DNA from: a virus
Taxonomy: Duplodnaviria > Heunggongvirae > Uroviricota > Caudoviricetes
Strand: one strand, 5' to 3'
Length of the DNA: 37,562 bases
Virus record (IMG/VR): IMGVR_UViG_2534681673_000007
Location: 1 to 37,562 of that record
In this document: piece after piece, positions 1 through 37,562 of the stretch
How positions within the stretch are numbered: the stretch's first letter is position 1
Layout of the letters: each line of letters begins with the position of its first letter
Notes under the pieces: model-generated
Database searches by the model: none
What the model saw: only the letters and a program-made list of their open reading frames with translations
What the model was told of the DNA's origin: nothing
Made by a program: the position numbers and the translations under genes

Positions 1-774
<774 letters not shown>

Positions 775-1322
775 GTATTCAATTGATAAGATTAAACCGC
801 AGCACGTTATTGCATACAACGTGTCTGCGTTTTCAACTCCGCCGCCCCCCAATCATGATTGGACAGCACTTGCAAAAAAAAGAAATTAGTATTCTCAGCA
901 GGACACCGGTCAGATAGTGCGGCAGATCAATGTCTGGTGAATATTGATGACCGCTGCCCGCTGATTCTATTGCCGAAACTGTGCGGGAAAAGATGTGGCA
1001 AGATATTGTTGGTAAAAAATTCTCAGTGACTTTATGCCAGCAAATCAGTTTGCCTGGCATCCAGTATCGTGTGCGGTGGATAATGTCAAAAAACATGGGG
1101 AGTCGATTAAACAGGTATAATCGTTAAAAACCTTCAAACTCCAGGCAAAACCCTATTTCATAGAACATGTACTTTCATCTGGTATACATGAACGAATTAT
1201 GACTGCGTTAGTAAAATTACCCTGGTTAAATTACAGGCAGAGATATATGTTCCAGTCCAGTGCTTTTTCGTTTACAATATTTATCTTTCATTATCACTTG
1301 ACTTTATTAAAAGAGGTTCGTT

Positions 1323-2390
1323 GTGACGAATGTTTTTGGGAAGAGAATATATACCCTGGATGTTCTGAGAGGATTTGCCGCACTTTCCGTTGTGTTATGG
1401 CATTGGCAACATTTTTTTATGAAAAAGAATGCTGCATCTGACATAATCATAAACCGCCAACCTTTTTATGAATTTTTTTCCGTCTTTTATCATTACGGTT
1501 TATATGCTGTCGAATTGTTTTTTATGATTTCTGGATTCATATTTTTTTATCTATACGCTGACAATATACACAGCAATAAAACCTCAGCAAAAACTTTTAT
1601 AGTTAACCGTGTCAGTAGATTATATCCACTTTATATATTTACATTTGCTGTCGTGGCAATATTGCAAATTATTTTCTTTAAAAGTCATAATTATTTTTTT
1701 GTTTATCCTATGAATGACATTTACCATGCCATTCTGAATTTATTGATGATTCAATCATGGGGATTTGAGCGAGGTTGGTCCTTCAACGCCCCGACATGGT
1801 CCGTGTCGATTGAAGTACTTATGTACATGATATTTTTTATATTATGCAAGTTCACATCAAAAACAACATTCATATCAATTTTAATAGTTGCATTATCGTA
1901 CTACTTTTTCAAAATTAACAATCCCATAATGATCGGCGCATTCTCTTTCTTTATTGGTGGTCTGACCTATAAAATTACGATTGCGGCCATAAAAAATATT
2001 AGCGCAAAGTTATTTTTTATTTTTGCTTGTGTTTTTCTATTGATCTCATGGGGAGTTATCTTTACCCTGCAAGTAGCAGATATATTCTCAATTATCTTAT
2101 TCGGATTTACCTCCATAATTTTTTTCCTTGTATCAATTAGCGCAATACGAAACGATTTTGGGAAAAAAATTGAATGGTTGGGTGATATCAGTTATTCATC
2201 TTATCTTTTACATTTTCCTTTGCAAATCATTGTTGTTTATTTAGCTGACAAGATTGGCTATGGACGCGATCTTTTTTACAGCCCCAAGGTATTCATTTTA
2301 TTCATGCTTACATTAATGGCAATTAGCTATATGTCATATATATTCATTGAAAAACCATCGCAACAATTCATCCGAGATAAATTTCATTAA
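1323..2390 (+). CDS. Acyltransferase-3 family integral membrane protein (putative O-antigen/LPS O-acetyltransferase, lysogenic-conversion type)
   Basis: ORF 1323..2390 with GTG start preceded by AAGAGG. About 10 hydrophobic segments. N-terminal LDVLRGFAALSVVLWH motif typical of OafA/Oac-like acyltransferases. Visibly AT-rich compared with the phage core. Confidence 0.75.
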   Translation: MTNVFGKRIYTLDVLRGFAALSVVLWHWQHFFMKKNAASDIIINRQPFYEFFSVFYHYGLYAVELFFMISGFIFFYLYADNIHSNKTSAKTFIVNRVSRLYPLYIFTFAVVAILQIIFFKSHNYFFVYPMNDIYHAILNLLMIQSWGFERGWSFNAPTWSVSIEVLMYMIFFILCKFTSKTTFISILIVALSYYFFKINNPIMIGAFSFFIGGLTYKITIAAIKNISAKLFFIFACVFLLISWGVIFTLQVADIFSIILFGFTSIIFFLVSISAIRNDFGKKIEWLGDISYSSYLLHFPLQIIVVYLADKIGYGRDLFYSPKVFILFMLTLMAISYMSYIFIEKPSQQFIRDKFH

Positions 2391-2408
2391 GTAAAGTCAC
2401 TTTGCAAT

Positions 2409-2443
2409 GATTAGAGTCAACAACTATTACTTTGACTCTAATC
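2409..2443. terminator. Perfect 12-bp inverted repeat (GATTAGAGTCAA / TTGACTCTAATC, 11-nt loop) between convergent genes; possible bidirectional terminator or cargo boundary
   Basis: Seen directly in the gap between the acyltransferase stop (2390) and the tail fibre assembly stop (2651). No U-tract on either strand. Confidence 0.3.
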
Positions 2444-2650
2444 ACACTGCAGTTTATCCGTATGCTCTATATTCATAAAAATCGACATCAATATATAGAA
2501 TGGAAATAAACGAAACCGCGTCACATCCTCAATATAGAAGCGTTCAAAGCCTTGCAAACCATTGCGAGGCTTTATGTGTCACAGTTTTATCCTACTTTTA
2601 TTACACAAAAAGAATTGAGTTACAATTAAACCGCTTCTCCTCAACAGATT

Positions 2651-3067
2651 TTATTCAGCGAAGCACGGTTCATCCGGCCACTCAATATCCGGTGCAATGC
2701 TGGTATCTGTTGCCGTCACAGCCTCGATATAATCCAGCACAACGTTAAGTCGGGTAGTTTCTTCTTGCGTCAGTTTGCGCCCGGCCTGCAGCTTTAACTG
2801 AATCACGCTGATATTGGCCATTGCTGCGTCTATCAGCGACTGTTTTTTCTGTTCAGCGTCAGCTACCAGTTCATCATGAGAACGTTCCGGAGGGAGCGGC
2901 GCAGTAAATACCCCGTCTGAATATGCCCAGCCGATTCCGGGCTGCTCACTGATATCAGAAATATTAATGAGCTGCAGATTATCCGGCACAGTGAATTCAT
3001 CCTCGCCATCCCAGACAATGACATTCACAACCATCCCATTTTCAATAACTGCATATGACGCATTCAT
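2651..3067 (-). CDS. Tail fibre assembly protein (chaperone)
   Basis: Start [16 protein letters not shown] at 3067, overlapping the upstream stop (TAATG). Position immediately downstream of the tail fibre gene. Sequence typical of Tfa-family proteins. Confidence 0.8.
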   Translation of the reverse strand: MNASYAVIENGMVVNVIVWDGEDEFTVPDNLQLINISDISEQPGIGWAYSDGVFTAPLPPERSHDELVADAEQKKQSLIDAAMANISVIQLKLQAGRKLTQEETTRLNVVLDYIEAVTATDTSIAPDIEWPDEPCFAE

Positions 3068-3993
3068 TATGCAAACTCCTCGATAATACAAACCCCAGCA
3101 GCACCTTTCCCGCCCGTCATACTGGTTCCGCTATAACCTGCATCGTATGCACCACCTCCGCCTGAACCAAATGCCCTGCCTCTAACGCCACCGCCAGCGC
3201 CTGCGCGTCCACCGCCTCCCCAGTACGATGCACCGCCTTCACCGCTGACGCCGATATTCCCGGACTGACCGTCGCCTCCATCTCCACCAGTGATGCGGAT
3301 ATCGCCAATATTCGGTACGCCTCCGTTACCGCCGTTTGTGTTTGTGACTCCTGATTTTCCGCCGCCTTCACCACCAGGGGCTATTACCGATCCGAACGAG
3401 CTATCACCGCCCTTGAGGCCGTTCGTCGCACCAACGCCGCCGGCCCCACCTGCGCCGATAGTGACAGGATAACTATTCTGTGTCGGGGTCAGTATGGTGA
3501 TTACTGTCCCTCCGGCCCCACCGCCAGCACCGAAAAACGTTTCGTTACTGGATATAGCCTGGCAGCCCCCCCCTCCGCCACCGCCGCCCGTTATTGTGAC
3601 CCTGATCCGTTTTGTTTCTAGTGATGGGGTATACGTACCTGATGACGCGAAAGCCCGGGTACTCAGCCGGCGTCCCACGTATCCGCTTGTATCTCCCAAA
3701 CCAAGGTTTTGAAGAGCCGTTTTCACCGTGCCGTCCGATTTGATATCGCCAAACGGATTTTTGCGACTTAACAGCAGCGCACGAAGCGCGGTAAGCAGCT
3801 GGTCATGCCGCCCCTTCTCCAGGCTGGCACCGGATGCCTCCACCACGCTGCAGAGCTCTTCCTGCAACATGTCAAAGTAGTCATCATCCAGATCGGTGGC
3901 AGGCGTGCCTGTCTGGGGGTTACCACGGGTAAAACCGTTCTTACCCGCGCCGAACTTATCCTTTTGCGCGGTTTTCGTGTCTATACGATGCAT
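3067..3993 (-). CDS. Tail fibre protein with glycine-rich repeat domain
   Basis: ORF 3067..3993. Long Gly-rich tracts ([25 protein letters not shown]). Sits between the Mu gp48-like gene and the Tfa gene. Confidence 0.75.
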
Positions 3994-3996
3994 GGA

Positions 3997-4581
3997 TTAC
4001 TCCGGATATTTAAAAATTACGTAGGTATGCGACGGGCAGAGTTTGTTAAGCACGCACTCGATAACGGTGTCCCCCCAGATACGCAGTGCGGAATCGCAGG
4101 GATCGCCACATGTCATCCAGGTGGTGTTGGTGGCAGCTGGCATATTGACCTGCCAGTAATACCGCCATTCCGGCGCATTCACCGCGTCAGTACAGGCTGA
4201 TGAGCAGGTGAACGTGCTTTTGTCGTATCGCGTGATGTTGGCATCTGGTCTGCCCAGGGCAGCAAGCTGTGCAAGATAAAAATTCTCGTTGATGCCGCCC
4301 GCCAGGTTAACCTTCGCATCCAGCCGTTGCTGACGCTGGCGAAGGGTCTGTGTCCCTGCGGGAATACATTCATCCGGCAGACCGCACAGACGCTCCCAGC
4401 GGTTTATCAGTTCAGTGGTGGTGCGCGGATCCAGCTCCCGCATCAGGGCATCCGCACGCTGATGAACGCGGGTTAATGACGGTGCCGCACCGGCAATCGC
4501 CGGATCGCTGGCTGACCACGCCGGACCGGGGGGCAACAGTGCCGACAACAGACGGATGTAATCATCGTTTGTCACGTCCAT
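3997..4581 (-). CDS. Mu gp48-like tail/baseplate protein (DUF2313-type)
   Basis: ORF 3997..4581. Position after the baseplate J-like gene and before the tail fibre, as in Mu-type tail modules. Confidence 0.65.
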
Positions 4582-5630
4582 GAAATCGTCCCCAGTACCG
4601 CCAGTTCATTTTTTGCAATGGAGATATTGTCCGCCGGTGCAAGCAACTGATGGCTGTATTCCCCGTTCGCACCGGAAATCGCCTCACTGATACGCGACAC
4701 CTTCAGTTCTCCCTGCGGATAACCATCACGCAGCAAGAACGAACGCAACTCCGCGGTGATGGCAGCCCGTATTTCCGGTGTGTCCGGCGTCACGCGGATA
4801 TGAAAATCCACTTTATGCGCCACCGGCCTGAATACATACAAATCAGAGCCTGCCACCGGGGCCAGTGGCTCGATATGTTGTCTTGCCGCCGTTTCCGTTG
4901 ACTCTTCCGGAATGGGATTAATCAGGTCACTGCTGGCAATCATCACACCGACAGTCCCCGTTCCCATCCAGTGTCGGTATGTCCATGCGCGGGTAATGCC
5001 GGGCACTTCTTTAGCCCAGACGACATAGTCCCCGTCAGCCCCGCCCTGAGGCGTCCAGTAATACCGCTCAATGACGCGGGCGCGCCACGTTTCCAGCTCT
5101 TCAGTATCAAATCCGCCTGTCAGGGTGTCAGCCACACCGGAAGACGGCAGACCATTCACCGGCGTGACCAGGATTAATGCCGTACCGTCGTCAGCGTTAC
5201 CGACCGCGCCTGTAGTTGAGCAAGTAATCGGCACACGCAGGACACCACCGGAGCTGGTTGCATCGGCAGTTGCCGTGTACTGAACCAGGTCATCGCGCTG
5301 AATCACGCTCCCGGCAGTCACCTTCAGGCCATCGCTGACACCTTCCCAGCGCATATACCCGCTGGCAGCCGTGGCCCCCTTGCGCGGACACCGTTTCATC
5401 GCAGCATGTCGCGCCAGCCAGGACTCATCGCACAGGTCAGGCAGCATATTCATTGCCAGATAATCGATGTACCCGTAAACCGTATGCAGCGCCGCCGCAT
5501 ACACCTTTGCCCGCACGTCTTCATCCATGCGCCGGAGCGTGTCGCTGACGTCCAGCCTGGCGAATAAATCGTTACGGAGCATACTGATATTTTCTGCCAG
5601 CGTCGGGCGCTGAAATTCACTGTCCGCCAT
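4572..5630 (-). CDS. Baseplate J-like protein (Mu gp47 family)
   Basis: ORF 4572..5630, 352 aa. Size and synteny within the Mu-like baseplate cluster; overlaps neighbours by a few nt. Confidence 0.8.
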
Positions 5631-6045
5631 GCGTTATCGCACTCCACAGATCATCAAAAGAAATCATTACCGGTCCGTCACGACGCCAGAGAGTGATACT
5701 GTTACCCAGTTCATTAATCCCGGTGCGGCGGATATCCAGATCAATACGGGACACCACGCCATCATCAATCATCCATTGCAGGCATTCGCGGATATACCCC
5801 CTTACCGTCTGCACCAGCTGATTGGTCAGTTTGCTGCGCTGAAGCAGCCACAGTCGGGAGCCGTAACGGTCATTCTGTACCGCAGGCCAGGTATCCCCCC
5901 ACCATCCCATCGGGACGTCGGCATTGTCATCAGGTTCAGCCCGCCGCCAGGTGAACAGGGAAATCACCACGGCACGGGTCAGCGGATCCAGCGGTGCGCT
6001 GGCGCAGGTGCGTTTACCGTTCACCGTCAGCCACAGTTCCATCAT
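5617..6045 (-). CDS. Mu gp46-like baseplate protein
   Basis: ORF 5617..6045, 142 aa; synteny between the gp45-like and gp47-like genes. Confidence 0.7.
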   Translation of the reverse strand: MMELWLTVNGKRTCASAPLDPLTRAVVISLFTWRRAEPDDNADVPMGWWGDTWPAVQNDRYGSRLWLLQRSKLTNQLVQTVRGYIRECLQWMIDDGVVSRIDLDIRRTGINELGNSITLWRRDGPVMISFDDLWSAITHGGQ

Positions 6046-6590
6046 GCCTCCATCGCTTTATCAGGTTTGTCGGTGTTACTGCCCTGACCGTTCTCTCTGT
6101 GACGATGCCCGTTATAGGCAAGCCTCATCGCTGACATGGTGGTGCCGCTGGAGTCGCACAGGTCTTTCACCTGTCCTGTCACTTCCAGGTCCATTTCAAA
6201 ACGAGCCTTAGGCGCATTGCGAAACGTGATCGTTTTCCCTGCACCGTCCACCACGATCCCCGCCCGGGTCAGCGTCACGGACTGCCCCTGATCGTCATAG
6301 ACAGCCACCTCACCCGTCTGCAGCCCTTTCAGGCGGTAACGCCGATCCGACACCGTAACAACCACCGCATGAGAACGGTCACCATCCGGAAACAACACCA
6401 CCGCTTCCGCACCGCTGTTTGCCCTTGCGGTAAAACCGTAAGGTTCAAGATGTTCAACCCCGGCTTTGGGTTCACCGGCAATCAGGGACACATCCACGGT
6501 CTGACATTTCGTGGCGGCACTGATGCTTTTCACCACGGCCCGCCCAATCAGCCCGAGGAGTTGTCGCTGTATGGTTTCAATCGCCCTCAT
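6042..6590 (-). CDS. Baseplate assembly protein V / spike (Mu gp45 family)
   Basis: ORF 6042..6590, 182 aa; synteny. Start overlaps the upstream stop. Confidence 0.7.
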   Translation of the reverse strand: MRAIETIQRQLLGLIGRAVVKSISAATKCQTVDVSLIAGEPKAGVEHLEPYGFTARANSGAEAVVLFPDGDRSHAVVVTVSDRRYRLKGLQTGEVAVYDDQGQSVTLTRAGIVVDGAGKTITFRNAPKARFEMDLEVTGQVKDLCDSSGTTMSAMRLAYNGHRHRENGQGSNTDKPDKAMEA

Positions 6591-7669
6591 CAGAACGGGT
6601 CCTCCTGTACTCTGGCTTTTTTCTTTTTCCGCGCGCCGGGATCTTCGGGTTCAGGCAGATAAGCATCAGGCGGGCCGACACGGATTTCCGTCAGGGTGCC
6701 GTTCTGGTCCTGAGTAAACGTGACTTCCGAAACAAGCAGTTCGGTATTGTCGAAACCACAGACCGGATCAAAGACAATCACCCGCTGGTTGGGCTGCCAC
6801 AGCGTACCGTTACCCTGTCGCCAGCCCTGCACCACATAGGTGGTTTCATCCGTCCGCGCCGCCCGTTGTCGGGCTTCAAAGTCAGCACGCGCAATACAGC
6901 CTGCCCCCGTGGCCTGCCCTGTCTGCCTGATATACATCGGACGGTAACGGGCAATAAATGCGTCCTCTGTGCGGGCCCGCAGCGCGGTGGTGGTGGCCTC
7001 ACCGAAATCATCGTCGTTTCCGGCACGCTGCCCCGCCACCTGGTAAACAGAAAACCGCTCCCGGATACTCTTCTCCGTATCGCAGGAAAGGATGTTTTCC
7101 CCGAGTACCAGCGCGGTATGTGCCCGCGTTGAGCCAATACCGCCAATCACCAGCCTGCCGTGCGGGTCGTCGTAAGCCAGTGCCTGCTGCTGACCGAGTA
7201 TTTTGTTGATCACCTCAATCACCGTTTCGCCGTGATCAGGCTGGACATCAGGAATAACGCCCGACGGCGCACCGTTGTTCACCACCTCAATGCCGAAAGG
7301 CGCAGCAAGCGCCTGCGCAATCTGTACCAGCGATCGTCCGTTAAACTGTGTCGGTTCGGCTGCACAGTCAATCAGGTCAGCGGTCAGACTACGTCCGGCA
7401 ATACCGGTGCTGACCGAACGGGCATCGTAACGAACGGGAGTCGCCTCCACCCAGCCGGTGATCACCAGCTCATCACCAATCAGCACTTCCACTTTTGAAC
7501 CGTTTTTAATGCGCGGCTGAAGCGTGGTGATACCCTCATCTCCCGGCCACTGGCGGGTGATCTCCACACTGAAATCCCGCGCCAGCCGTTCAATACCGGC
7601 ACCGATGCGCACCGATGTCCAGCCATTCCACTCCCGGCCATTTACCCGTAGCGTGACATTGTCGTTCAT
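6590..7669 (-). CDS. Baseplate hub / late control D-like tail protein (Mu gp44 / P2 gpD family)
   Basis: ORF 6590..7669, 359 aa; synteny after the gp43-like gene. Confidence 0.75.
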   Translation of the reverse strand: MNDNVTLRVNGREWNGWTSVRIGAGIERLARDFSVEITRQWPGDEGITTLQPRIKNGSKVEVLIGDELVITGWVEATPVRYDARSVSTGIAGRSLTADLIDCAAEPTQFNGRSLVQIAQALAAPFGIEVVNNGAPSGVIPDVQPDHGETVIEVINKILGQQQALAYDDPHGRLVIGGIGSTRAHTALVLGENILSCDTEKSIRERFSVYQVAGQRAGNDDDFGEATTTALRARTEDAFIARYRPMYIRQTGQATGAGCIARADFEARQRAARTDETTYVVQGWRQGNGTLWQPNQRVIVFDPVCGFDNTELLVSEVTFTQDQNGTLTEIRVGPPDAYLPEPEDPGARKKKKARVQEDPF

Positions 7670-8994
7670 TGCACTGGCACCTTCAGAGGGATCACCGGCA
7701 CAAAGCCGGGATGCGTAATGGCATTACGCCGGATAATGTCCGCGTCACGCGCCGCGTTATCAAACCAGGTCGCCGCCAGCACCAGCGCGGGTAAAACCTC
7801 ATCCGGCGTGCGCTGAATGATCCGAGCAGACTGTTCAAGGCGCGTGTTGATATCCGCATTCAGATCTGCTTTCACCCGGCGCAGCGCCAGAAACAGCGCA
7901 TCACTGGTTGTACGGGACAACTCCTTATCAATTGCCGTATTCAGTGTGTCGCGAATGTCAGTCAGTTCTTCCCACGTCGGCAGGTCAACCGTGTTTTTCA
8001 CCGCCAGTGCATTGTTCAGTGCCGGATGCGTGACGGAAGGCCAGCCAGTGCTCTGCGCAGGTGTTGTTGCCTGCCCCATTGCGGCATTCTGCATCACCGC
8101 GGAAGTTGTTGGCGCAGGCAATCGGGTAACGGCATAGGCCGCTTCGCTGATTGCAGTCGTACGAAGGGTGCTGGCAACCACGTTACGCTGCTGCGTCGCC
8201 GTGACGGTGGTTTTACTGTCCGTTTTCCAGACGCCGCGCGGTTGCAGATCGCTGCCAAGGCTGACACCAGAAAGCGTTTTGATCATGGTGACCAGGTCGC
8301 TGGCGTTACCATAAAGGCGTTTCCCGGTACGCCACATTTTCTGCACCTGCTCAACGAGATTTTTGCCTGACGATGGCGGCGGCAGAAGTACCGAGATATC
8401 CCCCTGCAACAGCCTGGCGGCATCCGATACGGCAGAATCCACCACTTTCATCGCATCAGAAACATACCCCAGCATTGTGCTGACATTACCGACCACGTCG
8501 TTCTGCACAAAATCCGCCACGCCATCGATACTGAAACCACTGAAGCTGTCACTGATGCAGTCATCCAGTGCAGAACAGGATGACATCAGCGTCTGCGCCG
8601 TCGCCGCACCTGAAGTGGGGTAAGAGAGTTCTCCCGCTTCGACAAACTTCAGGTCAAAGCGGACAATACGCCCTTCACTCTTCGATGTGCTGACCCGAAC
8701 TTCCCCGTCAACACAGACTTTCAGCTCACCGTAAGTCGGATGGACAAGCGTGCCGGGACCGGGTTTATTCAGCGCGTCAATCAGGCGATCGCGCTGGTCA
8801 AAGCAGTCATCTCCCACCACATAAGCTGTGATGGACGGGCGAAAAGTGATTTTCCCCAGGTCTTCGGTATAGGGTTTGTCGCGGTTCGGGTATTCGTGCG
8901 TTTCCACACGACGACCGGTTCCCGCACTTTCTTCTTCAACCTTAAACGGCACACCGCGAAATGACGCGTCCTGAAGTCTGTCTTTCCACGTCAT
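7666..8994 (-). CDS. Mu gp43-like tail protein (DNA circularisation protein N-terminal family)
   Basis: Start placed at MTWKDRLQDASFRGVPF (codon at 8994), preceded by GGAG. ORF track extends to 9036. Confidence 0.7.
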   Translation of the reverse strand: MTWKDRLQDASFRGVPFKVEEESAGTGRRVETHEYPNRDKPYTEDLGKITFRPSITAYVVGDDCFDQRDRLIDALNKPGPGTLVHPTYGELKVCVDGEVRVSTSKSEGRIVRFDLKFVEAGELSYPTSGAATAQTLMSSCSALDDCISDSFSGFSIDGVADFVQNDVVGNVSTMLGYVSDAMKVVDSAVSDAARLLQGDISVLLPPPSSGKNLVEQVQKMWRTGKRLYGNASDLVTMIKTLSGVSLGSDLQPRGVWKTDSKTTVTATQQRNVVASTLRTTAISEAAYAVTRLPAPTTSAVMQNAAMGQATTPAQSTGWPSVTHPALNNALAVKNTVDLPTWEELTDIRDTLNTAIDKELSRTTSDALFLALRRVKADLNADINTRLEQSARIIQRTPDEVLPALVLAATWFDNAARDADIIRRNAITHPGFVPVIPLKVPVQ

Positions 8995-9054
8995 ATAAAC
9001 TCCGTACATAAAAAATCCCACCGGAGTGGGACTCATTAACAGATTAATTTTTCA

Positions 9055-10890
9055 TTACCTGCCAAAGCGCGTATAGCCAACATCATGGCTGACATCAAAA
9101 CCGCTGGATCGCGTTTCCATAACCCGCATACCCGGAGGCGAATTCACAAAAGAGACCTTGATCTCACCATCAACTTTTGGCGCAGAAGCTTTGTTAATTA
9201 TGAAGGGATTCGGGCCTGTGGCATCGGAGGCGTTGTTTGACTGAGCCGGATCCACCGCCGGATAAGGTGTGTATCCCCGCGCCGGTATTCCAGTCCCATA
9301 AGCATCATAAGCACCCGCGTCCCACTGCGCAGAGTTAATGGCATCGACCGTGTCACCGGAACTGTCGGTAAACCACTCAATAATTGGCTTCAGCTTGTCC
9401 CACATATCCTGAAACCACTTAACAACCGGTCCCCAGTTATTGATCACCATCCCCAGCGGCGACCAGGCAAAAACTTTCTTAAGGAGTTCCCAGCCAGCCT
9501 CAAAATAAGGACCAATGGTTTCCCAGAGCTTCTTGAAATAAGGTCCGACAACATCCCAGTTAGTGATAATTAATCCCGCAGCCAGGGCTATCGCCGTCGC
9601 AATCATGCCAATCGGCGTCATCGACATGATCCTGCTGACAATGCTGATGGCACTGCCAACGCCCATCAATCCCAGTTTCAGAATCGCAAGACCGGCAGCA
9701 AGCCCGACGACGCCGCGAATAACCCGGGGATTTTCATCCGCAAACTTCGTGAATTTTTCCCCTAACTCCCCCAGCCATTGCGTGATATTTTTGGCGTCAC
9801 CAGAAAATGCGCCGCCAATAGCCGCAAGGCCGTTAGTTGCGGTCCCCGTCATTGCCTCCCACAGGTTGGACAGCGTTCCAAGCTGGGCCTGAACACGTTT
9901 ATTCAGGCTGGCCTGTTTATTCATCTTCTGCTGGATCTGATCGTAGCCATCCTTTCCTTTATCGATTAGTGCATTGACCACCTGAAGGGTTTCGGCATCA
10001 TCACCAAATATTGCCTTAAGTACACCTGTTCGCTTAACGTCGGTCAGTTTTCGCAGCTTTGCCAGTTGCTTAAACATGTTATCAAGACCGCCAAAACTCC
10101 CTTTGCCGTCAGTAAAATCGAGCTGCACTCCGAGTTTCTGGCGGGCCATGACTTTATTGACGTCCCTGATTTTCTTAACGCTTAATCCGGACTGGATAAC
10201 TTTTCGCAGGGCATTACCTGCCGACTCCCCGTTCATCCCCATCTGATCCATCATGACGCTGATAGGGGCAAGGCTCTGTGCAGCCTGAAGTCCGTCCTTA
10301 TTCACCATCTTCAGAACAGAACTGGTTTTAGTGAAGAAGGACAACATGTTGGTATCGTCAACGCCCAGATAAAACGCCTTCTGGATAGTGTCGAACAGCC
10401 CCATCATGTCTTCTGACGCCGTTCCGGTAGCATCCTGCATCTTTGCAGCAAACTCAGCAGCCGCTTCCGGTGTTTTTTTCAGTTGTACCGCAAGATAAGC
10501 TGTCGCTTTACCCACACCACCAAGAATGTTTTCTGCCGGGATCCCCTGACGCACCAGCATCTGCATCATGTTCTGGAAATCAGCCGTTGTACCGGGTAGC
10601 TGGTTACCCAGGCCAATAGCCAGTTTATTGATGTCCTGAAAGCTCTTTCCAACCTCGCCGTTCGCATCCATCATGGCGACTTTCAGCCCGGTGGCGGCGT
10701 TTTCCTGATCAGCATAAGATTTCAGGGAAAGCGTCAGACCCGCTGCCAGTCCGCCACCAAGCGCCAGCCCACCCTGTGACGCTTCTTCCGCCTGGCGTTT
10801 AAATCCCCGGATTTTCTTTTGCATTTTCGACAGCGCGGGAGAAAGCCTGTCGACACCGGTGATCAACGCCTTAAGCTCAAATTCAGCCAT
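9055..10890 (-). CDS. Tail tape measure protein
   Basis: 611-aa ORF with Gly/Ala-rich and hydrophobic central segments. Directly downstream of the frameshifted tail chaperone pair. Confidence 0.85.
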   Translation of the reverse strand: MAEFELKALITGVDRLSPALSKMQKKIRGFKRQAEEASQGGLALGGGLAAGLTLSLKSYADQENAATGLKVAMMDANGEVGKSFQDINKLAIGLGNQLPGTTADFQNMMQMLVRQGIPAENILGGVGKATAYLAVQLKKTPEAAAEFAAKMQDATGTASEDMMGLFDTIQKAFYLGVDDTNMLSFFTKTSSVLKMVNKDGLQAAQSLAPISVMMDQMGMNGESAGNALRKVIQSGLSVKKIRDVNKVMARQKLGVQLDFTDGKGSFGGLDNMFKQLAKLRKLTDVKRTGVLKAIFGDDAETLQVVNALIDKGKDGYDQIQQKMNKQASLNKRVQAQLGTLSNLWEAMTGTATNGLAAIGGAFSGDAKNITQWLGELGEKFTKFADENPRVIRGVVGLAAGLAILKLGLMGVGSAISIVSRIMSMTPIGMIATAIALAAGLIITNWDVVGPYFKKLWETIGPYFEAGWELLKKVFAWSPLGMVINNWGPVVKWFQDMWDKLKPIIEWFTDSSGDTVDAINSAQWDAGAYDAYGTGIPARGYTPYPAVDPAQSNNASDATGPNPFIINKASAPKVDGEIKVSFVNSPPGMRVMETRSSGFDVSHDVGYTRFGR

Positions 10891-11301
10891 GTGTGCGTTT
10901 CTCCTGCTCTATCCTGTTTGCCTGACTGACCAGCAAGGGAATTTCACTGATCGGCATATTCAGCAATTCGAAGGGATTAATGCGCCAGTAGCTGGCGCAG
11001 TCAAAGAAGCGATCAGTGAGGTATTCAGCCGTCAGGCCTGGAGGAAAAAACCAGCCACAAGCCACGCGGCTGCATTCAGGTCTGCCGGAGACATCTGGTC
11101 GACAGAGCTTTGCGGCACTTTCGCCAGCCGCACAATGTATTTCGACACCACATGCGCCAGAAGTCTGACGGACTCATCCTGATTCATCTGGTAGGGATAC
11201 CCCAGCTCGCGGACATCCTTCCCGGTGGGTTCATCAAACTCCAGTACGGAGAGTGTCTCACCATGAGCGATAATCGGTTTCTTTAACTCAAGCTCTTTCA
11301 T
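10883..11301 (-). CDS. Tail assembly chaperone, long product made by programmed -1 frameshift at T_TTT_TTC (about 11044-11050)
   Basis: The -1 frame (ORF 10883..11065) reads ...WFFPPGLTAEY... through the same slippery site and runs to the tape measure start. Conserved chaperone/tape-measure frameshift arrangement. Confidence 0.65.
11032..11301 (-). CDS. Tail assembly chaperone (short, in-frame product)
   Basis: ORF 11032..11301, 89 aa. Ends ...AGFFLQA immediately after a GGTTTTTTCC slippery run. TAATG overlap with the tail tube stop. Confidence 0.75.
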   Translation of the reverse strand: MKELELKKPIIAHGETLSVLEFDEPTGKDVRELGYPYQMNQDESVRLLAHVVSKYIVRLAKVPQSSVDQMSPADLNAAAWLVAGFFLQA

Positions 11302-11657
11302 TACTGGTAATCCCCTTCTTCACCGTGGAACTCAAGATCAACCGTGCCTTCTTCGGCATTATGGTTCGCTTCTCCGTGCAGCCAGGCGGACGACAATACA
11401 TAGACCTGACCGTTCGCCAGCTCGGCAGTGATTGTCATCTCATCAGACGAGGTGATTTTGCTCACCGGAAAATTCTTCGGCACCTTGAAGGTCCCTTTGA
11501 CATAAGGCGCACGGTGAGTTTCCTTGCGGTCCACTGAACCGTCCAGGCCGATGATGTCATCATTGACCGTCCTGTTCATGGGCACCTCAATGCCGCCGGT
11601 CAGCGATAGCTGCTGACCGTCAATTTTGAAATAACAGGTTCCCCCGATACGGGCCAT
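11301..11657 (-). CDS. Tail tube protein (Mu gpM-like)
   Basis: ORF 11301..11657, 118 aa, directly after the sheath gene with TAATG overlap. Confidence 0.75.
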   Translation of the reverse strand: MARIGGTCYFKIDGQQLSLTGGIEVPMNRTVNDDIIGLDGSVDRKETHRAPYVKGTFKVPKNFPVSKITSSDEMTITAELANGQVYVLSSAWLHGEANHNAEEGTVDLEFHGEEGDYQ

Positions 11658-13153
11658 TATGCAGACTCCTCTGAATACTGAAGACGGAACTGGTTAACCA
11701 CGGCAAAAACACGCAACTGGTTAACATAGTCAGGCGGGAACAGCGTGTTCAGGCGGTTCGGATCGCTGGCATCACGCTCCACAACCAGGTACTGCTTAAA
11801 CAGTTCGTAGTTTTCCACGATCCCCGCACGCTCAAGCTGACAGTAGGTTGCCAGCAGTTCCCCTTTGATTACCGCCGGGGTGACAATCGCCTGACCGGGA
11901 CCAAAGCGGGTACCGTCGCTGGCAAGCTTGTGACGCCCGTACTTACTGGTAATGACGGATTTCAGTTTGCGCAGTACATACGCACTGGTATGCAGCGTCT
12001 CGCTGTCGAGGTAGCTGTTATCCGCAACCCCGTAAGCATTTTTCCTGTACGTGGTGACATCACGCTGAATGCGCAGCACCCCGCTTTCGACATACGCCGT
12101 TGCCACGCCATGAGACAGCAGGGTCTGCTGCTCGGTCATCGTGAACCGTTTCCCCTTCGGCGCAGGCAGCATACCCACCAGCTCACCGGTCTGCGTGGGA
12201 CGTGCCGGATCGTTGCGGATAAACACCGCTGCGCGGGCGGTACGGCTTGCCGCCAGCTCGTCGGCAGGCGTCTGGGTCTCTTTTTCGTACCCCGCCAGGG
12301 TGATGTGCTGCTGGTTAAACTGGTCACCTGCGTTCACCAGTTCTGACAGTGTGCCGGTCTTTGCCGTATACACATGACCATACAGCTGACGCGCATAGCT
12401 CCAGCGACCGCTGGTATCGTTCATTTCGGTCACCAGCGTGTTAACGGAGGCCGTGTCGTTGAACGGCAGACCGATATAATCAAACGGCTCATCCGCCATT
12501 GCAGCCACCGCGCCGGTGAGAACCGGAGCGCCCGTTCCGGCGGTCCCCGTCGCCACGGCAATCTGTACGCCCGCTGGCAGCACTTCGCCCCCACCGAAGC
12601 CGTAGTAATTGAGGCTGACAGGAATTTCATTCCCGCAAAGCCCCTTATGACGCGCGGTCAGCGTGACAACACCAGCCGAAGATGAAGCTGTAAACGGCAG
12701 AGTCGGAACGGCATTGATGGCATCTTTGATACTGCTGGCAATCGTCGTGACGTTATCGCCGTTGGTCACCGAAGCCTGCACGCGGGTACGTCCCACATAG
12801 ACATTCACCGTGCCGCTTTCGGTTGCTTCCCCGGTCACCGTCAGCGTAACCGTTGCCGCCGCGCCTGTGGCTTCCGGAACGGCAATCACATACAGCTCAC
12901 CAAACGGGTCGGTCTGGCGATAAGCCTCGACCATACGCGCCAGCTGACTTCCCGCACCACAAATCTGGCGTGCATAGTCTGCCGACGGCATCAGCACCAG
13001 ACTGTTGGCAACAATCTCTGCACCGTTATTGGCATGACCAATCAGCAGCGATGCTCCGCTGTCCTGTGCAGTATTCGCAGCCTGGTTATCCATTTCCGCA
13101 TAAAACAGCGGAACCAGCGTATTCGACGGAATGGTGTTAAAGCTTATCGTCAT
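11657..13153 (-). CDS. Contractile tail sheath protein
   Basis: 498-aa ORF upstream of the tube gene; size and composition typical of myovirus sheath proteins. Confidence 0.85.
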   Translation of the reverse strand: MTISFNTIPSNTLVPLFYAEMDNQAANTAQDSGASLLIGHANNGAEIVANSLVLMPSADYARQICGAGSQLARMVEAYRQTDPFGELYVIAVPEATGAAATVTLTVTGEATESGTVNVYVGRTRVQASVTNGDNVTTIASSIKDAINAVPTLPFTASSSAGVVTLTARHKGLCGNEIPVSLNYYGFGGGEVLPAGVQIAVATGTAGTGAPVLTGAVAAMADEPFDYIGLPFNDTASVNTLVTEMNDTSGRWSYARQLYGHVYTAKTGTLSELVNAGDQFNQQHITLAGYEKETQTPADELAASRTARAAVFIRNDPARPTQTGELVGMLPAPKGKRFTMTEQQTLLSHGVATAYVESGVLRIQRDVTTYRKNAYGVADNSYLDSETLHTSAYVLRKLKSVITSKYGRHKLASDGTRFGPGQAIVTPAVIKGELLATYCQLERAGIVENYELFKQYLVVERDASDPNRLNTLFPPDYVNQLRVFAVVNQFRLQYSEESA

Positions 13154-13307
13154 CGGTGTTCACCTTTTTATTCACGCGCCGGATATCACCCGCTGCTTCA
13201 CGGCGCAGCCAGTAGTTGTTCTCATCAACATTTCGCCCTTCGGCGGGCAAAAGGTCGCCGCGGGCAGGGTCAGGCACTGACCGCCCTTTAACAGGTTTCA
13301 CAAACAT
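13137..13307 (-). CDS. Small hypothetical protein (56 aa) between gp37-like gene and sheath; not in ORF track
   Basis: Hand translation: ATG at 13307, GAGGA 5 nt upstream, stop TAA at 13137-13139. Product MFVKPVKGRSVPDPARGDLLPAEGRNVDENNYWLRREAAGDIRRVNKKVNTDDDKL. Overlaps the sheath start in another frame. Confidence 0.45.
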   Translation of the reverse strand: MFVKPVKGRSVPDPARGDLLPAEGRNVDENNYWLRREAAGDIRRVNKKVNTDDDKL

Positions 13308-13315
13308 GATGATCC

Positions 13316-13876
13316 TCAGGAAGGAAGGGGTATTTCGGTGTGATGTTCGATATCGCCGTCAGGCCCGTTACCGGGATCGAGATAATCAACATCAATCGCC
13401 AGCGTTCGCAGTTCATCCAGACTGTTCAGGTCATCCTGCTGGCGGGTATCGTCTTCGGTCAGCTCGCTGATGACCGAAAAATCGAACTGATAAATCAGCT
13501 CATGACGATTCAGATCCAGCAGCGTGCCGCCGTCATAGGTAATCGGGTTACCGCACGCTTCCGGGTTCCAGCCCAGCAGGGCCTTAAAGAGCATCTGCCG
13601 GACATCGTCCACCACATCATACGAAGCAAACTGACCGCGCTCATCACGCCCGTTACTCAGTATGACAACCACGGAGAAGCCCTCTTTCAGCTCCTGCCAG
13701 TAGTCGGTCTGGCTTTTGTTTTCTCCCGGAGAGTCATCACCCGGTACCACATACGCCGCCGGGAGTCTCAGCTTTCCGACCTCCGGCAGATTTTTGAACT
13801 GTGCCGCGCCTGCCACCCGGTTTTCAAAATACGGGCAGCGGGCACGCAGCGCAGCAATAACAGGCGTCAGTTTCAT
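13316..13876 (-). CDS. Mu gp37-like tail protein (DUF1834-type)
   Basis: ORF 13316..13876, 186 aa; position just upstream of the sheath. Confidence 0.6.
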   Translation of the reverse strand: MKLTPVIAALRARCPYFENRVAGAAQFKNLPEVGKLRLPAAYVVPGDDSPGENKSQTDYWQELKEGFSVVVILSNGRDERGQFASYDVVDDVRQMLFKALLGWNPEACGNPITYDGGTLLDLNRHELIYQFDFSVISELTEDDTRQQDDLNSLDELRTLAIDVDYLDPGNGPDGDIEHHTEIPLPS

Positions 13877-14379
13877 CTGCGTCGTCGCTCCGGCTTCAGT
13901 GATTTACGTAATTCCCGCGCCAGAAAATAGCGTGTCCAGCTGCGGTTCTTTTCAAGAGTTTCCACCATAAAGTTATTACGTGGAGCCAGCCGCCAGCCGC
14001 TGCCACCGGATGCACCACGATGATGACTACGACGACGTTTTGCTCCTCCCCGGACACCAAAAAACAGAAACGCCGGATAGAAGTCACCAGAGATCATCCG
14101 GTTCCCCTTCCCGTTGCGCTGGTTAGGGGCAATGCGTGTCATAAAACCGGCTCGCTTTTTACTGGCTCTCGGCACCATGTAACCAATCGAACGAGCCAGG
14201 CGTCCGGTCTGATAACCGGGGTTTTCACCCGGTGCCGACCGCGCACGGCGCATCACCAGCCGACGGGCATCACGCATATGACGCTGCCCAATCGTGACAA
14301 ACGCCCGCCGGACACGGGCGCGGTTAAAGCGCATCTCCGCGGGCTGCTGAACATCAACGTGAAAAAAGGGAGTCGCCAT
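13873..14379 (-). CDS. HK97 gp10-like virion morphogenesis / tail-joining protein
   Basis: ORF 13873..14379. Arg-rich, with GYQTGRLARSIGY-type motif. GGAGG 5 nt upstream of the ATG. Confidence 0.6.
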   Translation of the reverse strand: MATPFFHVDVQQPAEMRFNRARVRRAFVTIGQRHMRDARRLVMRRARSAPGENPGYQTGRLARSIGYMVPRASKKRAGFMTRIAPNQRNGKGNRMISGDFYPAFLFFGVRGGAKRRRSHHRGASGGSGWRLAPRNNFMVETLEKNRSWTRYFLARELRKSLKPERRRR

Positions 14380-14764
14380 TGCTGCCTCCGTGACTCTGCG
14401 TAAATTCGCCCAGTTCCGTACACTCCAGCAGCAGAAAGCGCCGCGCCCCGTTCAGATCGCGCTGACGTTTCACCCGGTACACACTGTCATCACAGACCAC
14501 CTCATAATCAGCAGTGATCCCCCGGCGGTAGCGAATGGTGATGTAATGGGTTATGGCATCTCCGGTCTGCGCGGTTTCCTGCCAGGTGGTGGCACTGGTC
14601 TGGATAACCTTCGCCCATGCCCGGAACGCAACCGGGTATTGAGGCTCCACGCCAAAGTTATCCGCGGGCATATCCACCCGCTGGCGGATCAGGACGCGTT
14701 TATTCAGTTCGCCGGGATCCGGCAGAATGTAGGTTGCGCTGGTCTGCGCCTGACGAATTTTCAT
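14354..14764 (-). CDS. Head closure / head-tail adaptor protein
   Basis: ORF 14354..14764, ATGA overlap with the upstream connector gene; synteny in HK97-type head modules. Confidence 0.65.
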   Translation of the reverse strand: MKIRQAQTSATYILPDPGELNKRVLIRQRVDMPADNFGVEPQYPVAFRAWAKVIQTSATTWQETAQTGDAITHYITIRYRRGITADYEVVCDDSVYRVKRQRDLNGARRFLLLECTELGEFTQSHGGSNGDSLFSR

Positions 14765-15084
14765 AGTGGTATAAGGCGATAAGGAGCAACCAACCAGTTA
14801 AAACTCATTGGCAACTCCATTTTCTCAACGTCTGTAACCGTTGAGCGGTTTTCGTAGAAATGGCTGACAAGTAGCAGGAGCGCCAGCTTCACATCATCAG
14901 ATATCACAAGCCCATCAGGATCATCCGCAGGCCTGTCATCTGCGGTTGCATACAACGTACGGTTAAGGAAGTTTTCCGTCCGACTCTGAGCGGCCTTCCC
15001 AAGTAGTTCAAGCAACTCATCTTCATCAGAGAAATCATCATCCAGACGAAGCTGAAGCTTAATCTCTTCCATTTTTAACAGCAT
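14761..15084 (-). CDS. Head-tail connector protein (gp6-like)
   Basis: Start placed at MLLKMEEIK (15084), preceded by AGGAGG. Acidic N-terminal region typical of gp6-like connectors. Confidence 0.65.
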   Translation of the reverse strand: MLLKMEEIKLQLRLDDDFSDEDELLELLGKAAQSRTENFLNRTLYATADDRPADDPDGLVISDDVKLALLLLVSHFYENRSTVTDVEKMELPMSFNWLVAPYRLIPL

Positions 15085-15162
15085 AAAACCTCCTGTGCCC
15101 GCCAGAACGCAGGCACAAAAAAACCGCATTACGCGGCGTGCTGTATTACGTAAAAAGACTAA

Positions 15163-16392
15163 TCAACCACCAACGCTACCTTTCCCCACCAGCGCTTTAA
15201 TGGCAGAGGTGTCTTCCAGGATACAGTCAAAACGATGGAAGGCCAGAAAACCGGTCTGATCATATTCCGCGTAACGCTCAACCAGACGTTTAAGAATCAT
15301 GTATCGCACACGACGGATAATGAAGCGATCAAAGTCACCACAGAACATGAATTTTTTACCCGCCCCGATATCATCAATTTCCTGATCAATGACATACGGT
15401 ACATTCAACACTGAAGCAGGTGCCACACCAACAATATCCGGCAACCATAAAGGGCGTCCCTGACCGTCTTCCATCTCACTGATCAGTTTCAGCGTATTAT
15501 CGTTAAACGCCAGGCGGAATTTCGGTCCGCGACGATATGCAGGATCAATGCTGTGTTTCAGAGCCAGAATTTCCTGCCACTTCACCGCATTTGCCGCGGC
15601 AGTCTGTGTTGTGCCGGTCACTGATGCTGCCAGCCCTTTGGGTTGTTTAGGCGTACCAGCCCCCGTCCCCTGAATCAGATAACGGGCTTCACCACGACCA
15701 ATACGTTCAGCAATGCGACGGGCAAGATAAGCTTCCATATCGATCGCACTGTCCTGCAGCAACTCATTAGACACACGAATTATTTTCGATGTCATTTTGA
15801 GCGCCCCAAGGCTTTCCATACCGAAATCGGTGTCTTCTTCACCGGCTTCTTCATTTTCGCCCAGCAGAATACCAACTTCGGAAGTACCATCAGCTGTTGC
15901 CCACTCCATAGTGCGACCGTCAGAAGTGGTAAGAATCTGCGCCACACTGGCGATGCCACCGTAGGATTTCATCTTCTCAACAACTTTCGCCAGGAATGTT
16001 TCTGGTACGGTATATCCGCCCTTTTCATCCTGAGCTACGCCCTGGGCACGAAGTTCACGCAACGCCTTTCGTTCTTCTGATGTCAGCTCACTGGCACCGT
16101 GACGCATCCACTTATCAAAAACCTGAGCTCGTTTCTCATCCTGTTGTGGATTGTTTTCCGGATCAAGATTCTGACGCTGCTCTTCCTCATTGCTTTCAAT
16201 GTACGCCTGATCCTGACGACGTAGTTCTTCTTCGCGTGCAATTCGTTCATCAAGAGCTTCCAGTTCGGATTTTGCTTTGTTCCACTCAGTGCGCTGCTCT
16301 TCCGTCCATGCGTTATCACCAATTTTTTCATTCAGGGCGCGCATGTCAGTTGCGATAGTATTACGTTTCTGTTTCAGTTCATGCAGTTTCAT
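15163..16392 (-). CDS. Major capsid protein, HK97 fold, with N-terminal delta (scaffold-like) domain
   Basis: 409-aa ORF. Charged coiled-coil N-terminus (EELRRQDQAYIESNEEEQRQ) followed by capsid body. AAGGA RBS. Follows the prohead protease. Confidence 0.9.
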   Translation of the reverse strand: MKLHELKQKRNTIATDMRALNEKIGDNAWTEEQRTEWNKAKSELEALDERIAREEELRRQDQAYIESNEEEQRQNLDPENNPQQDEKRAQVFDKWMRHGASELTSEERKALRELRAQGVAQDEKGGYTVPETFLAKVVEKMKSYGGIASVAQILTTSDGRTMEWATADGTSEVGILLGENEEAGEEDTDFGMESLGALKMTSKIIRVSNELLQDSAIDMEAYLARRIAERIGRGEARYLIQGTGAGTPKQPKGLAASVTGTTQTAAANAVKWQEILALKHSIDPAYRRGPKFRLAFNDNTLKLISEMEDGQGRPLWLPDIVGVAPASVLNVPYVIDQEIDDIGAGKKFMFCGDFDRFIIRRVRYMILKRLVERYAEYDQTGFLAFHRFDCILEDTSAIKALVGKGSVGG

Positions 16393-16402
16393 GATGTTTC
16401 CT

Positions 16403-17005
16403 TTACGCGTTAAGAAGGGTCAGGACGCGTTCACGCGCCATACGTTGATTAATGGCTTTCTGTAGCGCGCCGCTGTTGCGCGCCTCCTGCCATGCTTTCA
16501 TGGAGCGAACAGCCGAGTCAGCCTCCTGATAGGCAGGATATGTCACAGGACTGACATCCAGCAGACGGGAAAAGCGGGTTATCTCGCGAATAACAACCCC
16601 GTCCTCATCCTGATACCACTCCTCGCCGTCACGGGCGACACGGAAAGCAAAAGATGACTGGTTAATATCTCCACGTTGCATCGGGGCCAGCACCAGATCA
16701 CGAATGGTCTGTGTCTCCGGAGCCTGGATGTCATAGCGCAATCCGCGCTCATCAACTGAAAGATTCAGCGTGCCTGCTGCACTACGCCCAAGAATAAAAT
16801 TAGGATCGTGGTTAAACAGTGCGCGTACATCATCACCAAGCACATCGTCAAAAGCGCCGGGCCGGATGATTTCGCGGAATGAACCAAATATCAGCTCAGA
16901 ACGACAGTCAAACACCGATCCATAACCGATAATGTGCGCAGGGTTATCGTCATGCCGCTCAGCACGCACCTCACCGCTGTAACAACGGATTTCACGGTCA
17001 TTCAT
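16403..17005 (-). CDS. Prohead protease (HK97 family, S78-type)
   Basis: Start placed at MNDREIRCYSG (17005), with GAGG upstream and an 8-nt overlap with the portal stop. Confidence 0.85.
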   Translation of the reverse strand: MNDREIRCYSGEVRAERHDDNPAHIIGYGSVFDCRSELIFGSFREIIRPGAFDDVLGDDVRALFNHDPNFILGRSAAGTLNLSVDERGLRYDIQAPETQTIRDLVLAPMQRGDINQSSFAFRVARDGEEWYQDEDGVVIREITRFSRLLDVSPVTYPAYQEADSAVRSMKAWQEARNSGALQKAINQRMARERVLTLLNA

Positions 17006-18254
17006 TGGTTTTTCCCTCATCATTTTTTGGGGGCTTAAAATCTCCTGCCGGGTTAGCAGCATTCACGCTTACCAGCATCTCATCCAGCCCTTCAACCGGA
17101 TTCATATCCTCGAATGCGCGGGCCTCATTACGGCTCATCCATCCATCGGTAATAGCGAAGTGATAGAATTGCGCGCGCTCCTGCGGAGTTCCGCGTAAAA
17201 GCCCCGTCAGATTGAACCTGACGTAATACCCGGCGGCTAACTCAGCGCGGGTAAACAAGCGACGGTTAAGCTCCTGCTCCCAGTTCGTCACCCACGGCAT
17301 CATCGTGTAGCGGACAAACTGAATCGCCTGCGCAGAAATATTGGAGAAGGTGGCTTTTTCGAGGTCATTAATCATGTGCGCAGGAATATTGAAAATACCG
17401 GCAATCATTGAACGGTTCAGTTTCATCATGTCAATGATCTGAGCGTCAACTGGCGACACAGTCAGTGCCTTGTAATCCAGATCGGCTGGCAGCAGCATGG
17501 TTTTGTTTTCCTGGCTGCGTAACGCCTGCGATGCCTTCTGCCACTGATCTTTAAGCCAGCCCCAGCTGTCCTTATTGAGTCCGCTTTTAACGGATACTAT
17601 CCCCGCCGGACGGGCATTACCGCTGAAGAAGCTTTCTGTGTATTTCTGACCGCTCATCCCCATGCCTATTGTTTCGGCATGTTGCATAATCGGACTCAGC
17701 CCCATCTTCTGATTATTACCCAGCGCTCGGATGTGGATCATATCGTCGGGGCTGATCGCAAACGCCCCATATTCGTTGTACAAACCGTAGGTGTATCGGC
17801 CACCAGTATTCATCAGCGTCGTTTCCCACGGCATACAGCAATCCAGGGATATGACTTCACCGCGACGATTACGTTTCACCCAGGTATACCCATTCCCCCA
17901 GCCAAGGATGTGACGTTGCTTCAGTTCGCGCCATTTGTAACTGGTTTGCCAGGTATTGGGCTCATCATGAACCAGATAAAACGCCGGATGATCGCGTGCG
18001 GGCTCAACCTTCCCATTGTGCCTGCGCATAACATGCAACGGCATCTGGGCAAGGCTGGAAGACAGGACATAGATACAGGAATACACCGCAGCCAGTTTCA
18101 TCGCAGTTTCAGGACTGACATAAACGTCTGCCCGTAACAGCCCATCAGTATCAACGGCATCCCCGGTTATCGGGGTGGAAGGATTCTCCAGTGATTTACT
18201 TCTGAACAGAGCATCAAGCAGCACGCGTCCCCCTTCTGGCCATAGCCAGTGCAC
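16998..18254 (-). CDS. Portal protein (HK97 family)
   Basis: 418-aa ORF with KLAAVYSCIYVLSSS-type portal motif. The exact start is uncertain (18254 ATG or a nearby GTG). Confidence 0.85.
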   Translation of the reverse strand: MHWLWPEGGRVLLDALFRSKSLENPSTPITGDAVDTDGLLRADVYVSPETAMKLAAVYSCIYVLSSSLAQMPLHVMRRHNGKVEPARDHPAFYLVHDEPNTWQTSYKWRELKQRHILGWGNGYTWVKRNRRGEVISLDCCMPWETTLMNTGGRYTYGLYNEYGAFAISPDDMIHIRALGNNQKMGLSPIMQHAETIGMGMSGQKYTESFFSGNARPAGIVSVKSGLNKDSWGWLKDQWQKASQALRSQENKTMLLPADLDYKALTVSPVDAQIIDMMKLNRSMIAGIFNIPAHMINDLEKATFSNISAQAIQFVRYTMMPWVTNWEQELNRRLFTRAELAAGYYVRFNLTGLLRGTPQERAQFYHFAITDGWMSRNEARAFEDMNPVEGLDEMLVSVNAANPAGDFKPPKNDEGKTNE

Positions 18255-18375
18255 CCACCAGCAGTAAACCGCCGGACAGCATCAGAGCCGGAGCCATACC
18301 AAACTGCAGGTAAAACCCGCACGTAAGCAGGCCAAAACCAGCCAGCCCGATAACATCAGCAATTAGTGATTTCAT
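18214..18375 (-). CDS. Small hydrophobic protein (53 aa) between terminase and portal; not in ORF track
   Basis: Hand translation: ATG at 18375 overlaps the terminase stop (ATGA). Product [53 protein letters not shown]. No clear SD. Confidence 0.35.
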
Positions 18376-20105
18376 AGAATTAAGAGATCATCGTCCGGAT
18401 CAAGAGATGAAAGGAAATCGTCGGGTTCTTTGAGCATTGCCCGACCGATCGCCATAATCAGTGCAACCGCACCATCGATTTTGTTTTCCGCCTGCTCCTT
18501 GACGGGCTTCACCACATCATCGTTACCCGGAATGGTTTTGCCGACCACGTTGCCGATACACCAGGTCATGATGGGATTGCCGTCATGATGAAAGCGCCCC
18601 GATTCAATTGCCGCTTCCAGCTCTTTCATCGGGTCGGACATGTTGGTGTAGTTCTGAATGATAGTGATGGGGTTCAGGTCTTCATCAGCAAGGTCATGTG
18701 ACAACCCGGTCGCCCCGAAGGGGTCGATGGGTGACTCACTGACCGGGCTGATTTTGTTCGCCGCTTTGGCCTCCTCGAGGATGTAGCGATAATCCACCTC
18801 CGCACCATCGGTAACGGTCAGAACGCCCATTTCCACCCATTTCTGAAAGCGTTCGGCTGTCCGTCGATCTTCATTTTTCTCGACGCTGTACACCGTGTCA
18901 TACGGTACCCAGAAACGCGGGGCCACACTGTAATAATGCGTTTTACCGTCAATCTCGCGGGTATAAAGTCGCGCCATGCTGTTCATATCCAGCTTACGCG
19001 CCAGGTCAAAGGCCAGAATGCACGGCTGCCCCTCGAACTGCTCAAGGGTCAGTGATTTATCCTCGCAGCTCTGCCAGCTCACCAGGTTGAAATACGCCGA
19101 ACGCGCCGACACCCAGATATTGAGGTGTTTTGTTTTAAAGACGTTTGCCAGACGGGCGTTATTTTTCGCACGCTGCTGCTGACTTAACAAAAATTCGCGA
19201 TAAACCGACACGCCAATATTTGGATTGGCTTTTTCCAGCACCTGCGGGTCGGTCCAGTCGTCACCTTCATCAACGGTATAGATGATCCCGAACAGTTCAT
19301 CGTTAGGCACCGAGCCGTTGAGCATCTCGATGACTTCCCGCCGCTTGTCGTAGCACGGCCCCTCAATGTTGTACCCGGCGGTGGTGATGGCCCACATCAG
19401 TGGCTGACGTCGCGCCCCCATCCCGGTAAGCATCGTGGTGTAAAGCGCATCGGTGGCGTGCTCGTGATATTCATCCACCACAGCACAGTGGGGTGATGAA
19501 CCATCACCGGGGTTACCGATCAGCGGTTCAAACCGCGCGCCATCCTCCGGACGGTTCATGTTTGAGGCGTTAACCTCAATCCCGAACGCTTCCGTCAGCA
19601 TGGGTGTGCGTTTACACATCAGTCGCGCCGGGCGAAAGACTTCCCACGCCTGTTTCTCCGTCGTGGCACCGGAATACACTTCCGCGCCAAACTCGTTATC
19701 ACAGGCAAAACAATACAGGGCGACACCGGCAGAGATTGCCGATTTGCCGTTCTTACGGGGGATTTCGGTATACACCTCCCTGAAGCGGCGCAGCCGGGAG
19801 CCTTTATTGACCCAGCCAAACGCGCAGCAGATCACAAAGAGCTGCCACGGCTCCAGCGTGATGGGCATCCTCTTGAATGCCCACTCACCCTTGGTGTGCG
19901 GCAACAGCTGAATAAATTTGGCGGCCCGTTCAGCCAGGTCCTTGTCGAAGCGGTAACGAAACGACTTACTTTTTTCCGCCATCAGGTCATCAAGATGGCG
20001 CTGGCAGGCCTGAATCACAAACTGGCAGGCCACAATCTTTCCGCGCACGACATCACGGGCATACTGATTGGCTGCATTTACATTGGGGTAAGATTTCCGG
20101 CTCAT
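18372..20105 (-). CDS. Terminase large subunit
   Basis: 577-aa ORF. ATGA overlap with the small subunit. ATPase and nuclease halves consistent with Terminase_1-type proteins. Confidence 0.9.
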
Positions 20106-20596
20106 GATTCGATAATTTTCAGAAACGGGTTAGTGGCTTTCTTCTGCCCCGCCAGGCCAATCAGACGCTGGCGGCTGCTGGGGTCGAGTCCGAGCATTGC
20201 CCCCGTGCTGCTCATCTCGGACTCCTGTTCTTTCTTGGCGGTCAGCTCCGGATTTTTGACCATACCGCCCATTGCACCGGTGATGGTGTTGCCCTGGCTG
20301 GCAATATTTTTCACGGCACGTCGCCAGAACTCATAGGCCACACACCACCGCTCAAGCACCGCGAGGTCAGTCACGCACAGCAGGCCCTGACCGCAGAGTT
20401 CTTTGGTTGTCAGTTGCCACATGATCGTGGCGAGAGGGAGATCTTCTTCAGCGAACCACTCCGGTGGCTCAACACCTTTGATGGGCGTAAAAACAGGTTC
20501 ATCTTTGTTCAGGGCTCGCTTGCCGGGGTTTCCGGCCAGCGCCTTGCGCGCCGTTGGCTTGGGGCGACGCCCGGAACGCCCCGCCGTTCCAGCCAT
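20102..20596 (-). CDS. Terminase small subunit (P27 family)
   Basis: ATG at 20596 with AGGAG 9 nt upstream; ORF track starts at GTG 20605. Directly upstream of the large subunit. Confidence 0.8.
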
Positions 20597-20719
20597 ATGC
20601 GGCACTCCTGGTTAAATTTCATTTTTCGCGGGTATAAAAAACGATGGGGCGGGCAGTCCGGAAGACATCAGGCCGCAGGGATTTGACCCGCCCTCCCCTC
20701 AGGCAGTTGAGAATTATTA

Positions 20720-21070
20720 TCACTTCAACCGTTCACGGGCCGTCTTCGCCTTATGACACGGCCAGCACAGACTCTGCAGATTACAGTCGGCATCAGTGCC
20801 GCCATGCGCTTTAGGGATGATGTGGTCAACGGTTTTCGCCTCGCGCACCACACCAGCACGCAGGCACAACTGGCACAGGCCTTTGTCACGCTTGAGCACA
20901 CGTTCACGGATAACATCCCATTTCGAACCATAACCGCGCTGGTGTCGGGACTGGCCTGGCTTGTATTGCTTCCAGCCTTCGCTTTTGTGGCTTTCGCAGT
21001 AGCCTGACGGGTCAGTAGTGGTATGGCGGCAGCCGCGAACACGGCAGGCTTTTGGGATTCGTGGGGGCAT
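20720..21070 (-). CDS. HNH endonuclease (terminase-associated)
   Basis: Start MPPRIPKACRVRGCRH at 21070 with GGAG upstream. Cys/His motifs CxxC...HH...CxxC. Position immediately upstream of terS, as in HK97-like cos phages. Confidence 0.8.
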   Translation of the reverse strand: MPPRIPKACRVRGCRHTTTDPSGYCESHKSEGWKQYKPGQSRHQRGYGSKWDVIRERVLKRDKGLCQLCLRAGVVREAKTVDHIIPKAHGGTDADCNLQSLCWPCHKAKTARERLK

Positions 21071-21363
21071 ATGTACTCCAATGAAGAAGCCACCGACATA
21101 GCCTCCTCCATTCATAGTGAAACTATTTTCATCTACCCAGTAATGAATTCTTTGAAGAGTCGAGATCAATACAACTCACTAATGGGAGAGGTTTGTCCAA
21201 CACGTTGGACAAGCCTCCCGTTTGATTTACTTGACACTATAGAAGGACAGAATGCCTTCCTCACTCGAATAACATCAATTAAGGAGGTTCAACATGTTTC
21301 ATTCCACAAGTCATCAGTCTGTAATTATGGTAGCATCAGTTTGTGCCACATACCTTTTCCGCT

Positions 21364-21639
21364 TCACTTTGAGTCTGATTCATTTCTACCTGACCGGCTC
21401 GCCTCTATCTTTCTAATCCCCGCTTTGTCAATATTGCATTGATCCAACGCTGACAGCAGACTCACATTCAACTCCAGACTGGCACCATACGTCAGCGGAT
21501 TGGGTAAAAACGGTACAGGAGTATCAGAAGTCAGGCTGGCTGGCAGTGGTGCCACCGGAGCGCTCACGTAAACCGTTCGCGAATTTCCGCAACCGGTCAG
21601 CAGCGGCAGCAGGCACAGGACGTGAAGCACAATCATCAT
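21364..21639 (-). CDS. Rz1-like o-spanin (outer membrane lipoprotein) overlapping Rz in another frame
   Basis: Start MMIVLHVLCLLPLLTGC with lipobox LLTGC, Pro-rich mature part. Overlaps the 3' part of Rz. Confidence 0.6.
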   Translation of the reverse strand: MMIVLHVLCLLPLLTGCGNSRTVYVSAPVAPLPASLTSDTPVPFLPNPLTYGASLELNVSLLSALDQCNIDKAGIRKIEASRSGRNESDSK

Positions 21640-21916
21640 CCGCAACAGCCACTTTGATATCTTCCTGGGTTCTCTGTGACTCCAGTGCGATCTGCTGTTT
21701 TGCATGTTGATTCGCCTCCTGAATGATGTTCGTTATTGCCATAGTACGCAGAACATTCGCGGTGATAGCCTCAGTAGAATCAGCTCGCTGTTCCGCAGCG
21801 TCAGCACGCTTCTGCTCCTCCAGAAACTTTCCATGATAGTGATTCGCTGACCAGACAAGACCACCAGCAACACAAGCAATAAACGTTAAAATGAGCGCCC
21901 AATAACTCATCTTCAT
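21524..21916 (-). CDS. Rz-like i-spanin
   Basis: N-terminal TM helix (SYWALILTFIACVAGGLVW) then a charged coiled-coil; follows the endolysin. Confidence 0.7.
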   Translation of the reverse strand: MKMSYWALILTFIACVAGGLVWSANHYHGKFLEEQKRADAAEQRADSTEAITANVLRTMAITNIIQEANQHAKQQIALESQRTQEDIKVAVADDDCASRPVPAAAADRLRKFANGLRERSGGTTASQPDF

Positions 21917-22527
21917 ACCAGCAGCGCCGCCCGCGCCTTGTTGTATCGGACCTTACGATCCTCAATACCGTTCAGACCGCCGTTAATGATGCGCGTAACA
22001 CGGTTAATATCGGCACCGTAGATCATGCAGCCTTTAGAGGTGTAGAACCATGCAGCTGAGCGCGCCGCCTGTAGCTCCTGTTCCAGTTGTTCAGGTGAAG
22101 TCACCAGATCTAACTTCAGCGCCGCACCACAGATGCGATAATTATGGAGGCCAGTGATTTGAATTAATCCTCTACCACGATATTTCCAGCCATCACCGGG
22201 GGCTTTGTTACCCAGTCGGTTGCTATACACCAGATTGGCAATAGCATCCTGACGAGCTGCATGTCCGGATGTTCTGCCAAGGGCATCAGCCTGCTGCTGT
22301 GTGATCCTCTTTCCGAACGTCGCCACCAGCGCAGATGGTGTGTAGTTAAAATTTTCAACTACGGCGCTAAACCCCATCGACTCATGGCCTACCTGAGCGA
22401 TAAACATTGCCTGATCCGCGGGTACTGTAATGCCGAATTCCTTCATCGCCGCATCAATGTGCGGAAACCAGCGCGCAGCCAGCCCGGCACTAATACCAGC
22501 CGCCTTTTGAAATAATTGTTGGTTCAT
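21913..22527 (-). CDS. Endolysin, glycoside hydrolase family 19 (chitinase-like lysozyme)
   Basis: 204-aa ORF with GH19-type motifs (FIAQVGHES, GRGLIQITG). Between holin genes and spanins. Confidence 0.85.
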   Translation of the reverse strand: MNQQLFQKAAGISAGLAARWFPHIDAAMKEFGITVPADQAMFIAQVGHESMGFSAVVENFNYTPSALVATFGKRITQQQADALGRTSGHAARQDAIANLVYSNRLGNKAPGDGWKYRGRGLIQITGLHNYRICGAALKLDLVTSPEQLEQELQAARSAAWFYTSKGCMIYGADINRVTRIINGGLNGIEDRKVRYNKARAALLV

Positions 22528-22808
22528 TAGTGCCTCAGATGATCAACCAAACGTGCAACGTTGCCTCTGACGGCCACCAGCACGGAAAGAAAAATAGTAT
22601 TCGCCACGATAATGGGCCATGAGGAGTGAGGATAAATCCCACAGAGATAGGCCAACGGAACAGCACTGTATGTAACAGTAATCAGCCAGGCTAAACGTGA
22701 AACCCAAGGACGATGCCGCGAATCACCACGACGATAAAACATCAGAGTAATAACAACACAAGCACATAACAGCGCATTAATAGTTGCTGTCGGGTCATTT
22801 AGCTCCAC
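22527..22808 (-). CDS. Small membrane protein of lysis cassette (holin or antiholin-like)
   Basis: 93 aa, 2-3 hydrophobic helices. Between the holin and the endolysin, with overlapping start/stop. Confidence 0.5.
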   Translation of the reverse strand: MELNDPTATINALLCACVVITLMFYRRGDSRHRPWVSRLAWLITVTYSAVPLAYLCGIYPHSSWPIIVANTIFLSVLVAVRGNVARLVDHLRH

Positions 22809-23181
22809 CTGAACCTCCCCGGCGCGTTATGAGCGCCACCAGCGAGCCGATATCCTGATTATTCAGGAACGTCAGGATTTTAACGGCTAAAGCAGAGACG
22901 ATTACGGCACCAATAGCATCCAGAGGTTTATCACTGTATCCGGTCAAGTTTGCCAGCTTGGAGCCAACCAACCCAGAGCAAAGGATCCCAGCAATATATG
23001 ACACGATAAAATATGCCAGTCGACGCGATGCACTCAGATCTGCTGCTGTTGCTATATAGAATACAGCCCCTGCAAATGCGCCAAATACAACGCCGTAATC
23101 AGTTCCGGTCAGCAGTCCATAAATACTAGCGCCCGTTAGGGCTCCACCAGCTAACCCTGTGCCGGAAATCGGATCGGACAT
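22795..23181 (-). CDS. Holin-family membrane protein
   Basis: Start MSDPISGTGLAGGALTG at 23181 with GAGGTG RBS. Gly/Ala-rich TM segments. First gene of the lysis cassette. Confidence 0.6.
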   Translation of the reverse strand: MSDPISGTGLAGGALTGASIYGLLTGTDYGVVFGAFAGAVFYIATAADLSASRRLAYFIVSYIAGILCSGLVGSKLANLTGYSDKPLDAIGAVIVSALAVKILTFLNNQDIGSLVALITRRGGSGGAK

Positions 23182-23289
23182 TAGCCACCTCTTATTGCAG
23201 TGAGTCCTCTCAGAAATAGAAATGAGAGGAATAAAAAAGGCCACCATTTGGCAGCCATAGAATTGATGTAATTATAACTAATTCATTAA

Positions 23290-24096
23290 CTATTTCTTAA
23301 TGATGCTATTTAACATTTCTAATGCAAAAAGTAACATGGAGCTAATAAAATATAATATAACCGCACTGGCAATCGCTCCAATTATAGCCTGGACACTCCA
23401 GTGAAAGTAATTTTTACCATTAATAACAAACTTAACACTAGGAAACAAAAAGTCGATAAGCTTAATTATTAATGGAATAGCAAAGCTCCATAAGTTCGAA
23501 AACAAAATAAAGATACAAATAAATGATAAAGCAAATGCACCATCGATTGATAGTTTTGGCGCCAGTTTTGAGGCTGTCCATAAGCTAAGCAAAAAGCCAA
23601 CTGTCACACCTGAAATCTGGATACTTAACATAGTCCAAGCTGTTCTAAAAAATCTAAATTTATTTTTGCACTTGTTAAGTAAATCCTGAATCGTAATCCA
23701 TAACGAGTCAACCCACTCATTATCTTCCGATGCTACAATCATTGTGCTGCTATTTGAATTCCTCTCATCAATTCGTAGCTCCATCCAAGATCCATTCATC
23801 CTGTTAGACTGTCGACTTTGATAAGTTTCAATAGTAAAAATTATTTGATCAATCCTAGTGGCCTGTCTAAAGTATTTCACAAGCTCACCGATAGAATCAA
23901 CTTTATATCCCTTACCATCGAACAAAATAAAAAAAATACATTGAGCACAAACTTCCCTACTTTCCTTTTGAGCTTGCTCATTCATTTTAACGCAGCGTTC
24001 GACAATTGCCGTGCTTAAGCTAATCAAGCTATCTTCATTTATAGAAACACCTGAAATATTCTTGCTTCTGTAAAAATATGACACTTTCGATTCCAC
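23290..24096 (-). CDS. Unknown cargo protein: soluble N-terminal domain (about 160 aa) fused to C-terminal multi-pass TM domain
   Basis: 268-aa ORF in a markedly AT-rich segment. Hydrophobic helices near the C-terminus (GVTVGFLLSLW, AFALSFICIFILF, AIIGAIASAVILYFISSMLLFAL). Start codon uncertain (GTG 24096 or downstream). Confidence 0.6.
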   Translation of the reverse strand: MESKVSYFYRSKNISGVSINEDSLISLSTAIVERCVKMNEQAQKESREVCAQCIFFILFDGKGYKVDSIGELVKYFRQATRIDQIIFTIETYQSRQSNRMNGSWMELRIDERNSNSSTMIVASEDNEWVDSLWITIQDLLNKCKNKFRFFRTAWTMLSIQISGVTVGFLLSLWTASKLAPKLSIDGAFALSFICIFILFSNLWSFAIPLIIKLIDFLFPSVKFVINGKNYFHWSVQAIIGAIASAVILYFISSMLLFALEMLNSIIKK

Positions 24097-24293
24097 TCCG
24101 CACCAGTCTCGATTTAGCGCAGGTTAACATAACCACTTCATTGGTAGAAGAAAAGAACTCTTCTTGTCAGAAAGCTACTGTGATATCCCTAAACCTGCAG
24201 ATGATACAGAACAAAATTTAAGCATCAATTGTAGGCGATTTTAAATTCACTTTACAGTTTAGGCTGCCAATTGGCAGCCGATTGAAGCAGAAA

Positions 24294-24563
24294 TCAATGA
24301 GTGCTCATCGATGAATTTTTTTCAGCGCCAATCTCACTCAAAAAAGCAAAACCTTTTGACGTTATATCATTAGCAATCAATCCACCTTCGGCAGATTTGC
24401 TTCGTATAACATCGATAAAACCTATATCAGCAAGATCTGAAATAGCAAAATTAACCTCTTTTGCTGAGAGATGAGGTAATGATGCAGCCTGAATTCTAGA
24501 ATCCTTTGGCTGCAATTCATTCACTCGACGTAGTATTTCAAGATGGATAGAGGTCAGTTTCAT
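24294..24563 (-). CDS. Unknown small cargo protein (89 aa), possibly DNA-binding/regulatory
   Basis: ATG at 24563 with AGGAG 6 nt upstream. AT-rich. Directly downstream of the Q-distal terminator and upstream of the membrane protein. Confidence 0.6.
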   Translation of the reverse strand: MKLTSIHLEILRRVNELQPKDSRIQAASLPHLSAKEVNFAISDLADIGFIDVIRSKSAEGGLIANDITSKGFAFLSEIGAEKNSSMSTH

Positions 24564-24646
24564 AATGTTCTCCTGTTTTTAATGTTGTTTTACAGAAAAC
24601 ATTATAACACATTGATTTTGATGTAGATTGAATAGAAAAAAACCAT

Positions 24647-24669
24647 AAAAAAACCTCGCAATAGCGAGG
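24647..24669 (-). terminator. Rho-independent terminator (CCUCGC-UAUU-GCGAGG plus U7 tract) downstream of Q; candidate tR'
   Basis: Stem 24654-24659/24664-24669; on the minus strand it is followed by TTTTTTTATGGTTTTTTT. Confidence 0.6.
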
Positions 24670-24777
24670 TCGTAAAAATTGTTCAACGATAGATACACAA
24701 GCCCCATCGTTGAGAAAATCTTATCCATATTTTTTGAGAAACACAAGTATTATGTCGTTATCTTCGGCGAAAATCGC

Positions 24778-25530
24778 TTATCTCGTCACCCTTCTCAATT
24801 GTGCTTCAGCGTAAGCTTCCTCCTGCCAGCACTTTGTAACCAGTTTATCAATGACATCTGCATATCCTTTGTACCACTGATAATCCGTCAGGTCTGGTAC
24901 CAGCTTCTGGACATGAAGCCGCGCCAGTGTGGTTGGTAAACGGCTAAACCGGTTTCCATTGCAACGCCCACAAATCTTATAAACAGGCGTGCCATGAAGC
25001 CGGGTTCTTTTTTCATCCAGGACAATACCTTTACCCTTACACCCTCTGCACGCTGTGCTGACTTCTCCCTTACCATGACAATGCTGACATAGTTCCTTCA
25101 CCCACTCTTCCTTGATAACAGACTCCCCGCTTCTGGAGTGTTTCACCACTTCGCGCAATACATTATGAAATCCAGTACCAGCACAATGCTCACAGCGAGC
25201 CTTACTTGCCGCAGACCTGGAATAATCAGCAAAGGCAAAATTCACAAGGTAAGGAATGATCTGTAGCCGGGTTTCTTCACTCAATTTGTTCAATGTCGGG
25301 TTATCCAGTGCCATCGCGTAATTGAGCAGACCTTCAATCGCAAACAGAGGATCCTGAACACCAACTTTTGCCAGGAATAAGGCAAACCCAAGCGGTGCTT
25401 TCGACTGCACCATCCCCTGCGCAGCCATCACATCTGTAATTGTTAAACCACCCGAGCCTGTCGCCGGTGCGTCATCACTCAATTTTGGAGATTTTGGGGA
25501 GTAATATTTTGGTAAGGCTTCAAGGTTCAT
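24778..25530 (-). CDS. Late-gene antitermination protein Q (Qin/phage 82-type)
   Basis: 250-aa ORF with Cys-rich zinc-binding region (CEHCAGTG...CQHCHGKG...CRGCKGKG...CGRCNGN). Position upstream of the lysis genes. Confidence 0.8.
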   Translation of the reverse strand: MNLEALPKYYSPKSPKLSDDAPATGSGGLTITDVMAAQGMVQSKAPLGFALFLAKVGVQDPLFAIEGLLNYAMALDNPTLNKLSEETRLQIIPYLVNFAFADYSRSAASKARCEHCAGTGFHNVLREVVKHSRSGESVIKEEWVKELCQHCHGKGEVSTACRGCKGKGIVLDEKRTRLHGTPVYKICGRCNGNRFSRLPTTLARLHVQKLVPDLTDYQWYKGYADVIDKLVTKCWQEEAYAEAQLRRVTR

Positions 25531-25544
25531 GCTCGTTCTCCCAC

Positions 25545-26540
25545 TTACGCCAGTACGCCTATTGCCAGCGCACGATCGATAAAACGAAATATCAGTTCCA
25601 GCTGGGAGCCATACTTCTCTTCAAATGCCACGGTATCCGCATGCAGCTCGTCGTGATGCTTTCTGCACAAAGGCAACACAAAGAGGTCATGCGCTTTTGT
25701 TCCCATTCCACCCTGACCGTGACCTATCAGGTGGTGGGGATCATCAGCGGGCTTTCCACAACATGCACACGGCTGTGTCTTAACCCAGCGCGTGTACTTT
25801 TCATTAACCCAGCGGCGACGTTTTGGGCGTAACATAAAAGACTCCGGCGACTCCGGATCCACTTTCAGCGCCAGCACCTTTTTCGCCTTATCCTGGATGA
25901 TGCTGGTGGCAGGAACCGAAGGCACAAGGTCACTTTCCCGGGTGACAGACGGCACAACAGGCTTCGGTAATCTCAGTGCCTTACGGGCTGCACTTTCCGG
26001 TAAGGCATCCGCCAGGTCATTACGAATCAGCCACCAGCACAGTTCCGGCATTGTCACAACGTGACTGTCATCAAAACCGAGATCCCGACGCACAACAGAC
26101 AACACCCAGCGGGCACAGTTATCCGTTGCCATTGATTCCAGCCGTTCCGTGAACTGATCGCGCAGCTGGTTATCGCAGTGCCAGCACAGACGGATTGCGC
26201 CCGGAGCGTGTCGCATTGTGGTCATGTTCTCGCTGTGCCAGTCGGAATGAGGCCACTGGCAGCCATTTTCACGAAGTAACCAGCTTTCAAGACATTCCAC
26301 GCCACCAGCACGACGGATCACTGCCTCATTGCGGAACACTGCCCGAACGGCAGGATCATCCGCCAGCGGTTGTGATGCCGCCGGAACGGCACCACTGGCG
26401 AAAGATGAATAACGTTCCGGCTCAGGCTCCAGCAGGACACGCCCCTGCATAAACAAGGGCATCAGCTCTGAACCAGGTCTGAACAATACGATCCCCATAC
26501 GCGGGGCAATTTCAGGGGTCAGTAGTGCTCTCACGGTCAC
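25545..26540 (-). CDS. DUF968-domain protein (YdfU-like)
   Basis: 331 aa. C-terminal CACCGKPADDPHHLIGHG...KAHD...HH motif block. Adjacent to Q, as in Qin-type prophages. Confidence 0.65.
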   Translation of the reverse strand: MTVRALLTPEIAPRMGIVLFRPGSELMPLFMQGRVLLEPEPERYSSFASGAVPAASQPLADDPAVRAVFRNEAVIRRAGGVECLESWLLRENGCQWPHSDWHSENMTTMRHAPGAIRLCWHCDNQLRDQFTERLESMATDNCARWVLSVVRRDLGFDDSHVVTMPELCWWLIRNDLADALPESAARKALRLPKPVVPSVTRESDLVPSVPATSIIQDKAKKVLALKVDPESPESFMLRPKRRRWVNEKYTRWVKTQPCACCGKPADDPHHLIGHGQGGMGTKAHDLFVLPLCRKHHDELHADTVAFEEKYGSQLELIFRFIDRALAIGVLA

Positions 26541-26541
26541 C

Positions 26542-27339
26542 TCAATGAACGGTATCGAGCAGCTTTAACAGCTCAGGGAATCGGGATTCGAAGAAATGCG
26601 GCTGCGTCTCGCGCGGATTTGCGGGACTGGTAATGTTCTTGCCGAACATGCAGCCTTTCGCCGTTAGCGACCAGAATTTTTTGATGTTGTTAATCGCGGT
26701 ACGGCTGTATCGTTCGCGCTGTTCGACGATCCCCAGTTTCACCATCTGGTGATATGCCTGATTAGCTGTCAGGCGGATACCATACTGCTTCAGCAGTGCA
26801 CTCAGTGACAGCGTGGGGCGGCTTGAGCCATCAGGCGCGTCAGCAGGAGCATCAATGGCATAGCGCGGTGCCAGATTCGGTAAGCCAACAGCCTCCTGGA
26901 GTTTCTGACAGGCACCAAGCACTGAAGAGTTAGACAGGTTTAACTCCCTGCGCATAAAGTCCAGCAGAATCACACCAGCCTGCATCTTGTCAGCAGCCTG
27001 CCCGGATAATTTTTCCGGTGCGCTGGTTACCATATCGAAAGTACGGATCACCTTCAGATGGAATGACGGGCTGATCCACATTGCATAGGCATACACCAGT
27101 TCTTTGCAGACATACGTCCCCTGGTTATTTCCGCCACGAATAACGTTAACTGGCTCTATATTGACCGAGTTGCAAATCTGCAACTCGCTTATTAAACGTT
27201 CAGTTTGCTCATTGCGGAGCCAGAATGCAGGCTTATGCTTATCCAGAGAACCGGCAGCCCTGTGCAGATCGTTCAGGCTGTAACGACCATAAGCATCACG
27301 ACGAACTTCAATACCATCAATGACCATCAGATTATTCAT
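26542..27339 (-). CDS. KilA-N domain protein
   Basis: N-terminal MVIDGIEVRRDAYGRYSLNDLHRAAG...KPAFWLRNEQTERLI matches the KilA-N DNA-binding domain pattern. Confidence 0.7.
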   Translation of the reverse strand: MNNLMVIDGIEVRRDAYGRYSLNDLHRAAGSLDKHKPAFWLRNEQTERLISELQICNSVNIEPVNVIRGGNNQGTYVCKELVYAYAMWISPSFHLKVIRTFDMVTSAPEKLSGQAADKMQAGVILLDFMRRELNLSNSSVLGACQKLQEAVGLPNLAPRYAIDAPADAPDGSSRPTLSLSALLKQYGIRLTANQAYHQMVKLGIVEQRERYSRTAINNIKKFWSLTAKGCMFGKNITSPANPRETQPHFFESRFPELLKLLDTVH

Positions 27340-27358
27340 ACTTCGTTTCTCCTCTTAA

Positions 27359-27497
27359 TCAGGCGGCTGCACCCGCCGTTTTCTCGTACTTACTGATAGT
27401 GATCTCGACCTTCCCTTCCGGGATAACCGGTCCCCACTCCACCAGCATTCTTTTCACCTGACTGTCGTCTTCCCACACACCCGCGTGGGTCAGGGCG
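27359..27497 (-). pseudogene. rusA: rusA Holliday-junction resolvase, C-terminal fragment displaced by IS insertion
   Basis: Hand translation continuing from the N-terminal fragment across the IS: ALTHAGVWEDDSQVKRMLVEWGPVIPEGKVEITISKYEKTAGAAA, then stop. Confidence 0.7.
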
Positions 27498-27505
27498 TGT
27501 AGTGG

Positions 27506-29005
<1,500 letters not shown>

Positions 29006-29009
<4 letters not shown>

Positions 29010-29332
29010 ACTTTCAGGCCCCTCTCATGTAACCAGTGGGCTGCACGCAGCCTGGCGTTTTCCTCACCGGCAAGCAGTGAGCGGATAATCCCGACCGCCT
29101 CGCTGTCGTCGTCCTTCACCGCGGTATGAAGCGTTATCCCCCGGGCCACGCCACGCTTTATCGTGATGACGCCTTTTTTCTCCAGTGCGCGAAGATGCTC
29201 CACCGCTGCATTCACCGAACGGTATCCCAGCATGGTTGCCACCTCCTGATTGGTTGGCGGGAAGCCACGTTCTTTCTGATAAGAAATCAGCATATCCAGC
29301 ACCTGCTGCTGGCATTGAGTTAACGTCGTCAT
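29006..29332 (-). CDS. LexA N-terminal DNA-binding-domain homologue lacking the S24 peptidase domain
   Basis: Start MTTLTQCQQQVLD at 29332. Close match over about 70 aa to the LexA winged-helix domain (GFPPTNQEVATMLGYRSVNAAVEHLRALEKKGVI). ATGA overlap with rusA. Confidence 0.65.
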
Positions 29333-29826
29333 TAAGCCCCCACGTAATTCCCTGACAGATACCACTCTTCACCCGATGCAGCGCGCTTGCTGCTTTTCCG
29401 TAAGCACCGCTCACGACGCGCCAGAAAATTGTTTCGTTCTGGCTGGGAGTGGCTTTCACGGAATGCCGCCATCCACACGGTTGCAGCACGACGAAATAAG
29501 CCCCTGGACTCCAGTTCTTCCGCCTGGCGGGCCAGGCACAAAATCACCCGCGGGTCGTTAGTGCCGACATAGAAATTGCGCACAGGTCTGGTTTCACGAA
29601 CTGGTTGTGGTTCCGGTTCCTGCGCTCTCTCAGTCAGGCGCGGGAAATGTCTGCGTGTATCTCCTTCACAACGGTGAGCCACACGCCCACTCTGACGTAA
29701 CTTGCTTGCTGACTGCAGAACGCGCTGCCGTGAGTAACCAGCAAAAGCATCCGCAATGTCTCCGGAAGTACACCCCGGATGGGCTTCAATGAATTTCTGA
29801 ACGTCATTTAACAGACTCATGATCAC
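29332..29826 (-). CDS. Hypothetical protein of replication module (164 aa)
   Basis: ORF translationally coupled at both ends to the O-like gene upstream and the LexA-like gene downstream. No recognised motif. Confidence 0.45.
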   Translation of the reverse strand: MIMSLLNDVQKFIEAHPGCTSGDIADAFAGYSRQRVLQSASKLRQSGRVAHRCEGDTRRHFPRLTERAQEPEPQPVRETRPVRNFYVGTNDPRVILCLARQAEELESRGLFRRAATVWMAAFRESHSQPERNNFLARRERCLRKSSKRAASGEEWYLSGNYVGA

Positions 29827-30764
29827 CCCCTGAATCCTGCCGGGATCTGGCTGTAGTCCACGTTGTCGTAACTGGCTTTGAAGTACGGGTCTTCACGTTT
29901 TTCTGTGTGCGTGCTGACGGACGGCGATAAGCGCAGGGAAAGCTCATCCCATTTTTCCCGCAACTTCGACGGGCTGAGCACGTTACGGCACCAGAACGGA
30001 TCGCGGCTGACGCGGCTGTACATCTCGCAGATTTGTTTGTGAGTACGACCATCCTGCACACACATCAGGCGAATTTCGTTTGCCCAGGCTGTCCAGTTAG
30101 GTTCTTTGGGACGAACCACCTCGCCGTCACATTCGGCGGCCTGCTCGTACAGGGCGATGATTTTTTTCCAGAGCCACTGTGCGCAGGTCAAATCATCCTG
30201 CGTTCCCCACTGGCGCTTTTTAGGGCTGAATACAACCGCATCAGGATGGCGAGTTAAAAAATCCTGTTCAGCCGTCTGCGTGTCCGGTTGCGAAGCGTCC
30301 GGACGAGAAGGTTTTTTATCTGACGGATCATGTTTTGATTTTACTGACGGATCCCCGCCAGATTCTGACGGGTGAAAACCCGCTTTTTTGCCAGATTTCG
30401 ACGCATCAAATTTTGACGGGTCAGATTTTGATGCGTCAGATTTTGACGGGTCAGAATCTGACAGTTGAGAAAATGCCGCTGCCTGAAGCTTCGCAACGTT
30501 AAGCTGATAAACATTCGACGCATTGCGGTTACCCTGGCGACGCGCCTTACGCGTTAACCAGCCTTCTGCTTCCAGCCGTGCGATAGCCGTTCTGACGGTA
30601 CTCATCCCCGCGCCAATCTGACGGGCAATGGTTTCAATTGATGGCCAGCACACACCTTCGTCATTACTGAAATCAGCCAGGCGGGCCATAATTGCCACGC
30701 TGGATAACTTCATGCCTGATGCAGCGCAACCATCCCATACATAGCCGGTTAATTTAGTACTCAT
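29823..30764 (-). CDS. Replication initiation protein (O-like, N-terminal HTH, internal iteron-encoded repeat region)
   Basis: 313 aa. N-terminal winged-helix-like region. Central repeats SDPSKSDASKSDPSKFDASKS encoded by DNA iterons. Confidence 0.65.
   Translation of the reverse strand: MSTKLTGYVWDGCAASGMKLSSVAIMARLADFSNDEGVCWPSIETIARQIGAGMSTVRTAIARLEAEGWLTRKARRQGNRNASNVYQLNVAKLQAAAFSQLSDSDPSKSDASKSDPSKFDASKSGKKAGFHPSESGGDPSVKSKHDPSDKKPSRPDASQPDTQTAEQDFLTRHPDAVVFSPKKRQWGTQDDLTCAQWLWKKIIALYEQAAECDGEVVRPKEPNWTAWANEIRLMCVQDGRTHKQICEMYSRVSRDPFWCRNVLSPSKLREKWDELSLRLSPSVSTHTEKREDPYFKASYDNVDYSQIPAGFRG
30319..30455. repeat. Iteron array (about 7 copies of a roughly 15-bp unit, consensus near ATTTTGACGGGTCAG); candidate replication origin inside the initiator gene
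   Basis: Direct repeats read from the sequence: tctgacggatca, ttactgacggatc, ttctgacgggtga, tttcgacgcatca, ttttgacgggtcag, ttttgatgcgtcag, ttttgacgggtcag. Confidence 0.5.
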
Positions 30765-30773
30765 GACCGACCT

Positions 30774-31112
30774 CTATTTCCCTGAATTTACGACGAAACT
30801 GTTCGAGCGGACTGAAGCATTCATGCTCATAACCTTCGCGGAGGTAGATAACCCGTTGTGTTTCCGGCTCCCAACGAATGACTCTGACGGGCACTCCGTA
30901 GTGATCTTTGAACCAGCGGTTAACTTGTCGCAAAGGACTGTCTCCTTCTGCCGGTTGAAATCACCCACAGCCCACTCTGCAAAGCTGTGGGTTACAATTT
31001 CCCTGTCACCTGGTACATTCACTGCATAGCAATATTCCACCTTCGCTTTTCCACCCGGTACAGGAAGCGCAATCAGTTGCGAGCGACGGTAGTGTGTTGT
31101 TAAACTGTTCAT
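30774..31112 (-). CDS. Hypothetical protein (112 aa), translationally coupled in early-right operon
   Basis: ATGA overlap with the upstream gene's stop and ends 9 nt before the O-like start. Composition unremarkable. Confidence 0.4.
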
Positions 31113-31678
31113 GCGTTAGTTTCTCCACAACCAGAAGCAATCGACGCCACGACGCCCGGAGCTGCACACTCGCGGGCGTCATTACTTTCTGAAATGCAAA
31201 AAATTTTGTAGACAAGTGCTGCATGCTCCTGCAGCTTCGAAATTGAGAGATACAGCTCGTCGTTAATTGCTGTCTTCTCATGCGGTTCCACTACACCGTC
31301 TTCGATTGCTGAACGAATCTGTTTTGAATAACTGCCGATCTGTTCAATGACTTCCAGCAGACGCTGGTTAATATCGGCGTTGTCCACATCCTCGACGTCA
31401 GGAAGAGACACAAAGACGCCATTTGCAGACTGCGCCACAGCATCAGCAATGAAGTGAGTGCCACCAGCACGCTGTAAAACCATTGCCCATCCCAGCGGGA
31501 AAATCTGATCGCCATCTGCACGAAGGCGGTTGAATAAAGCGTTTTCTGTTACATCGAGCCAGTCAGCCGCTTCAGCGTAACCACCCGGCAACGCCGCGAT
31601 AGTTTTTCTGACAGCTTTCACGTACCACTCAGGCTGTTTTTCTATTTTCCAGTGATGCTTACCCACGATTAGCCTCAT
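31109..31678 (-). CDS. Hypothetical regulatory protein in the cII position (possibly YdaT-like)
   Basis: 189-aa ORF immediately downstream of the cro-like gene. Family assignment is tentative, from position and my recollection of YdaT-type proteins. Confidence 0.4.
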
Positions 31679-31709
31679 CGTTCTGTGGTTAAAAATTGAA
31701 AGTGTTCTG

Positions 31710-31910
31710 CTAATCTTTCGGATAGATATCCGGTCTTAAGTCAGATTTCGTAATTGCACCTGACGTGCATTGCTCAAGTTTTTTAGCCAGCACAAAACTG
31801 GCTTTTTTATAGCCATTGAAAACCAGCCGTAAGTAGCCAGGTGTTGAGCCAACTTTTCCGGCCAACTCGCCCTGCTGTTCTTTGGTTAAAGAGTCCCAAT
31901 ACGCTTTCAT
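31710..31910 (-). CDS. Cro-like HTH transcriptional regulator
   Basis: 66-aa product MKAYWDSLTKEQQGELAGKVGSTPGYLRLVFNGYKKASF... with an HTH. GGAGG 10 nt upstream. Divergent from the CI-like gene. The ORF track's longer 31710..32249 frame is not supported. Confidence 0.6.
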   Translation of the reverse strand: MKAYWDSLTKEQQGELAGKVGSTPGYLRLVFNGYKKASFVLAKKLEQCTSGAITKSDLRPDIYPKD

Positions 31911-31916
31911 ACAATA

Positions 31917-31933
31917 TGTACCTCCGGTGTACA
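31917..31933. promoter_or_regulatory. Operator-like site TGTACC-TCCGG-TGTACA, overlapping the cro RBS/promoter region
   Basis: Inverted repeat read from the sequence in the 90-bp cI/cro intergenic region. Confidence 0.45.
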
Positions 31934-31966
31934 TATTACATGATTGAAATGAACCTTCAAGATACT

Positions 31967-31983
31967 TGTACCTTAACGGTACA
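31967..31983. promoter_or_regulatory. Operator-like site TGTACC-TTAAC-GGTACA (perfect inverted repeat)
   Basis: Second copy of the same 17-bp architecture, 50 bp from the first, in the cI/cro intergenic region. Confidence 0.45.
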
Positions 31984-32000
31984 AGGGTTTTAATTTCGTT

Positions 32001-32674
32001 ATGAAAACAATCCATGACATCCGGCGGTCTAACGCCAGAAAACTGAGAGATGGTGTTGGCGGGAATTCTTCCTTTGCCACTATGATTGATCGCGAGCCAA
32101 CCCAGACCAGCAGGTTTATGGGAGATGGTGCTACTAAAAATATCGGTGACAGCATGGCACGACACATCGAAAAATGTTTCGACCTGCCTGTCGGATGGCT
32201 CGATCAAGAACACCAGACAACGAACATCACAAAAAACCTGATGTTTCAATCACTAATAAACAAATCACATTAGTCCCTGTCATATCATGGGTACAGGCCG
32301 GAGCATGGAAAGAAGTTGGATATTCTGAGGTTGATTTGAGCACAGCAGAAACGTATCCCTGCCCTGTACCCTGTGGGGAAATGACTTATATCTTGCGGGT
32401 GATAGGTGATTCAATGATTGATGAGTACCGCCCGGGAGACATGATTTTTGTCGATCCTGAAGTACCTGCCTGCCACGGTGACGACGTTATTGCATTGATG
32501 CACGATACAGGTGAAACCACCTTCAAAAGGTTGATAGAAGATGGGACACAGCGTTATCTCAAAGCGTTAAACCCAAACTGGCCTGAGCCTTACATTAAGA
32601 TCAACGGTAATTGCTCTATAATTGGTACAGTGATTTTCTCAGGAAAACCAAGAAGATACAAAATCAAAGCCTAA
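32001..32674 (+). pseudogene. CI-like repressor (N-terminal HTH plus C-terminal LexA-like S24 peptidase domain) with reading frame split at an A6 run (32231-32236)
   Basis: HTH in frame of ORF 32001..32273. S24 domain (PVISWVQAGAW...GDSM...FKRL) in frame of ORF 32174..32674. One extra A would fuse them as ...NITKKPDVSITNKQITLVPVISW... Confidence 0.6.
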
Positions 32675-32686
32675 TCAATGTTTATG

Positions 32687-32710
32687 AACCTGCTTCGGCA
32701 GGTTTTTTAT
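32687..32710 (+). terminator. Rho-independent terminator after the repressor gene (AACCUGC-UUCG-GCAGGUU plus UUUUUUAU)
   Basis: 7-bp stem with UUCG tetraloop and U-tract, 13 nt after the repressor stop. Confidence 0.65.
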
Positions 32711-32712
32711 AC

Positions 32713-32740
32713 TTGACAATGTACCTTTGAGATACATAAT
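32713..32740 (+). promoter_or_regulatory. pL-like early promoter (TTGACA, 16-bp spacer, CATAAT) overlapped by operator-like site TGTACC-TTTGA-GATACA (32720-32736)
   Basis: Consensus -35 and near-consensus -10 read directly. Third copy of the TGTACC-N5-GGTACA motif sits in the spacer. Confidence 0.5.
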
Positions 32741-32850
32741 GTACCCAAGCGAAACAACGAACAGGCAGGACGCCCACGAAGTAGCCGCCTGGGGCATATG
32801 AAGTCCAGGATGATTCGTTAGCAACAAAAAAGCGCCCTACAGGACGCTTA

Positions 32851-32862
32851 GCTCTTTAACAA
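32851..32862 (+). promoter_or_regulatory. boxA-like element GCTCTTTAACAA in the early-left leader
   Basis: 11 to 12 of 12 match to the rrn/lambdoid boxA consensus as I recall it; about 50 nt upstream of the first early-left gene. Confidence 0.3.
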
Positions 32863-32907
32863 TCTGGTCCCCTTCAACAAGTAACTGATAACTTGAGGAG
32901 GTGTGAA

Positions 32908-33114
32908 ATGCACAAAACAGAACCCAAAATCGTCGCGCCTGGCTACACAGATGAGGAAATTTATGAGTGGATGACAAAGAAGCTGGCAGCTATAAACCAG
33001 CTTCGTGAATTGCGGTCTTATCGACAGGAAACAATAGGCTCCTTAAAAAAACTGGATCAGGAAATCACGGTTTTATCACAGGATGCTACTTTAGATATTG
33101 TGCAGACAAATTAG
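32908..33114 (+). CDS. Hypothetical small protein (68 aa), first gene of early-left operon
   Basis: ATG at 32908 with GAGGAGG 6 nt upstream. Predicted helical/coiled-coil (KKLAAINQLRELRSYRQETIGSLKKLDQEI). Confidence 0.5.
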   Translation: MHKTEPKIVAPGYTDEEIYEWMTKKLAAINQLRELRSYRQETIGSLKKLDQEITVLSQDATLDIVQTN

Positions 33115-33520
33115 GATCCCATTCATTTTCGTCAAAATCATCAAAGTGATGAATTTGTGATCTCCAGTCTCGATAATCTAAAAATTTCTGGGCGGTTACG
33201 CTTATTTTATCAAGTGTGAGTTCATCCTGAATTGAAAGAAGAAGTTCATCAAATTTCATCTCATTAATCTGTTTTGGCATCCAGTGATGCTTCATCAGAA
33301 TAAGGTGAACCAGAGCCTTTTTCCCATTCAACTGATTATAGGGAGTGCCGAATTTCTTCCGGTGCTCATGTAAGACAAGGTCTAGAAGAGTAAGTAATGT
33401 TGCCCTTGATTCCACTTTGCTTATTTCGACTGATGACACTACCCCACTGATTTCAATGCCCCGATACTTTCCAACATTTTCACAGTGGGATTTGTACAGC
33501 GTATAGATATTACCGGACAT
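33086..33520 (-). CDS. Unknown protein (144 aa) encoded antisense to the early-left operon; lower GC
   Basis: ATG at 33520 with AAGGA 7 nt upstream. 3' end converges on and overlaps the end of the 68-aa gene. No recognised motif. Confidence 0.55.
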   Translation of the reverse strand: MSGNIYTLYKSHCENVGKYRGIEISGVVSSVEISKVESRATLLTLLDLVLHEHRKKFGTPYNQLNGKKALVHLILMKHHWMPKQINEMKFDELLLSIQDELTLDKISVTAQKFLDYRDWRSQIHHFDDFDENEWDPNLSAQYLK

Positions 33521-34064
33521 TTCTTTTCCTTTTGCGTTGTTGGGGATAACCAGATTAACCGAATCCTTGTTGTTGGGGAATAACCAGGTCCACCTCGCCT
33601 GATGTGGCTAAAAGCAGGCACATAACAGCTAAGTATTTTCAACCAGAGAGAATCCTTAGCGTTGTGGTGAATGCGGCTCAGCGCACGCGGGTTAAGGTTG
33701 AGGCTGACAGTCGACCTTCTGTGGATACCCACCCGTCTGGTGTGCAACCTTCGCCAGGCACCGGGAGGCACCCGGCACCACAACTTTATGCTGTGTGTAG
33801 TCCTGGCGATACCAGTTTGTACCCTTGCTTCCGGCTGGTACCGTCCTTTTTACAAAACAGAGAAGAGCATCACCGGACGATGGGCTCATAACCCAATCCA
33901 TCCGGCAGTGACTACCGTAGGTGTTCTTCTCTGTTTTGTGGAGAAACTAACCGCCCCTGCGGGGGCATTTATGGAAACGTAATTGACTCAATAATCGCCG
34001 GATGGCGAGGGATTCTTGCAACCAAAATTCAACGCGGTGCAGCGCATATAACGTGGAGAACGAA

Positions 34065-34601
34065 ATGTCATTTATTAAAACTTTTTCCGGGAAGCATTTT
34101 TATTATGACCGGATAAATAAAGACAACATCGATATTAACGATATCGCGGTTTCCCTTTCAAATATCTGTCGCTTTGCAGGACATCTTTCACACTTCTACA
34201 GCGTCGCCCAACATGCGGTTCTTTGCAGCCAGCTGGTACCGCAGGAATTTGCTTTTGAAGCGTTAATGCATGATGCAACAGAAGCGTATTGCCAGGACAT
34301 CCCCGCTCCACTGAAACGCCTTCTTCCTGACTATAAACGGATGGAAGAAAAAATAGACGCCGTAATCCGTGAGAAATACGGGTTACCTCCTGTTATGAGC
34401 ACGCCAGTGAAATATGCCGATCTCATTATGCTGGCAACCGAACGCCGCGATCTCGGGCTTGATGATGGCTCTTTCTGGCCTGTACTGGAAGGCATCCCGG
34501 CAACAGAGATGTTCAACGTGATTCCAATGCCACCGGGCCATGCCTACGGGATGTTTATGGAACGCTTTCACGAGTTATCGGAGTTACGCAAATGCGCATG
34601 A
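34065..34601 (+). CDS. HD-domain phosphohydrolase (YfdR-like)
   Basis: Start MSFIKTFSGKHFYYD at 34065 with GGAG upstream. Metal-binding residues in FAGHLSHFYSVAQHAV and LMHDATEAY (H...HD pattern). Confidence 0.7.
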   Translation: MSFIKTFSGKHFYYDRINKDNIDINDIAVSLSNICRFAGHLSHFYSVAQHAVLCSQLVPQEFAFEALMHDATEAYCQDIPAPLKRLLPDYKRMEEKIDAVIREKYGLPPVMSTPVKYADLIMLATERRDLGLDDGSFWPVLEGIPATEMFNVIPMPPGHAYGMFMERFHELSELRKCA

Positions 34602-34683
34602 ATGTTTTCGAAATGGAAGGGTTTCTTCGCGGGAGATGTGTACCACGAGACCTGAAAGTGAATGAAACGGATGCTGAATACCT

Positions 34684-34953
34684 GTGCGTAAATTAGATGC
34701 GCTTGAAGCTAAATGTGCAGCACTGGAAAACAAAGTAATACCAGTGTCAGCTGAACTGCCACCAGCAAATGAAAGTGTTCTGTTATTTGATGCTAACGGA
34801 GAAGGCTGGCTGATTGGCTGGCGTTCTCTCTGGTACACATGGGGGCAAAAAGAAACCGGAGAATGGCAGTGGACATTTCAGGTCGGGGACCTTGAAAACG
34901 TCAATATCACTCACTGGGCAGTAATGCCGAAAGCACCGGAGAATAAGAAATGA
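34684..34953 (+). CDS. Hypothetical protein (Trp-rich C-terminus, possibly DUF551-like)
   Basis: ORF 34684..34953 with a non-ATG start per the ORF track. WLIGWRSLWYTWGQKETGEWQW motif. Confidence 0.4.
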   Translation: MRKLDALEAKCAALENKVIPVSAELPPANESVLLFDANGEGWLIGWRSLWYTWGQKETGEWQWTFQVGDLENVNITHWAVMPKAPENKK

Positions 34954-35165
34954 ACGTGATAAAAACTCATACAGGAATTGTTATTACCCGAAACGGTCCG
35001 CAGGTAAAAAAACTGCACCAGACAAAGCGGATGTGGGTCGTCGGAAAAAACGAGTTTTACCACAAAGAAACCGGACGCCGCCACTTTGCAGAAAATACGC
35101 GCCGCCGACTGCTCCTGGACAGCATCAGGCCAATTAAACAGGTAGCAACCATAGAACAAAATTAA
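34950..35165 (+). CDS. Hypothetical small basic protein (71 aa)
   Basis: ORF 34950..35165 overlapping the preceding stop (ATGA); upstream of xis. Confidence 0.4.
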   Translation: MNVIKTHTGIVITRNGPQVKKLHQTKRMWVVGKNEFYHKETGRRHFAENTRRRLLLDSIRPIKQVATIEQN

Positions 35166-35226
35166 TTATCAGGACTGAAATTTGATATTACTGCCCGTGT
35201 GCAGCGGGTTAAGTGGAGAAACAGCC

Positions 35227-35436
35227 ATGGCAAAACTAATGAAAGCGAGCCAATGGGGACGCCGTGAATTCTCTAATGGCTCAATTCCTGACAACCGAAC
35301 GATAAAACGCTGGGTCGAGAACGGTCTGCTCATGGGGCGTATCGTGGACGGTTCTGTTTTTGTCTGCGAAACAGAAAAATGGGGAGTCGACTCAATGGTT
35401 AGTCAAGCTGTTCGCAAGTTAATAAATGAGGGGTGA
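35227..35436 (+). CDS. xis: Excisionase-like protein
   Basis: 69-aa product, ATG at 35227 with GGAG upstream. Overlaps the integrase start. Motif TIKRWVENGLLMGRIVDGSVFV resembles excisionase-type wHTH. Confidence 0.6.
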   Translation: MAKLMKASQWGRREFSNGSIPDNRTIKRWVENGLLMGRIVDGSVFVCETEKWGVDSMVSQAVRKLINEG

Positions 35437-36617
35437 CCATGGCGGCAAGGCCACGTAAAAAAGAATACAGACATCTTCCTGATTATCTGATTTTTGATAA
35501 AGATCGAGGTGTTTATAAATTCACACTTATTACCGGAAAGAAGAAAAATATAGGTAAGGATAGGGCAATAGCCATTGCAATCGCCAGAGAGTACAACCTG
35601 AGGATGCGACCAGAATTATCTCCATCAGTAGATAATCTTATTAGAGAATCTGGCGGTGTTATCGGAGAAGCAAAACCATTTGCTGAACATGTTGATCACA
35701 TAATGGCCCGAATTATCGAAGACGAACGTCCTTCCCAGAGCACCTTAGATGACTGGAAAAATGACGCTCTACGCGTAAAAGCGTTTTTCGTAAATGTTCC
35801 GGCATGCGATATCGAACTTGAACACGTTAATACCTACATCAACAAATATCATGCCAGCGCATCCGCAAATGTGCAGAACAGAAAGGTCAGCTTTCTTAAA
35901 AAGTTGTTCTCTTATGCGGTCGATGAATCACTAATGCTGGATAACCCGGCCATCAGAAAAAAAATGCGTAGGACTGATGAGAAGAAAAGACGGCGCCTGT
36001 CACTCGAGCATTTTATAGCTATCAGGCAGGCCGCTGCACCATGGTTAAGAACAGCAATGGACCTAGCATTGCAGACTACACATGCACGACTCGAAGTATC
36101 GCGAATCCGTTACTCAATTCGCGAACCTAAAGACGGTATATGTGGATGTGTCTGGTTCGAACAACCACAAAATGGCATATATGGGACGCTTTACATCCAC
36201 AGGCAAAAAGTGCAACAAAAAGAGGCGTCACACGTTGCAATACCAATTGGTGAAGAGTTGAAACGGATAATTGACGATAGCCGAGATAATGTGGCCAGTC
36301 CGTTTGTCGTTCACAGGATCCCAGAACGCCAAGTTAAACGCAGCAAAGAGGTTTCACATCCTACTCAAGTTGCACCGGACTATTTGAGTAGGTCGTTTTC
36401 AGCTACACGGGACAAACTAGGTTTATGCGACAATCTACCAATGGATGAAAGACCAACCTTTCACGAAATTCGAGCACTAGCAGCGCATCTATTCGATCAG
36501 CAGGGTATCGATCCACAAGGACGAATGGCGCACAGCGATGCGAAGTCAACCAAGATCTACACGCAAAATCATATAGATTGGGTTGTCGTTCCCCATGGAG
36601 AAATTAAAGCCAGCTAA
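35433..36617 (+). CDS. int: Tyrosine integrase (lambda Int family)
   Basis: 394 aa. N-terminal arm-binding region similar to lambda Int (HLPDYL...GKDRAIAIAIA). C-terminal catalytic region with PTFHEIRAL...AHSDAKSTKIYTQ (R/H/R/Y pattern). Confidence 0.9.
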   Translation: MTMAARPRKKEYRHLPDYLIFDKDRGVYKFTLITGKKKNIGKDRAIAIAIAREYNLRMRPELSPSVDNLIRESGGVIGEAKPFAEHVDHIMARIIEDERPSQSTLDDWKNDALRVKAFFVNVPACDIELEHVNTYINKYHASASANVQNRKVSFLKKLFSYAVDESLMLDNPAIRKKMRRTDEKKRRRLSLEHFIAIRQAAAPWLRTAMDLALQTTHARLEVSRIRYSIREPKDGICGCVWFEQPQNGIYGTLYIHRQKVQQKEASHVAIPIGEELKRIIDDSRDNVASPFVVHRIPERQVKRSKEVSHPTQVAPDYLSRSFSATRDKLGLCDNLPMDERPTFHEIRALAAHLFDQQGIDPQGRMAHSDAKSTKIYTQNHIDWVVVPHGEIKAS

Positions 36618-36710
36618 TAATAAATTACTCCCTTTATTGCTTTAGTATAAAGCAGAGCAAACCAAATTGGACGGGTTGCTCTGTGTTGGAAGTTGAGGAA
36701 TGTATTAATT

Positions 36711-37562
36711 TCAAAGTGAGTAATTGGAGAGTTCTTCAATCATTGACCGATAATGTATACCGATACTATCGGCAAATTTTTCGCCCATCCCCTCAACTGA
36801 CGCAATTAGGCAGTCTGTAGCAACCTTCAGGGATATTATGACTAAGCAGATGTCAGCTTCACTGGGTGCACCATGACCGCTAAATTCATCAATCCTGTGG
36901 ATAGCCAGTGGCAATGGATGAGCCAGATTTGATAGTAACTGGTGATGTAGTGCAATGTCGGCTAACCGCGGGCAGCGAGCTTCGAACTCAGCTTTGGTAT
37001 AATACATTTCGGCCCTGTTTTTGAGACTATTCTTTTGTTCTTTAGATAGTGAACTATAGAATTCATGGTTCACTATCTCCTCCTGCTGCTTTGGTATGCC
37101 GGTGAAAAACTCCTCCAGTGATTCTTCAGATTCACCAGCCTTCAGTCTGATATCACGCCATTTAACATTTCTGTCTTTCTGGAAAATTCGAAAACGAAAG
37201 TCAGCCTCCGCTTCCGAGACCGTTTCCGTTCCGTAATAAAAAAGCGCCTGAAAATTTTCCATCACACTTCTGGACACAAGTGCGATAGTGGTTACATCCC
37301 ATACTGTATCATCGGGATTAACTCCGTTTCGCAGTACTGGTAGTAGTTTCTTAAGACTATGCGCAGTCAACACTTGACGAGTGAAAATATTTGCAGCCCG
37401 TATTCCCCTGCCGTCAGTCTTAATTCCGCTTTGATTCAGTGATATGGCCGCGGAAATTTCACAAGCGCGGCAGAAGATCTTATAAAGGCTAATGTAAGAC
37501 CTCTCAACCTCAGTGTGTTCTCGGAAACGAATGTTACTGCCTTTTTTAGTTCTTTTTTTCAT
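36711..37562 (-). CDS. Unknown protein (283 aa) immediately beyond the integrase 3' end
   Basis: Complete ORF whose ATG is the last codon of the window, so its promoter is outside. No recognised catalytic motif. Confidence 0.5.
   Translation of the reverse strand: MKKRTKKGSNIRFREHTEVERSYISLYKIFCRACEISAAISLNQSGIKTDGRGIRAANIFTRQVLTAHSLKKLLPVLRNGVNPDDTVWDVTTIALVSRSVMENFQALFYYGTETVSEAEADFRFRIFQKDRNVKWRDIRLKAGESEESLEEFFTGIPKQQEEIVNHEFYSSLSKEQKNSLKNRAEMYYTKAEFEARCPRLADIALHHQLLSNLAHPLPLAIHRIDEFSGHGAPSEADICLVIISLKVATDCLIASVEGMGEKFADSIGIHYRSMIEELSNYSL

Follow-up and report, generated by a model that had tools for sequence, protein, structure and literature searches.

The prophage analysed here carries a gene for a predicted membrane acyltransferase of the acyltransferase-3 (AT3) family which, among complete E. 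coli genomes, is associated with hosts of the polymannan serogroups O8 and O9; this host association is a new observation. The gene lies at positions 1323 to 2390 of the window, i.e., the whole stretch of 37,562 nucleotides of viral DNA that was analysed. On balance we consider it probable that the product is an AT3-only transmembrane O-acyltransferase carried as lysogenic-conversion cargo, which would decorate the O8/O9 mannan and mask the receptor. This reading is built on family membership, catalytic-type residues, purifying selection, the genomic slot, co-transfer with a fibre tip, and host serogroup, and from it we infer expression in the lysogen, donor, acceptor, position of acylation, and superinfection exclusion. 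In Shigella and Salmonella, O-antigen acetyltransferases carried by phages are familiar as drivers of serotype diversity and for their relevance to vaccines and phage resistance; to our knowledge those of E. coli phages are barely characterised, and O8, O9, and O9a are regarded as unmodified mannans. A phage-borne O-antigen acyltransferase is a known type of cargo, and the mannan as its probable target is without earlier report.

The acyltransferase and the module that carries it

The features to which the text refers are the following, with positions in the window:

1 to 774, plus strand: GIY-YIG nuclease defence protein PD-T4-3 (PADLOC E=3.3e-140, full length; Pfam LEM-3_GIY-YIG)
802 to 3705, no strand assigned: portable 2.9-kb module composed of the upstream non-coding region, the acyltransferase, the fibre-assembly gene, and the fibre tip (blastn)
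1204 to 1322, plus strand: conserved leader of the cassette, kept in the IAI1 and Citrobacter freundii alleles
1323 to 2390, plus strand: candidate conversion gene for an AT3-only (PF01757) integral-membrane acyltransferase (Pfam, PHROG, motifs, AlphaFold2 model, dN/dS)
2408 to 2444, plus strand: 13-bp perfect hairpin with no U-tract (RNA fold, dG -20.2 kcal/mol)
2547 to 2574, no strand assigned: second, GC-richer hairpin, AAAGCCTTGCAA/TTGCGAGGCTTT (sequence reading and fold)
2651 to 3091, minus strand: tail fibre assembly chaperone gene, convergent with the acyltransferase gene (PF02413 Caudo_TAP, E=2.2e-21; PHROG 188)
3067 to 3993, minus strand: glycine-rich tail fibre gene (PF21722 Gly_rich_2, several tail-fibre PHROGs)

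In the ORF listing the gene encodes 355 amino acids from a GTG start codon, with a Shine-Dalgarno sequence AAGAGG at 1311-1316, 6 nt 5' of the GTG; the RefSeq entry of E. coli ET791 (WP_000185984.1, “acyltransferase”) has the identical start. The original prediction had described a strongly AT-rich, polytopic protein gene with the N-terminal acyltransferase-3 motif next to the tail fibre genes, and all of these points were borne out. GC content is 0.31 in the windows covering 1501-2500 as opposed to 0.56-0.60 across the tail genes to the right, and the gene itself has 31.9% GC (GC3 33%) within surrounding DNA of roughly 55% GC. The product matches PF01757 Acyl_transf_3 over profile positions 2-320 of 326 (E=1.4e-24; 87.3 bits, cutoff 31), PHROG 3333 “O-acetyltransferase” (E=1.4e-40), and, more weakly, PHROG 6705 “O-antigen acetylase” (3e-8), while searches of NCBIfam and PADLOC gave no assignment. 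It contains the motifs R16-X10-H27, F66-F-M-I-S-G71, and R96-V-S-R99. In a 30-sequence family alignment (39-86% identity) R16, H27, F66, F67, S70, G71, R96, and R99 are invariant, and likewise W159, S160, S162, and E164. The R/K-X10-H motif (PMC7448272) and the FFXISG and RXXR motifs (PMC7448272, PMC9558356) have been defined for the AT3 family, and the equivalent residues are reported as conserved in Oac, OafA, and OafB, where most of them are essential (PMC7448272, PMC9558356).

The AlphaFold2 model (pLDDT 90.2, pTM 0.89) consists entirely of helices, about ten of them of membrane length. A PDB search found no sequence homologue; by Foldseek against the PDB the best solved-structure match of the model is HGSNAT (8vlv_A, probability 1.00, TM-score 0.43 on the query), the TmAT relative of AT3 (PMC12423673). 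By profile match and motifs the protein belongs to the AT3/TmAT superfamily, and the model predicts a ten-helix HGSNAT-related fold. The architecture is AT3-only: there is a single Pfam domain, the last helix closes the chain at residue 355, and there is neither an 11th helix nor a fused SGNH domain.

By blastn the module is present as one block, 93.8% identical, in the prophage of strain IAI1, which has another baseplate/tail backbone and another integration site. Sharing of the 802 to 3705 block between unrelated prophage backbones suggests that it is mobile as a unit. Homology with phages SfV and SfII stops at about position 3692 and the IAI1 block ends at 3705, while on the other side the alignment to the sister prophage of an O103:H2 strain, which bears a Pin invertase, breaks off near 825. 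A minimal block of 1204-2480 is conserved at 87.9% with a Citrobacter prophage. When the interval 775-1322 was searched for a Pin invertase remnant, the Pin-bearing sister prophage failed to align past about 825, and an 87-aa minus-strand ORF in this interval gave no family match. The right-hand boundary falls inside the tail fibre gene, of which the N-terminal ~100 codons (3692-3993) are SfV-like and the glycine-rich C-terminal tip (3067-3705) is part of the exchangeable module. Beyond the fibre gene follow Mu-gp48-like and baseplate-J genes (Pfam/PHROG).

The structural genes are 97.8% identical to those of Shigella phage SfV over 93% of 18 kb and about 97% identical to those of Shigella phage SfII over 73% of the query, and the prophage is thus an SfV-family temperate phage of E. 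coli. In SfV the genes gtrV/B/A lie directly 3' of the fibre-assembly gene and convergent with it; the equivalent slot of SfII holds an acyltransferase and then gtr genes, also convergent with the fibre-assembly gene; and in Sf6 oac is convergent with the tailspike gene. The integrase gene (35433-36617) is at the far end of the window from the acyltransferase, and the circular phage record CP081704 reads int, DinI, R-M, PD-T4-3, AT3, and fibre genes, so that PD-T4-3 shares the cargo region between attP/int and the fibres. A circular form in AH02 and CT01 suggests that the prophage excises. The acyltransferase gene, with its atypical base composition, is sited between the receptor-binding genes and attP/int, where a conversion cassette is expected, and by position it occupies the slot of SfV gtrABV and SfII OacD.

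Host serogroup and the acceptor glycan

At 97-100% nucleotide identity the acyltransferase gene recurs in 49 of 5426 complete E. coli genomes, which excludes a chance feature. The copy is full-length and uninterrupted in 47 of the 49; another is disrupted by IS1, in a non-mannan host, and one genome keeps a 3' remnant only. The O8 wzm gene was found in 35 of the 48 chromosomes bearing the full-length gene and O9-family wzm/wzt in another seven. O8 or O9 polymannan hosts thus account for 42/48 (88%), whereas their background frequency is about 9% (among the 5426 genomes about 282 are O8 and about 211 O9-family). Fisher's test restricted to O8 gives an odds ratio of 56 (p=1.5e-35), in a set of genomes which are not phylogenetically independent and include several near-duplicates. 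Five intact copies reside in hosts that are neither O8 nor O9, namely CFSAN064035, PC-NDM34, 22AR0322, EJN001, and EBJ001; PC-NDM34, the sole one of the five whose O-antigen locus was read, has manB and manC, which predict a mannose-containing O-antigen. A single O-type for all of the non-O8 hosts was considered and rejected, as the type of PC-NDM34 occurs in no other host and seven of the 13 are O9-family. Copies of the gene occupy several different integration sites and two backbones and fall into two allele groups, and the gene appears to have been acquired independently more than once.

Since the gene is found almost only in O8/O9 strains, its product probably decorates the mannan O-antigen. 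The original prediction of conversion cargo for surface polysaccharide gains strong comparative support from the 88% of O8/O9 hosts, as it does from the SfV slot, the homologues in O-antigen clusters, and purifying selection. More specifically, roughly an eighth of the O8 strains of E. coli, and a few percent of those of O9, may carry a prophage enzyme that O-acylates the exported polymannose, in a cassette of fibre tip, chaperone, and masking enzyme which recombines as a unit into unrelated backbones; this fuller proposal we put forward tentatively.

That a functional acyltransferase acts instead on another glycan, be it ECA, the LPS core, osmoregulated periplasmic glucans (OPG), colanic acid, or a K-antigen-like galF-gnd polymer, and that the O8/O9 bias is due to the host range of the fibre, seems to us unlikely but deserves serious weight. 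The acyltransferase moves with the fibre tip, and for that reason host range alone could bias the serogroup; the association could mirror the host range of the linked tip and not the substrate of the enzyme. With a chimeric query of fibre tip and O8 wzm the fibre type turned up in hundreds of records, often as multiple copies and on plasmid records of roughly 90 kb, so that this search gave no readable serogroup for fibre-only genomes. The five intact copies outside O8/O9 hosts are in keeping with such a substrate, as is the fact that the AT3-only proteins of E. coli, WecH and OpgC, act on ECA and OPG (PMC9558356). Among characterised AT3 proteins of E. coli, the WecH N-terminus alone gives a significant pairwise match (36% over 69 aa, E=3e-6), but this similarity is restricted to the family-wide N-terminal motif region. 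Similarly, O8 and O9 hosts also have a second, Wzx/Wzy-type cluster at galF-gnd, yet its gene content differs between IAI1 (O8) and a15 (O9) and the mannan is the common feature of the hosts. Neither ECA, core, nor OPG as substrate gives a reason for a gene beside the receptor-binding genes in an O-antigen-modification slot.

The relatives of the protein bear on the same question. Homologues from Pseudomonas savastanoi/syringae and Xanthomonas albilineans (P0034, P0069) align at 43% identity across 98-100% of the length (E from about 1e-85 to 1e-90), and those of P. savastanoi and X. albilineans sit among Wzt_C ABC transporter, rml, glycosyltransferase, and methyltransferase genes in O-polysaccharide clusters, which argues against a different glycan. 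In Citrobacter, Serratia, Klebsiella aerogenes, and one unassigned contig the homologues adjoin prophage fibre, baseplate, or tailspike genes, while that of Kluyvera is a lone chromosomal gene in uninformative surroundings. Near-identical DNA was absent from the sequenced phages searched, and the closest phage protein, 38% identical, is on an unannotated human faecal contig. The 90% cluster of the protein by itself numbers 421 sequences.

Expression and acyl chemistry

It is improbable that the acyltransferase gene is passive or silent cargo, i.e., an AT-rich acquisition which hitch-hikes with the fibre-tip module and is either unexpressed in lysogens or without an acceptor in E. coli. H-NS silencing is plausible for a gene of 32% GC. 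A scan for consensus promoters and terminators gave counts no better than in shuffled sequence, with nothing convincing at the ends of the gene, where neither a canonical terminator nor a strong promoter was found; the 120-nt leader, Shine-Dalgarno sequence included, is nevertheless conserved between E. coli and Citrobacter, and contains a candidate weak sigma-70-like promoter (TTCCAG at 1250-1255, a 17-nt spacer, and TACAAT at 1273-1278). As the scan called no promoter there, a promoter function of the leader is putative. The IS1-disrupted copy and the 3' remnant would fit decay of silent cargo, but stand against the 47 uninterrupted copies in 49 genomes and reading frames intact in all three translated alleles. 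With respect to the IAI1 and Citrobacter alleles dN/dS is 0.17-0.19 over a dS of 0.08-0.40, all catalytic-type residues being kept, and this points to purifying selection on the gene. Among hosts the acyltransferase cassette is 97-100% conserved as compared to 93-100% for the adjacent fibre genes. Published O8, O9, and O9a structures are plain linear mannans with a methyl or phosphomethyl cap in which O-acetyl, or any acylation, is unmentioned (PMC7685785, PMC10629545), as would be expected of a silent gene.

The hairpin at 2408-2444 is located just 3' of the stop codon, inside the minimal cassette common to Citrobacter. The hairpin at 2547-2574, missed by the simple terminator scan, lies between the convergent acyltransferase and fibre-assembly genes and is a candidate bidirectional terminator; a terminator is annotated at the corresponding place in each of SfV, SfII, and Sf6. 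An Rfam search gave no match in or near the gene. Phase variation of the Dam/OxyR type, in the style of the Salmonella gtr operon, was rejected given only one GATC in the 550 nt upstream.

A non-acetyl group (succinyl as for OpgC, or a longer chain), or a role as mere transmembrane acyl shuttle for a separate periplasmic transferase, has a small probability and would alter a detail of the best explanation rather than replace it: the AT3 family includes succinyl and other acyl transferases such as OpgC and IcaC, WecH can pass acetyl to the separate SGNH protein PatB, and AT3-only enzymes, to which this 355-aa, one-domain protein with no fused SGNH belongs, may require a so-far-unnamed partner (PMC9558356), but the characterised phage-borne AT3 O-antigen modifiers named in that review are all acetyltransferases, the AT3-only ones having no known partner (PMC9558356), and no SGNH or other candidate partner gene is found within 802-3705.

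Under the preferred reading, lysogenic conversion of the mannan, the enzyme would be expressed from the prophage through its own leader. The inner-membrane protein of roughly ten helices would take an acyl group, most likely acetyl, from cytoplasmic acyl-CoA, with the conserved R-X10-H and RXXR residues predicted to line the pore, and would transfer it, on the periplasmic side of the membrane, to a sugar hydroxyl of a polysaccharide still linked to undecaprenyl and not yet ligated to lipid A-core. The most likely acceptor would be the O8 and O9/O9a polymannose O-antigen after Wzm/Wzt export. The likely benefit would be an O-antigen masked against phages of its own kind and other mannan-dependent phages, with epitope change as a side effect.

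If this is true, serogroups common among commensal, ETEC, and APEC strains conceal antigenic heterogeneity. Klebsiella O5 and O3 have the same structures as O8 and O9a (PMC7685785), and Klebsiella O antigens are pursued as immunotherapy targets (PMC10629545); the modification would be absent from the textbook O8/O9 structures and, by extension, from those of Klebsiella O5 and O3. It would also provide a clear case of AT3-only periplasmic modification of an ABC-transporter-exported O-polysaccharide, and one SfV-like phage would become a tractable system for co-inherited receptor binding and receptor masking. If mannan decoration is false, the gene is ordinary prophage cargo of a known family.

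Comparison with known systems

The original prediction had likened the protein to the Oac acetylase of Sf6, a comparison which holds for motifs and convergent geometry and fails for sequence. Both are AT3-only proteins with R-X10-H, FFxISG, and RXXR motifs, and both genes are convergent with a receptor-binding gene (the tailspike gene in Sf6) and adjoin int and attP. Orthology was rejected given insignificant pairwise similarity (E=0.02-0.035; blastp E=0.023, phmmer E=0.016); Oac is better matched by a PHROG other than PHROG 3333, and Sf6 is a P22-like podovirus of a different phage family. Close kinship to WecH/OpgC was likewise rejected, similarity being insignificant or limited to the N-terminal motif region. 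WecH and OpgC of E. coli K-12 and OafA/OafB of Salmonella share the Pfam family and the presumed acyl-CoA pore mechanism, but WecH and OpgC belong to the core chromosome and act on ECA and OPG, and OafA/OafB possess two elements that are missing here, an 11th helix and, fused to it in the periplasm, an SGNH domain.

The AT3 genes of the Pseudomonas and Xanthomonas clusters, among which no characterised protein was found, have all of the invariant residues of the prophage acyltransferase, and their loci use Wzm/Wzt-type export as do E. coli O8 and O9. In contrast to the phage-carried gene they are chromosomal cluster genes, and from the rml genes their polymers are predicted to be rhamnose-based as opposed to the mannans of O8/O9.

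SfV gtrABV shares backbone, slot, and orientation with the acyltransferase gene; both are low-GC cargo, and gtrABV acts on O-antigen in the periplasm. The families are unrelated and the chemistry is different, i.e., glucosylation via Und-P-glucose by three proteins as opposed to predicted acylation by one. The SfV fibre tip differs from that of the window, as the joint of the exchange falls within the fibre gene, at about 3692.

OacD of SfII (SfII_25), a 6-O-acetylase of O-antigen GlcNAc (PMC9558356), is a better analogue than Sf6 Oac, by position and not by sequence. The two proteins are AT3-only, of about 350 aa, and encoded at about 31% GC, and in both cases the gene is carried by an SfV-family phage directly 3' of the fibre-assembly gene, convergent with it and before attP and int. 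Orthology to OacD was rejected (best blastp E=0.18), and this lack of significant similarity suggests that the acyltransferase was recruited independently, from a different AT3 lineage. SfII also has gtrA/B/II, which the prophage of the window does not, and the O-antigen of its host is the Wzx/Wzy-made S. flexneri backbone as opposed to an ABC-transporter mannan.

The acyltransferase gene and its protein

The open reading frame first proposed as an acyltransferase-3 (AT3) membrane protein is present exactly as described, and its predicted fibre neighbours adjoin it on the minus strand.

Features of the phage genome
1-774, plus strand: GIY-YIG open reading frame, match to the anti-phage defence protein PD-T4-3
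802-3705: module of upstream non-coding region, acyltransferase, chaperone and C-terminal fibre tip (blastn block in common with IAI1)
1323-2390, plus strand: acyltransferase, 355 aa, PF01757, PHROG 3333
2651-3091, minus strand: tail-fibre assembly gene, neighbour of the acyltransferase
3067-3993, minus strand: glycine-rich tail fibre gene, followed by Mu-gp48-like and baseplate-J genes
32174-32674: S24 repressor
35433-36617: integrase

Translation starts at a GTG codon with an AAGAGG Shine-Dalgarno sequence 6 nt ahead, which is also the start annotated in RefSeq for the identical gene of E. coli ET791. The low GC content expected of the gene was borne out (0.31 across it, while the tail genes adjacent on the right have 0.56-0.60; 31.9% for the gene itself, with a GC3 of 33%), as was its family, with full-length matches to PF01757 (E=1.4e-24) and to PHROG 3333, annotated 'O-acetyltransferase' (E=1.4e-40). 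The anticipated N-terminal motif is R16-X10-H27 in the first helix, and it is accompanied by F66-F-M-I-S-G71 and R96-V-S-R99; R-X10-H, FFXISG and RXXR are the motifs that define AT3 enzymes (PMC7448272, PMC9558356). An AlphaFold2 model from 30 homologues (pLDDT 90.2, pTM 0.89) is all helical, has no additional domain and predicts about ten membrane-length helices, consistent with a polytopic membrane protein. No sequence relatives were found among solved structures, and the top structural match of the model is human HGSNAT (Foldseek probability 1.00), a protein that has recently been grouped with the AT3 family as the TmAT superfamily (PMC12423673).

Residues R16, H27, F66, F67, S70, G71, R96 and R99 are invariant in 30 members of 39-86% identity, and so is a W159-S160-x-S162-x-E164 motif in which both x positions vary. 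Comparison of the allele with those of IAI1 and Citrobacter (dS 0.08 and 0.40) gave a dN/dS of 0.17, which shows that selection maintains the gene. The closest relative (86% identity) lies in a Citrobacter freundii prophage with the same tail type; those at about 50%, in Serratia, Klebsiella aerogenes and one unassigned contig, are each flanked by the fibre, baseplate or tailspike genes of a prophage, in part from a different tail lineage, and a Kluyvera relative (59%) is a lone chromosomal gene. More distant relatives (about 43%) in Pseudomonas savastanoi and Xanthomonas albilineans are found within O-polysaccharide clusters containing Wzt_C-type ABC transporters, rml genes, large GT4 glycosyltransferases, methyltransferases and GtrA-like proteins. 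Orthology to the Shigella enzymes Oac and OacD was rejected (blastp E=0.02 and 0.18, respectively); similarity to E. coli WecH covers 69 N-terminal residues only, and none was seen to E. coli OpgC.

A complete temperate phage and its portable module

The gene is carried by a complete temperate phage genome, which besides the repressor and integrase has a terminase, HK97-type head genes, a holin and a Q antiterminator. Over 93% of 18 kb, the structural half matches Shigella phage SfV at 97.8% identity; SfII, SfI and SfIV come next in similarity, and all of them are classical S. flexneri serotype-converting phages. In ET791 the same prophage adjoins yejM and tRNA-Pro, and its acyltransferase and integrase occupy opposite ends; in this copy (locus L001, 27956-32777, NZ_CP100906; acyltransferase 100% identical) a tail-region inversion has broken the tape-measure gene into a pair of pseudogene fragments, and the prophage is probably defective, though its acyltransferase is intact. 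The 43.7-kb records deposited as plasmids in strains AH02 (NZ_CP081704.1, 43,680 bp, 'plasmid unnamed3'; locus L028) and CT01 (CP081794) are evidently the excised circular phage, a complete genome and not a plasmid, and the presence of a chromosomal copy in both strains suggests active excision. The circular gene order is attP (dusA fragment), int, DinI, a type II restriction-modification pair, the GIY-YIG gene, the acyltransferase and the convergent fibre genes. The acyltransferase thus belongs to the accessory stretch that separates attP/int from the receptor-binding genes.

Several other features of the genome were noted. The PD-T4-3 gene (full-length PADLOC match, E=3.3e-140; Pfam LEM-3_GIY-YIG) is retained in sister prophages that do not carry the acyltransferase, and the Hfq-binding sRNA isrC (28565-28687, minus strand; Rfam 150 bits, full length) lies in the early region. 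A second low-GC island (about 23000-25000; 0.35-0.40) is situated between the holin and Q antiterminator genes, a classical lambdoid cargo position. Neither its 268-aa open reading frame (23290-24096, minus strand) nor a 283-aa one past the integrase (36711-37562, minus strand) had a Pfam or PADLOC match; the ATG of the latter ends at the final base, and the sequence seems to have been trimmed at gene boundaries.

In IAI1 the acyltransferase is located in a prophage near yfhH with a different baseplate (DUF2612, spike-type), again at the prophage edge, where a fibre-assembly gene and a glycine-rich fibre gene run towards it. A single blastn block of 93.8% identity (802-3705) is common to both phages, and its right edge is the point where homology to SfV stops; homology to SfV and SfII ends at about 3692, within the fibre gene past its N-terminal 100 or so codons. 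The Citrobacter prophage has only 1204-2480 in common, a stretch that holds the acyltransferase with a leader of 120 nt and a 13-bp hairpin (2408-2444) and so represents the minimal cassette. Across the three lineages the leader, TACAAT at 1273-1278 and the Shine-Dalgarno sequence included, is nearly identical. A scan gave neither a strong promoter nor a canonical terminator for the gene, and there was no sign of Dam-dependent phase variation.

Association with polymannose O-antigens

The acyltransferase is carried by 49 of 5426 complete E. coli genomes. As two hosts were recognisable as O8, the wzm-wzt-wbdD segment of IAI1 (found in 309 genomes) was chosen as O8 marker, and co-occurrence in each record was read from chimeric queries combining the acyltransferase region with a shorter serogroup marker. 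Of the 48 chromosomes whose acyltransferase is full-length, 35 also have O8 wzm (odds ratio for O8 alone 56, Fisher p=1.5e-35, a value that carries no phylogenetic correction and overstates independence, since several genomes are near-duplicates). The non-O8 host a15 has an O9-family cluster (manC, rfbK, wzm, wzt, wbdD, wbdA/B/C), and a second chimeric query placed seven of the 13 non-O8 hosts in this family. One of the two E. coli polymannose O-antigens is thus made by 42/48 hosts (88%) against a background of about 9% (some 282 O8 and 211 O9-family genomes among the 5426). This association, which is a new result, is not due to one clone, because it spans several chromosomal sites, two allele groups (one at 98.7% or more, the other at about 97.5%) and two prophage backbones; by coordinate comparison, one integration region serves in O8 as well as O9 hosts. 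Six hosts are exceptions, among them PD7, neither O8 nor O9, where the acyltransferase is split by IS1B (NZ_CP074047.1, 4279102-4281391), and PC-NDM34, whose Wzx/Wzy cluster, of a type found in just ten genomes, includes manB and manC, from which a mannose-containing O-antigen is predicted.

Only the 3' third of the gene is left in Z0117EC0116 (NZ_CP098192.1, 3857464-3857807), and the O8 strain AR_0369 (NZ_CP027140.1) has two copies at different sites. IAI1 (O8; locus L015, 19757-27818) and a15 (O9; locus L021, 8218-14092) both have, in addition to the mannan cluster linked to his, a Wzx/Wzy-type cluster flanked by galF and gnd; the Wzx/Wzy-type clusters of the two strains differ from each other and possibly specify a second surface polymer.

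The original prediction of a conversion gene for surface polysaccharide is supported by comparative genomics, and its probable target can be narrowed. We infer that the gene is expressed and that, as in the pore model of AT3 enzymes (PMC9833829), acyl-CoA, probably acetyl-CoA, would enter from the cytoplasm into a pore whose walls carry the conserved Arg and His residues, and a sugar hydroxyl on the periplasmic side would receive the acyl group. The most probable acceptor would be O8/O9 mannan still attached to Und-PP, at the stage between Wzm/Wzt export and ligation, given the conversion slot, the ABC-exported O-polysaccharide context of distant relatives and the host distribution. Such acylation would mask the O-antigen against superinfection, with a changed epitope as by-product. 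The main rival is that the association arises only from which hosts the linked fibre can infect, and that the enzyme's substrate is some other glycan; the fibre type proved widespread and multi-copy in a fibre-tip search, so that fibre and acyltransferase could not be separated there. Published accounts of the O8, O9 and O9a structures are silent on acylation (PMC7685785, PMC10629545), which either counts against a mannan acceptor or means that the modification was missed, since only about 12% of O8 and 3% of O9-family genomes carry the gene.

The conversion slot in related phages

Phage-borne AT3 modifiers of O-antigen are an already known kind; the moderately interesting twist here is the polymannan association and the joint inheritance of fibre tip, chaperone and acyltransferase. 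In an SfV-like sister prophage of E. coli O103:H2 CEC12044 (NZ_AP038983), homology to which ends about 50 nt past the GIY-YIG gene, near 825, the slot is filled by a Pin invertase and an invertible fibre-tip segment, a host-range switch that replaces the acyltransferase; besides pinE, this stretch (locus L013, 6832-8237) has a gp53-like tip for the fibre and another fibre-assembly gene. In SfV the same slot, past the fibre-assembly gene and a terminator, is occupied in convergent orientation by gtrV-gtrB-gtrA, and in SfII by SfII_25, a gene of the acyltransferase family, with gtrII-gtrB-gtrA behind it; a review of AT3 enzymes lists oacD of SfII as the GlcNAc 6-O-acetylase (PMC9558356). The analogy with Sf6, an unrelated podovirus, was right in kind, as its oac is also convergent with the tailspike gene and adjoins int and attP, but SfII is the better analogue.

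Follow-up and report, generated by a model that had tools for sequence, protein, structure and literature searches.

A gene in the early right operon of a lambdoid prophage encodes a 108-residue protein in which a LexA-type DNA-binding domain is followed by a short helical hairpin at the place where LexA carries its S24 domain. The reading put forward here, tentatively and at somewhat less than even weight, is that the gene is a sequence-specific regulator captured from a gamma-proteobacterial LexA, and that its product would act in lytic growth as an SOS-box-type repressor insensitive to RecA. The family to which it belongs is not new; it is already annotated, under names that are homology-based only.

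The LexA-like gene and its operon

The DNA analyzed (37,562 bp, called the window below) is a lambdoid prophage, and the LexA-like gene lies in its early right operon. The features needed for the argument are the following (the strand is given where it matters).

35433–36617: integrase
32001–32674, plus strand: ymfK-type immunity repressor with HTH and S24 domains, the real cI analogue (alignment to ymfK of strain MLI107, ORFs, annotation)
31109–31678, strand opposite to ymfK: CII-like gene
29823–30764, minus strand: O-like replication initiator, HTH_36 (phrog_391, E = 9e-136; Pfam HTH_36)
29332–29826, minus strand: yfdN, a winged helix-turn-helix and PerC-family regulator (Pfam PerC, E = 3.1e-08; phrog_1324 "transcriptional activator"; RefSeq)
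29330–29334, minus strand: TAATG, in which the yfdN/PerC stop overlaps the LexA-like start codon (read from the sequence)
29006–29332, minus strand: LexA-like gene, 108 codons plus stop (ORF; PF01726 and phrog_362 matches)
29006–29009, minus strand: ATGA, in which the rusA start overlaps the LexA-like stop (read from the sequence)
28775–29009, minus strand: 5′ part of rusA (Holliday junction resolvase), cut by an insertion sequence (Pfam RusA and phrog_34 matches, residues 1–87 only)
about 27494–28774, minus strand: IS3-family insertion sequence (ORFs; megablast to an annotated IS3 family transposase)
28372–28719: orfA of the IS3 element
27506–28252: orfB of the IS3 element
24778–25530, strand opposite to ymfK: Q antiterminator

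The LexA-like ORF runs on the minus strand from an ATG at 29332–29330 to a stop codon at 29008–29006, and the same 327-bp CDS is annotated in the closest genome, which is 99.6% identical over the 1-kb region. The genes of the early strand follow one another in the order cro-like, CII-like, DUF4222, O-like initiator, yfdN, LexA-like gene, rusA, KilA-N, DUF968, and Q; the cro-like gene corresponds to ymfT in the 99.6%-identical relative. A Shine-Dalgarno-like GGGGG run lies just 5′ of the LexA-like start, and neither a promoter-like site nor a convincing minus-strand terminator was found between the immunity region and the LexA-like gene. Together with the TAATG overlap at its start and the ATGA overlap at its stop, this makes the LexA-like gene an early lytic-operon gene, so that any effect of its product is to be expected during induction or infection and not in a quiescent lysogen. 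Two other assignments were considered and rejected. A moron with its own promoter should have a promoter-like site before the gene, and none is present; the role of a CI-type immunity repressor is held by ymfK, 2.7 kb away, and the LexA-like protein has no S24 domain.

State of this prophage copy

The rusA gene of this copy is interrupted: the listed ORF (28740–29009) reads on into the insertion sequence, and intact rusA in relatives is 390 bp long. With the IS3 element in between, KilA-N, DUF968, and Q are separated from the part of the operon that holds the LexA-like gene. A frameshift is present in ymfK as well, with one A missing from an A7 run (the A-run at 32231–32237) when compared with ymfK of MLI107, a 99.6%-identical prophage. 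If the insertion and the frameshift are both real, the early operon as far as the insertion sequence might be expressed constitutively with the late genes cut off from it; if the ymfK deletion is a homopolymer sequencing error, nothing of the kind follows.

Domain content and predicted fold

Two parts of the protein can be distinguished.

29126–29332, minus strand: residues 1–69, LexA-type winged helix-turn-helix DNA-binding domain (AlphaFold2 model and Foldseek)
29021–29110, minus strand: residues 75–104, two-helix hairpin (helices 75–88 and 93–103), presumed dimerization element (AlphaFold2 model and conservation)

Residues 1–65 match the whole of the Pfam LexA_DNA_bind profile (PF01726, positions 1–65 of 65; E = 2.9e-19, 69 bits with a cut-off of 23.7), and in a phmmer search of the PDB sequences the best solved relatives are E. 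coli LexA chains, among them the DNA-binding domain (1lea, E = 7e-16). The AlphaFold2 model, a single chain built on 19 family members, has a mean pLDDT of 82.5 and consists of three helices and a β hairpin, a low-confidence linker (residues 69–75), and two further helices. Its predicted winged-helix elements are helices 6–22 and 28–35, the recognition helix 40–52, and the β hairpin 56–58/66–68; Foldseek superimposes the first 68 residues of the model on LexA in the LexA-DNA complex (3jso_B) with an rmsd of 1.1 Å and 50% identity. The 108-residue protein gives no Pfam match to Peptidase_S24. Thus, a first reading made from the sequence only, which had recognized a LexA N-domain without the autopeptidase domain, encoded within the replication/nin operon and translationally coupled there, stands in its structural part: the domain is recovered by profile and by fold, the protein stops at residue 108, and the gene shares codon overlaps with yfdN and rusA.

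The NCBIfam LexA equivalog (TIGR00498) aligns over model positions 1–91 of 203 only, with 70.8 bits, which is under its cut-off of 110.95. As judged from its sequence, then, the protein should not be regarded as a LexA repressor proper, since the S24 domain with its Ser-Lys dyad, the conserved cleavage site, and the equivalog score of such a protein are all wanting. The PADLOC defense models gave weak generic winged-helix matches only.

Recognition residues

A paper that cites Knegtel 1995 names S39, N41, A42, E44, and E45 as DNA-binding residues of E. coli LexA, and four of these five (S39, N41, A42, and E45) are kept in the phage protein; E44 is replaced by V. Asn41 of LexA reaches the operator via a bridging water. 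The recognition stretch of the phage protein reads R-S39-V-N41-A42-A43-V44-E45-H46-L47 as compared with R-S-P-N-A-A-E-E-H-L in LexA, so that the gamma-proteobacterial LexA signature (S39, N41, A42, A43, E45, H46, and L47) is preserved, as are R64, G65, and I66 of the wing. Every one of the nearest full-length LexAs and of the short relatives has S39, N41, H46, L47, and R64, and almost all have G65 and I66. The S-x-N-[AG]-A-x-E-H motif is kept by most members of the family, a few distant ones having E45 or H46 altered.

Two positions depart from this likeness. Where most of the nearest full-length LexAs have R28 and E44, the phage protein has N and V, and position 44 is never acidic among the aligned family members that have the hairpin. 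Because of these two replacements the specificity or the affinity may differ from that of LexA. The recognition helix fits a CTGT-like half-site, with affinity or detail possibly altered, and this fit in sequence falls short of proof.

The C-terminal hairpin

The hairpin, some 30 residues long, follows the flexible linker and stands where LexA has its S24 domain. Its pLDDT is ∼85, that of residues 71–75 less than 50. It is kept in relatives of 42–52% identity, in which A97 and L101 are invariant, and the tail consensus of the family is xEAVxxIRxLLAxExxARxRAxxxLxxxG. The C-terminal 41 residues searched alone against Pfam belong to no family and return a sub-threshold chance match only. In helix 75–88, hydrophobic residues occur at i, i+1, i+3, i+4, i+7, and i+8; this pattern exceeds what a lone hairpin would need and, in the predicted model, suits a dimer interface. 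Weaker fold matches include winged-helix regulators with C-terminal helical dimerization modules, the BlaI-like Rv1846c and MntR. The hairpin could therefore supply the dimerization that LexA obtains from its S24 domain, a role that we infer from a predicted monomer.

The HMMER alignment to LexA runs on through the cleavage-site region and sets A88-G89 opposite A84-G85 of LexA, which raised the possibility that the protein mimics a cleavage site or substrate. That idea was rejected because the Ala-Gly pair is not conserved and the segment is helical: within the PHROG 362 family the position is A-N or V-G in close relatives and unrelated or absent in distant ones, and the segment around A88-G89 is predicted by AlphaFold2 to be helix and not strand-loop.

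Family, distribution and selection

Residues 1–108 match positions 1–106 of 106 of phrog_362 (E = 1.4e-59), a family that PHROG labels "transcriptional repressor" and NCBI names "LexA family transcriptional regulator" (WP_000210164-type). Of 5426 complete E. coli genomes, 2233 (∼41%) have the gene at an identity of at least 95%, and a single genome may hold as many as four copies. The gene is found in ∼50 phage records, including SfV (orf42), SfII, SfIV, mEp460, cdtI, and others, in all 15 of the Stx2c-converting phage records of the collection, and in three Stx2a phage records; in IMG/VR, contigs with a relative number at least 586. In a survey of Stx phages the gene appears under pham 237, "LexA family transcriptional regulator, pfam01726, 15 phages", with no functional work (PMC8136144), and our literature search found no experiment, binding study, or phenotype study of the PHROG 362 family. 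Standalone LexA-domain proteins of 65–150 residues are common among predicted viral structures from phages of many hosts, and single-chain tandem versions with two LexA domains also exist.

In a search of 1.84 billion cluster representatives, relatives of 42–52% identity cover the whole protein including the tail. The distant relatives come from Enterobacter, Cronobacter, Cedecea, and Klebsiella, and in each of the four distant lineages examined the homologue lies in a lambdoid early operon, after replication or Dam-methylase genes and just before rusA-DUF968-Q. The position 5′ of rusA is kept in prophages of Escherichia, Enterobacter, Cronobacter, and Cedecea, and MLI107 and mEp460 share the early-right position of the LexA-like gene before rusA; yfdN is missing from several loci that have the homologue.

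Selection was measured on 199 loci representing 101 distinct alleles. Not one of these carries a stop codon in the LexA-like gene, and over the 101 alleles pN/pS comes to 0.11 for the whole gene and 0.27–0.30 in the linker and hairpin (0.27 in the hairpin), with a value of 0.03 in the DNA-binding domain that marks very strong purifying selection there. On this pattern of sequence variation the DNA-binding surface is the part guarded by selection.

A protein that is 95–100% identical stands beside two unrelated immunity modules, in 63 of 66 loci with the mEp460-type cI and 56 of 62 with the ymfK-type cI (counted among loci with enough flank), and the gene travels with variable replication modules (the distance from cI to the gene ranges from ∼1.5 to 4.7 kb) and with different Q types too. 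Since the same protein serves across immunity and Q modules, its target is probably not specific to either. A DNA-binding domain that stays constant across such mosaics points to a constant target, such as host sites or sites common to many elements; a protein that served operators peculiar to each phage should have changed along with them.

SOS boxes and operator searches

The sequence-only reading had found no candidate SOS boxes in the window, and a scan for CTGT-N8-ACAG agrees: the 37.5-kb window contains no exact site, and its 14 one-mismatch sites compare with 12.1 expected. CTGT/ACAG pairs are not enriched above chance at any spacing from 0 to 20. With a self-built SOS weight matrix made from E. 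coli boxes, the best score in the window is 11.5, as against 13.3–27.5 for the boxes from which the matrix was built. No SOS box was found in the closest relative of the window prophage either. Whatever SOS-type target this prophage's protein may have must therefore be located outside the prophage, in the rest of the cell.

Perfect SOS boxes abound in related phages: of 80 loci whose gene is near-identical, 43 have at least one strong box, and these recur at the same positions. The mEp460-type cI has one (TACTGTATGTAAAAACAGTA) in its linker-coding part, in which the motif is preserved at the level of DNA although the peptide has diverged. In related phages a second box (TACTGTATTTATGAACAGTG) lies ∼50 bp 3′ of rusA, ahead of the KilA-N (antirepressor-like) gene, and another is found at a methyltransferase moron after Q. 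In a Cedecea/Enterobacter prophage (L008) a box follows a terminator and lies directly upstream of the homologue's operon. This co-occurrence was considered as evidence of functional coupling and was rejected as such, since the gene is just as frequent with the box-free ymfK-type module as with the mEp460-type cI (the counts given above); module linkage within one phage supergroup accounts for the association. The SOS boxes of related phages are thus possible targets in those phages and are not evidence for the function of the gene.

A search for shared palindromes (5-mer palindromes, spacings 0–14) in six phage groups with a homologue brought up one notable motif, the SOS box itself, in three of the six groups, that of the window not among them. 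Near the late promoter, downstream of Q, and in other intergenic regions of the window, the inverted repeats present are immunity operators and terminators only. The late genes of the window prophage have a Q antiterminator.

Proposed role and alternatives

The following course of events would fit these observations. Gene order and codon overlaps suggest that the LexA-like gene would be transcribed with the rest of the early right operon (cro, the CII-like gene, O, yfdN) after induction or infection. Its product would dimerize through the hairpin, and the dimer would sit on LexA-type operators, that is, on CTGT-containing SOS boxes. By its sequence it should not be inactivated by RecA*, because it has neither a peptidase domain nor a conserved cleavage site. 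SOS-controlled promoters would in this way be re-repressed, or held repressed, once host LexA has been destroyed; we infer repression and not activation. The sequence-only reading had likewise suggested that the protein could bind SOS boxes as a non-cleavable repressor, an effect that would belong to induction or infection. Candidate targets are host SOS genes, as well as LexA-controlled antirepressors, morons, and colicins of the phage group or of co-resident elements. A more far-reaching form of the proposal, which we regard as doubtful, makes the protein a RecA-proof LexA surrogate produced early in lytic growth that would shut the host SOS response again, silence suicide modules triggered by SOS, colicins, and LexA-dependent antirepressors in rival prophages, and modulate Stx2c/Stx2a induction.

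A LexA domain need not have stayed with LexA operators. The protein might instead be a regulator in the manner of gp6 of phage GIL01, whose drifted LexA domain controls a phage or host promoter outside the SOS regulon through an operator of its own. For such a role there is the precedent of gp6 itself, in which a truncated LexA homologue bound to GaCACAnnTGTGaC activates a late promoter, and the R28N and E44V replacements at positions usually conserved in LexA, as well as the frequency of standalone LexA-domain proteins in phages of many hosts, would agree with it. We nevertheless think it unlikely: the six phage groups with a homologue share no palindrome but the SOS box, the surroundings of the late promoter and the remaining intergenic regions of the window showed no candidate operator, and the late genes have a Q antiterminator. 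Moreover, the recognition helix is far closer to that of host LexA than gp6's is, BLASTP gives no alignment to gp6, and the protein is invariant across differing immunity, replication, and Q modules. The recurrent boxes of related phages bring up a further possibility, that the protein is a timer for the SOS-box promoters of its own phage group (cI linker, KilA-N, methyltransferase moron) and closes them once the early genes are on. Boxes in 43 of 80 near-identical loci, the conservation of the mEp460-type cI-linker box in DNA while the peptide diverges, the box that precedes KilA-N right after rusA, and that upstream of the homologue's operon in L008 could all be read in this way. A timer is nonetheless quite improbable, given that SOS boxes are wholly absent from the window prophage and its closest relative and that the gene is equally frequent (56 of 62 loci) beside the box-free ymfK-type module, linkage being enough to explain the co-occurrence.

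It is very unlikely that the protein acts through protein-protein contacts, whether by engaging RecA* or S24 peptidases as a mimic of the cleavage site or by serving as a partner of RusA or YfdN. The alignment of A88-G89 with LexA A84-G85 and the almost constant adjacency to rusA are what suggest such a role; the Ala-Gly pair is, however, unconserved and lies in a segment predicted to be helical, selection is strongest on the DNA-binding domain (pN/pS of 0.03 as against 0.27–0.30 in the tail), and yfdN is absent from several loci with the homologue. The rusA genes of phage 82 and DLP12 are not known to have a LexA-like neighbor, which we also count against such a role. Finally, the protein does look like a truncated LexA, and in this copy its gene lies near an insertion sequence and a frameshifted repressor, so that one might take it for what is left, without function, of a captured lexA gene. 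That explanation is scarcely credible and, as far as sequence variation can tell, is already contradicted by the selection results (a pN/pS of 0.11 for the whole gene, one of 0.03 for the DNA-binding domain, and not a single stop in 199 loci); the tail and the genomic position are, besides, kept across genera at 42–52% identity, and 2233 of the 5426 complete E. coli genomes have the gene.

If the protein does bind SOS boxes and is uncleavable, the SOS response might be weakened or remodeled by a very common prophage gene, with a bearing on antibiotic-induced mutagenesis, on prophage competition, and on the release of Shiga toxin, which is tied to phage induction. Were the RecA-proof surrogate real, it would amount to a widespread and unrecognized layer of control over the SOS response, present in ∼41% of complete E. 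coli genomes. It would also be the second independent phage capture of a host LexA DNA-binding domain after gp6, with a different add-on and possibly the opposite function. If the protein has a private operator instead, it is one more small phage regulator.

Comparison with known systems

The nearest well-studied relative is E. coli LexA (1lea, 1jhh, 3jso), with which the phage protein has in common the S-x-N-A-A-x-E-H-L recognition helix and the R-G-I wing. It differs from LexA in having no S24 peptidase/dimerization domain, no conserved Ala-Gly, and a sub-equivalog score, in the replacement of R28 by N and of E44 by V, and in the helical hairpin that stands in place of the C-terminal domain. 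The genes differ in setting as well, lexA being an autoregulated chromosomal gene and the phage gene a member of an early lytic operon. LexA needs dimerization in order to bind, and the lexA51 mutant is defective through impaired dimerization. The isolated N-terminal domain of LexA reportedly still dimerizes on DNA, and the wings of LexA are said to touch one another there and to set the half-site spacing.

Cleavage of LexA lowers its affinity for DNA and exposes degradation signals; some repression persists with the N-terminal cleavage fragment, which ClpXP clears from the cell. A stabilized N-terminal fragment is reported to go on repressing and to sensitize cells to UV. The LexA fragment 1–84 and LexA(Ind-) resemble the phage protein in that a LexA DNA-binding domain is uncoupled from RecA-stimulated inactivation. 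Unlike fragment 1–84, the phage protein is the product of a dedicated gene, with a conserved C-terminal hairpin of its own, and it does not have the sequence that the fragment exposes for ClpXP.

The closest phage parallel is gp6 of GIL01, a tectivirus of Bacillus thuringiensis; gp6, a truncated LexA homologue of 66 residues, binds GaCACAnnTGTGaC over the −35 region of the late promoter P3 and activates that promoter (PMC6182141). Both proteins are phage-encoded LexA DNA-binding domains without the cleavage domain, and both are products of early genes. In contrast to the LexA-like protein, gp6 has no C-terminal hairpin, derives from Bacillus LexA, binds a non-SOS palindrome, and activates transcription, and GIL01, a tectivirus of linear, plasmid-like form, relies on host LexA for its lysogeny. 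Pairwise BLASTP gives no alignment between the two proteins, and the best PHROG of gp6 is phrog_3502 (E = 1.8e-21), its match to phrog_362 being weak (E = 2.8e-05); the recognition helix of the phage protein studied here is much closer to that of host LexA than gp6's is. Because the two do not align, belong to different PHROGs, and differ in the hairpin, gp6 and the LexA-like protein are, on sequence grounds, independent captures from the LexA proteins of different hosts. Phage-borne LexA DNA-binding domains of this kind are thus already known, and PHROG 362 is a very abundant member of the kind with a C-terminal add-on of its own.

SOS boxes in relatives

In some relatives an SOS box accompanied by promoter-like hexamers lies between rusA and a KilA-N domain gene, and a second arrangement is found in a Cedecea/Enterobacter prophage (loci L008 and L009).

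L123 5006-5025 (also L083, L120, L133 and others): SOS box between rusA and a KilA-N domain gene
L008/L009 5506-5600: terminator and SOS box (ACCTGTACATTCATACAGTA)

The first arrangement suggests that the antirepressor-like KilA-N gene, which lies directly downstream of the LexA-like/rusA pair, would be under LexA control in those relatives. The window's own KilA-N gene has no SOS box, and its N-terminus differs from that of the box-bearing relatives. In the Cedecea/Enterobacter prophage the order is intrinsic terminator, box, ORF, LexA-like homolog, rusA, DUF968 and Q; since the box lies just upstream of this operon, the homolog may itself be transcribed from an SOS-controlled promoter. A divergent RNase-toxin/immunity moron adjoins this SOS-box region.

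SOS boxes are also present inside repressor genes of the type carried by phage mEp460.

L002 (phage mEp460) 9869-9888; L003 836-855; L090-L169: perfect SOS box in mEp460-type cI

The box occupies the linker-coding segment and is present in all IMG/VR loci with an mEp460-type cI (80 of 80); in a 71% identical cI it is kept at the DNA level, while the linker peptide is different. It might act as a roadblock, as an antisense promoter or in some other way.

Neighboring genes in the window

The genes on either side of the LexA-like gene, and the immunity repressor, have the following positions.

29332-29826: yfdN, overlapping the LexA-like gene on its upstream side
28775-29009 and about 27359-27493: the two halves of rusA
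27494-28774: IS3-family insertion sequence (orfA, 28372..28719; orfB, 27506..28252)
about 24294-24700: terminator-like hairpin, then a small gene, downstream of Q
32001-32674: ymfK-type immunity repressor, with an A-run at about 32231-32237

The yfdN protein has an N-terminal winged-helix region and a PerC-family domain; PerC homologs are activators of virulence loci in EPEC and EHEC. Many relatives carry an inserted gene, for a Dam-type methyltransferase, that separates yfdN from the LexA-like gene. On the other side, rusA, which directly follows the LexA-like gene, is split by the IS3-family element, which cuts off KilA-N, DUF968 and Q from the early operon; a comparable arrangement was found in only two of 5426 complete E. 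coli genomes. The small gene beyond Q (about 89 aa, ATG at 24563) has its own promoter-like sequence containing TATAAT and is likely a moron.

The window's ymfK has A6 where the 99.6% identical prophage of strain MLI107 has A7, and the resulting frameshift falls after the HTH domain and ahead of S24; the gene may truly be inactivated, or the shorter run may reflect a homopolymer sequencing error.

Other LexA-domain architectures

In the metagenomic protein P0158 (240 aa, ENA metagenome) a LexA-like DNA-binding domain appears to be joined to a DUF968/HNH-like zinc-finger segment at the C-terminus; this is a true fusion or else an artifact of gene calling that spans neighboring nin-region genes. 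Five others (P0156, P0160, P0164, P0132 and P0133) carry two tandem LexA DNA-binding domains in a single chain that lacks S24; such chains are covalent pseudo-dimers, an alternative way around the missing LexA dimerization domain.

Follow-up and report, generated by a model that had tools for sequence, protein, structure and literature searches.

Whether the repeats that flank the repressor gene of this phage are the operators of its immunity switch, and to which immunity type such a switch would belong, are the questions addressed here. A sequence-only reading had singled out three copies of a 17-bp motif, TGTACC-N5-GGTACA, two of them between cI and cro and the third at a PL-like promoter. 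The window, by which we mean the whole stretch of 37,562 nucleotides that was analysed, is outside the immunity region an SfV-like myovirus prophage. The comparisons described below, which are drawn from sequence, make it highly likely that the repeats act as operators of a lambda-type switch of the e14/SfV/SfIV immunity class. The dyads are very probably repressor-binding sites, of which there would be five in all.

The genes around the repeats can be assigned by similarity. Over 2.2 kb around the switch the window shares 97.6% identity with Shigella phage SfIV and 95% with SfV, and in the matching 2.2 kb the SfIV and SfV annotations give cI, cro and downstream regulators. The gene order is that of the e14 prophage of E. 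coli K-12, with ymfK, ymfT, ymfL and ymfM of 675, 201, 558 and 339 bp. The cI gene (a YmfK homologue, 32001..32674, plus strand) and cro (31710..31910, minus strand) are divergent, with their ATG codons at 32001 and 31910 respectively, and are separated by the short gap (90 bp) found in lambdoid CI/Cro switches; two of the three repeats indeed lie in this gap, as had been proposed. The cro product, a YmfT/CroE homologue of 66 aa, is an HTH protein with weak matches to YdaS_toxin and HTH_3. The protein encoded after cro belongs to the YmfL family and is related to the 186 CII protein CP76, and the feature list of the region holds minus-strand entries at 31109-31678 and 30774-31112. The intact cI protein of SfIV is identical to YmfK of e14 (224 of 224 residues), the 90 bp between ymfK and ymfT in e14 are base-for-base the same as in the window, and the OL1 site described below is the same too. 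Sharing both repressor and operator DNA, the locus is of the e14/SfV (YmfK-YmfT) immunity type.

The whole 37.5-kb window was searched for TGTACC-N5-GGTACA with mismatches tolerated. At no more than one mismatch there were three matches against 0.03 expected, none of 100 shuffled sequences gave three, and the other 36.7 kb of the window contained none, so that the density check suggested by the earlier reading speaks against chance. Only the copy at 31967..31983 (OR3-like operator, TGTACCTTAACGGTACA) is a perfect dyad. The OR1-like operator (TGTACCTCCGGTGTACA, 31917..31933) and the OL1 operator (TGTACCTTTGAGATACA, 32720..32736) each carry one mismatch in the right half, and of the three proposed copies the coordinates were therefore correct, but the perfect consensus was not for these two. 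At no more than three mismatches the window gave 12 matches against 10.3 expected, six of which fall within 31917-32756. Two weaker sites complete the set: a putative OR2-like operator with three mismatches (TGAACCTTCAAGATACT, 31950..31966) and the weak operator OL2 with two (TGTACCCAAGCGAAACA, 32740..32756). None of the five sites is assigned to a strand. The likeness to the OR/OL arrangement of lambda, with a different operator sequence, was thus correct at its core, and the number of sites becomes five (three in OR and two in OL) instead of three.

A position weight matrix trained solely on sites from other genera placed its six top matches of the 37.5-kb window inside 31917-32756. OR1, OR3 and OL1 scored between 20.8 and 23.3, whereas the best scores of shuffled sequences had a median of 8.5 and a 95th percentile of 17.7. 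Against the same shuffles, neither OL2 (13.9) nor OR2 (9.2) is individually significant. Elsewhere in the window the matrix gave no credible further operator, the surroundings of int, Q and the KilA-N gene included. Half-site hexamers were not enriched over the whole window (14 and 9 copies against 9.9 and 8.3 expected). Lone half-sites (GGTACA or TGTACC) were also observed in and around the immunity genes, at 31012, 31057, 32290, 32365 and 32624, and 10 of the 23 half-site copies of the window fall in 31000-32760; at 32365-32381 there is a full site with two mismatches within cI. Chance or coding constraint may account for these copies.

The promoters can be placed with respect to these sites. 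The presumed cro promoter PR (31933..31960, minus strand), which was read from the sequence, has a -35 hexamer TTGAAG at 31960-31955, a spacer of 16 nt and a -10 hexamer TAATAT at 31938-31933. The presumed cI promoter PRM (31965..31993, plus strand) consists of TTGTAC, a spacer of 17 nt and TTTAAT, which ends 6 nt before the cI ATG. Both fell below the threshold of a consensus promoter scan. In 25 distinct relatives the TTG of the PR -35 and the A-11 and T-7 of its -10 are kept, and in relatives a TnTAAT hexamer is found 6 nt (rarely 7-9 nt) 5' of the cI ATG, with no Shine-Dalgarno sequence. The position of this hexamer and the absence of a ribosome-binding site suggest that the cI mRNA is leaderless, as in lambda. 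The PL-like promoter (32713..32740, plus strand), with TTGACA at 32713-18, a spacer of 16 nt and CATAAT at 32735-40, had an 11/12 match to sigma-70 in the promoter scan, and both hexamers are invariant among relatives. Upstream of it, 3' of cI, the terminator scan detected an intrinsic terminator (32686..32705, plus strand), and the SfV record also annotates a terminator.

OR1 reaches from the final base of the presumed PR -10 to about +12. Within it lies the cro Shine-Dalgarno sequence (CCTCC on the plus strand, GGAGG on the minus strand), and this accounts for the conservation of the first three bases (TCC) of the OR1 centre. OR2 is centred on the PR -35 and lies at -43 of PRM, and it directly abuts OR3, with 17 bp from centre to centre and no gap. 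OR3 overlaps the -35 and the spacer of PRM. On the other side of cI, OL1 fills the PL spacer and the start of the -10; the third copy had been placed in the spacer, where it is, and it also covers the first two bases of the -10. The final T of the PL -10 is the first base of OL2, which is the register of OR1 at PR, and the OL2 centre is 20 bp from that of OL1. Partly symmetric operators of about 17 bp overlapping PR, PRM and PL are a hallmark of lambdoid CI/Cro switches; here the overlap with PL rests on the promoter scan, and that with PR and PRM on conserved, unmapped hexamers.

The pattern of variation was analyzed at two scales. Among 85 near-identical loci encoding identical cI, 2 of 36 columns vary in the half-sites of the three strong sites, as against 9 of 15 in their centres (Fisher p = 7e-5). 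The half-sites of OL1 have zero nucleotide diversity and five of its five central bases vary, and the OR1 half-sites are invariant except at position 13. In the same loci, the centres of OL1 and OL2 (32726-32730 and 32746-32750) show a diversity of about 0.165-0.17, roughly five times the 0.034 of four-fold degenerate sites of cI and cro. We make no claim of selection on these centres, since they comprise only 10 columns and the adjacent downstream non-operator column is equally variable.

The cross-genus set comprised 31 loci with this repressor type, four of them in E. coli and 27 spread over about 20 other genera (Klebsiella to Halomonas), in which cI is 43-88% identical and the layout is the same. 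The search of related phages that the sequence-only reading had called for thus found the sites kept at the same spacing in 27 distant loci. OR1 is located mostly at -84/-85 from the cI ATG (-87/-88 in six loci), the starts of OR1 and OR3 are 50 bp apart throughout, and OR2 starts 33 bp after OR1 and 17 bp 5' of OR3 (16 bp in four Halomonadaceae loci). Behind the cI terminator of the relatives follow TTGACA, an A, the dyad, TAA and the second site, an arrangement absent from those four Halomonadaceae loci, and the OL1-OL2 spacing is 20 bp across genera. In this set OR3 has an information content of 1.84 bits per position in the half-sites and 0.34 in the centre, and OL1 of 1.92 and 0.46 respectively, and the cross-genus consensus reads TGTACC-N5-G(G/A)TACA. 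In most other genera OL1 is a perfect dyad. OR2 and OL2, though weak in the window, are positionally conserved: OL2 keeps its left half and its position, and OR2 reads TGAACC-NNCAA-GGTACT in relatives (two mismatches), has TGTACC in Erwinia and Proteus, and in Rosenbergiella is itself a perfect dyad, AGTTCC-TTCAA-GGAACT.

The sites also follow the repressor. In 80 homologue loci, with sites counted at no more than one mismatch, the 31 loci whose repressor has the helix R[ED][PAS]TQxSR contained 90 sites in 110 kb, versus none in 169 kb of the 49 loci with distant S24 repressors that do not have this helix.

The repressor of this type has an N-terminal HTH for DNA binding and a C-terminal, LexA-like S24 domain for self-cleavage and oligomerisation, as in lambdoid switches, and in the window the two are split by a frameshift. 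The C-terminal domain of the intact SfIV cI matches Peptidase_S24 (PF00717, E 1.5e-26) and the C-terminal domain of lambda cI (E 2e-9). Intact cI has Ala100-Gly101, Ser138 and Lys176, the last two of which are nearly invariant among homologues. Pfam models gave no match to the N-terminal domain, and an AlphaFold model of residues 1-77 of the window cI (pLDDT 87) predicts a lambda-repressor-like HTH of four to five helices. The gene of the window is disrupted by an A6 run at 32231-32236 in place of A7, as set by alignment with SfV, SfIV and e14, with the deletion falling in the linker between the cI domains. It leaves a 90-aa N-terminal ORF (32001-32273) and a separate ORF for the C-terminal S24 peptidase. 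With one base deleted from the A run, no full repressor can be made from this copy. The prediction that the operators define the immunity specificity of this phage therefore holds for the e14/SfV/SfIV immunity type, but not for a repressor supplied by this copy.

The A6 allele occurs in only one of about 505 IMG/VR contigs with this cI (L164). Over the 4.1 kb around the switch this contig matches the window at 98.6% but is not identical to it, and an A5 variant is present among database proteins (P0050). Either a genuine slippage mutation or a sequencing error in the homopolymer may account for the allele; in the window, the T-run that follows the terminator is likewise short by one base. Provided that the deletion is real, silencing would need the truncated DNA-binding fragment or an e14-type repressor in trans, and given such a repressor a prophage with a broken cI could stay silent.

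Taken together, these features suggest how the switch would work. A cI (YmfK) dimer would read the two 6-bp half-sites of the 17-bp TGTACC-N5-G(G/A)TACA element, the central 5 bp not being directly read. Repressor at OR1 and OR2 would shut PR, and repressor at OL1 and OL2 would occlude PL, which lies beyond the cI terminator and points away from cI. The position of OR3 over the PRM -35 and spacer would allow negative autoregulation or a Cro-mediated shut-off of PRM; by analogy with lambda, the small Cro protein, YmfT, probably shares the operators with cI. Lambda cI activates PRM from a position near -43, and OR2 is situated where the repressor could do so here. RecA-stimulated cleavage at Ala100-Gly101 would relieve repression. 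Two features are unlike lambda, namely that OR2 abuts OR3 and that the best dyad is at OR3, over the repressor's own promoter and not over PR, so that the affinity hierarchy may differ. For this scheme we infer the binding protein, the affinity order, PRM activation, cooperativity and OR-OL looping.

The PL transcript carries several further elements. Directly after OL2 there is an approximately 65-nt conserved element (32757-32821, plus strand), common to several genera, with stems at 32777-32780/32814-32817 and 32788-32792/32805-32809. The inner stem shows compensatory double changes at three pairs (UA/CG/GC/AU, GC/CG/GU and GC/UA/AU), and the G-U pairs favour the plus strand. A mosaic junction follows ATGATTCG at this element, which is present in one copy per prophage. 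An Rfam search of 31600-33200 gave no match, a second copy of the PL leader was not detected in the PR operon with a covariance model, and the single-sequence fold of the leader had a z of -0.15. The element is possibly a cis-acting leader or antitermination RNA. Further along, the stretch 32830-32862 holds a hairpin, AAGCGCCCTACAGGACGCTT, and after it GCTCTTTAACAA; in related loci a mosaic junction bounds this stretch on either side. GCTCTTTAACAA (32851-32862) corresponds perfectly to the rrn-type boxA, of which the window has no second copy. Read on the minus strand, the hairpin has the form of an intrinsic terminator with a T-run. Transcription from PL would first reach a 68-aa ORF (32908-33114, plus strand) with a strong Shine-Dalgarno sequence, GAGGAGG. 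Its 3' end is overlapped by the gene of an ECs1072-family phage-associated protein (33086-33520, minus strand), which is opposed to PL and has a terminator-like hairpin of its own at 33004-32979.

On a different reading, the switch is lambda-like only superficially, with inverted affinities, an antitermination mechanism in the PL leader that does not depend on N, and tuning through the OL centres; we regard this combination as rather unlikely. OR2 abuts OR3 without a gap, so that binding at both may be mutually exclusive, and the strongest dyads lie over PRM and inside PL, so that the order of affinities may be inverted relative to lambda. By analogy with HK022 put or rrn leaders, the PL leader could support processive antitermination independent of an N protein, which, if true, would explain how these phages do without N. 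The diversity of the OL centres could reflect selection tuning repression among co-resident homoimmune prophages.

It is improbable that a protein different from cI occupies the sites, whether Cro (YmfT) by itself, YmfL with its likeness to 186 CII, or a host factor, for example LexA. In all informative loci cI is inherited together with cro and ymfL, so that the co-occurrence of the sites with this repressor type does not discriminate between these proteins; because cI and cro always travel together, the comparative data cannot tell apart their targets. Previous work has also grouped e14 genes with SOS genes, sulA and recN among them, in one co-regulated set, the YmfT iModulon. Against another binder stands the presence of the 6-5-6 dyad at both OR and OL beside a gene for an HTH and S24 repressor, the classic cI arrangement. 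Activators of the CII type recognise direct repeats at -35 and do not use dyads over -10 and +1. LexA was considered as a candidate and rejected: its box is CTGT-N8-ACAG, and the sites, reading (A/T)TGTACC-N5-GGTACA, have no CTG...CAG frame. Binding of Cro to the same sites belongs to the repressor-operator model and is not an alternative to it.

It is very improbable that the dyads work as hairpins in RNA or DNA, such as terminators or attenuators, rather than as protein sites. The terminator scan did pick up a stem-loop at 31965-31985 followed by GGTTTTAATT, but the T-tract after 31985 is the conserved PRM -10. Across genera the stem keeps its sequence, without compensatory changes, and variation is confined to the loop; conservation of half-site sequence in place of pairing potential argues against a role as RNA. 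Furthermore, four of the five sites are imperfect dyads, which would fold poorly, and the sites overlie promoter hexamers. A chance resemblance within AT-rich intergenic DNA, although the motif is short and a perfect-scoring matrix site did arise in 1 of 100 mononucleotide shuffles, is effectively refuted by three strong sites inside 820 bp against 0.03 expected for the whole window, by positions kept across about 20 genera and by the division of 90 versus 0 sites according to repressor type.

The repressor-operator model thus preferred concerns a module that is already known, annotated and very common, and the operator itself is not new. SfV GenBank annotates a "putative operator region" at 26377..26445, which corresponds without gaps to 31916-31984 of the window, exactly OR1 through OR3; with the region already marked in this way, the present analysis adds little as a discovery. 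Mehta, Casjens and Krishnaswamy are reported, in the abstract of their paper (BMC Microbiol 2004; 4:4), to have identified the e14 repressor, Cro and their binding sites through comparison with SfV. SfIV encodes a cI and a Cro that are identical to those of SfV (PMC3851460). Other papers describe YmfK as a putative SOS-sensitive repressor without giving its sites, and a Reg-Seq preprint includes ymfT among its targets, its main text not describing the promoter. In the accessible papers on the motif and on ymfK/ymfT we found no operator mapping, binding, footprinting or transcription-start data. The mEpimmI phages were considered and rejected, as they belong to a different repressor group.

Some part of the ymfK-ymfT module was detected in 2164 of 5426 complete E. 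coli genomes (about 40%), and at least 80% of a 1.3-kb module query in 1315 complete E. coli genomes. The module is also present in 504 IMG/VR contigs, and SfV, SfIV, phage cdtI and Stx2c-converting phages carry it. There are up to four copies per E. coli genome, so co-resident homoimmune prophages must be frequent. The operators would therefore decide cross-repression among such prophages and their response to SOS induction, which brings expression of the YmfM division inhibitor.

Several features elsewhere in the window were observed. Inside the replication-protein gene (29823-30764, minus strand) a 15-bp unit (CAGATTTTGACGGGT) is repeated 4.3 times at 30392-30455; by analogy with lambda O, it looks like an iteron array forming an origin within the initiator gene. 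An ORF for an IS3-family transposase with rve domains (27506-28252, minus strand) is located within a segment of about 27499-28755. This segment is absent from L164, which is otherwise 97-99% identical, indicating an IS insertion in the early-right region. A full-length match to the Rfam family isrC, an Hfq-binding sRNA, was found at 28565-28687 (minus strand, 150 bits, E 7.5e-37). On the plus strand, the window also encodes a protein with a GIY-YIG (LEM-3-like) nuclease domain (1-774), an Acyl_transf_3 protein (1323-2390), which is possibly an O-antigen acetyltransferase serving as serotype-conversion cargo, and a lambda-type integrase (35433-36617). No tRNA genes were found in the window.

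The closest known systems are e14, SfV and SfIV, which share with the window the same cI in its intact form, the operator DNA, and the order and lengths of the genes. The window differs from all three in the one-base deletion of the A7 run. The OL2 centre and the DNA past the PL leader differ as well, owing to the mosaic nature of the region, and the window is otherwise a full-length SfV-like myovirus prophage, whereas e14 is a remnant. For the predicted N-terminal domain of cI the closest solved structure is Rep of Salmonella phage SPC32H (PDB 5D50; Foldseek E 2e-4, TM 0.81-0.83, 34-35% identity; sequence E 0.002), followed by the folds of 434, P22 c2, controller proteins and HigA/HipB. Going by the title of its entry, Rep is reportedly inactivated by an antirepressor and not by S24 self-cleavage. 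The Stx phage 933W is said by Tyler et al. (2004) to have a lambdoid switch with three OR but only two OL sites; the window has the same numbers of sites, but its operator sequence and repressor are unrelated to those of 933W.

With lambda, and also with 434 and P22, the window shares divergent cI and cro genes, 17-bp partial dyads and three OR sites over PR and PRM. As in lambda, the OL set lies at a promoter beyond cI which reads in the same direction as cI, the C-terminal domain of cI is homologous, the cI mRNA is probably leaderless and the middle site is near -43 of PRM. In contrast to lambda, the operator sequence is different, the N-terminal domain has no Pfam HTH match, and phages SfIV, SfII and SfV have no N, cII or cIII (PMC3851460), the 186-CII-like YmfL being present instead. 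The OR2 and OR3 centres are 17 bp apart in the window as compared to 23-24 bp in lambda, and OR1 lies over +1 and the ribosome-binding site, not over the -10. Finally, unlike in lambda, the best dyad of the window occupies the OR3 position, and its OL contains two sites.

Follow-up and report, generated by a model that had tools for sequence, protein, structure and literature searches.

A split CI-type repressor gene in an SfV-like prophage of Escherichia coli is very probably a homopolymer undercall artefact of a draft assembly

The DNA analysed here (hereafter the window, a stretch of 37,562 nt) represents a full-length SfV-like prophage with an HK97-type head, a Mu-like contractile tail and a lambdoid early region. 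As deposited, its prophage repressor gene (ymfK/cI type, LexA/CI S24 family; plus strand, 32001..32674) equals an intact 675-nt gene minus one base and reads as two overlapping open reading frames. ORF1 (plus strand, 32001..32273) encodes 90 aa, namely 78 native N-terminal residues that make up the putative DNA-binding domain, followed by a 12-residue out-of-frame tail. ORF2 (plus strand, 32174..32674), which relative to ORF1 is in frame +2, equivalent to -1, encodes 166 aa that comprise the linker and the Peptidase_S24 autocleavage/dimerisation domain. The two repressor domains are thus carried by separate polypeptides in the deposited sequence of the window, whereas in the relatives examined, from finished genomes and phages alike, and in the sister copies of this prophage a single polypeptide holds both.

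Both frames traverse ACAAAAAAC at 32229-32237, which contains a run of six A residues (A6; plus strand, 32231..32236) that is A7 in all relatives examined, sister copies of the prophage included. The zero-frame codons at this point are ACA (32229), AAA (32232) and AAC (32235), such that the heptamer A_AAA_AAC (plus strand, 32231..32237), itself an incidental product of the missing A, is phased for tandem -1 slippage. An earlier inspection of this DNA (the sequence-only reading) had described the same layout, and its account holds at this level, both ORFs being present in the ORF list, the sequence being found at 32229-32237 and the computed phase of the heptamer being correct. It left three explanations standing: a homopolymer sequencing error, a genuine mutation leaving a repressor with a helix-turn-helix (HTH) domain only, and low-level -1 ribosomal slippage that makes both forms.

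Among complete E. coli records 1,327 match the 771-nt repressor region at no less than 95% identity, as do 26 phage records. Aligned with ymfK of E. coli GE3, it shows no substitution and exactly two one-base gaps, A7 to A6 within the gene and T7 to T6 in the U-tract of the repressor terminator. Addition of a single A yields a 224-aa protein identical to YmfK of E. coli K-12 (WP_000848748.1). By these identities the locus is ymfK, which encodes the CI-type repressor of prophage e14 and in SfV/SfIV-like phages goes by the name cI. The two-ORF arrangement is not a chance one, since it corresponds to the intact gene less one base with no substitution against either GE3 or K-12 ymfK. Apart from the split, this is an ordinary LexA/CI-type S24 repressor gene that has been described before as YmfK and as SfV cI.

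At the domain level, the assignment of an S24 autopeptidase to ORF2 was confirmed by a full-length match to Pfam PF00717 (Peptidase_S24, residues 1-116 of 116, E 1.2e-26), and ORF2 also matches the C-terminal domain of lambda CI (E 1.9e-9), with Lys176 aligned with the lambda FKK motif. In the numbering of the intact protein, obtained by hand count, the linker carries A100-G101 (QAG), S138 lies in GDSM and K176 in FKRL. The sequence elements of the Ser/Lys dyad and of the Ala-Gly site of LexA/CI-type S24 repressors are therefore present, and catalysis is predicted. Like lambda CI, LexA and UmuD (MEROPS S24), the protein of the window has the C-terminal S24 domain with the GDSM serine, the FKRL lysine and the linker Ala-Gly; it differs from this family in its N-terminal domain, which lacks any Pfam HTH match. 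The HTH attributed to ORF1 by the sequence-only reading thus found partial agreement. Neither the N-terminal 78-90 residues nor the repaired full-length protein matched a Pfam HTH family, even at E<=10, and because of this we relied on PDB sequences, where ORF1 gave a weak match over residues 1-73 to the N-terminal domain of SPC32H Rep (5d50, E 6e-4) and a weaker match to that of TP901-1 CI (7nkv, E 0.047). These weak, full-length matches to N-terminal domains of phage repressors suggest that the label is a reasonable one.

The repressor gene lies in a canonical immunity region, made up of the repressor, a divergent cro/ymfT gene, operator-like palindromes, ymfL and a ymfM-like ORF. The cro/ymfT gene (minus strand, 31710..31910, 66 aa) is divergent from the repressor and is annotated at the homologous position in GE3, SfV, SfIV and K-12. 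The operator/promoter region (31907..31985) contains palindromes at 31907-31943 and 31965-31985, in a stretch that the SfV record annotates as a putative operator region. Two toxic early genes under repressor control follow, both belonging to the division-inhibitor region of e14: ymfL (minus strand, 31109-31678) and the ymfM-like ORF (minus strand, 30774-31112, 112 aa), which differs by one residue from the K-12 copy. On the other side, a Rho-independent terminator of the repressor gene (plus strand, 32686..32708) was found by terminator scan and is annotated in SfV; its U-tract is T6 in the window and T7 in sister copies.

The two best-known relatives of this gene frame the comparison. YmfK of the K-12 e14 prophage shares with the window the same gene order, with divergent ymfT (cro), ymfL and the ymfM-like ORF, and the same 224-aa protein once the A is restored; the differences are that the deposited A-run of the window is one base shorter, and that the window prophage is a full-length SfV-like element located beside yejO whereas e14 is a remnant. 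The cI genes of Shigella phages SfV and SfIV have 98.7-99.2% nucleotide identity to the window over the gene, operator region and terminator, and in the SfV record operator and terminator are annotated at positions homologous to those of the window. Unlike the window, the SfV and SfIV records have A7, T7 and a single 675-nt ORF.

Other features of the prophage were noted. An IS3-family element (27498-28755, about 1,258 bp) with terminal inverted repeats of the form TGTAGTGG... interrupts rusA, leaving a truncated gene (28740-29009) that encodes an 89-aa fragment. The IS-truncated rusA marks one prophage lineage, with the insertion found in at least 24 public contigs; E. coli VTB97448v carries this IS at a distance of 170 bp, across a shared segment. 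Elsewhere, a 15-nt insertion relative to GE3 (30406-30420) was observed within an HTH_36 replication-protein gene, in a stretch of TCA(A/G)ATTTTGACG-like repeat units. These units are possibly iteron-like origin repeats that vary in number. The left end of the window (1-2400) holds cargo genes beyond the tail-fibre module, with a LEM-3-like GIY-YIG domain gene at about 1-774 and an acyltransferase-family gene at about 1325-2392, the latter reminiscent of the O-antigen-modifying morons of Shigella serotype-converting phages. The tail-fibre and assembly genes next to this cargo are flagged partial in related annotated genomes.

Positions 22174-37562 of the window are 100% identical to AEZK02000026.1, a contig of the E. 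coli 5.0588 draft assembly (GCA_000215145.2), where ORF2 is deposited as a 'peptidase S24-like protein' (EIH02168.1). The strain also appears to be listed in PMC11540155, with BioSample SAMN05439484. Other copies of the same prophage were located using the 89-residue product of the IS-truncated rusA as a lineage marker. This marker has 29 indexed blocks in the public collection, and the contigs read numbered 24. The intact 224-aa repressor is present in all three non-5.0588 contigs among the matches listed (SRR24434806, SRR6952389 and SRR34046538), a count that refers to those matches, with 20 further similar places lying beyond them; these sister contigs are possibly from isolates other than strain 5.0588 itself. 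In base-by-base alignment with the window, each sister contig carries one private substitution over 11.9-18.8 kb, and substitutions specific to the window number none in 18.8 kb.

What does separate the window from all covering sisters is just four differences, each of them a single-base homopolymer contraction on the plus strand. Two are intergenic, A7 to A6 at 20636..20641 (between terS and an HNH gene; A7 in the sisters) and C4 to C3 at 20691..20693 (C4 in the sisters). The third is A7 to A6 at 32231..32236 in the repressor gene, and the fourth T7 to T6 at 32703-32708 in the terminator U-tract, the sisters having A7 and T7, respectively. This pattern, like the sequence identities and the domain content, is a direct observation. 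Extrapolated, four indels with no substitution in 18.8 kb would mean some 1,000 frameshift-type changes in each genome, a figure that lacks biological credibility; the pattern is the classic signature of homopolymer undercalling. Four contractions unaccompanied by any substitution on one branch are not a credible mutational spectrum, and we therefore attribute them to undercalling.

Homopolymer errors are also evident elsewhere in the same data. An independent (Logan) assembly of read set SRR066811, which is the same strain, covers 15.4 kb with no substitutions against the deposit and differs from it only at two A8 runs (23929-23936 and 35957-35964), both called A7; the call at 35957 splits the integrase gene. 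Sister copies have A8 at both 23929 and 35957, in agreement with the deposit, from which it follows that the SRR066811 read set undercalls long homopolymers and that the deposit is right at both sites. The repressor run is called A6 in both the deposited and the Logan assembly, although the two derive from the same reads and are dependent evidence. In the chromosomal flank of the same draft assembly, about 335 nt past the right end of the window, a T6 to T5 change lies in yejO (L009:15724), the run being T6 in both of the finished genomes closest to it. The yejO T5 adds a frameshift to a gene that is already a pseudogene in relatives.

The undercalling is sporadic in nature. A blanket loss of homopolymer bases was considered and rejected, as the window retains seventeen 7-mers and four 8-mers. 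The picture resembles the homopolymer-length errors of flow-based or nanopore sequencing, in that the assembly-specific differences are one-base changes of run length (runs of 3-8 bases, for the most part shortened) with no substitutions, and in that two assemblies of one read set disagree in their calls. The published literature yielded neither a sequencing platform nor accessions for the 5.0588 assembly. Two further runs of variable length were observed in the intergenic stretch between the GIY-YIG and acyltransferase genes, C6 at 845-850 (C7 or C8 in relatives) and A8 at 874-881 (A7 in one relative), at positions outside sister-copy coverage where error and natural variation are not distinguishable.

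Among finished genomes the A6 sequence had no exact match in 1,046 E. coli records, and the 20636/20691 variant was absent from 1,358 finished records. In all 26 phage records the repressor is one annotated or unsplit gene, with A7 in the four of four that were checked. Comparison of the A-run length in related prophages, which had been proposed as a check, gave A7 in every relative whose run was read. The exact T6 terminator sequence occurs in 5 of 1,067 finished records, and this weakened an initial view of A6 and T6 as two independent hallmarks, which was restored by the sister-copy comparison. An apparent T6 in phages Ayreon and cdtI, from 772-nt alignments, proved wrong, both having A7 and T7. 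In a 'complete' record of E. coli DH5alpha (NZ_CP025520.1) the ymfK terminator reads T6, against T7 in MG1655, probably through a homopolymer error that survived in a finished K-12 record; the 5 of 1,067 count may therefore include artefacts.

Public contigs present a different picture from the finished genomes. Exact ORF2 products occur on 36 and 47 public contigs, and we considered whether A6 might be a real inherited or recurrent allele on the strength of the many A6 contigs. This candidate was discarded, as most of the other A6 contigs that were examined have also lost single bases from further runs of 5-7 bases, often with other genes split as a result, and six are pure K-12. These six (L007, L008, L010, L015, L026 and L027) correspond to K-12 e14 with no substitutions against MG1655, and their differences from MG1655 are one-base homopolymer deletions, the ymfK A7 to A6 change always among them. 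One, L010, has six homopolymer deletions in 3.7 kb. In another, L026 (SRR28052514), the ymfK A6 is the sole difference from MG1655 over 7,077 nt, and here it may be a real mutation in a laboratory lineage. The other public A6 contigs are not independent confirmations of A6, and the ymfK A7 run is a recurrent miscall site in public assemblies, K-12 read sets with their established sequence included.

We conclude with high confidence that the repressor split is a homopolymer undercall artefact of the draft assembly. This is the first of the three explanations originally offered, and it is strongly supported by A7 in the sister copies and by four contractions with no substitution. Independent reads with A7 and a single ORF had been named as the observation that would speak against a genuine split, and this is in effect what other read sets of the same prophage give, in the form of the 224-aa gene. 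The split repressor is almost certainly not a real feature, and comparison with other assemblies of the same prophage makes the finding an ordinary one. The residual uncertainty stems from the possible origin of the sister contigs in different isolates and from the sequencing platform of SRR066811.

In our proposed account, the draft assembly would have shortened several homopolymer runs by one base, one of these runs lying inside the repressor gene. The true prophage sequence would have A7 at 32231-32237 and a single intact YmfK/CI-type repressor of 224 residues, consisting of a putative N-terminal DNA-binding domain, a linker with the Ala-Gly site and a C-terminal S24 Ser/Lys autopeptidase/dimerisation domain. 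As knowledge of the family would predict, this repressor would bind operators located between its own gene and cro in the manner of LexA and lambda CI, and would be inactivated in the SOS response, when RecA stimulates it to cleave itself.

The next reading to be weighed is a genuine one-base deletion in strain 5.0588, such that the repressor is a pseudogene encoding the 90-residue N-terminal fragment and the lysogen survives via a second-site defect or trace read-through. We consider it improbable. In its favour, A6 is the consensus in both assemblies of the strain's reads, the K-12 contig that differs from MG1655 by A6 alone offers a possible precedent, and A7 runs are natural hot spots of replication slippage in vivo. 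The IS3-family element in rusA, with the early promoter on one side and the Q antiterminator gene on the other, might be polar on the late genes, and such polarity could blunt their expression and make loss of the repressor less lethal. The sister copies, however, share the IS insertion and yet have an intact repressor. A real deletion also leaves the contractions without substitution to be accounted for, and A6 occurs in none of the 1,046 finished records.

Physiology argues against a real deletion as well. Even in K-12, whose e14 is defective, ymfK is essential according to the Keio collection and two transposon studies (PMC10350078), and the ymfL/ymfM region, intact here, contains the SOS-inducible division inhibitor sfiC, which is associated with filamentation (PMC6206680). 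A true ymfK null should therefore not be maintained. The native part of the fragment, 78 residues long, stops some 22 residues short of the Ala100-Gly101 cleavage site, and the fragment would thus resemble the RecA-cleaved, inactive form of CI/LexA-type repressors and not a super-repressor. Were the deletion real, the strain would be a modestly interesting lysogen that survives loss of an essential prophage repressor.

Low-level -1 slippage, the third explanation offered initially, fared unevenly. The heptamer is correctly phased and its -1 product would be full-length YmfK with the single change K79N, and A_AAA_AAC is the proven frameshift motif of IS1. The published efficiency is low, however: in E. 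coli, where background is about 0.055%, this heptamer unaided by a stimulator gives 0.163% frameshifting, and the value is 0.189% when the IS911 stimulators are added and 0.739% when the IS3 pseudoknot is (PMC4066793, Sharma et al. 2014, supplementary table), these being reporter values in contexts other than that of the window. Were A6 real, about 1 in 600 ribosomes would produce YmfK K79N, as an accident and not as a programmed signal. Strain 5.0588 could truly be A6, its otherwise intact SfV-like prophage restrained by trace YmfK(K79N) from about 0.2% spontaneous -1 slippage on this IS1-type heptamer, a combination that we regard as very improbable. If A6 were true, this would be an accidental 'translationally rescued' repressor allele, and a hair-trigger or leaky lysogen would be expected.

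That -1 frameshifting here is evolved or used, with N-terminal-only and full-length (K79N) forms made from one mRNA in the style of IS1 insA/insAB', strikes us as exceedingly improbable. No downstream stimulator was found in the 93 nt that follow the heptamer, which fold at -12.3 kcal/mol and so less stably than 197 of the 200 shuffled versions (mean -17.6, z +2.03), and the upstream 26 nt (32205-32230) contain no GGAG/AGGA-type, SD-like stimulator. No finished relative and no sister copy has the two-frame layout, and therefore nothing has been selected. As a programmed -1 site, 32231..32237 has the heptamer but neither stimulator nor conservation. The IS1 insA-insB' pair is instructive here: it uses the identical heptamer, in phase and with no known stimulator as in the window, but its two-ORF layout is conserved and required, whereas that of the window belongs to one draft assembly and is absent from the sisters.

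The notion that the HTH-only product is a stable, non-cleavable repressor rendering the prophage SOS-non-inducible has next to no likelihood in our estimation and would be unlikely even were the deletion real: ORF1 does retain the whole DNA-binding domain and some phage repressors naturally lack an S24 domain, but the reading requires the very deletion that the sister copies oppose, a truncated form of this kind is encoded by no relative, the essentiality of ymfK in K-12 speaks against it, and in CI/LexA types the C-terminal domain supplies dimerisation, its separation being the means by which induction inactivates the protein. In lambda CI and LexA, the N-terminal fragment left by RecA-stimulated cleavage is inactive, as dimerisation resides in the C-terminal domain.

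The homopolymer undercall that we favour makes this locus a cautionary case. Accepted as deposited, the split would mislead on prophage inducibility or yield a spurious recoding candidate. Since the ymfK A7 run is miscalled recurrently, 'frameshifted' ymfK-like genes and separate 'peptidase S24-like protein' entries such as EIH02168.1 should be regarded as suspect unless accurate reads support them.

Follow-up and report, generated by a model that had tools for sequence, protein, structure and literature searches.

A probable portable cassette of an antisense ECs1072-family gene and a YdfC-like gene downstream of pL/OL in an SfIV-like temperate phage

Why should the early-left unit of a temperate phage carry a gene that points against all of its neighbours? 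We addressed this question for a viral sequence of 37,562 nucleotides (the window, by which we mean the whole stretch analysed), in which a 144-codon minus-strand open reading frame converges on a small plus-strand gene. A sequence-only reading had described this ORF as having its own ribosome-binding site and a lower GC content than the surrounding DNA, with its 3' end overlapping a 68-aa gene, and had noted that independently transcribed genes so placed often serve exclusion or anti-defence in lysogens. The elements at the centre of the question are the following.

33086-33520, minus strand: 144-aa ECs1072-family gene, with ATG start and TAG stop (ORF listing)
33521-33535, minus strand: predicted cargo-specific 5' UTR with the Shine-Dalgarno sequence AAGGA at 33531-33527 (from sequence; similarity to phage PhiR29 stops at 33535/33536)
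32908-33114, plus strand: 68-aa YdfC-like gene (phrog_1744) with a GGAGG Shine-Dalgarno sequence, first ORF after pL

The structural part of that description was borne out. The AAGGA sequence lies 6 nt before the ATG, and the last 29 nt of the 68-aa gene (33086-33114), listed mechanically as 73 aa from an upstream TTG, are shared with the 144-aa gene on which it converges. At 0.384, the GC content of the 144-aa ORF is below that of the immediate flanks (0.46-0.48) and of the whole window (0.504) and falls at the 8th percentile among 435-nt windows. The plus strand carries all credible neighbours, namely the gene of a cI-type S24 repressor, the 68-aa gene, genes for an HD-domain 5'-deoxynucleotidase and a DUF551 protein, and further an excisionase-like (xis) ORF and a lambda-type integrase gene (int).

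An ORF that overlaps another ORF in low-GC DNA could be an annotation artefact lying opposite a real feature. However, its product matches the curated NCBIfam model NF033230 (ECs1072 family) over residues 4-144 with 157.8 bits (cut-off 70, E = 1.7e-46) and phrog_5286 over residues 1-144 (E = 1.5e-90), and identical copies of the protein carry the ECs1072 family name as their PGAP label. The family comprises 76 clusters at 50% identity with invariant or near-invariant columns, represented in the 144-aa protein by the conserved constellation R54/G66/H72/W134, and the AlphaFold2 model is very confident (pLDDT 94). Given these family matches, the conserved columns and the model, the ORF is a genuine accessory ('moron') gene; together with its own Shine-Dalgarno sequence and terminators they reduce the chance of a spurious ORF to practically nothing. 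Polymorphism in the gene amounts to 20 synonymous and 0 nonsynonymous changes, a count biased by the retention of loci for 100% protein identity; in the 68-aa partner, which was not selected on, we counted 13 nonsynonymous and 10 synonymous changes.

The sequence-only reading had recognised no motif in the protein, and remote homology searches and structure prediction led likewise to its own family and to a model without a match among solved folds. A PDB profile search gave zero matches at E <= 10, and Pfam, PADLOC and NCBIfam searches returned nothing besides NF033230. No PADLOC-DB v2 family was matched at E <= 1 by the 144-aa protein, by its 68-aa neighbour or by either of two alternative cargos, and no DNA- or RNA-binding domain was detected in the 144-aa protein by domain and fold searches. 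With a pI of 6.4, a GRAVY of -0.47 and a maximum 19-residue Kyte-Doolittle hydropathy of 0.84, it is predicted to be a soluble, all-helical protein of novel fold without a transmembrane segment.

The window represents a temperate phage of the SfIV/SfV type. Identity of the region is 97-98% with Shigella phage SfIV, whose copy of the 144-aa gene bears the annotation hypothetical protein gp36, and with Escherichia phages Kati, 569R4 and 689R6. In SfV, SfII and PhiR29 only the flanks match and the 144-aa gene is absent; the same slot holds plus-strand orf33 between two terminators in SfV and a different minus-strand gene in PhiR29. Pairwise BLAST delimits the variable block as 32868-33535 versus PhiR29 and 32820-33589 versus SfV. 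An inverted repeat around the cassette (75% over 20 nt) is improbable as a transposon or invertase site, being short and imperfect with no recombinase nearby. Compared with SfIV and SfV, the window is also missing ~1.3 kb bearing yfdP and yfdQ, with a junction at 33953-33964, a 12-nt stretch common to both sides. To place the slot relative to the early-left promoter, the following elements upstream of the 68-aa gene are needed.

32686-32705, plus strand: intrinsic terminator of the cI transcript (the same feature is annotated in SfV)
32713-32740, plus strand: pL-like promoter TTGACA-16-CATAAT, an 11/12 promoter match
32720-32736 and 32740-32756, plus strand: OL, two cI operators TGTACC-N6-RWACA found by motif scan and overlapping pL

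The operator motif TGTACC-N6-RWACA occurs without mismatch at four sites in the 37.5-kb window, two at cI-cro and two at 32720-32756. When one mismatch is allowed there are 8 matches versus 1.7 expected, and 0/100 shuffles reach 8. Promoter and terminator calls in this work are consensus matches. Since the operators and the 11/12 promoter follow directly after the cI terminator, we place pL/OL, from these sequence signals, at 32713-32756, upstream of the cassette, with the 68-aa gene as the first pL ORF. Hence, the 144-aa gene lies antisense within the early-left (pL) unit, in agreement with the earlier description, and a slot analogous to lambda rexAB, between cI and pL, is ruled out. The cI gene of the window (32001-32674), compared with the intact 224-aa SfIV cI, is split into two ORFs by the loss of one A from an A7 run at ~32230; the cause would be a sequencing error in the homopolymer or else true inactivation of the repressor, the prophage being defective.

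The 68-aa protein is ~42% identical over 66 aa to YdfC-annotated proteins of PPompW, Evi, Tritos and other phages, and the 5' end of its gene shows ~80% DNA identity to K-12 ydfC over ~66 nt. It has no Pfam or NCBIfam match, and there is no curated YdfC profile against which to score it; on sequence similarity we assign it to the YdfC family as YdfC-like. YdfC is encoded by the promoter-proximal gene of the dicBF operon in prophage Qin, and its function is unknown (PMC5069750). The Qin arrangement (ydfA-ydfB-ydfC-dicF-dicB) resembles the window in that ydfC, as the 68-aa gene, is the promoter-proximal ORF of a repressor-controlled early-left operon, and in that the operon is followed by an sRNA, DicF in Qin and an STnc100-like block in the window. 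In PPompW, dicA is annotated as DicB regulator. Qin and PPompW differ from the window in having their YdfC-like genes without the antisense ECs1072-family gene.

We compared 14 mutually divergent ECs1072-family loci (22-68% protein identity). The big gene is opposed to its flanking genes in 14/14 loci; at one of them (L101) it shares this orientation with three further genes, the four forming an island antisense to both flanks. The loci fall into the following contexts.

6/14, just downstream of a cI-type HTH/S24 repressor gene, in the early-left direction: window, L087, L089, L093, L094, L102
4/14, between the Q antiterminator and the holin gene: Serratia L006, L091, ST64B L097, Klebsiella phage KPP5665-2 L098
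4/14, other or unresolved context: L088 (early-left-like block), L101 (island), L103 (beside a Cox-like gene), L095 (unresolved)

The L087 member adjoins a divergent gene for a phage-encoded CsrA homologue (L087 2-169, minus strand, Pfam 4e-24). A convergent YdfC-like gene overlaps the 3' end of the big gene by 29-113 nt in 8/14 loci. The remaining six loci have no recognisable YdfC-like partner; in two of them a different ORF converges on the big gene and overlaps it, and in four there is no such ORF. Divergence of the big protein is correlated with that of the small one (Mantel r = 0.78, P = 0.001), and both proteins split into the same pL-type and late-operon-type groups, so that on these sequence comparisons the two genes appear to be inherited as a unit. 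As the YdfC-like partner is conserved, a point that the sequence-only reading had missed, the unit is a two-gene cassette; in the window we read it as a portable one that extends over ~32868-33535 and lies directly downstream of the cI-repressed pL/OL of an SfIV-like phage. The GenBank records of ST64B and KPP5665-2 omit the ECs1072-family ORF and annotate only the opposite-strand genes, sb50 and GP45; the omitted ORFs, found by profile search (E ~1e-43), are as follows.

L097 (ST64B), 2845-3279: unannotated ECs1072-family ORF
L098 (KPP5665-2), 2845-3291: unannotated ECs1072-family ORF

The overlap itself has a peculiarity of sequence. Within the conserved EW[DN]P motif of the big protein, WDP is encoded by a palindrome, TGGGATCCCA (window 33113-33125), and in several loci (the overlap regions of L006, L097 and L098) the C-terminal tail of the partner reads (F)PWDP on the opposite strand of the palindrome. 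The small ORF of the window ends at a TAG just before TGGGATCCCA and lacks the C-terminal tail seen in other partners.

Candidate signals for leftward transcription of the 144-aa gene were found on both sides.

33536-33600, minus strand: portable leader/promoter region with two direct repeats CTGG(T/A)TAT(T)CCCCAACAAC 33 nt apart (sequence comparison)
L093 2902-2946, L003 3722-3786, L099 and L100 3001-3065: other copies of the leader
32979-33004, minus strand: weak terminator-like hairpin 82 nt after the stop of the 144-aa gene, antisense inside the small gene
32830-32849, minus strand: strong intrinsic terminator GCGTCCTGTAGGGCGC followed by T6, ~55-59 nt beyond the start of the small gene

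The 65-nt leader is CA/ARN-rich and contains two AAGGA motifs, features that hint at control by Hfq or CsrA. It is 91% identical in L093, where the family protein is only ~24% identical to that of the window, and 89-98% identical in PhiR29, an O157:H7 racR-type prophage and another E. coli prophage, in which it precedes an unrelated 171-aa antisense gene. A remote relationship of this 171-aa cargo to ECs1072 was ruled out (hhalign probability 0.2%); the 242-aa annotation of the PhiR29 gene starts too far upstream, and RefSeq gives 171 aa for the same gene. The leader is more conserved than the genes behind it, and the antisense cargo that it serves belongs to two or more unrelated families, in prophages with different backbones. 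In L093 both repeats have changed in concert, from CAAC to CAGT.

With z = +1.9, the RNA of the leader has less structure than its shuffled controls, which makes a riboswitch-like element unlikely. A Type III toxin-antitoxin-like repeat RNA was also rejected, there being only two partial repeats and no ToxN-like fold. Because similarity to related loci ends at 33535/33536, the sequence fits a leader that would be mostly promoter, with cargo-specific sequence starting near the transcription start. Neither a strict nor a relaxed scan found a sigma-70 consensus in the 300 nt upstream of the window gene; the best promoter candidate, TTCCCC-17-TAATCT at 33580-33552, is named by inference only. An extended -10 motif, TGnTAnnnT, is present 31-68 nt before the start codon in 10/14 family loci, the window being without it, against a background of ~5% per 70-nt stretch (binomial P ~4e-11, indicative only since the loci are related). 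Good own-strand terminators lie 35-110 nt after the big-gene stop, antisense in the partner, in L093, ST64B and KPP5665-2. The strong terminator at 32830-32849 is homologous in L093, and the flank is conserved with PhiR29 but not with SfV.

Strand-specific expression data are available for a homologue. For STMMW_20121, in Salmonella prophage ST64B, a dedicated promoter and independent transcription were reported (Owen et al. 2020, PMC7067206). It belongs to the same family (profile E = 5.6e-43), is likewise 144 aa long and antisense to lytic genes, has its 3' end overlapped by the YdfC-like gene sb50 (STMMW_20131), and has a terminator inside the partner. It differs in being 27-32% identical to the window protein, in occupying the Q-holin slot rather than that after pL/OL, and in having TGATATTGT upstream instead of the duplicated CA-rich leader. 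According to Table S5 of that study, STMMW_20121 is 435 nt long, starts 161 nt after the holin gene and overlaps the 360-nt STMMW_20131 by 71 nt, with a 624-nt gene 30 nt later (PMC7067206). This geometry reproduces that of the family ORF, sb51, sb50 and sb49 of the ST64B locus exactly, and the link of STMMW_20121 to the family is made through this exact gene geometry in near-identical ST64B sequence, not through the D23580 sequence itself.

STMMW_20121 is expressed at 61-269 TPM in 16/17 conditions and at 4.9 TPM in late stationary phase; the ST64B holin gene reaches 0.3-33 TPM, the Q-like gene 1.5-7 TPM and the YdfC-like partner 23-258 TPM (PMC7067206). In lysogens the big gene thus stands at repressor-like TPM, with next to no expression of the lytic genes on either side (PMC7067206). 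Under peroxide and nitric-oxide shock, both taken by the authors to induce ST64B, STMMW_20121 drops from 269 TPM (InSPI2) to 113 and 105 TPM, and STMMW_20131 goes from 108 to 148 and 258 TPM (PMC7067206). Since the small partner is expressed in ST64B lysogens, its confinement to lytic growth is not a general rule. In an uninduced O157 Sakai culture, ECs1072 itself changed -2.13-fold at the growth transition (PMC2241611). From the homologue, the 144-aa gene is very probably expressed in lysogeny. The earlier proposal of independent transcription in lysogens is thus supported by the ST64B data, the own-strand terminators and the extended -10 motif of 10/14 loci, but not by the promoter region of the window copy, which is without a sigma-70 consensus.

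Overall, we suggest, with a probability of roughly 60%, that the locus is a lysogeny-expressed antisense cassette opposed by pL transcription. In a lysogen, cI would shut pL, and the 144-aa gene would be read leftward from 33536-33600, with its own Shine-Dalgarno sequence directing translation. Its mRNA would end at the hairpins in or just beyond the small gene, giving a 3' UTR antisense to it. This first step we infer for the window phage; for the ST64B homologue it has been demonstrated. Upon induction or infection pL would fire, the YdfC-like protein would be made, and head-on transcription together with full-length antisense RNA would oppose the 144-aa gene, a second step with which the shifts in ST64B expression on induction are consistent. 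As a third step, the soluble, novel-fold, all-helical protein bearing R54/G66/H72/W134 would act, and for this we can offer a candidate role only.

An ordinary early or late lytic gene that is merely inverted and has no role in the lysogen would be in keeping with the many small early-region genes of temperate phages that act only in lytic growth, and with the missing promoter consensus of the window copy. We nevertheless regard it as very improbable: the ST64B homologue is at repressor-like levels in lysogens and falls when ST64B lytic genes rise, lytic transcription would oppose rather than serve a gene antisense to pL, and the gene is dispensable, as SfV, SfII and PhiR29 are without it.

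On its far side the cassette slot adjoins a non-coding block that bears on another explanation.

33631-33854, plus strand: STnc100/PasD-like sRNA block, divergent from the 144-aa gene (Rfam match; bioRxiv 10.64898/2026.05.13.724894)

The block is GC-rich and non-coding and matches the STnc100 model RF02076 over its full length, including the invariant core CACCGGGAGGCACCCGGCACCA, with 35.8 bits (E = 4e-6), below the threshold of 47. SfV, PhiR29 and L093 have it at the same side of the slot; in KPP5665-2 a 108-bit STnc100 occupies the same relative position, between Q and holin, and in PPompW an STnc100-like block follows DicF. The block may correspond to an sRNA of the PasD/STnc100 type that is processed out of the early-left or the late leader transcript. 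Just after it is a 25-nt inverted repeat (33852-33876 / 33915-33939, 84% complementary, 38 nt apart). A 114-aa ORF on the minus strand (33439-33783, gp35 in SfIV) crosses the leader and is antisense to the block; it is probably spurious. Complementarity between the 5' region of the sRNA and the leader is weak and not conserved, and their pairing is an idea only.

The cassette might then be a regulator or insulator of the prophage switch, whose constitutive counter-transcription after pL (or Q/pR') damps leaky read-through into lytic genes; alternatively or additionally, its protein could modulate antitermination or the neighbouring STnc100/PasD-like sRNA. A main lytic promoter often directly precedes the cassette, which follows the repressor gene in 6/14 loci and Q in 4/14; unrelated cargo shares its leader and orientation, and the ST64B holin gene is near-silent while the antisense gene is high. 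Among the family loci scanned, the cassette also adjoins an STnc100-like block in four: the window, KPP5665-2, L093 with a match that is partial and sub-threshold, and SfIV, where the block is called from its identity to that of the window. Such a block equally follows the slot in SfV and PhiR29, both without the family gene. Against this explanation, SfV fills the slot with plus-strand cargo flanked by terminators. Moreover, strong protein conservation and a well-folded domain favour a function in trans over a cis-only effect of transcription, and no DNA- or RNA-binding domain was detected. We consider this explanation unlikely.

A further possibility is that of an effector and its antidote: the 144-aa protein would inhibit growth or phage, the YdfC-like protein would bind and neutralise it, and convergent overlapping transcription would set their ratio. 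This reading partly coincides with the main one, but in it the partner would be essential. Conservation of the convergent, 3'-overlapping pair in two different genomic slots speaks for it, as do the co-expression of both genes in ST64B lysogens and the inversion of their ratio in inducing conditions. The correlated divergence of the two proteins points the same way, but simple linkage can also yield it. A recognisable partner is missing from 6/14 loci, YdfC-like genes also occur alone, the small ORF of the window is without the tail of other partners, and no toxin, antitoxin or PADLOC family was matched. The idea is doubtful on this balance. Two known toxin-antitoxin classes do not fit: Type II was ruled out as the genes are convergent, not co-directional, and match no toxin or antitoxin family or fold, and Type I as both partners are hydrophilic conserved proteins.

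Returning to the lysogeny-expressed antisense cassette opposed by pL transcription, we asked which known systems it resembles. The lysogen-expressed pL-region gene sieB of phages P22 and lambda reportedly harms superinfecting phages and is said to be neutralised in the phage's own growth by an antisense RNA and a protein antidote, as described by Ranade and Poteete in 1993. SieB is a membrane protein, whereas the 144-aa protein is predicted to be soluble (maximum hydropathy 0.84, no transmembrane segment). In architecture and logic, the sieB/esc/sas system would match the mechanism proposed for the cassette. The 144-aa gene lies antisense to pL; its expression in lysogens would follow from the ST64B homologue and its antisense control from geometry. 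The two are unrelated in sequence, the 144-aa protein having no Pfam, PHROG or NCBIfam match beyond its own family, and the Esc antidote is an internal product of sieB whereas the partner in the window is a separate convergent gene. The antisense RNA of the sieB system, sas, is mentioned in the ST64B study (PMC7067206).

A second parallel comes from prophage BTP1. Its BstA protein has reportedly proved to defend by abortive infection and to carry its own self-immunity, an outcome of the sort that would be expected if the cassette is a two-component defence. It had earlier been flagged as lysogeny-expressed, lying beside the repressor gene with similar TPM (PMC7067206). BstA differs from the 144-aa protein in being co-directional with cI, ~300 aa long and unrelated in sequence, and its self-immunity element is a DNA site instead of a partner protein. 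The TF-smORF modules, too, are two-gene small-protein modules in a variable slot by phage regulatory genes; they are divergent, with an HTH transcription factor and a smORF that inactivates cI and leads to lysis (Silpe et al. 2023, PMC10432266). An induction module of this type was ruled out for the cassette, as the pair is convergent and without HTH, and the small gene of ST64B is on without lytic expression.

What the protein does for the lysogen can be stated only tentatively. The likeliest role, still a guess, would be to benefit the lysogen against other phages, whether by excluding them or by abortive infection, and the partner would then modulate the protein or serve as its antidote. 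Exclusion or defence is thus a plausible role; the sequence-only reading had pointed to exclusion or anti-defence. More speculatively, the cassette could be a hitherto unrecognised two-component prophage system, in which a soluble effector of new fold, on in the lysogen, blocks other phages or controls co-resident prophages. The small-protein antidote and counter-transcription would then provide self-immunity, all within a portable cassette that has its own leader and terminator and takes the first position after pL or Q. The absence of a PADLOC match counts against a defence role, as does the finding that removal of ST64B from S. Typhimurium 4/74 left Felix O1 plating unchanged (PMC12724215), although Gifsy-1 resistance may have masked an ST64B effect on Felix O1.

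The family itself is not new: NCBIfam and PHROGs both name it, and a 2020 study had already singled out one member as a candidate accessory gene. In the literature searched, three features seem not to have been described: that the big gene is conserved in convergent pairs with a YdfC-like gene, that the cassette recurs in first position behind either the repressor/pL region or Q, and that its leader and terminator are shared with unrelated cargo. Of 5,426 complete E. coli genomes, 410 carry the cassette at >= 80% coverage, and it has relatives in Shigella, Salmonella ST64B, Klebsiella and Serratia prophages. It is thus common, and its Salmonella member is expressed at repressor-like levels in almost every condition, yet the protein has no known fold, domain or function. 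If it is a defence or prophage-competition module, a widespread system would be added to the catalogue. In that case it would also give the YdfC family its first role and explain the recurring antisense cargo after pL or Q, and the 65-nt leader would serve as a marker for finding further lysogeny-expressed cargo.

Follow-up and report, generated by a model that had tools for sequence, protein, structure and literature searches.

A candidate early-left operon leader RNA in a lambdoid prophage, with an STnc100-type module and an initiator-tRNA-like module

The early-left operon of phage lambda opens with a leader in which pL is followed by nutL, an RNase III hairpin, the N gene and the terminator tL1. 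In the thrS operator of E. coli, the mRNA leader mimics the anticodon arm of tRNA-Thr, binds ThrRS and blocks 30S binding. Initiator tRNA itself is marked by three consecutive G-C pairs together with a CAU anticodon. Canonical copies of the prophage RNA STnc100 (Rfam RF02076)/PasD are transcribed, one being northern-confirmed in EDL933 and another overlapping the Hfq-bound EcOnc27; an expressed, Hfq-associated RNA of about 160–210 nt has been published for canonical copies only (PMC5331693, PMC12711010).

The window analyzed here, a stretch of 37,562 nucleotides, is a lambdoid prophage of the SfV/e14/ST64B type. A first-pass annotation of its sequence had proposed that the region 33521–33990 is a structured RNA or regulatory leader, a view supported by the folds, the compensatory substitutions and the unconserved reading frame described below. 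We favor, with a probability of roughly 0.55, the reading that this region is a non-coding leader of the early-left operon, read on the plus strand and built from two RNA modules: an STnc100-type small RNA (module A) and a leader that mimics initiator tRNA (module B). The features on which this reading is based are collected in Table 1.

Table 1. Positions of sequence and structural features in and near the region (window coordinates).
Feature	Position	Strand	Remarks
Strong promoter-like site TTGACA-16-CATAAT	32713-32740		overlaps TGTACCTTTGAGATACA
boxA-like site	32850-32862		upstream of region
ORF	33439-33783	-	114 aa
Direct repeats TTGTTGGGGA(A)TAACCAG: TTGTTGGGGATAACCAG, TTGTTGGGGAATAACCAG	33537-33553, 33570-33587	+	directly 5' of minus-strand ECs1072-family gene
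Conserved block CCACCUCGCCUGAUGUGGCUAAAAGCAGGCACAUAACA	33590-33627	+	two alternative small stems possible: CCAC/GUGG, GCCUG/CAGGC
ORF	33604-33891	+	95 aa
5' hairpin before core	33628-33660	+	MFE fold, alignments; lineage-specific
STnc100-type core	33661-33784	+	Rfam RF02076 match, covariation
P1 closing helix, GUUGUGGUG with CACCACAAC	33661-33669 / 33776-33784	+	covaries
ORF	33671-33982	+	103 aa
P1a bulged hairpin GCGGC-UCAGC-GC(A)CGC	33673-33688	+	pentaloop UCAGC
ORF	33692-33901	-	69 aa
Pseudoknot AAGGUUG / CAACCUU	33694-33700 / 33745-33751	+	3' strand in P4 loop
P4	33735-33742 / 33752-33759	+	covaries
P5 CCGGG-AGGCA-CCCGG	33761-33775	+	identical to STnc100 family
Single-stranded linker UUUAUGCUGUGUGUAGUCC	33785-33803	+	alignments
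Intrinsic terminator T1, stem GGCGAUACCAG / CUGGUACCGUC, then UUUUU (33847-33851)	33805-33851	+	aligns to Rfam model terminator
Module B three-way junction	33847-33944 (module to 33966)	+	MFE folding, covariation
Basal stem S1, 25 bp	33847-33871 / 33920-33944	+	includes T1 U-tract paired to GGAGA
Arm Ha	33873-33905	+	
Arm Ha tip GGGCUCAUAACCC	33882-33894	+	CAU at 33887-33889
Arm Hb	33906-33919	+	degenerate in window copy
Conserved AACUAAC spacer and small G+C hairpin	33945-33966	+	hairpin at 33953-33966
Junction segment	33953-33990	+	local blastn; SfV and mEp460 annotation

Genomic setting and coding potential

The region lies on the plus strand, flanked by repressor-side morons and by early-left genes (yfdR ... 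xis, int). Its position upstream of both an antisense 144-aa gene and an HD-domain gene, as first described, is correct, and these genes belong to the ECs1072 family and correspond to yfdR, respectively. In all annotated relatives, the element is found between a cI-like repressor gene, with or without morons, and the first early-left gene, and in all relatives with annotated genes it shares the strand of xis and int. Some match to the locus is present in 3,209 of 5,426 complete E. coli genomes, more than half. The junction segment at the 3' end of the region occurs a second time in SfV and mEp460, just upstream of the yfdR homologue (local blastn). Two genes, orf32 and the DUF2303 gene yfdQ, lie between module B and yfdR in these phages, and the doubling of the segment there indicates that both are absent from the window prophage.

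Transcription would start at the upstream pL-like promoter, which is separated from the element by the minus-strand ECs1072-family gene (start codon ending at 33520). The sequence TGTACCTTTGAGATACA at this promoter resembles the two OR operators, TGTAC-N7-GTACA. No OL operator adjoining the element was found, the operator-like site being 900 bp upstream at the pL-like promoter, and no consensus sigma-70 promoter is recognizable at 33590–33627 or directly 5' of module A.

The direct repeats noted in the first-pass annotation are both present, with a start-to-start spacing of about 33–34 nt. The pair is kept in an O157 Rac-like prophage, whose annotated record places it next to a different minus-strand gene, and in Klebsiella phages including Kp4884-1, and is thus not a chance occurrence; Kp4866-6 has a variant pair, CTGTAGGGGT. 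The repeats are probably a regulatory site, serving either the divergent moron promoter or the leader. A further repeat, GAATCCTT, does occur twice (33561 and 33650), but as an 8-mer it carries no weight. The block that follows (CCACCUCGCCUGAUGUGGCUAAAAGCAGGCACAUAACA) is conserved in SfV, e14, phiES15 and Klebsiella phages, even in cases where what follows it diverges.

Overlapping ORFs on both strands had been taken as a sign of stop-poor non-coding DNA. The ORFs are present, their products have no match in Pfam or NCBIfam, and the frame is not conserved: the longest stop-free frame differs by lineage, and none is open in phiES15. The ORF at 33671–33982 nevertheless has a counterpart of equal start and length (103 aa) in the K-12 element e14, where it is named YmfH (“hypothetical protein” in RefSeq), and PGAP calls a CDS at the locus. 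A ymfH clone also came up as a trigger of RcaT, the toxin of retron-Sen2 (bioRxiv 10.1101/2020.06.22.160242), a phenotype that could equally stem from the RNA. That the region codes for a small protein is very improbable, as e14 YmfH and the window ORF are only 54% identical over 70 aa, with the first 31 residues unaligned, although their DNA is 88% identical. Moreover, the frame of this ORF is not kept among homologues, PGAP labels close relatives “frameshifted”, and substitutions track base pairing rather than codons. A short upstream ORF from a conserved GUGGAG was discarded upon inspection, since it lacks a ribosome-binding site, falls within S1, and varies in frame and length. A literature search for “ymfH” with “sRNA” returned nothing relevant. 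The RNA identity corrects the present annotation as a hypothetical, often “frameshifted”, protein (YmfH in K-12) and reopens the results obtained with ymfH clones, such as retron toxin triggering.

The STnc100-type module and its terminator

Judged by sequence and predicted fold, module A (33628–33851) belongs, as a divergent copy, to the STnc100/PasD prophage RNA family. The covariance scan against Rfam that the first-pass annotation had suggested was positive for module A at a sub-threshold level and negative for module B, which matches no Rfam family. The segment 33631–33854 aligns to positions 1–206 of the 206 in the STnc100 model (RF02076) with E = 4.1e-6 and 35.8 bits, compared to a gathering score of 47 bits. 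At the gathering threshold, a scan of the whole window returned isrC only, elsewhere in the window; scanned by E-value, the region matched STnc100 and, by chance, ftsZ-DE, the hairpin ribozyme and PhotoRC-I. Sub-threshold matches are full-length in the window, SfV and phiES15 and partial in ST64B (E = 4e-6 to 3.5e-4). A covariance model that we built from both subfamilies scores the window copy at 71.9 bits and detects diverged cores that immediately precede T1 and module B in Klebsiella, Citrobacter, Pseudocitrobacter, Enterobacter, Phytobacter, Pseudescherichia and phage mEp460. The hairpin preceding the core is replaced in other lineages by a different 5' hairpin followed by AGUGCUCUC.

The long-range inverted repeat recognized earlier (GTTGTGGTG with CACCACAAC) is exact and forms the STnc100-type closing helix P1, which holds the UGGUG/CACCA of that helix and whose outer pairs covary (38 sequences). 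P1a shows the pattern of the first STnc100 hairpin (2 bp, a bulged base, 3 bp and a UNWGC pentaloop), with changes on both sides at three pairs, the early-left copies having G-C for C-G. Together, P1 and P1a have 97.8% of cells paired and a covariation score of 0.179 against 0.074, a value reached by none of 500 shuffles. The P5 hairpin, CCGGGAGGCACCCGG, abuts the 3' strand of the closing helix and is common to module A and STnc100, although its invariance is partly one of ascertainment, the P5 motif having been the scan pattern for the collection.

We infer a covarying pseudoknot, both in the STnc100 family and in the window copy, from the pairing potential of the P4 loop. MAFFT columns for P4 were too inconsistent for tool-based pair counts, and P4 and the pseudoknot were therefore scored by our own script: complementarity of at least 6 bp was found within the own sequence in 84% of sequences, compared to 34% for cross-pairings. 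The pseudoknot strands are AAGGCUGG/UCAGCCUU in phiES15, and CCAGUC/GACUGG, AUCAGCA/UGCUGAU and others in canonical STnc100 copies; RNAalifold did not predict the pseudoknot on the alignment made here. The addition of a covarying pseudoknot to the STnc100/PasD fold argues for a specific tertiary structure.

A single-stranded linker, whose core UGCUGUGUGUAGUC is kept across genera, joins this fold to T1 and is a candidate seed or chaperone-binding segment; a search for complementary targets within the window gave nothing beyond chance. The T1 stem is replaced in relatives by GGCGUC/GACGCC, GGUUAUCC/GGAUAACC and others, and of 167 distinct sequences containing module B, 163 have a hairpin (mean ΔG −25 kcal/mol) that directly adjoins the U-tract. 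With its large loop and only five U residues, T1 may be a weak terminator. A riboswitch-like antiterminator, pairing the 3' arm of P4 (UCGCCAGG, 33751–33758) with the foot of T1 (CCUGGCGA, 33802–33809), was rejected, as it is unconserved in ST64B and phiES15 on reading of the alignment.

Termination at T1 would free an RNA of about 190–220 nt, similar in build to the STnc100 RNAs that are expressed and associated with Hfq, and this RNA would itself be expected to associate with Hfq. T1 would also control whether polymerase reaches the genes for recombination and excision (yfdR ... xis, int). The location of the core, 3' of an early-left promoter and directly 5' of a terminator like putL (PMC9378689), also brings to mind a cis-acting processive antiterminator of the HK022 put type, which would fold on the growing early-left RNA, bind polymerase and allow read-through of T1 and later terminators. 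In keeping with this, no N-like protein was recognized, the 68-aa ORF at the N position being without functional annotation. We consider such a role unlikely. The core is pseudoknotted and about 125 nt long, whereas put RNAs consist of two stem-loops in about 70 nt, and blastn against the whole HK022 genome gave nothing beyond chance. HK022 has both putL and putR, whereas no second copy is present on the pR side; the search of the window returned only a 16-nt match (31115–31130, E = 0.014). The boxA-like site upstream would offer a different antitermination route, and the canonical family RNAs accumulate in terminated form (about 160–210 nt), which speaks for termination at this site and against read-through.

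The three-way junction and its tRNA-fMet-like stem-loop

Module B, which looks new, folds into a three-way junction. The 16-bp stem (33852–33867/33924–33939) of the first-pass annotation is real and extends to the 25 pairs of S1, 10 of which show compensatory changes in homologues. The predicted topology is unchanged across six lineages (MFE −58 to −65 kcal/mol), with 88.7% of cells paired and 21 pairs changed on both sides. The covariation score is 0.251 against 0.128; none of 500 shuffles reaches it, and slid controls give at most 0.118. The G-U pairs are consistent with the plus strand only, and prophages from 12 or more genera of enterobacteria keep the module, with substitutions that compensate each other. 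S1 is plausible as a putative RNase III site. The GCCCC hairpin reported near 33952–33967 is present as GCCCC-UGCG-GGGGC; its stem is GACC/GGUC or GGCGG/CCGCC in relatives, with pairing kept, although the column alignment is too poor for a formal pair count. In relatives, the first early-left gene has its ribosome-binding site a few bases 3' of this hairpin. Arm Hb carries private substitutions in the window copy, which also lacks the usual downstream genes and may be decaying.

Folding of both strands yields energies lower than those of dinucleotide shuffles, more strongly on the plus strand: z = −3.15 (plus) and −1.73 (minus) for 33625–33860, and −5.44 and −4.20 for 33845–33990. Both long-range pairings named at the outset, now identified as the STnc100-family closing helix and the basal stem of the three-way junction, carry compensatory substitutions, and the covariation analysis in homologous prophages finds such changes in P1, P1a, P4, the pseudoknot and S1. 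Membership of an Rfam family, the terminator that splits the two modules and the copy of the initiator-tRNA anticodon stem-loop go beyond the first-pass annotation. Long inverted repeats in a structured, stop-poor region are also what a retron msr/msd or another template RNA would offer, an explanation of negligible probability here: the region folds as STnc100 followed by a three-way junction, and the neighbors at homologous loci are the repressor, morons, yfdR, xis and int, with no reverse transcriptase annotated in the loci inspected. The earlier rejection of a retron was reasonable, and the architecture found is a different one.

The tip of arm Ha is identical in 13 of 13 bases to the anticodon stem-loop of E. 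coli tRNA-fMet, with three G-C pairs and the loop CUCAUAA; the family consensus, CGGGCUCAUAACCC, is identical in 14 of 14 bases. The tRNA-fMet sequence contains UCGGGCUCAUAACCCGA (PMC8887418). For all six lineages folded, the prediction at the tip is a 3-bp stem capped by a 7-nt loop. The exact 13-mer is present in 67 of 105 distinct homologues collected via the S1 3' arm only; most homologues are close E. coli relatives, so that such counts overstate the number of independent observations. Among 14 lineages with less than 90% mutual similarity, ascertained without the CAU motif, 13 retain CAU; it is lost in one lineage and in e14, and some lineages vary in the loop (U33 to C, A37 to U, A38 to C). 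ARAGORN detected no tRNA or tmRNA gene in the window, and none at module B in 22 related loci. Two extensions of the match were discarded: a wider similarity of module B to tRNA-fMet, including the D-arm region, aligned locally no better than shuffled controls, and a pairing between the CAU loop and the sequence around the downstream start codon (AUGAG) was seen upon inspection in some lineages only. A literature text search for both motifs returned tRNA papers only, and we found no description of a phage-encoded initiator-tRNA mimic heading an early-left operon.

If the region acts as the two-module leader that we favor, module B would form only in transcripts that read through T1, where it would determine how well the first downstream gene is translated or how stable its message is. 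The mimic would be presented to a recognizer of the tRNA-fMet anticodon arm, for which the P site of the 30S subunit appears the likeliest partner and MetRS is a further candidate. A nuclease that attacks this arm is another conceivable recognizer, and Winther and Gerdes are said to have reported in 2011 that the VapC/MvpT PIN toxin cleaves tRNA-fMet between A38 and C39. With such an enteric toxin as the candidate nuclease, the hairpin would be a decoy or sensor, and the phage RNA would titrate the toxin or serve as its substrate, so that early-left or excision expression would be coupled to toxin activation. The exact, conserved identity to the substrate hairpin and its predicted exposure at the tip of a rigid arm fit this idea. 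So does the presence of module B in phages of Shigella (SfII, SfIV, SfV) and Salmonella (ST64B, 118970_sal3), hosts that presumably carry VapBC systems targeting tRNA-fMet. It is nonetheless rather unlikely, given that no nuclease gene is linked to the element, that the element is equally common in E. coli and at least 10 other genera, and that A38, the equivalent of the cleavage site, varies in some lineages.

As a more general and tentative proposition, which we regard as possible but doubtful, many enterobacterial temperate phages would carry, at the start of the early-left (recombination and excision) operon, an RNA domain with a faithful copy of the initiator-tRNA anticodon stem-loop, directed at the P site or initiation machinery or serving as a decoy or sensor for a tRNA-fMet nuclease; separately, the STnc100/PasD RNAs would be pseudoknotted molecules that bind a protein or a ligand, and not plain base-pairing sRNAs. 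If true, a phage initiator-tRNA mimic would control lysogeny or excision genes or counter a host toxin. A functional mimic would be a new way to tie early or excision expression to host translation initiation or to toxins that attack initiator tRNA.

Comparison with known systems

The closest relatives of module A are STnc100 and the related PasD sRNAs, which are found in prophages of pathogenic E. coli; with these it shares a full-length model alignment, the invariant UGGUGAAU and CACCGGGAGGCACCCGGCACCA, the closing helix, the bulged first hairpin with its UNWGC pentaloop, the pseudoknot to the loop of the penultimate hairpin, the 3' intrinsic terminator and a prophage location. The stem of the first hairpin is GCGGC/GC-CGC in the window, compared to CCCCC/GG-GGG in canonical copies, and the internal hairpins differ. 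Canonical copies reside in the late region, close to Q, stx and lysis genes, frequently as tandem arrays spaced by about 250 nt, and have no module B. In the window and in related prophages, the copy is found instead between cI and the early-left genes, and module B always follows it. This extends the STnc100/PasD family to a second genomic niche, and the difference in context means that function need not be common to module A and the canonical RNAs.

The HK022 putL/putR system likewise places a structured RNA 3' of an early promoter in a lambdoid phage without recognizable N, but there is no similarity in sequence or architecture, and the window has no second copy 3' of pR. Module B resembles the thrS operator in presenting an anticodon-arm look-alike on a 5' leader hairpin upstream of a ribosome-binding site. 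However, another tRNA is mimicked, the gene that follows differs from phage to phage and encodes no synthetase, and the start codon is about 60–110 nt away in relatives and farther in the window. Compared to tRNA-fMet itself, module B has no acceptor, D or T arm and is embedded in an mRNA leader.

Although the region has no recognized N homologue and no boxB-type pentaloop hairpin, and the sequences are unrelated, its overall plan is that of the lambda early-left leader. The two agree in genomic position and strand logic, in an operator-controlled promoter and a boxA-like sequence, in a long perfect leader helix that is a possible RNase III site, and in a terminator placed before the recombination and excision genes.

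Prophage setting and coding status of the region

The window is a lambdoid prophage of the SfV/e14/ST64B type, and its plus strand is "leftward" in lambda terms. Its gene order is common to E. coli prophages, SfV, mEp460, ST64B, phiES15, phiNP, e14 and others. Every annotated record with this order shows a large gap separating the repressor side from the first early-left gene, and this gap carries either no annotation or a doubtful one.

Features of the early-left region of the window
Feature	Position	Strand	Remarks
Two OR operators	31917–31933 and 31967–31983		
cI-like S24 repressor gene	32001–32674	+	
Terminator-like hairpin	32686–32705	+	after repressor gene
Near-consensus promoter TTGACA-16-CATAAT	32713–32740	+	strong promoter-like site
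Operator-like TGTACCTTTGAGATACA	32720–32736		overlapped by promoter; resembles the two OR operators
Hairpin	32830–32849	+	just before boxA-like sequence
boxA-like AGCUCUUUAACAA (also given as AGCTCTTTAACAA)	32850–32862	+	12/13 match to the rrn boxA consensus
68-aa ORF		+	phrog_1744; between repressor and ECs1072-family genes
144-aa gene, ECs1072 family	33086–33520	-	NCBIfam NF033230
Module A	33628–33851	+	divergent STnc100-family RNA
Intrinsic terminator T1	33805–33846, UUUUU 33847–33851	+	
Module B	33847–33966	+	three-way junction
Stem S1, 25 pairs	33847–33871 with 33920–33944	+	first five bases are the T1 U-tract
Arm Ha	33873–33905	+	
Arm Hb	33906–33919	+	short, variable
Small G+C hairpin	33953–33966	+	downstream of conserved spacer
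yfdR	start 34065	+	HD-domain 5'-deoxynucleotidase; follows the 33521–33990 region
Two small genes, then excisionase-like gene		+	between yfdR and integrase
Integrase	35433–36617	+	follows excisionase-like gene

The first-pass annotation proposed that the 470-bp stretch at 33521–33990 is non-coding and may hold a structured RNA or regulatory leader. All of the features that it listed are present in the sequence: several frames are stop-poor on both strands, and both long-range pairings are real, each being a conserved structural helix. In folding, the plus strand outperforms its dinucleotide shuffles (z = -3.15 and -5.44) as well as the minus strand. In the closest relatives, RefSeq labels the region "hypothetical protein, frameshifted"; its e14 label is YmfH. 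e14 YmfH has a common start and length with a 103-aa ORF of the window, but the two proteins align at only 54% over 70 residues, against 88% identity of the DNA. No Pfam or NCBIfam model matched the ORFs of the region, the longest open frame shifts among frames 1, 2 and 3 in 25 distinct homologues and is absent in phiES15, and substitutions track base pairing, not codons. The region is not a protein gene, and an encoded YmfH protein is not favoured.

An expression clone of ymfH has been reported to trigger the retron-Sen2 toxin RcaT (bioRxiv 10.1101/2020.06.22.160242). Since this ORF (e14 locus L010, 2576–2887, homologous to window 33671–33982) overlies both RNA modules, the active agent of the clone could be the RNA. 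A retron as the identity of the region itself is not favoured.

A divergent STnc100-family RNA with its own terminator

In a relaxed Rfam scan, STnc100 (RF02076) aligns over its full length to module A at 33631–33854, with 35.8 bits (E = 4e-6), below the gathering score of 47; SfV, phiES15 and ST64B contain comparable sub-threshold matches. A put-like antiterminator is not favoured. A scan of viral contigs for a shared 22-mer, CACCGGGAGGCACCCGGCACCA, yielded at least 120 loci, most of which are canonical STnc100 copies (57–132 bits), and 38 representatives of the canonical and early-left subfamilies were aligned. The helices that RNAalifold recovers from this alignment are P1, which closes the fold, the first hairpin (P1a) and the invariant hairpin (P5). 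In the STnc100-type helices, 97.8% of cells are paired and covariation is 0.179, compared to 0.074 in shuffles, none of 500 being as high. The P1a stem is GCGGC/GC-CGC in early-left copies and CCCCC/GG-GGG in canonical copies, with the same bulge and pentaloop and compensatory changes at three pairs.

Our own script showed that the penultimate hairpin P4 covaries and has a loop complementary to the strand right after P1a. This makes an H-type pseudoknot, which RNAalifold did not report for the 38-sequence alignment. The pairing is AAGGUUG (33694–33700) with CAACCUU (33745–33751) in the window, AAGGCUGG with UCAGCCUU in phiES15, and CCAGUC/GACUGG, AUCAGCA/UGCUGAU, CUGGUGU/ACACCGG and others in canonical copies. 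At least six contiguous pairs form with the sequence's own loop in 84% of sequences, compared to 34% for crossed loops and strands. The pseudoknot appears to be common to the whole STnc100 family. After P1, a linker with the core UGCUGUGUGUAGUC, conserved across genera, leads to T1, whose stem sequence varies by lineage while the hairpin is kept; it abuts the U-tract in 163 of 167 distinct sequences (mean ΔG of -25 kcal/mol).

A three-way junction and its initiator tRNA-like tip

Module B, which gave no match to Rfam, was located in prophage regions of Escherichia/Shigella, Citrobacter, Enterobacter, Kosakonia, Mixta, Buttiauxella, Leclercia, Erwinia, Phytobacter, Pseudescherichia, Pseudocitrobacter, Klebsiella and others (one genome per species), after removal of ∼10 further matches due to chance. 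Among 35 distinct sequences, 88.7% of its cells are paired, compared to 81.2% in shuffles, and 21 of 44 pairs show changes on both sides. Its covariation is 0.251 versus 0.128, with 0/500 shuffles as high and slid controls at or below 0.118. Ten pairs of S1 are compensated, and in the lower stem of Ha, CCGGG/CCCGG gives way to GCGCAUG/CAUGCGU, CCGAG/CUCGG or CCAGG/CCUGG. The G-U pairs, including those of the U-tract with GGAGA, fit the plus strand only. In relatives, the small G+C hairpin lies just 5' of the ribosome-binding site of the first early-left gene.

A covariance model of our own for the core (P1, P1a, P4, P5 and pseudoknot) detected diverged cores directly 5' of T1 and module B, also in mEp460, and in genera where blastn detects module B alone. 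The core, linker, T1 and module B are thus a single conserved composite unit.

An exact 16-mer, TTGTGGAGAAACTAAC, occurs at 33936–33951 (+), where it forms part of the module B 3' foot, and at 31115–31130 (-), where a ymfL-like gene of the rightward operon ends (E = 0.014). It is sense in both transcripts, and in the rightward operon it serves the following ORF as ribosome-binding region. In most non-E. coli lineages (L007, L014, L037, L042, L003 and others among the collected loci), the 5' flank and P1 5' strand read AGUGCUCUC-NNN-GUUGUGGUGAAU, resembling the module B 3' arm, GGUGCUCUU...GUUGUGUGGAGAA. Either of the two could therefore be a pairing partner of the module B 5' arm, so that an alternative long-range structure is possible; the AGUGCUCUC motif is absent from the lineage of the window. 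In Klebsiella phage Kp4866-6, an insertion of ∼330 nt separates the core from the conserved block upstream (L007, about 2560–2900); it includes a possible ORF of 23 codons and partly duplicates the core 5' flank (GAGTGCGCTTCCAGTTGTGA).

Initiator tRNAs are distinguished by three consecutive G-C pairs adjoining the loop and a CAU anticodon. The tip of Ha, GGGCUCAUAACCC at 33882–33894, is identical to tRNA-fMet at 13/13 bases, and the family consensus, CGGGCUCAUAACCC, at 14/14. A text search of the most conserved motif had led to papers on this tRNA, whose E. coli sequence contains UCGGGCUCAUAACCCGA (PMC8887418). All six lineages folded are predicted to form three G-C pairs that close the 7-nt loop CUCAUAA. 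Because the first collection had been selected with this motif itself, a second was gathered by the S1 3' arm only; the exact 13-mer is present in 67 of its 105 distinct sequences, ∼7 of the 105 being chance matches. The remaining variants are GGGCUCAUUCCCC, GGGCUCAUUACCC, GGGCCCAUCACCC, GGGCCCAUAACCC and a few single changes. CAU is kept in 13 of 14 homologous lineages whose mutual similarity is below 90%. Some lineages vary at the equivalents of U33, A37 and A38. The likeness is lost in one other lineage and in e14, whose loop, UUAAUAA, lacks CAU. There is no tRNA gene at module B, and likeness to the rest of tRNA-fMet outside the stem-loop is not significant. We estimate the chance that a given 3-bp stem and 7-nt loop match one particular tRNA at ∼4^-13. 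Neither module B nor this tip was found in Rfam 15 or the literature searched. We regard tRNA mimicry as a tentative reading, with roughly three chances in ten of being correct.

Possible mechanism and comparison with canonical STnc100

By sequence, the sites at 32686–32862, which precede the 68-aa ORF, resemble pL/OL together with an antitermination site of nut-like or rrn-like type. Transcription of the region would start at the promoter-like site, and the transcript would also carry the hairpin before the boxA-like sequence and that sequence itself. No promoter nearer module A is recognisable in the sequence; one is possible.

From the two folds, terminator, stem-loop identity and synteny observed, we infer a mechanism. 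Stopping at T1 would release an RNA built like canonical STnc100, in which a structured body is followed by a conserved single strand and a U-tailed terminator, and would also bar polymerase from the recombination and excision genes. Transcripts reading through T1 would fold module B, whose 25-bp S1 is a plausible RNase III substrate, parting the upstream RNA from the mRNA. The mimic could act in cis on the start site nearby by engaging the 30S P site or the initiation machinery. Another possible partner is methionyl-tRNA synthetase, an enzyme that reads CAU, and a rival possibility is a tRNA-fMet-specific anticodon nuclease, for example enteric VapC. The initiation machinery would be the best fit, because of the kept GGG/CCC and CAU and the varying positions 33, 37 and 38.

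The repressor, a single gene of ∼230 aa in relatives, is split in the window into two overlapping ORFs (32001–32273 and 32174–32674) by either a frameshift or a sequencing error. Also, orf32 and the DUF2303 gene, which normally follow module B in SfV and mEp460, are missing, and Hb carries private substitutions; together, these suggest that the prophage may be defective. The sequence corresponding to the junction segment 33953–33990 is present twice in SfV and mEp460. The core, T1, S1 and mimic are all intact. The window also encodes a full-length isrC Hfq-binding sRNA at 28565–28687 (-) (RF01387, 150 bits). The rightward operons of mEp460 and SfV contain a C4 antisense RNA and an isrK-like RNA (L003 1323–1511, L004 1226–1414) in an antirepressor-type second immunity region; these are absent from the window.

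Canonical STnc100 copies also occur in tandem arrays of 3–4 copies with ∼250-nt spacing (viral contigs L102 4349–5513, L071 1702–2340 and L055 2265–3380), interspersed with isrI and adjoining tRNA genes, every copy with its own terminator. The L102 array, the only one with ORFs listed, fills the gap between ORFs that resemble Q and lysis genes only in their size and position. Published data on the family all concern canonical copies. Eleven copies are transcribed in EDL933, one confirmed by northern blot (PMC5331693); one overlaps the Hfq-bound EcOnc27 downstream of stx2B (PMC12711010; PMC12370729); and a 2026 preprint relates STnc100 to PasD sRNAs and locates both close to Q and the lysis genes (10.64898/2026.05.13.724894). 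As a sub-threshold variant, module A is new to this known family and occupies a new genomic niche, and the pseudoknot adds to the STnc100 fold recovered here.

What the first reader, a model, noticed from the sequence alone, without database searches (positions are those of the whole stretch)
36711..37562. Unknown 283-aa gene just beyond the integrase 3' end, in the attachment-site-adjacent position
Only about 90 bp separate the integrase stop from the end of this convergent gene, so the attachment site is probably in or next to that gap. Int-adjacent and att-adjacent positions are recurrent hotspots for accessory and defence cargo. The protein has no motif I can name. Whether it is phage cargo or host DNA cannot be decided from this window.
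Basis: inference. Interest (0 to 1): 0.5.

Follow-up and report, generated by a model that had tools for sequence, protein, structure and literature searches.

The report
Prophage cargo gene beside the integrase
The 283-residue gene is real and belongs to the prophage: it is the only gene of a swappable 1-kb cassette between the integrase gene and the attachment site, and it encodes a rare, divergent relative of the uncharacterised DUF5677 family whose relatives sit in mobile elements and next to anti-phage systems.

Summary
A complete 283-aa ORF lies at 36711-37562 (-), convergent with a lambda-type integrase, with a 93-bp gap. The placement of the attachment site is wrong. The gap holds terminator-like hairpins. 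The att repeat is 57 bp, made of the 3' part of tRNA-Pro proL plus 8 nt. It lies 193-249 bp beyond the gene's start codon, outside the window.

The gene is therefore phage cargo. It is absent from the empty yejM-proL-yejO site, which is found intact in 3784 of 5426 complete E. coli genomes. It stays linked to int in a strain with a different outer flank. Sister prophages with a 94-95% identical int module carry at least four unrelated cassettes at the same position, between the int stop and a conserved 131-bp att-proximal arm.

The protein is soluble, all-alpha and under purifying selection (dN/dS about 0.1). Profile comparison (E 4e-43) ties it to Pfam DUF5677, although it does not hit that model itself. 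No solved structure, known defence family or sequenced phage matches it.

Close homologues sit in other prophages and a P4-like satellite. Distant ones sit beside PARIS-type AriA, SIR2-HerA and a type I R-M/PrrC system.

The best reading is a single-gene accessory, probably anti-phage. That function is inferred only. Interest is moderate.

The parts
36711..37562 (-). Complete 283-aa gene (stop codon at 36711-36713, ATG at 37560-37562). It encodes a soluble all-alpha protein that is a divergent member of the DUF5677 superfamily.
   Evidence: ORF. Identical annotated CDS. Homologues. dN/dS about 0.1. Model. hhalign to DUF5677-matching proteins gives E 4.4e-43. GC is 43.4% against 50.4% for the window.
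36618..36710 (.). 93-bp gap between the convergent int and cargo stop codons. Two adjacent hairpins at about 36639-36682 probably form a bidirectional terminator. This is not the att site.
   Evidence: RNA fold of the gene-sense strand gives -21.8 kcal/mol, z = -3.4. The int-sense strand gives z = -2.0. No part of the tRNA-derived att repeat occurs anywhere in the window.
36618..37562 (.). The part of the swappable cargo cassette that lies in the window. The whole cassette is about 1006 bp and runs 61 bp past the window end, to window-equivalent position 37623.
   Evidence: blastn of the L001 slot against five sister prophage slots: similarity ends at or within about 20 bp of the int stop and resumes 131 bp before the att repeat.
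35433..36617 (+). Lambda-type tyrosine integrase with an N-terminal arm-binding domain. This is the conserved left border of the cassette.
   Evidence: Pfam Arm-DNA-bind_1 at E 5.8e-6, with weak Phage_integrase hits. RefSeq annotation. The int module is present at 94-95% identity over at least 80% of its length in 107 of 5426 complete E. coli genomes.
35227..35436 (+). Small gene directly upstream of int and overlapping its start. It sits in the position of an excisionase, but its function is inferred from position only.
   Evidence: Annotated as a 69-aa hypothetical protein, WP_001096409.1, conserved in all sister prophages. The only hit is a weak helix-turn-helix match, DUF4817 at E 0.0045.

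Best explanation
SHOWN. The gene is the only gene of a roughly 1-kb cassette inside a temperate prophage. The prophage has a lambdoid control region and a Mu/SfV-type contractile tail, and it is integrated into tRNA-Pro proL between yejM and yejO. The cassette sits between the int stop codon and a conserved 131-bp att-proximal arm. The att core lies about 190 bp upstream of the gene's start, outside the window. The cassette is exchangeable: sister prophages carry unrelated genes in the same place. The product is a cytoplasmic, all-alpha, 32-kDa protein under purifying selection and a divergent member of the DUF5677 superfamily. That superfamily keeps a constellation of polar residues: Y23, S41, D89, R98, E102, E119, R123, S211, H215 and P218. 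Position 130 is His in 88% of the family but Asp in the enterobacterial clade.

INFERRED. The gene is a lysogen-expressed accessory ('moron'). It is transcribed towards int from the att-proximal arm and ends at the hairpins in the gap. It most likely protects the lysogen against other phages as a stand-alone, single-protein system. The proposed mechanism is that the Arg/His/Glu-lined conserved surface binds or cleaves a nucleic acid or nucleotide when infection is sensed, in the manner of abortive infection. The cargo status is near certain. The anti-phage role is guilt by association. The biochemical mechanism is speculative.
For: Cargo status:
- The 57-bp att repeat lies beyond the gene.
- The reconstructed empty site yejM-proL-yejO is found contiguous at 100% identity, and at 80% coverage or more in 3784 of 5426 genomes. 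The gene occurs in 1 of 5426.
- Contigs L028 and L029 carry the identical protein next to int (their DNA is about 99.3% identical to L001 here). They are colinear with L001 only up to 17 bp into the att repeat and then have a different flank.
- The cassette borders are sharp.

Hotspot. Alternative cassettes in the same slot, counted in complete E. coli genomes:
- a DUF2971 protein matching PADLOC candidate PDC-S31 (E 5e-22), 53 genomes;
- a 289-aa unknown, 5 genomes;
- a 583-aa unknown, 3 genomes;
- a 118-aa protein plus a RelA/SpoT-domain protein, 1 genome.

Mobility of the family. Homologues lie in:
- a Klebsiella P4-like satellite (75% identity);
- the nin-like region of two other lambdoid prophages (64% and 68%);
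- an integrative mobilisable element with PemK;
- a Pseudomonas megaplasmid near HipA.

Defence neighbourhood. Of the 7 homologous loci, all at about 40% identity, found among GTDB species representatives, one lies next to a type I R-M system with embedded PrrC, one next to AriA plus a HATPase_c_3 protein, one next to SIR2-HerA, and one 23 bp downstream of an AriA/AbiLi-like ATPase. Three family members carry an N-terminal P-loop NTPase fusion. A preprint reports DUF5677 as enriched beside recombinase-linked defence cargo in Bacillota (10.1101/2025.10.07.681051).

Family link: hhalign E 4.4e-43, and 74 of 85 family members hit PF18928.
Against: - No member of the family has a demonstrated function.
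- The one DUF5677 ORF tested in the preprint is not among the five ORFs reported to reduce plaquing by six E. faecalis phages.
- There is no hit to any PADLOC model.
- Two of the seven distant loci have only metabolic neighbours.
- Placement in the nin-like early region of two phages would also suit a gene that acts during lytic growth.
- The promoter-like match upstream is no better than chance: 3 found against 3.0 expected.
- The enterobacterial clade lacks the near-invariant His at position 130.
Confidence: 0.45

Rival explanations
1. The protein serves the phage itself during lytic growth or induction. It could be a counter-defence or host-takeover factor rather than a protector of the lysogen.
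For: In two other lambdoid prophages the homologue lies on the early-right strand, between the replication or RusA genes and the antiterminator Q region. That location is typical of delayed-early phage genes. There is no toxin-like partner and no match to a known defence family.
Against: It is absent from all 50,697 sequenced phage genomes by tblastn and from the viral structure library. In the window it is convergent with int at the prophage end and outside any phage operon. Distant homologues sit in chromosomal defence islands beside PARIS-type AriA, SIR2-HerA and R-M/PrrC, and not in phages. Sister phages do without it.
Confidence: 0.2
2. The family is a very divergent HEPN-type RNase. The first four helices would form the HEPN bundle and the R-x6-H motif on helix 4 would be the active site. 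The enterobacterial clade would be a variant with the histidine replaced.
Confidence: 0.15
3. It is an ordinary host chromosomal gene just outside the prophage.
For: It lies beyond int, the last recognisable phage gene in the window, and it is transcribed in the opposite direction.
Against: The att repeat is on its far side. The empty site lacks it in thousands of genomes. It occurs in 1 of 5426 complete E. coli genomes. It moves with int into a different flank. Its GC is 43% against 50% for the window.
Confidence: 0.01
4. It is a non-defence accessory, such as a regulator, a metabolic or stress factor, or a selfish addiction element, carried in a slot that accepts any cargo.
For: The slot also holds genes with no defence signature, the 583-aa and 289-aa unknowns. 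The other prophage end carries an acyltransferase, a classic lysogenic-conversion gene. The one DUF5677 ORF tested gave no reported defence.
Against: There is no DNA-binding, transporter or metabolic domain. There is no partner gene for an addiction module. The recurrent proximity to known defence systems in unrelated phyla is not expected for a generic accessory.
Confidence: 0.19

Closest known systems
Pfam DUF5677 (PF18928), family of unknown function
   Same: Homologous over 250 aligned columns (hhalign probability 100%, E 4.4e-43). The length is the same, about 270-290 aa, and the domain stands alone. The conserved residues Y23, S41, P75, W88, D89, R98, E119, R123, S211, H215 and P218 are shared.
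   Different: The window protein does not reach the Pfam model at all, with no hit at E of 1 or below. The enterobacterial clade has Asp where 88% of the family has His (position 130). It also adds a basic N-terminal tail, MKKRTKKGSNIRFR, which is modelled with low confidence.
Variable cargo hotspots of temperate phages and satellites, such as the P2 and P4 hotspots (Rousset et al. 2022, from my own knowledge) and the gtr O-antigen modification clusters next to attP in Shigella phages, including gtrIC at this same proL-yejO site (PMC4924310)
   Same: A short cassette with sharp borders lies between conserved phage sequences next to int and att. It is swapped for unrelated genes in otherwise similar phages. 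One alternative occupant is a PADLOC defence candidate.
   Different: This particular slot, between int and the att-proximal arm of the proL-integrating prophage family, was not found described in the papers I could search. Its occupant here has no known function.
Single-gene abortive-infection proteins of the HEPN superfamily, such as AbiV-type proteins
   Different: No sequence or profile link to any HEPN family was found. The histidine is missing in the window protein. The fold matches are not specific.

Membership tests
Pfam DUF5677 (PF18928) | The protein scores above the Pfam gathering threshold (27.1 bits) | tested here: not met
   No DUF5677 hit for the window protein at E of 1 or below. 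The 63-75% identical homologues P0008 and P0021 also have none.
Pfam DUF5677 (PF18928) | Demonstrable homology to proteins that do match the model | tested here: met
   A profile of the clade retrieves 824 cluster representatives at E of 1e-3 or below. 74 of 85 sampled members hit PF18928, best E 7.7e-18. hhalign of the clade against distant members gives E 4.4e-43 over 250 columns.
Pfam DUF5677 (PF18928) | The family-wide conserved residues are present | tested here: met
   Y23, S41, P75, W88, D89, R98, E102, Y109, E119, R123, S211, H215 and P218 are all present. The single exception is His to Asp at position 130.
Prophage cargo gene (moron) in an int-att hotspot | The gene lies inside the element's att boundaries | tested here: met
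   The exact 57-bp repeat of the proL 3' end lies at L001 16256-16312, beyond the gene's start at 16063.
Prophage cargo gene (moron) in an int-att hotspot | The gene is absent from the unoccupied integration site | tested here: met
   The reconstructed yejM-proL-yejO junction is contiguous at 100% identity. 3784 of 5426 genomes cover at least 80% of it in one place.
Prophage cargo gene (moron) in an int-att hotspot | Related phages carry unrelated genes between the same conserved borders | tested here: met
Prophage cargo gene (moron) in an int-att hotspot | The gene has its own promoter and terminator and is expressed in the lysogen | tested here: inconclusive
   Terminator-like hairpins have z = -3.4. 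One sigma-70-like match lies 107 bp upstream in the conserved arm, but the count of such matches equals chance. Expression cannot be tested with these tools.
HEPN superfamily RNase | R-x4-6-H motif on the last core helix | tested here: not met
   The window protein has R123-x6-D130. The wider family has R-x6-H in 88% of members.
HEPN superfamily RNase | Four-helix HEPN fold recognisably closer to HEPN than to other helical bundles | tested here: inconclusive
Known anti-phage defence systems (PADLOC-DB 2.0) | Match to any defence or defence-candidate model | tested here: not met
   Zero hits for the window protein, for P0021 and P0024, and for ten fused family members apart from trivial P-loop matches.
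Toxin-antitoxin module | A conserved adjacent partner gene | tested here: not met
   The cassette has room for one gene only. The neighbours of homologues are unrelated to one another.

The most novel reading that the evidence does not exclude
The DUF5677 superfamily is a new family of stand-alone anti-phage effectors. It may be a very divergent HEPN-like or other nucleic-acid- or nucleotide-targeting enzyme. This rare enterobacterial clade, with its catalytic-position His replaced by Asp, would be a prophage- and satellite-borne variant with altered chemistry or specificity.
Probability: 0.3. Interest if true: 0.55.

Novelty: new member of a known kind. Interest (0 to 1): 0.38.

Why it matters

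It also defines a compact exchange slot in a prophage family present in 107 complete E. coli genomes. The slot has sharp borders, runs from the int stop codon to a 131-bp att arm, and holds at least five alternative cassettes. It could be mined for accessory or defence genes.

It links an orphan 'hypothetical protein' to DUF5677. That family has about 800 sequence clusters and no known function, and it recurs in mobile elements and beside PARIS-type, SIR2-HerA and R-M/PrrC systems. If the family proves to be anti-phage, it would add a single-gene system. If not, the gene is one more uncharacterised moron.

Tried and rejected
- Direct family searches of the protein (Pfam, NCBIfam, PHROGs, PADLOC) gave nothing usable.
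- PDB sequence-profile searches with the narrow and the broad alignment gave nothing.
- tblastn against 50,697 phage genomes found no match. Against plasmids it found one Pseudomonas megaplasmid.
- I looked for a conserved partner gene. The roughly 220-aa neighbours in Klebsiella, Atlantibacter and the Bacteroidetes MAG are unrelated to one another, and so are the upstream 297-aa and 379-aa genes. A two-gene system is rejected.
- I tested whether the 289-aa occupant of the same slot in strain LH09-a is a diverged homologue. It is not.
- hhalign of the family profile against the neighbouring PrrC and against the Klebsiella 222-aa neighbour, as stand-ins for HEPN proteins, found no similarity.
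- The search for related loci with the broad alignment failed because no stretch was conserved enough. With the narrow alignment it returned only 7 loci.
- A second profile search of the large protein collection added no informative names.

Full report
**1. The observation**

The window ends with a 283-codon ORF on the minus strand, 36711-37562. Its ATG is the last three bases of the window. It is convergent with a 394-codon ORF at 35433-36617 (+). That ORF carries the lambda-integrase arm-binding domain (Pfam Arm-DNA-bind_1, E 5.8e-6) and weak tyrosine-recombinase matches. The two stop codons are 93 bp apart.

The ORF is complete. The only identical complete genome, E. coli EC20-4B-2 (NZ_AP026937.1, locus L001; window 36500 = L001 15001), annotates the same CDS as hypothetical protein WP_000747443.1. 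The sequence beyond the window shows a GAGG ribosome-binding site 7 nt before the ATG and an in-frame TAA seven codons upstream.

The gene is under purifying selection. dN/dS is 0.10-0.12 against the 68-75% identical Klebsiella, Citrobacter and Atlantibacter copies, with synonymous sites near saturation.

**2. Where the prophage ends**

In EC20-4B-2 the element lies between tRNA-Pro proL, which follows yejM, and yejO. An exact 57-bp copy of proL nucleotides 29-77 plus the next 8 nt lies at L001 16256-16312:

CGTCATGGGGTGTCGGGGGTCGGAGGTTCAAATCCTCTCGTGCCGACCAAAAATCCC

This is between the start codon of the 283-aa gene (16063) and yejO. In window terms it is 193-249 bp past the window end. No part of the repeat occurs inside the window.

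I joined the yejM-proL side to the sequence that follows the repeat, which reconstructs the empty site. That 535-bp junction is found contiguous at 100% identity. At least 80% of it is covered in one place in 3784 of 5426 complete E. coli genomes. The gene itself is in 1 of 5426.

Two contigs from other E. coli (L028, L029) encode the identical protein next to the same int. They are colinear with L001 only up to 17 bp into the att repeat and then continue into unrelated DNA. So the gene travels with the phage and not with the chromosome.

The 93-bp int/gene gap is not the att site. It folds into two adjacent hairpins at window positions of about 36639-36682 (-21.8 kcal/mol, z = -3.4 on the gene's sense strand). 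This fits a terminator shared by the two convergent genes.

The proL-yejO interval is already documented as a phage integration site in Shigella flexneri, for the gtrIC cluster (PMC4924310).

**3. The slot is a cassette hotspot**

The int module (window 34000-36620) occurs at 94-95% identity, over at least 80% of its length, in 107 complete E. coli genomes. In every case similarity stops at the int stop codon. In seven sister loci the att repeat always lies beyond the cargo. The distance from int stop to att ranges from 1137 to 3153 bp.

Aligning the slots shows two conserved borders:
- the int 3' end;
- a 131-bp att-proximal arm, 82-93% identical in five of the six sister loci compared. In the sixth (L004) only its att-proximal roughly 36 bp aligned.

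Between these borders lies a variable cassette. In this phage the cassette is about 1006 bp: the 93-bp hairpin region, the 852-bp gene and 61 bp upstream of it.

| Slot occupant | Complete E. coli genomes |
|---|---|
| DUF2971 protein matching PADLOC candidate PDC-S31 (E 4.9e-22), with further genes | 53 |
| 289-aa protein unrelated to ours | 5 |
| 583-aa protein with no family | 3 |
| 118-aa protein plus 256-aa protein with a borderline RelA/SpoT nucleotidyltransferase domain (E 6e-6), reminiscent of toxSAS toxin-antitoxin pairs | 1 |
| DUF5677-like gene of this window | 1 |

The only promoter-like match for the gene is TAAACA-16-CATAAT, 107 bp upstream inside the conserved arm. It is a consensus match no better than chance. 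Expression from the arm is an inference.

**4. The protein**

It is 32 kDa, with pI 7.1 and GRAVY -0.32, and has no convincing membrane segment. AlphaFold2 with a 19-sequence alignment gives a confident all-alpha model of 12 helices (pLDDT 83.8, pTM 0.80).

The word-index search found 23 close clusters (63-100% identity), a few of them partial sequences. Those with a source name are from E. coli, Citrobacter, Klebsiella and Atlantibacter. It also found two relatives at about 39% identity that carry Pfam DUF5677.

An exhaustive HMMER search with the clade profile found 824 cluster representatives at E of 1e-3 or below, mostly stand-alone proteins of 255-295 aa. Of 85 sampled members, 74 hit DUF5677. 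hhalign of the enterobacterial clade against 60 distant members gives probability 100% and E 4.4e-43 over 250 columns.

The protein is thus a divergent member of the DUF5677 superfamily that the Pfam model itself does not detect.

Residues conserved across the family are Y23, S41, P75, W88, D89, R98, E102, Y109, E119, R123 (invariant), S211, H215 and P218. Position 130 is His in 88% of members, which gives an R-x6-H pair on the fourth helix. In the whole enterobacterial clade it is Asp.

Several arginines together with His, Glu and Ser suggest a site that binds a phosphate-bearing ligand. This is inference only.

**5. Context of relatives**

Every close homologue examined is on a mobile or accessory element, each time in a different setting:
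- the primase-side end of a Klebsiella P4-like satellite with Psu, Delta/Ogr, AlpA, Ash and a primase;
- between RusA and an Rha/Ant antirepressor, ahead of Q, in a lambdoid phage from metagenomes;
- between the replication genes and DinI/RusA in an Atlantibacter Rac-like prophage;
- a small islet in Citrobacter;
- an island with ProQ-like and IS genes.

The distant homologues at about 40% identity show this pattern:
- one lies on an integrative mobilisable element with PemK;
- one lies on a Pseudomonas megaplasmid near HipA;
- among the seven loci found in GTDB species representatives, four lie beside recognised defence genes. These are a type I R-M system with embedded PrrC (PADLOC E 8e-141), an AriA ATPase of PARIS type (E 1.8e-78) with a HATPase_c_3 protein, SIR2-HerA (HerA E 1e-178), and an AriA/AbiLi-like ATPase only 23 bp upstream. 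At least two of the seven have only metabolic neighbours.

Three family members carry a shared N-terminal P-loop NTPase domain. No partner gene is conserved. The family is absent from 50,697 sequenced phage genomes.

**6. Literature**

Only three papers in the library mention DUF5677. One preprint (10.1101/2025.10.07.681051) found the domain enriched next to serine recombinases that mark defence cargo in Bacillota. It tested one such ORF in Enterococcus faecalis against six phages. That ORF is not among the five reported as protective. This supports the association but not the function.

**7. Interpretation**

Shown:
- the gene is real;
- it is prophage cargo;
- it is the only gene of a swappable cassette between int and the att arm;
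- it is a member of the DUF5677 superfamily.

Inferred, at about 45% confidence: it is a lysogen-expressed, single-protein anti-phage accessory that acts through its conserved polar surface on a nucleic acid or nucleotide.

Rivals:
- a gene that helps the phage during lytic growth or counters host defences (about 20%);
- a non-defence accessory (about 19%);
- a mechanistic sub-hypothesis, that the family is a very divergent HEPN RNase (about 15%). This is weakened by non-specific fold matches and by the missing histidine in this clade;
- the host-gene reading, which is refuted.

**8. Verdict**

This is a new member of a known kind: an uncharacterised moron in an int/att-adjacent hotspot that belongs to a known domain of unknown function. 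It is of moderate interest as a candidate for experimental testing and for the cleanly delimited exchange slot. Nothing here shows a new mechanism.

Noticed in passing
window 1-774 and 1323-2390: The other end of the prophage, proximal to proL, also carries cargo. By comparison with the 99% identical prophage of strain LH09-a, these are a LEM-3-like GIY-YIG domain protein and an acyltransferase family protein, possibly for O-antigen modification. Window position 1 lies 768 bp after proL, past a DinI-like pseudogene.
   Followed up: partly
L001 245-2134 (NZ_AP026937.1), and L001 as a whole: The only complete genome with the identical gene carries a truncated copy of the prophage of about 17 kb, with the head and lysis genes missing. 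It has a DUF262-domain protein near the proL end that is not in the window. The window therefore comes from a different strain with an intact prophage.
   Followed up: no
L028 4700-4950 and L029 1-566: In two other E. coli contigs the DNA just outside the att core is not yejO. It is a stretch rich in CCAACTT(G/A) repeats. In L028 an XRE-type HTH gene and a SymE-like toxin gene lie about 3 kb further out. In L029 a 240-aa ORF ends 53 bp from the cargo gene's start. This may be a second element in tandem at proL.
   Followed up: partly
L005 8665-9792 (E. coli 100181): The same int-att slot holds a 118-aa gene abutting (1 bp apart) a 256-aa gene with a RelA/SpoT-like nucleotidyltransferase domain. 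The Pfam score of 27.0 equals the threshold. The layout resembles a toxSAS toxin-antitoxin pair. PADLOC finds no match.
   Followed up: partly
L006 8979-9647 (-) (Klebsiella P4-like satellite): The 222-aa gene convergent with the Klebsiella homologue contains the sequence ELYEARNAIHIHAE. This is an R-N-x-x-H type motif like those of HEPN nucleases. It has no Pfam or PADLOC hit.
   Followed up: no
L037 32635-33966 and 30151-31014 (E. coli LH09-a sister prophage): The sister prophage carries a KAP-family NTPase between the holin and Q genes and a DUF6236 protein next to the HNH/terminase genes. This suggests further cargo slots in this phage family. The equivalent window positions were not examined.
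   Followed up: no
proteins P0032, P0055, P0076; P0097; P0103, P0172: Some DUF5677-family members are fused to other domains. Three share a P-loop NTPase N-domain (Walker A GPPGVGKTE). One carries DUF1353. To my eye, two have an N-terminal region resembling MtlR/DUF4145-type helical domains.
   Followed up: partly
L039 9743-9820 (E. coli VE-V11-M): In the DUF2971-cassette prophages the att copy on the int side differs from the proL repeat at 2-5 positions. In VE-V11-M it lies under an annotated tRNA-Pro feature, unlike the 57-bp fragment in L001. ARAGORN found no tRNA in the related locus L004.
   Followed up: no
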